A stretch of DNA of 12,305 nucleotides from Candidatus Heimdallarchaeota archaeon (lineage in GTDB: Archaea > Asgardarchaeota > Heimdallarchaeia > JABLTI01): positions 1-12,305 of the forward strand of contig JAHLVW010000004.1 of the NCBI GenBank assembly GCA_019058275.1. The letters run 5' to 3'. The position numbers were made by a program, and so were the translations under genes. Of this stretch, positions 1 to 12,305 are shown piece by piece; position 1 is the first letter of the stretch, and each line of letters begins with the position of its first letter. The notes under the pieces are model-generated. The model was given only the letters and a program-made list of their open reading frames with translations. It did not search any database and had not been told where the DNA came from.

Positions 1-93
1 CTGCAAAATGAATTACAGAAAGATCATCAATTCTCTGATGAAGAAATGCTTTTCTTAACACTCTTACTGGTCTACATTAACAAATGCTTCTAG
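1..93 (+). CDS. 3' end of a hypothetical protein (truncated by window)
   Basis: Frame 1 is open from base 1 (LQNELQKDHQFSDEEMLFLTLLLVYINKCF) to TAG at 91-93. Confidence 0.35.
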   Translation: MQNELQKDHQFSDEEMLFLTLLLVYINKCF

Positions 94-234
94 CTGCAGG
101 ATGTGTTATTATCTTTTGCTTGAGTAGATTGTGATAAATTGTTGTATAAACTAAAAAGATTAAGACGAAAAAGTTGAGACAAAAACTCGATCCTGAGGTG
201 TTGCAGATCATAGAAGAAACTCTTGGTGCTGGTG

Positions 235-375
235 ATGGCTCGCAAGAAGAAAAAGATTCCACAGCAGCAGCTCAGTAGACGTTGCAAAGTTGATGATTCA
301 TTTCTCAAAAGCTTACCTACCTGGCAGAGAGATCTAGTCATCAAGTCTCGAGAGAACCTGGAAGAAACTGCTTGA
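235..375 (+). CDS. small basic hypothetical protein, 46 aa (not in ORF track)
   Basis: ATG at 235 preceded by GGTGCTGGTG; MARKKKKIPQQQLSRRCKVDDSFLKSLPTWQRDLVIKSRENLEETA, TGA at 373-375. Confidence 0.5.
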   Translation: MARKKKKIPQQQLSRRCKVDDSFLKSLPTWQRDLVIKSRENLEETA

Positions 376-755
376 GTAATTTAAATAGTAAATTCTCTAT
401 GTACTAATCATGGCACACTAGGGATACAGAAGGAAAACAGTGAGACTGGGGAAGTTGCCCGAAAGCAATTCCTGATCCCTCAGCGATCAAATGTCGAGTA
501 TAAGCGGAACCAATGTATCTGGGATCTGCTTTCTGATGGAGCATCCCGACACTACTTCTAATAGTTTCAATGAACTCTCGAGCATTTTTTCTTTTAGGAA
601 CAGATCCTATTTTTACAGGCCCTTTCTCCAAAAAGGCAATCGAAGTATTGCTGCACAAACCTCAATCAATTTCATCCTGGATCAGAAAGGGCATCCAGGA
701 ATAACTTTACAAGGAATTGTTATATGCAGGAGCAACTATTGTTTTTTGATGGAAA

Positions 756-1274
756 ATGGGATTATCCAATAGTGATTATATTGCTATTTCTGCAATAGTC
801 TTATCGTTTGCTACTTTTATTTTTACATATTATCGTACCAAGAAGATAGGACCTAAAATAGAGCTTTTTGGTCCTGAATTTGATAATGATGGTTTAATTC
901 AAGATGATAGACTTTTCTTTATAAGTTTTAATATTTATGGAGAAAATCTTGGCGATAAAACAACCGAATTGATCGTTGATCCTAAAATAATTGCCTATGA
1001 TGCAAATGATACTGCATTATGCTCTAATGAAGATGTAACACTTTATCAATACAATTATAAGAAATCTATTGGCATACCTACCACTAAACCTCTAATATTA
1101 ACCTTTGATTTCAATCTACCATTACCAGCTCAACCATGGAAAAGTGCCAAAATTAAATTTAATGCTTATTACTATAAACGAAAACGATTTGCTAAATTCT
1201 ATGAAATAAGAAAAAAGAATGTAAGGAAAAAAGTCTACTTAAAAAGAGATGAGTTTACAATTTTTAAAAAATAA
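756..1274 (+). CDS. N-terminally membrane-anchored hypothetical protein, probable beta-sandwich domain; paralog of 4826..5356
   Basis: Hydrophobic helix IAISAIVLSFATFIFTYY followed by basic residues; alternating beta-strand pattern; shared motif F-x-F-x-x-PL-x-A-x-x-WK-x-AKI-x-F. Confidence 0.8.
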   Translation: MGLSNSDYIAISAIVLSFATFIFTYYRTKKIGPKIELFGPEFDNDGLIQDDRLFFISFNIYGENLGDKTTELIVDPKIIAYDANDTALCSNEDVTLYQYNYKKSIGIPTTKPLILTFDFNLPLPAQPWKSAKIKFNAYYYKRKRFAKFYEIRKKNVRKKVYLKRDEFTIFKK

Positions 1275-1275
1275 T

Positions 1276-1380
1276 TTAAATTCTATTCATCATTTCTTTT
1301 GGTGTTAGATGAACACAAACTGGTTCTTCAGGATGGCATTTTTGAGAGCAACCTGCAGCTATGATAAGGATTGATATCAT
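1276..1380 (-). pseudogene. junction repeat R1 copy A: remnant of a small Cys-rich peptide gene
   Basis: Minus strand reads ...GCSQKCHPEEPVCVHLTPKEMMNRI*; 1315-1339 matches 2792-2816 at 21/25 and 9146-9170 at 19/25. Confidence 0.55.
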
Positions 1381-1384
1381 ATTT
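1357..1384. promoter_or_regulatory. degenerate 11-6-11 inverted repeat, related to 5349..5376
   Basis: AGCTATGATAA-GGATTG-ATATCATATTT; reverse complement of 1360-1382 matches 5351-5373 at 19/23. Confidence 0.35.
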
Positions 1385-1465
1385 CTTTATTAAAACAAAT
1401 CAGCATCTGTTTAACAACATTTGTTTTTAAGGAAATTATTAATAATAACAGAGTAATTTAATTAT

Positions 1466-2521
1466 ATGGGAAAGGAAATGGCTAAAAAACGTGATGATAA
1501 AAAACTCTCTTTAGTTGAAAAAATGAAAATTATATCTGATTTTCCGGAAGAATTTGATATAATAAAAATTCCAACGATAATGGCTTGTTTATATCCTCCA
1601 ATTGAATTAAAGAGAAATAAAGCAAAAAAAACTTCAGATGATATGTTTGATAAAAACCTAAAATTAGTAGAAGGAGAAGTTGTTCAAATTGCTGGACAGG
1701 AATTTAGCACTCATAGTGGTTTCTTGGTAATTCATAATACTTCTTTAGATCAAGCATTAATTCATTTCAACAATGTCGCGATTCTCTTTAATTTGATAGA
1801 AATACCTATTTCATTCTTCAAAAAATATGATTTAATAATTCCATCGATAGATAAAGAAGGAAGAACAGAATTATTTAGTAAATCAAAAATATCACTTGAG
1901 AAATTTTCTTCATTAGACACAGTAAAAACTACAAAAAAGGAACTTGATAAGATATTCGCAAGTTGCTCAATTATTTGGGATGCAATTCAGGAAAATGATT
2001 TTTTGAAAAAATCACAACCATACGAATTTTTAGCTCGAGGAAACATGGAACTGATAAATCAAAACTATCGGGTATCATTTATGCATTCTTGGATTTTTAT
2101 AGAAGCATTATTAAGAAATCAGTGGGAAAAATTAGTGGAAGAGAAGCATAAGGAAATGAAAATACCTGATAATTTAAAGGACCTTATTGAAGATTTTAAT
2201 CTAAAGAAACATCGAGAAGGTCTTATTGGCGATGTAAGATCATGGTCAATAGGAGTTATATTGGAAATTCTATATCTTGATGGAATAATAAGTGATCAGT
2301 TTTTAGCTATTTTAATTCTTCTGAAACAAAAAAGAAATGATATTTTCCATTTCAAAAAAAGTAAAGTAAAAAGAATAATTGATGAAACAACAGCAATTAA
2401 AGCATTGATAACTGGAAGAACTTTACTGTTTCTTGAATGTGGTATAGATTTAAGTCTTATAGAGAAAATAACCTTTTCGAAAATAAGTTTACAGATAAAT
2501 CAAATTTTACATGGTTATTAG
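1466..2521 (+). CDS. HEPN-domain protein (ApeA-like architecture), putative defence RNase
   Basis: C-terminal RX4H motif (KRNDIFH), preceded by HEPN-type helices (YRVSFMHSWIFIEALL); ~180 aa uncharacterised N-terminal domain. Confidence 0.75.
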   Translation: MGKEMAKKRDDKKLSLVEKMKIISDFPEEFDIIKIPTIMACLYPPIELKRNKAKKTSDDMFDKNLKLVEGEVVQIAGQEFSTHSGFLVIHNTSLDQALIHFNNVAILFNLIEIPISFFKKYDLIIPSIDKEGRTELFSKSKISLEKFSSLDTVKTTKKELDKIFASCSIIWDAIQENDFLKKSQPYEFLARGNMELINQNYRVSFMHSWIFIEALLRNQWEKLVEEKHKEMKIPDNLKDLIEDFNLKKHREGLIGDVRSWSIGVILEILYLDGIISDQFLAILILLKQKRNDIFHFKKSKVKRIIDETTAIKALITGRTLLFLECGIDLSLIEKITFSKISLQINQILHGY

Positions 2522-2600
2522 TAGAATTTTCCTTAGCAATCTTTATTTAATTGCTTGATGTTTAGTACCCAGTTTGAAATAAGGAAAACTGGTGGTGATT

Positions 2601-2750
2601 TTGATAGAGGGTAATAATTTTATTGAAAAATTAAATAATTTACAAAAAATTGGTTGGGTAAAATCAAGAAGGAGAGGAAATACTGGGATAGGCAAAACCT
2701 TAGAAGATTTTCTTGAATCCCTGAAAACAATAAAAAAATCCCTGATTTAA
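2601..2750 (+). pseudogene. truncated, frameshifted MvaI/BcnI-family restriction endonuclease (N-terminus only)
   Basis: RBS GGTGGTGA, TTG at 2601; FIEKLNNLQKIGWVKSRRRGNTGIGKTLEDFL, then after restoring one base near 2715, (G)IPENNKKIPDL; matches the family pattern GW..S.R.G.TG.GKTLE..LGI.ENN...PD; the downstream E-x-K catalytic part is missing. Confidence 0.8.
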
Positions 2751-2773
2751 AAATCAATAATATACTATCATTC

Positions 2774-2926
2774 TCATTGTACTGGATTACTACAACCTGG
2801 TTTATCAGGATGCCATACTATTTTTCCTGGGCAACAAATAAGCTTGCCTTCCAATTCCCTGATATTTTTACAGAAAACTTTAGTTTTGGTATTGTCTTTC
2901 TCGAAAGAGCATTTATTACTAATCAA
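2774..2926 (-). CDS. small Cys-rich protein, 50 aa (junction repeat R1 copy B, apparently intact; not in ORF track)
   Basis: TTG at 2926, TGA at 2774-2776; MISNKCSFEKDNTKTKVFCKNIRELEGKLICCPGKIVWHPDKPGCSNPVQ; C-terminal motif recurs in two other spacers. Confidence 0.55.
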   Translation of the reverse strand: MISNKCSFEKDNTKTKVFCKNIRELEGKLICCPGKIVWHPDKPGCSNPVQ

Positions 2927-2968
2927 TGTAAAGTTTGTAAAATAAAATAGTATTATTGAAATTAGTTA

Positions 2969-3859
2969 TTACCAATCAAAATCTTCAGGTTCAGGTATTA
3001 AATAATTCAAACTTAATTGAGGATCATTTGGTGGAGCTACAACCATCCATTGAAAAATTTTACTCCAATCACTTAAATTCTGATTTTGATAGTATTGAAC
3101 AAAACTAGGATTATAACTTAAAGGATTTATAGATTGAGGTTCTACACAAAACCATTCATATGAACCATTTCCAAATCGCCATAATGGTCCCCAATAAACA
3201 CTAAACTCTTTTGGTAACTTTATCCATAGAAACATATGAGACGAATTCGAATATGGCTCGATTCCTTCAACAGCTTTAGTGTAATCAACAACTCCTAAAA
3301 CTGTATCAAATCCTGAAAATTCAAATAATGTACTAGTAAAAGTTGAGAATTCTTGACAATCACCCATACAATAAAGAGCTGTTTCTAAGGGTGAACGAAT
3401 AAGTGTTATATTTTCATCGAGGTTTTCAACCCATGTTTCATCTTCGATATATTTTAGGTTTAGAGTAATGTTTTCATGTAGATCATTATAATGTGTATTT
3501 TTAGTCCATATTTTAGACCATATTGGGTGGTTTGAGAAAGTAAAATTCACCCACTCCATGGTATGTTGTAAATCTATATTTTTCAAATCCTTAATATTAT
3601 AATAGATAAAGGGATTATATTGACATGAATCATGAAGTACCAAATCTACATAGAATTGGCTTTGATTTACTACGTTTTGATAATTTTTTCTTAAGATATT
3701 ATAAAAATTTGACAATTGGACATCATATGAAGCATTTGACATTGAATAATTAAATTGATTATATTTGATACTAATAATCACACTTCCAACGATAATTCCA
3801 ATTAAAAAAAGACAATTAAAAATTAAAAACACTATATTCCAAAAATTAGATTTCTTCAT
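2969..3859 (-). CDS. membrane-anchored transglutaminase-like (papain-fold) cysteine protease superfamily protein
   Basis: SPLETALYCMGDCQEF (P.ET....GDC motif), SHMFLWI (His), WFCVEP (acidic triad residue); N-terminal TM helix. Start moved from GTG 3871 to ATG 3859 because AGGTGA at 3868-3873 is the likely RBS. Confidence 0.8.
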   Translation of the reverse strand: MKKSNFWNIVFLIFNCLFLIGIIVGSVIISIKYNQFNYSMSNASYDVQLSNFYNILRKNYQNVVNQSQFYVDLVLHDSCQYNPFIYYNIKDLKNIDLQHTMEWVNFTFSNHPIWSKIWTKNTHYNDLHENITLNLKYIEDETWVENLDENITLIRSPLETALYCMGDCQEFSTFTSTLFEFSGFDTVLGVVDYTKAVEGIEPYSNSSHMFLWIKLPKEFSVYWGPLWRFGNGSYEWFCVEPQSINPLSYNPSFVQYYQNQNLSDWSKIFQWMVVAPPNDPQLSLNYLIPEPEDFDW

Positions 3860-3915
3860 TAATATACTCACCTTTTCTTTTTATTAATTTATCTTAATTT
3901 CCATTTAAATAACTT

Positions 3916-3958
3916 TCATTTTATTCACGTTGTTTTTCTTTTAAATTTATCAACGGAA
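3916..3958 (+). repeat. intergenic repeat R2 copy 1
   Basis: TCATTTTATTCACGTTGTTTTTCTTTTAAATTTATCAACGGAA aligns with 6034-6080 with short gaps. Confidence 0.55.
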
Positions 3959-4060
3959 TTTTTATTTCCTAGTTAGAAAACCAAAAATTTTTTATTTTTA
4001 AAAATAAAAAAGTAATTAACATGAATTTTTCTTTGAAAAGGAATAAACAAGGTGTAAAGT

Positions 4061-4690
4061 TTGTCAGAGAAATTGACACAAAGGAATAAGAAAATCATTT
4101 TTGGCGGTCTGATTTGTATTTTTTTAATCATTTCAGTAACAATAAATGTAAAGATTTTTGTTTATGAAAACAATAATCGTTCAAAAACTCACTTCTCCAT
4201 AGTACCCGCAAATGATGATAATGCCTTTCACACATATCGTAATCTCACAAAAGGTGAAAGATTTTATTATGAAATTTTTATTTATGGAGAAAATGTTAGT
4301 GATTTATCAATTTTCTTGGTAACTGATGATATTTATTTCAATGTACCAAGAACCAGTTTACATGATGATTGTGTATATTACGATTACCATGGGATAATTA
4401 TTCGATATCCTACTGATTTTAGAACAGAATCCGGAGAGGTTAAGATACCAATTGAAGCAGATTATTTAATTATTCTAATTAATCAAGAAGATGAAGATCT
4501 TGAAGTAGAATTCTTTTATCAAACGGCTTCGAGATTTTATACATTTTCCAAGATAACAAATAATATATTTATTTCAATAGCTGCTTTACTACTTCCAGTT
4601 ATAACAGTCTATCTTGCATACATCGAAATTTCAAAGAAAGATGAGAAATCTATTGTAGAACAGAAAGAGAAACAACCAATCCAACCTTGA
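4061..4690 (+). CDS. membrane protein with N- and C-terminal TM helices around a beta-sandwich (GOLD/p24-like) domain
   Basis: RBS AAGGTG, TTG start; TM IIFGGLICIFLIISVTI and IFISIAALLLPVITVYLAYI; LTKGERFYYEIFI...LSIFLVT...SGEVKIPIEADYLIILIN pattern resembles archaeal GOLD-like domains. Confidence 0.7.
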   Translation: MSEKLTQRNKKIIFGGLICIFLIISVTINVKIFVYENNNRSKTHFSIVPANDDNAFHTYRNLTKGERFYYEIFIYGENVSDLSIFLVTDDIYFNVPRTSLHDDCVYYDYHGIIIRYPTDFRTESGEVKIPIEADYLIILINQEDEDLEVEFFYQTASRFYTFSKITNNIFISIAALLLPVITVYLAYIEISKKDEKSIVEQKEKQPIQP

Positions 4691-4710
4691 ATAATTATTC
4701 TCCCCCTTTC

Positions 4711-4746
4711 TTTTTTTTTCTAAATATATCAATAGAAAAGCTTCAG
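4711..4746 (+). repeat. intergenic repeat R2 copy 2, starting with an oligo-T tract (likely terminator)
   Basis: 4718-4739 TTCTAAATATATCAATAGAAAA matches 6061-6082 at 20/22; both are followed by TTCAGT. Confidence 0.6.
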
Positions 4747-4825
4747 TTTTATTTTTTGTCAGAGAAAGTATTAAGTATCTATTTGAGTAAATACTCTTTG
4801 AAAATTTCATGGGCGTTAATTAAAT

Positions 4826-5356
4826 ATGGTTGATTGGAATAGTGTATGGTTATTTATCAGAGATAATGGATTAATTGCTATTGTTATTAGTATTCTTACT
4901 CTAATAGCAGTAATAATTGATAAATTACGTCAAAGAAGAAAGAAACCTAACTTCAAACATTACTCGTATGAGTTAAGCTCTTCAGGAGAAGCTTCACCTG
5001 ATGTTCCTATAGATGCTGATAAAGATGCAAGATTCTGTAAAATAAATATACTTCATGTAAGAGGAAATAAAGGAGACATTGATGCAAGATTTGAATATTC
5101 TGCAACAATCAAATTATTGAACACTCTTGATAAAGACAACAATCCATTTAAGCAAAAAACAATTGAAGTTTTCGAGGGTGACTTGCTAGCAGATGTTCCT
5201 CCATCACCAAAAAGATTTGTTTTTAAATTTCCACTTGAAGCTGAAAAATGGAAAAAAGCCAAAATCCGATTTCATGGAACAATTTCTTACAAAAATTCAG
5301 TAAAGGAATTTAGAACAAGATGGTATAAAATAGAAAACACCTTTAACATTATATGA
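4826..5356 (+). CDS. N-terminally membrane-anchored hypothetical protein; paralog of 756..1274
   Basis: TM LIAIVISILTLIAVII followed by RQRRKKP; FVFKFPLEAEKWKKAKIRF motif; AAAGTATTAAG TATA-like element at 4765-4775. Confidence 0.8.
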   Translation: MVDWNSVWLFIRDNGLIAIVISILTLIAVIIDKLRQRRKKPNFKHYSYELSSSGEASPDVPIDADKDARFCKINILHVRGNKGDIDARFEYSATIKLLNTLDKDNNPFKQKTIEVFEGDLLADVPPSPKRFVFKFPLEAEKWKKAKIRFHGTISYKNSVKEFRTRWYKIENTFNII

Positions 5357-5376
5357 TAATATGCCTTATCATATAA
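5349..5376. promoter_or_regulatory. perfect 11-6-11 inverted repeat, dif-like site or operator
   Basis: TTATATGATAA-TATGCC-TTATCATATAA, overlapping the stop codon of 4826..5356. Confidence 0.55.
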
Positions 5377-5452
5377 CATGAAATCTGCAAAAATGTTATA
5401 AAATTAATCAGACATTACAAATTCATTTAAGATTGGCGAAGTAGGTGTATTT

Positions 5453-6010
5453 ATGTCTTGGGAAGGATTCTTAACAAATTTCTTTAGTGAATTATTAGCA
5501 ACAATAATAGGTTTGGCTCTAGGTATTCCAATAGGTATTTGGCTTAATCGTAAATTTGAGGTTTGGAAAAAAAAACAAGAAGAACAAAAGGAAATTGAAT
5601 TACTACAAAAAGAGAAAAGAACAGTCTTAGAAAGTCTAAAAAATGAATTTGAGAGAAATATTAAACTTTTGAAACAAATAGAAAAGAAAGTAAGAAATAG
5701 GGTTATTCTTGGTCATCTTGATTTAAGTGAATGGAAAGCAATTTCTTTAAAAAGTACTAACCTCATAGATAATTATACATTACAAAAGGCACTTGATAGA
5801 GTCTATTATGAATATGAACATTTGCAAAGAAAAATAAATAAACACTTTGACTTCTATTTTAGTACAGCCCAAACACTATCCAATTTTAAAGATGATTTTG
5901 CAAAATTAAATAATTCAATTTATGATCAAATTAATTCTTTTTTGTTAGAACTAAGTGAAAAAACTCTTGATTTTATTAAACTAGAATTAGAAGTATTAAA
6001 TGAAAAATAA
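5453..6010 (+). CDS. hypothetical protein: N-terminal TM helix, coiled coil, helical domain
   Basis: RBS AGGTG; LLATIIGLALGIPIGIWL hydrophobic helix, then K/E-rich heptads. Confidence 0.8.
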   Translation: MSWEGFLTNFFSELLATIIGLALGIPIGIWLNRKFEVWKKKQEEQKEIELLQKEKRTVLESLKNEFERNIKLLKQIEKKVRNRVILGHLDLSEWKAISLKSTNLIDNYTLQKALDRVYYEYEHLQRKINKHFDFYFSTAQTLSNFKDDFAKLNNSIYDQINSFLLELSEKTLDFIKLELEVLNEK

Positions 6011-6033
6011 GTAATTTCCCTATTTTTTATTTG

Positions 6034-6094
6034 TCATTTTATACTCATAGTTGTTTTTCCTTCTAAATATACCAACAGAAAAAATACTTTCAGT
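6034..6094 (+). repeat. intergenic repeat R2 copy 3
   Basis: Longest copy; 5' part matches 3916-3958, 3' part matches 4718-4746. Confidence 0.6.
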
Positions 6095-6267
6095 AAACTA
6101 GCTCTCTGATGCTTTCGTTTAAATAGTTTCAAAACAACTTCTTGCTGAAGAGGTTTCATCCATGTCTAAAGCATTAGAACTAATCCTCTTGATTTGGTAT
6201 CTCAAGTAGTTCCTTTTAAGACTTTTTAATCATATTTTTTCTTAACAAATAGATTACCCTATAATGA

Positions 6268-6936
6268 TTATAAACCCAACATCCAAACTACATATCCATC
6301 TACATCTCTAAAATCAGATAAGAAATTTTTATCATTTCTAAATTTGACAAAGAACTCTCTTTCATTTAAATAATCAATTAATTTATGCGAAAATTTCCTT
6401 TGATAGTAATCACCAATAACTTTTCTAGACTTACTATTAACAATTGGAAAAGCAATTGGATGAATACAATACAAAATTGGAGAAATAAAAGCTGATTGTA
6501 ATTTTGGTATATTGTAATCAGCAAATTTTTCGAGAGCCATAAGAAGAGTTTCTATATTTTCACTTTTAGTAAATACTAGTGTTTGTAATAAATTCCTAAA
6601 AGCAAGTAAATATTCCTTATTGTTAAAAACATCGCTAAATTCTTGCTTGGGCAAACCCCAACAACCGACATCACTAGAAATCAGTGAAAGTATTTCTTTT
6701 TTTGAAACAGGATTAATATCCAAAAGAGTAATTTTTTCTATTTTTTTAGCTGGACCAATTGTTTTACCATGAGCGGTCATAGCAATTATAACATTAAAAT
6801 CATTAACAGAAAAATTATCTTTTCGAATTAAAATACTCTCAATTACTTTTCTAACAATTTTTCTTGTAATTGTACCTTGATTTATCCGCCATATTCTTTC
6901 ATAACTGTTTTTATAATCATAAATTTCCTTTTCCAT
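6268..6936 (-). CDS. stand-alone HhH/glycosylase-like domain of the type often fused to McrB-like or other restriction nucleases
   Basis: RBS GAGGA; IPKLQSAFISPILYCIHPIAFPIVN and terminal FRDVDGYVVW motifs. Confidence 0.6.
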   Translation of the reverse strand: MEKEIYDYKNSYERIWRINQGTITRKIVRKVIESILIRKDNFSVNDFNVIIAMTAHGKTIGPAKKIEKITLLDINPVSKKEILSLISSDVGCWGLPKQEFSDVFNNKEYLLAFRNLLQTLVFTKSENIETLLMALEKFADYNIPKLQSAFISPILYCIHPIAFPIVNSKSRKVIGDYYQRKFSHKLIDYLNEREFFVKFRNDKNFLSDFRDVDGYVVWMLGL

Positions 6937-7262
6937 TTTTATTCCTCAATTTGACATTCTTTAACCTTCATTCATCCCCATATAATTAGAATATTGCTAA
7001 GTTAATTGATTGATAAGTTTTATTGAAAAATATTTCTATCAAAACTACCAAAGAACAAGCTGGGTAGTTATTTGTGTTATAAGATGGAAGAAATAAGTCA
7101 GATTTCTATGAAAATATTGTTGTTTATATGGTTGCTAATAATGTAAAGATTAATCCAATTAATGGTACTATATTTTTTCTTATTCTTTGTTTCTTCTTAT
7201 CGAAATGTATTAATAGTAATTCGCAAAGATTTTATTAGAAATATGAATGGTAGGGGTTTTTT

Positions 7263-8561
7263 TTGCTAAGTGGAATTATTATAGATCATTTTAAAGGGAT
7301 TTTAAAATCTGAAATTGATCTAAAAGTAATTACAATTTTAATTGGTCCAAATGGTTCAGGTAAATCATCAATTGGACAAGCACTTCTGATTCTAAATCAA
7401 TCATTAGATTTTTTTAGTTCAAGAGGTTTATTAAGAAATAAAAATATAAAGTCATCAGGTAGATTTTTGGACTTAGGAAATTTAGATAATTTATATTATC
7501 AAAAAAATGAAAAAAATCCAATAATAATCTCATTAAAAAATAAGTATGAGGATTTGGAATCCATAATTAACTTTGAAATTAAAAATAGTAAAATCAATTT
7601 AGCAAATATAACTTTTAAAGGACTTGGATCCTATAATTTTCTTGATTCCAATAATGATTTAGTTAATGATATTACTATTAAAAGAGGAACGAGAAAATCT
7701 CTAAGTAATGAAAATTTCTCATTCAGTTTCAGTTTAAGAGATAGTCTTCAACCAATTAATATAGGTTTAAGTTTTAAAGCTAGTAAAAAAACAAGTAATG
7801 TAGAGATTCAAGCAAATGAAATAATAGAAGAACTTAACAAACTAGTAAATTTGGAAAATATCTTAAATAAAGTCTTTTATGTTCCTGCTTTAAGAGGAAC
7901 TGATAAACCATCTCATTCACTTGTTGATGATTCAATCACACATCTTAGTCCACCCAATTTAAATTATGATAAAAGAAATGATAGTTGGCTTAGTAAGCTG
8001 CTTTATGAGGATGAGCTTTTTAATTTGGTTTCTGCTTGGTGTGAAGAATTATTTAAAACTAAACTGAAACTTGATATTAAACCTGGAAAGAAATTGTTAC
8101 TCAGTAGGTCATTGAGTTTATCAGATAGTGTAGAAGAAATAAAAGTAAGTCTAATTAACGAAGGATTTGGTTTAAATCAAGTTGCTTTTCTTTTATCCCA
8201 ATTAGCCATTGCACCTAATGGAAGTCTTGTAATAATTGAAGAACCTGAAATACATCTACATCCAAAAGCCCAAAGTAAATTAATGGAGATTCTAATAAAT
8301 CATGCATTAGAAACTGATAAGAAGCTCTTGATTACTACACATAGTGAACATATAATATACTATGCATTAACAAAAATCGGGTTAAAGGAAATGAATCAAG
8401 ATAACTTGTCTCTATATTATTTTCAAAAAGAAAATGATTTTTGTTCCAGTAGCAAGATAAAATTTGATAAGAATGGTCAACTAGAAGAGGGTTTACCAGG
8501 TTTTTTTGATGCAAATCTAGAGAGATTTCAACGTTACCAGAAGATTTTGATGGATAAGTAA
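7263..8561 (+). CDS. ABC/AAA ATPase (AAA_15/AAA_21-type, with DUF3696-like C-terminus)
   Basis: Walker A GPNGSGKS, signature-region EGFGLNQ, Walker B/D-loop IIEEPEIHLHP, H-loop TTHSEH, C-terminal PGFFD. Confidence 0.9.
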   Translation: MLSGIIIDHFKGILKSEIDLKVITILIGPNGSGKSSIGQALLILNQSLDFFSSRGLLRNKNIKSSGRFLDLGNLDNLYYQKNEKNPIIISLKNKYEDLESIINFEIKNSKINLANITFKGLGSYNFLDSNNDLVNDITIKRGTRKSLSNENFSFSFSLRDSLQPINIGLSFKASKKTSNVEIQANEIIEELNKLVNLENILNKVFYVPALRGTDKPSHSLVDDSITHLSPPNLNYDKRNDSWLSKLLYEDELFNLVSAWCEELFKTKLKLDIKPGKKLLLSRSLSLSDSVEEIKVSLINEGFGLNQVAFLLSQLAIAPNGSLVIIEEPEIHLHPKAQSKLMEILINHALETDKKLLITTHSEHIIYYALTKIGLKEMNQDNLSLYYFQKENDFCSSSKIKFDKNGQLEEGLPGFFDANLERFQRYQKILMDK

Positions 8562-8573
8562 TGGGGATTTAAA

Positions 8574-9107
8574 ATGCCTAAAGAAAAGTATATCATTGAT
8601 AAGAATTGTTTTTATCATGCATCAAAAAGACAAGATCACAAAAATAATCCTGATTATGAAGCATATTTACTTTTTGGTAATATCTTGAATCATTGTGATA
8701 AAGTAGTTTTTGATGGAAATTTAATGGAATGCTATCATAAGATATTGAATGAATTGAGAGATAGTCATTTATTGTCTTTATGGAATGAATATCTAACTAT
8801 TCAAGCAAAGACTTTGAAATGGTGTGAACACGTTAAAATTAAAGATGATAAGGATATTAAATTAGAAGACAGAGTACTGGTTAGTTTAGCACGTTCATCA
8901 CAAGCAACTCTAATAACTGGAGATTTAAAACTTATAGAGGTTCTTGATCCAAATCAAGATAATCAATCTGAACGTTTTAAGATTAAAGTTTTAACACCAA
9001 AGAAAGCAAACTTTGAAATTTCTAGGAATATATTAAAGGATGAAGATACTCAAAAGACTAATAAAAAACAAGATGTGAAAAAGATATCAAAAAAAGTAAA
9101 AATATGA
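8574..9107 (+). CDS. PIN-domain protein, putative nuclease effector coupled to the ATPase
   Basis: YIIDKNCF (first Asp), EDRVLVSLA, LITGDLKL; starts 12 bp after the ATPase stop. Confidence 0.75.
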   Translation: MPKEKYIIDKNCFYHASKRQDHKNNPDYEAYLLFGNILNHCDKVVFDGNLMECYHKILNELRDSHLLSLWNEYLTIQAKTLKWCEHVKIKDDKDIKLEDRVLVSLARSSQATLITGDLKLIEVLDPNQDNQSERFKIKVLTPKKANFEISRNILKDEDTQKTNKKQDVKKISKKVKI

Positions 9108-9122
9108 TTGAAAACTTGTAAA

Positions 9123-9193
9123 TTCTCATTCTTTTTTGGACTGTCGCAGATTAGCTCTTCTGGATGGCATTCAGTTTTTCCCCAACAACAGCT
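9123..9193 (-). pseudogene. junction repeat R1 copy C: remnant of the Cys-rich peptide gene
   Basis: Minus strand reads SCCWGKTECHPEELICDSPKKNE and aligns without gaps to copy B ICCPGKIVWHPDKPGCSNPVQ; in-frame stops lie just upstream. Confidence 0.6.
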
Positions 9194-9380
9194 AGTTTAC
9201 AATCAACTGGTTCTTATGTTCTTCAGGAGTAGTTTTTTTACTCCTCTTTTTTTCTATTACTTGATTAATTTTTTACCTTATACATTTATGAACAGAATTT
9301 TTTACTTTAGCTCTACTCTCTCACTTAGTTGGAAGTTTATATAGCTAAATGTAAATGCTATTGTAACTAAAGCCGTGGCG

Positions 9381-9409
9381 TTTAAATACTCAAAACCAAA
9401 ACCGAGGAG
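9381..9409 (+). promoter_or_regulatory. TATA box and RBS of the 9419..9553 gene
   Basis: TTTAAATA at 9381-9388, GAGGAG at 9404-9409. Confidence 0.5.
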
Positions 9410-9418
9410 TTTAAAAAG

Positions 9419-9553
9419 ATGGCAAATAAGAATGAGCACTTGACAGAAGAGGAATTTAGGAAAATCAATTATCTAAAAGAAATCAAACTACAATTTTGTG
9501 ATGAATGTCAAAAGATAATTCGAGAGTTAATTTATGATCTTGTTGATTCGTGA
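9419..9553 (+). CDS. small CxxC protein, 44 aa (not in ORF track)
   Basis: MANKNEHLTEEEFRKINYLKEIKLQFCDECQKIIRELIYDLVDS; has its own TATA-like element, RBS and downstream hairpin. Confidence 0.65.
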   Translation: MANKNEHLTEEEFRKINYLKEIKLQFCDECQKIIRELIYDLVDS

Positions 9554-9556
9554 TTA

Positions 9557-9586
9557 GTTATTCTGTGTCCAGCGGACACACATAAC
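9557..9586. terminator. GC-rich hairpin between convergent genes
   Basis: GTTAT-TC-TGTGTCC-AGC-GGACACA-C-ATAAC; perfect 7-bp core stem 9564-9570/9574-9580. Confidence 0.45.
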
Positions 9587-9617
9587 CGAAAGTATTATTC
9601 CTTTCTCAACTCTTCCT

Positions 9618-10136
9618 CTATTCTCTTGTCTTTTCATATAACCTTGCTAGTTCATCCAGTTCTTCTTGTTCAATAAAAAAATCATCTGGATTTCCGATTC
9701 TATTAATGATAGAATCAAGAGTGAATTTTTCTTCAAAAGTCAATTTATGAAGATATTTGTATGATAATCCCTTTTCAACTTCATATGCTCCCTCTATTTC
9801 TTTTATGATTCGATCTATTGCTAGTATTTGATTTTCTATACAAGCTTTTGAACAATAAAATTCAAGATTCTTTCTTTTAATATCCGAATCTTGAACGATG
9901 TTTCCACTTTTTTTACCTAAATCATCAGTATCATATAAGGAAATGATAACTTCTTCGTTTGTGTTTGGCCTGATTTCATGATTTTTAACATGGAAATTAA
10001 AATCAATACCATTTGTAGAAATTCTATCACAATAAATATCAATTTTAGTTCCTTTATTATCAATATTTATTTGCCAATCATTTTCAAATTTTCTTATTAT
10101 ACATTTTGAATCTAAGATCATATATCTCGGGTTCAT
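9618..10136 (-). CDS. hypothetical protein, probably co-transcribed with the wHTH regulator
   Basis: 172 aa ORF, RBS-like GAGGATGAGGG, 22 bp downstream of 10159..10467. Confidence 0.75.
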   Translation of the reverse strand: MNPRYMILDSKCIIRKFENDWQINIDNKGTKIDIYCDRISTNGIDFNFHVKNHEIRPNTNEEVIISLYDTDDLGKKSGNIVQDSDIKRKNLEFYCSKACIENQILAIDRIIKEIEGAYEVEKGLSYKYLHKLTFEEKFTLDSIINRIGNPDDFFIEQEELDELARLYEKTRE

Positions 10137-10158
10137 GATCCCTCATCCTCATTATTGT

Positions 10159-10467
10159 TTATTCCTTTCTTAGTTCCTCTTCTATATTTGCAGCTAATTC
10201 TGCTACTTTTTTTCCCTTTTCTGTTAGAATCATAAAAAGTCGATATTTTTTATCATGAGGATCAAGTCGTTCATCTAAGGTAATTAATTCAGCAGAGATT
10301 AAATTCCCTCTAGCATTTCTAATTGTTTTATTGTTTAGAGGTAGAAAATCTACTAATTGTGCAATATATGATTCCCCATCAAGTTTTAGAATTTGAATTA
10401 AAATTTGAAAAGTTCCTTTATATTCCTCAAGCATTGCAATTTGGTTATCAGACTTTCTATCAATCAT
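10159..10467 (-). CDS. winged helix-turn-helix transcriptional regulator (MarR/ArsR-like), probable repressor
   Basis: YIAQLVDFLPLNNKTIRNARGNLISAELI helix pattern and LTEKGKKVAE wing motif. Confidence 0.85.
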   Translation of the reverse strand: MIDRKSDNQIAMLEEYKGTFQILIQILKLDGESYIAQLVDFLPLNNKTIRNARGNLISAELITLDERLDPHDKKYRLFMILTEKGKKVAELAANIEEELRKE

Positions 10468-10592
10468 ACTGTATGTATTGCTTTCTACATATTATAGAAT
10501 TTATGAAACAAAATGTAGATTCTACCCTATACACTATGTTTATATATCTATAGTCCTATGACATTATAGATAAAGTGTAGAGTGTATCATTT
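10468..10592. promoter_or_regulatory. divergent promoter/operator region
   Basis: TTTATATA at 10539-10546; inverted repeats TATCTATA 10545-10552/TATAGATA 10565-10572, ATACACT 10529-10535/AGTGTAT 10581-10587, GTAGA-T-TCTAC 10515-10525, TCTACAT 10484-10490/ATGTAGA 10513-10519. Confidence 0.65.
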
Positions 10593-10859
10593 ATGCCTAA
10601 TTTTACAAAATCTGTTGAAATGATGGATAAATCCACTATGTGGATGGCGAGACCAATAATTGATTATATTGGCTCATTAGGTCATAGAAGAGATTCTTAT
10701 GAAGATATTCTAATAGAGAATCTTCCAGGGCTCAAAGACCATTTGCTTGAGAAAGGTTTTCTCAAGAAGGAAGCTACTCTTGAGTCTGCTTTAGAATCCC
10801 AGGAACGAATATCTCGAGAAGATTCCTCTCGAGAGACATCTGAGGAGGTTTCTTCTTGA
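10593..10859 (+). CDS. small ribbon-helix-helix-like DNA-binding protein with acidic tail
   Basis: STMWMARPIIDYIGSLGHRRDSYEDILIENL resembles the archaeal RHH/antitoxin-like LG...esYddii pattern; divergent from the wHTH gene. Confidence 0.6.
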   Translation: MPNFTKSVEMMDKSTMWMARPIIDYIGSLGHRRDSYEDILIENLPGLKDHLLEKGFLKKEATLESALESQERISREDSSRETSEEVSS

Positions 10860-11698
10860 ATAGCTACTCAGAGTTCTCTTGTTTACCTAAGATTCAACAA
10901 GAGATTCTTCTCTATATCAAGTCAAATCCTTGTTCTTTTTCTTCTGTTATCTTTAACAATTTACCTGATGATGCTAAAGTTTCCAATAGTCATTTTTATG
11001 ATAGTCTCAAACAATTGATGGCTAAGCAACTAATTACCAGAAACGGTGAAGTAAAATCCTATACCTATGTTCTAACTCTTCTTGGTAAGCAAATTACTCA
11101 ACCAATTTCAAAAAAACGGTGGATAGATTATTCTAAAAAATATCTCGAAGCTGGCATTAGCATTAGAGCTCAAAATGATGATTTAGATGCTTCTTCTCGA
11201 GAAGAAACTACTAGCTTAGATCATAGGTTTGTTCGTTTGAGGAAAACCTTCAGTGAGTATTCTATTGTAGAACTACAACCTGGTAATCTTGAAAGATTCA
11301 AGAAAGATATTTTATTATCCGGCAAATGGGGTTCAATTAGTTTACATGTAACAATTATGAACTGGGAAAAATTTGTCATTATAAGCAATCATTCATTTTC
11401 AAAAGGTATAAAACTTGAATTTCGATTTTCTCACGTAACTAAATTCCAAATCTATCATCTTGCTGTTTTTGGTAAGGATTGTTCTGAAGCACTGACTAAA
11501 GCTCAAGAACAAGCGAGATCTCTAGAATCTTGTTTTAGAGATCATTTCCTGCGTTTTGGTTTAGATATTGTTGATGGATACTTCAACTTTGATTCTAAAG
11601 TTGTAAATGATAATCCAGATGATTCTTCTCGAGAAGAAACTGCTCGAGGAGTTTTTGATGCTTTGGACTTGGATATCCATGCCGATGGAACAGGTTAA
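10856..11698 (+). CDS. N-terminal wHTH protein with unknown C-terminal domain bracketed by a repeated peptide
   Basis: RBS GAGGAGG, TTGA overlap with upstream stop; HFYDSLKQLMAKQLI...YVLTLLGKQI wHTH; NDDLDASSREET / NDNPDDSSREET repeat. Confidence 0.75.
   Translation: MNSYSEFSCLPKIQQEILLYIKSNPCSFSSVIFNNLPDDAKVSNSHFYDSLKQLMAKQLITRNGEVKSYTYVLTLLGKQITQPISKKRWIDYSKKYLEAGISIRAQNDDLDASSREETTSLDHRFVRLRKTFSEYSIVELQPGNLERFKKDILLSGKWGSISLHVTIMNWEKFVIISNHSFSKGIKLEFRFSHVTKFQIYHLAVFGKDCSEALTKAQEQARSLESCFRDHFLRFGLDIVDGYFNFDSKVVNDNPDDSSREETARGVFDALDLDIHADGTG
11173..11209 (+). repeat. 37-bp direct repeat copy 1, containing the 16-bp palindrome TTCTTCTCGAGAAGAA (11191-11206)
   Basis: 33/37 identical to 11605-11641. 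Confidence 0.9.
11605..11641 (+). repeat. 37-bp direct repeat copy 2, containing TTCTTCTCGAGAAGAA (11623-11638)
   Basis: 33/37 identical to 11173-11209, offset 432 bp. Confidence 0.9.
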
Positions 11699-11715
11699 TT
11701 TTTGGAGGAAAAATT

Positions 11716-11901
11716 TTGTCAAAATATATTGTTAATGTTGATGTAGGTTTTGATTTAGTTTTTGGTCATAAACCTACTTGGAAAGAGATTAATGCAGCAT
11801 TATCACAGAAATTGAAGAATGCTGAGAAAGAAGCAGATCCTAATTTGATTCGTTACACAATTCTCGATTCTGAAGGTAACGAAGTTGATTTGGAGGGCTG
11901 A
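11716..11901 (+). CDS. small hypothetical protein
   Basis: GGAGG RBS, TTG start, tight operon spacing. Confidence 0.75.
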   Translation: MSKYIVNVDVGFDLVFGHKPTWKEINAALSQKLKNAEKEADPNLIRYTILDSEGNEVDLEG

Positions 11902-11903
11902 TT

Positions 11904-12095
11904 TTGGTTTTTAACGGAGTTCACCCTTTAATTCATGATTGGGAGCTGCAAGAAAAAGAAAGAGAAGTCAATGAAAAGCAAAGAAAGTTGGTTAAACTTC
12001 TCACGGAATTGTTTCACTATTTTGAAGATGATCCTGATCTGCCCAAGCATGACTACTTTCTCGAGAAGATCATCAATACTTTGGAGGAGTACTAA
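11904..12095 (+). CDS. small hypothetical coiled-coil protein
   Basis: GGAGGG RBS, TTG start 2 bp after the upstream stop. Confidence 0.75.
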   Translation: MVFNGVHPLIHDWELQEKEREVNEKQRKLVKLLTELFHYFEDDPDLPKHDYFLEKIINTLEEY

Positions 12096-12097
12096 TT

Positions 12098-12305
12098 TTG
12101 GTTCGAGTAGGAAAAAAATGCAGACAGTGTGAATCTTGTATCCATACTGCCACTAAAAGAAAACATGGTCATCGAACCTTTGTTGTTGAAGAATCTACTT
12201 TTTTGATGTATTCAGATGGCAAGACTGTTCCTAATGTTAAATTCGTACCAATATGTTCTGCTGAATGTCTTGCTGAATGGGCTAGTACTTCAGAAACTCC
12301 TGCAC
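12098..12305 (+). CDS. zinc-finger protein (CxxC...CSxEC, treble-clef/TRASH-like), truncated by window
   Basis: GGAGGAG RBS, TTG at 12098; MVRVGKKCRQCESC...PICSAECLAEW, open to the window end. Confidence 0.7.
   Translation, partial: MVRVGKKCRQCESCIHTATKRKHGHRTFVVEESTFLMYSDGKTVPNVKFVPICSAECLAEWASTSETPA

Follow-up and report, generated by a model that had tools for sequence, protein, structure and literature searches.

R1, a decaying repeat of about 80 bp at three mosaic joints of a putative Heimdall-group accessory-gene array

The window, that is, the whole stretch of 12,305 nucleotides that was analysed, is a contig that reads as part of a Heimdall-group accessory-gene array. Three of its plus-strand ORFs are followed by R1, a repeat present in three co-oriented copies of ~80 bp each on this one contig. 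The features on which our argument draws are as follows (G000 is the source genome; G004 and G007 are congeners).

756-1274, plus strand: mem1, a membrane-protein paralogue with relatives at 4826-5356, at C117:51.7-52.2 kb and in G004:C176 (D2)
1276-1357, minus strand: R1 copy A (1276-1365 at its widest), between the stop of 756-1274 and a dif-like site
1358-1383, no strand: degenerate dif-like site, inner 8-bp arms TATGATAA / ATATCATA, spacer GGATTG
2592-2750, plus strand: truncated relic of an MvaI/BcnI restriction endonuclease (Pfam PF15515, E 1e-6, profile positions 1-31 of 227)
2766-2850, minus strand: R1 copy B, within a 50-codon TTG frame (2777-2926)
2969-3871, minus strand: transglutaminase-like membrane protein gene directly upstream of copy B (tblastn E 6e-21 to a gene of G007:C127)
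5350-5375, no strand: extra dif-like site, perfect 10-bp arms, spacer TATGCC, holding the stop codon of 4826-5356
6034-6090, plus strand: R2 repeat (other copies at 3916-3963, 4708-4739 and 9256-9310)
8988-9112, plus strand: tail of gene 8574-9107, 83% identical to a different small gene in G004:C415
9118-9196, minus strand: R1 copy C, a frame without a start codon
9182-9244, plus strand: remnant of a transglutaminase-like gene, its last 17 codons plus a hairpin (stem 9226-9244), 83% identical to G007:C127 over 9182-9297

The three stretches pointed out in the initial annotation were confirmed, together with the minus-strand peptides read from them, their common orientation and their position just past the stop of a plus-strand ORF. 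These ORFs are 756-1274 (A), the relic 2592-2750 (B) and 8574-9107 (C), and the first conserved block of R1 (ATTCT) begins 5, 19 and 14 nt, respectively, past their stops. Identity among the copies is ~65-70%, the longest exact core common to them is 8-10 nt, and a core of about 20 bp is better kept than the flanks, which hints at some constraint. The trio ranks first among the direct-repeat families of the window (D1), and its members are mutual best matches not only there but throughout the 4.1-Mb genome. When the whole genome (8.2 Mb, both strands) was searched with single sequences by nhmmer, the other R1 copies headed the list of non-self matches, with E values of 0.74 (A to B), 22 (A to C), 2 (B to A), 7.7 (B to C) and 8.5 (C to B); C to A was not listed. 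Rescaled to the 12.3-kb contig, these values are about 0.002-0.07. We also scored the copies against both strands of the window with a composition-aware log-odds score and 300 shuffled queries. By this measure the top-scoring match of a copy outside itself was always another R1 copy, and the observed score was reached by 0/300 shuffles for A-B, 2/300 for A-C and 2-4/300 for B-C. With a stringent +2/-3 score, A-B had a p value of about 0.03-0.05 and the pairs with C were not above shuffles. Since the composition-aware shuffles are passed and the +2/-3 score is marginal, we regard R1 as a real repeat, albeit a weak one.

Copy C is bounded on both sides by homology breaks, each to a different congener. 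The homology of 8988-9112 to G004:C415 ends 6 nt short of the copy, and what the two share is limited to the gene tail and a dif-like site. On the other side, homology to G007:C127 begins inside the 5' end of the copy and spans gene tail, hairpin and R2 (9182-9297); in G007:C127 an intact transglutaminase-like gene (PF04473, E 1e-8; also PF01841) is followed by the same hairpin and R2. The remnant is joined to copy C at a short common stretch, CCAACAAC, and this joint is an ordinary deletion at short microhomology rather than a site-specific event. The transglutaminase-like tail is confined to the piece 9182-9232. A reading of R1 itself as the plus-strand tail of such a gene was rejected, as the sequence left of 9182 is ~44% identical to the G007 gene, near chance, and no R1 lies behind two paralogues on C26 and C35. 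The "PIN" label first given to 8574-9107 found no support in Pfam, PHROG or PADLOC.

At copy B, the restriction remnant of the initial annotation proved to be the MvaI/BcnI relic, which ends ~20 nt before R1. Copy A sits between the mem1 stop and the dif-like site, and paralogous cassettes carry the site directly at the stop codon. The identity of mem1 to its C117 paralogue is 26% overall and 65% over the first 34 residues; mem1 with copy A and the C117 paralogue have the same spacer, GGATTG, and unrelated right flanks, which is evidence at the level of the family and not of the module. All three copies lie at mosaic joints, and the earlier proposal stands insofar as R1 marks module edges; its second half, that the R1 flank is a hotspot for cargo, is not supported, for reasons given below.

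The site next to copy A is an 11-6-11 inverted repeat like the host's single chromosomal dif, with 16/20 positions matched, and 15/16 in the inner arms. The motif TATATGATAA-N6-TTATCATATA occurs once per genome in 9/10 congeners (reversed control, 0), and G000 carries its chromosomal dif at C55:255916 plus extra sites on array contigs. The ORFs that end in the left arm of a dif-like site are mem2, the C117 paralogue, whose GGATTG-spacer site contains its own stop codon, the G004:C176 paralogue and a C39 ORF. In G004:C415 the gene tail that here precedes copy C is followed by a dif-like site; the 8-bp arms of this site are perfect, and in its outer bases it matches the site next to copy A. Extra sites lie behind mem family genes in 4/7 cases and may be peculiar to that family instead of marking joints in general; their spacers also differ, which Xer-type exchange would not easily tolerate. 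A dif-like neighbour is seen at copy A only; for C it is inferred from one congener, and B has none. All R1 copies may once have been followed by such a site, and XerA would act on the extra sites. The contig, which is only part of the array, has no recombinase gene, and six tyrosine recombinase genes lie elsewhere in the genome. The commoner joint marks of the array are the dif-like sites and R2, a joint repeat also present on further contigs and in congeners, whereas R1 is confined to this contig.

R1 had initially been described as a small Cys-rich peptide gene, intact only in copy B, for which purifying selection on the intact copies would have been support. None of this was borne out. Copy A has a 34-codon frame with an ATG start (1279-1380), the first seven codons of which are the adjacent dif-like palindrome. 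The 50-codon frame of copy B has a TTG start only (no ATG or GTG), and, extended from stop to stop (2777-2965), it shares the phase of the upstream gene 2969-3871, behind TAA TAA. Copy C has lost its coding capacity: it has no start codon, there are two in-frame stops just upstream, and the homologous 3' stop is missing, so that the frame continues to 9053. The copies thus do not share an intact frame with its start and stop, as members of a small protein-coding family would. (R1, if coding at all, would be the head of a gene.) Differences among the copies fall 19/21/27 by codon position, without third-position bias or any signal of purifying selection; each pair has 19-21 alignable codons, 12-16 of which are changed, with 9-13 non-synonymous versus 0-4 synonymous changes. 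The conserved 3' block AATGAGAAT differs between B and C in its frame relative to the core. Because the C frame is broken, codon positions vary as they do, the 3' block shifts frame and no protein homologue was found, R1 is not a kept gene: it is a decaying DNA relic and not a maintained peptide gene.

The searches for relatives of R1 were broad. Neither a further copy nor an intact parent was found in the source genome, whose completeness is 92.8%, so a root with the R1 parent gene could lie in unassembled DNA. No R1 was found in 60 relatives with protein and DNA models or in viral, genome and metagenome collections; the peptides had no homologue in a word index of 5.8e9 proteins and matched no Pfam family. 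Against 1.84e9 representatives, phmmer returned HYR hits only, repeat-summed. Homology of copy B to the HYR domain (E 4e-9, three proteins of 1,900-2,900 residues) was rejected, as up to 7 weak repeats add up to this score and the domain's conserved Cys is unaligned. The tblastn match of a C38 beta-helix protein to copy B (E 0.001 without composition correction) was likewise set aside as a low-complexity N-rich repeat. Folding of the DNA of both strands gave z values of -0.6 to +1.1 and a consensus of -1.3 kcal/mol, i.e., no secondary structure, and no tRNA, Rfam match or structured RNA was found; comparison of R1 and R2 with the 23S rRNA tail gave no match. A fourth copy, seen by eye in G004:C415, is unsupported, since the 62 nt in question, which separate gene tail and dif-like site there, are not above shuffles (p 0.14-0.83). 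The R1 core TTCTGGAT resembles the sequence to the left of chromosomal dif sites over 7-8 nt only, which is too short, and a match of 39 nt (1261-1299) close to the DUF6884 gene of G004, an AT-rich gene end, was judged chance.

The explanation that we favour, at a probability of roughly 45%, is that R1 is a diverged cassette 3' edge and not a working peptide gene. R1 would be an old, diverged ~80-bp segment at the 3' edge of some accessory-gene cassettes, and the contig a stretch of a mosaic of Heimdall-group accessory genes, in which modules meet at dif-like (XerA-type) sites and at R2. The place of R1 would be between the stop of the cargo gene and such a joint, where it may simply hold the T-rich end of the cargo transcript; it would have no function beyond serving as cassette 3' flank. 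Three cassettes with related 3' edges would have been gathered in one array via stacking or exchange at the joints, and ordinary deletions would later have cut into them.

As to the origin of R1, the best lead is a 5' stub of a DUF6884 (PF21818)/DpdC-like gene, and it is only suggestive. The copies would be decayed stubs (first 30-35 codons, minus strand) whose gene body was replaced by cargo at a fixed point, which we think unlikely. Consistent with it, the weak matches of R1 DNA models in relatives fall on DUF6884 gene heads (G020:C180, G028:C24 and G024:C109), all three copies stop near the same codon, and hhalign of the R1 core versus family heads gave P values of 2e-4 to 8e-4. From its start codon the A frame is colinear with the first 34 residues of the family (C-S-x-K, P-x-E-P-x-C, K-E-M), the residues Cys, Lys, Pro, Pro and Cys coinciding. 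BLASTP of this frame against G020 and G000 proteins gave E values of 5e-6 and 2e-5, but these are single comparisons and are overstated because 61 genomes had been scanned to arrive at the lead. With a profile of gene heads from 18 relatives, R1 left out, the A frame comes second of 155,139 six-frame genome pieces (E 0.037); without the hydrophobic strand spelled by the palindrome, however, it drops to rank 3 (E 0.2). The likeness covers only ~30 residues of the A frame; B and C, at 3.0 and 2.7 bits, are not found on their own, Pfam itself gives no match, and no gene-body remnant lies on the contig. The chromosomal gene (C55:113280-113984) and its orthologues stand in conserved, ordinary synteny with no upstream stubs, and a root of the array at this gene was rejected.

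The hotspot of the initial annotation would have the R1 flank act as a site-specific target at which modules of cargo plus R1 fragment, derived from related elements, are stacked, integron-like without attC. Three different left partners within 5-19 nt of the first conserved block, the shared orientation and an inter-copy divergence as expected of cassette-borne sites all speak for it. We nevertheless consider it quite improbable, as R1 is limited to three copies on a single contig (0/60 relatives) and has no attC-like conserved fold and no exact common core beyond 8-10 nt; moreover, the one reconstructible joint (C) is a deletion, and the genus-wide marks of joints are R2 and the dif-like sites.

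That A and/or B are working small Cys-rich proteins (regulator, antitoxin or metal-binding peptide) travelling with defence cargo, with C dead, is a very remote prospect. The two open frames, the Cys, Lys, His-Pro, Pro and Cys common to all three copies, the concentration of changes in third positions within an 8-codon core, and defence genes close by (NsnB-like ATPase, E 1e-50) are what would be expected of such proteins. However, the third-position excess is gone over the 19-21 alignable codons, where 9-13 of the 12-16 changed codons are non-synonymous, B lacks a conventional start, the N-terminus of A is dif-like palindrome, and the protein collections searched and Pfam hold no homologue. 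Chance similarity of AT-rich intergenic DNA, to which the modest pairwise scores (genome-wide E 0.7-22) and the stringent score for pairs with C would point, can be practically dismissed, as the listed non-self matches in the 4.1-Mb genome all share contig, strand and position relative to a gene end, and with suitable scoring only 0-4/300 shuffles reach the observed values.

R1 alone, private and decaying, matters little, and we would abandon the notion of a micro-gene that attracts cargo; the case shows how easily a conserved short DNA relic is misread as a Cys-rich peptide. Its surroundings matter more: genomes of the genus have one clear dif each, extra copies lie here exactly at accessory-gene stop codons, and mosaic modules recur beside different neighbours in sister species. 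Were the extra sites acted upon by host XerA, bacterial dif modules would have their first counterpart in archaea, and gene gain in close archaeal relatives of eukaryotes would have a testable mechanism. A bolder scheme, which we regard as speculative and rather unlikely, is that Heimdall-group Asgard archaea shuffle accessory genes via their own chromosome-resolution recombinase, with XerA stacking or swapping cassettes at 3' dif-like sites and R1 a cassette-borne arm beside the site, like attC or the accessory sequences of plasmid Xer sites.

Integron attC sites, including those of archaeal integrons, are cassette-borne, poorly conserved elements of 60-140 bp that lie 3' of promoterless cargo in one orientation. 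R1 is similarly poorly conserved, co-oriented and 3' of cargo genes; unlike attC, it lacks an imperfect-palindrome fold and has three copies only, and no IntI or attI was seen on the contig, itself part of an array. The archaeal Xer/dif system (XerA) uses an 11-6-11 inverted repeat that occurs once per chromosome and has conserved flanks on one side (Cortez et al., 2010, PMC2958812; reviewed in PMC5357621), and the site of this genus fits the same description. The work of Cortez et al. concerned chromosome resolution; extra sites at accessory-gene ends, as found here, are absent from it. In Acinetobacter, plasmid dif (pdif) modules are small accessory modules with a copy of the 28-bp Xer site of the host at each boundary; many such sites exist besides the single chromosomal dif, with varied neighbours and no dedicated recombinase nearby (PMC6449649, PMC13141974, PMC12907356). 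Here, too, accessory genes are bounded by extra host-type sites with no recombinase nearby. Unlike pdif modules, the putative modules here belong to an Asgard archaeon with a palindromic site of the single-recombinase type, and the sites are few, differ in their spacers and mostly lie behind one gene family. A further difference from dif modules is R1 itself, an extra 80-bp segment beside one such site.

The three stretches of R1, a repeat of approximately 80 bp, that the initial annotation described are all present in the window in a single orientation, and their minus-strand frames translate as that annotation gave them:

1276-1365, R1 copy A, peptide frame on the minus strand
2766-2850, R1 copy B, peptide frame on the minus strand
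9118-9196, R1 copy C, peptide frame on the minus strand

Among the direct repeats of the window, R1 ranks as the leading family. When each copy was searched singly against the genome, its best non-self matches were the other R1 copies, with E values of 0.7 to 22 for 8.2 Mb, equivalent to approximately 0.002 to 0.07 when scaled to the contig; the match of C to A was not listed in this search. When matches were scored by log-odds adapted to the base composition and an identity of approximately 68%, the top match elsewhere in the window was always another R1 copy, and shuffled queries reached the observed score in 0 of 300 trials for A-B, 2 of 300 for A-C and 2-4 of 300 for B-C. The similarity was much less convincing under a stringent score. 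R1 similarity exceeds chance: the repeat is genuine, though it is both old and weak. No fourth copy was found in the genome by a regular-expression scan in six frames or with a profile that combined all three copies; R1 is a rare joint type, private to the window contig (C37), and itself falls in no known family.

The window spans all 12,305 bp of C37. Its genome (G000; 4.12 Mb in 118 contigs) has a G+C content of 32.5%, and that of the middle of C37 is approximately 27%. Bases 1-172 of C37 match contig C39 at 98% identity and bases 12233-12305 match the beginning of C95 at 97%, indicating that C37 is a fragment of a longer region broken by repeats. Positions 1-755, which have a higher G+C content (38%) and no convincing ORF, are pieced together from segments that share 81-98% identity with C39, C49, C117 and C12 and with the congener contigs G004:C176 and G005:C150, and include the conserved upstream region of a membrane-protein (mem) family, which carries an inverted repeat (CCTGGAT...ATCCAGG). 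The intergenic stretch 3933-4049 has counterparts in C39:5386-5497 and G005:C150:1506-1617 (89-92% identity). In both contigs the counterpart is about 280 nt away from a copy of window 1-172, so that the pieces are arranged there in a different order.

The proposal that R1 marks junctions held, but the accompanying idea of a small gene with a cargo-attracting flank did not. The genes concerned are as follows:

756-1274, mem1, membrane-protein gene
4826-5356, mem2, paralogue of mem1
7263-8561, ATPase gene
8574-9107, gene downstream of the ATPase

Copy A is situated between the mem1 stop and a dif-like site, an inverted-repeat site resembling the archaeal Xer/dif (XerA) site, and copy B follows a restriction-endonuclease relic in which only profile positions 1-31 of 227 are kept. 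Ahead of copy C, the last part of gene 8574-9107 (8988-9112) has 83% DNA identity to locus L034 (G004:C415:7776-7906), in which a different small gene ends with it, and this homology stops 6 nt before R1-C. The last 40 or so codons are common to these two otherwise different genes, a pattern that points to recombination within the tails of genes or a short way upstream of them. From 9182 on, the window shares 83% identity with G007:C127, which has a complete transglutaminase-like gene (PF04473, E 1e-8; PF01841, E 6e-7). The 17 codons, the hairpin and the second repeat, R2, with which that gene ends are those of the window; left of 9182 the identity is down to approximately 44%. CCAACAAC is the short stretch in which the two homologies overlap. 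These breaks show copy C to be the 3' part of an R1 unit that a deletion joined to what is left of a lost gene's 3' end, and the joint is an ordinary scar.

The ATPase has a full-length match to PADLOC NsnB (E 1e-50), as well as to Pfam AAA_15/AAA_21. The gene after it, 8574-9107, had been assigned as a PIN gene and has no family match in Pfam, PHROGs or PADLOC. A small gene candidate at 9419-9553, a 44-codon ATG ORF with GAGGAG ahead of it, looks real and also has no family match.

The archaeal dif is an 11-6-11 site with conserved flanks, of which each chromosome has one (PMC2958812). The motif TATATGATAA-N6-TTATCATATA, which occurs exactly once per genome in nine of ten congeners with a similar spacer, fits this description, and TATATGATAA-T(G/A)(G/A)(G/T)T(A/T)-TTATCATATA is likely to be the chromosomal dif of the genus (G000:C55:255916-255941, with one site in each of nine congeners, L080-L091), its flank being conserved on one side (TTCTCTATTTAAAGGCATATATAAATAAAG). 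The reversed motif had zero occurrences in the same congener search, and local shuffles of the genome gave no dif site with fewer than two mismatches. Beside the chromosomal site, G000 has extra dif-like sites on small array contigs.

Extra dif-like sites in the window and related contigs
C37 (window) 5350-5375, perfect arms
C37:1358, inner arms match at 15/16 positions
G000:C39:4756-4781, one mismatch
G000:C117:51702-51729, spacer GGATTG
G004:C176:863-884
G004:C415:7705-7726, perfect 8-bp arms

The extra sites have varied spacers and, apart from C37:1358, are found at the stop codons of accessory ORFs. Four ORFs end in the left arm (mem2, the mem paralogues of C117 and G004:C176, and a small C39 ORF), and because the TGA of this arm is the stop codon, such proteins end in Ile. 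The C117 gene is a relative of mem1, and the spacer of its site is that of the site next to R1-A; the sequence right of the C117 site is unrelated. In mem1 itself the last few codons differ, and 80 bp of R1-A separate the stop from the site. In G004:C415, a dif-like site whose outer bases are those of the site next to R1-A lies 62 nt after the gene tail that also precedes R1-C. These 62 nt were considered by eye as a fourth R1 copy, a candidate that was withdrawn after a shuffle test (p 0.14-0.83).

The R2 repeat (core TTTTTCCTTCTAAATATACCAACAGAAAA) has four copies in the window, all in one orientation:

3916-3963, R2
4708-4739, R2
6034-6090, R2
9256-9310, R2

R2 is also found in at least six other contigs of the genome (C4, C24, C39, C42, C49 and C73) and in three congeners (G004, G005 and G007), and two of its copies, in C39 and G004:C176, begin a few bases downstream of a dif-like site. 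R1, R2 or a dif-like site forms the end of each plus-strand cassette in the window.

We consider it most likely that R1 is a cassette-borne 3' flank. Its first bases, directly behind the stop, are a T-rich run that could plausibly end the transcript, and a dif-like joint would originally have followed R1. Cassettes with related flanks may have been gathered by exchange at these joints, an activity that we infer for the host XerA (candidate gene at C55:205761-206210), and the present scars probably arose from later deletions. Six tyrosine-recombinase genes are present in the genome, none of them on C37. The weak points of this model are that R1 is linked directly to dif in one copy only, that spacers differ among the extra sites and that one gene family precedes most of them.

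The sole lead to an origin of R1, which we regard as unlikely although not negligible, is the N-terminus of DUF6884 (DpdC-like) proteins, whose gene is near single-copy in these archaea. The A frame aligns colinearly with DUF6884 from the start codon, profile-profile comparison gave P values of 2e-4 to 8e-4, and a head profile from 18 relatives ranked the A frame second in the genome (E 0.037). However, this score comes partly from hydrophobic residues that the dif-like palindrome, which spells codons 1-7 of the A frame, encodes anyway, and without them the frame ranks third (E 0.2). Moreover, copies B and C are undetectable with DUF6884 profiles, the chromosomal gene has no stubs upstream and the lead came out of a scan of 61 genomes.

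A peptide gene, as the initial annotation proposed, is contradicted by several results. No start codon is present in copy C, whose motif is closely preceded by two in-frame stops and whose frame does not end where the A and B frames do. TTG is the sole start of the B frame, and the first seven codons of the A frame are supplied by the dif-like palindrome. Selection on the frame was not apparent, with 19, 21 and 27 differences at codon positions 1, 2 and 3 across 19-21 alignable codons, in which the changes were mostly non-synonymous. The reading frame of a conserved block near the R1 3' end (AATGAGAAT), taken against that of the core, differs between B and C, implying that DNA rather than protein was kept there. 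No homologue was found with protein and DNA profiles in 60 relatives, by a word-indexed search of 5.8 billion proteins or when viral, genome and metagenome collections were scanned for the pattern. Exhaustive phmmer gave three matches, all to giant HYR-repeat proteins whose scores sum many weak repeats, which were judged spurious. The R1-B frame (2777-2965) is in phase with the transglutaminase-like gene 2969-3871, with TAA TAA and three codons between them, probably by coincidence. Finally, R1 is neither attC-like nor a structured RNA, as neither strand folds above shuffles and there is no consensus structure.

The layout of C37 is less like integrons than like the dif modules of Acinetobacter plasmids, to which it would be closest in its working (PMC6449649, PMC13141974, PMC12907356).
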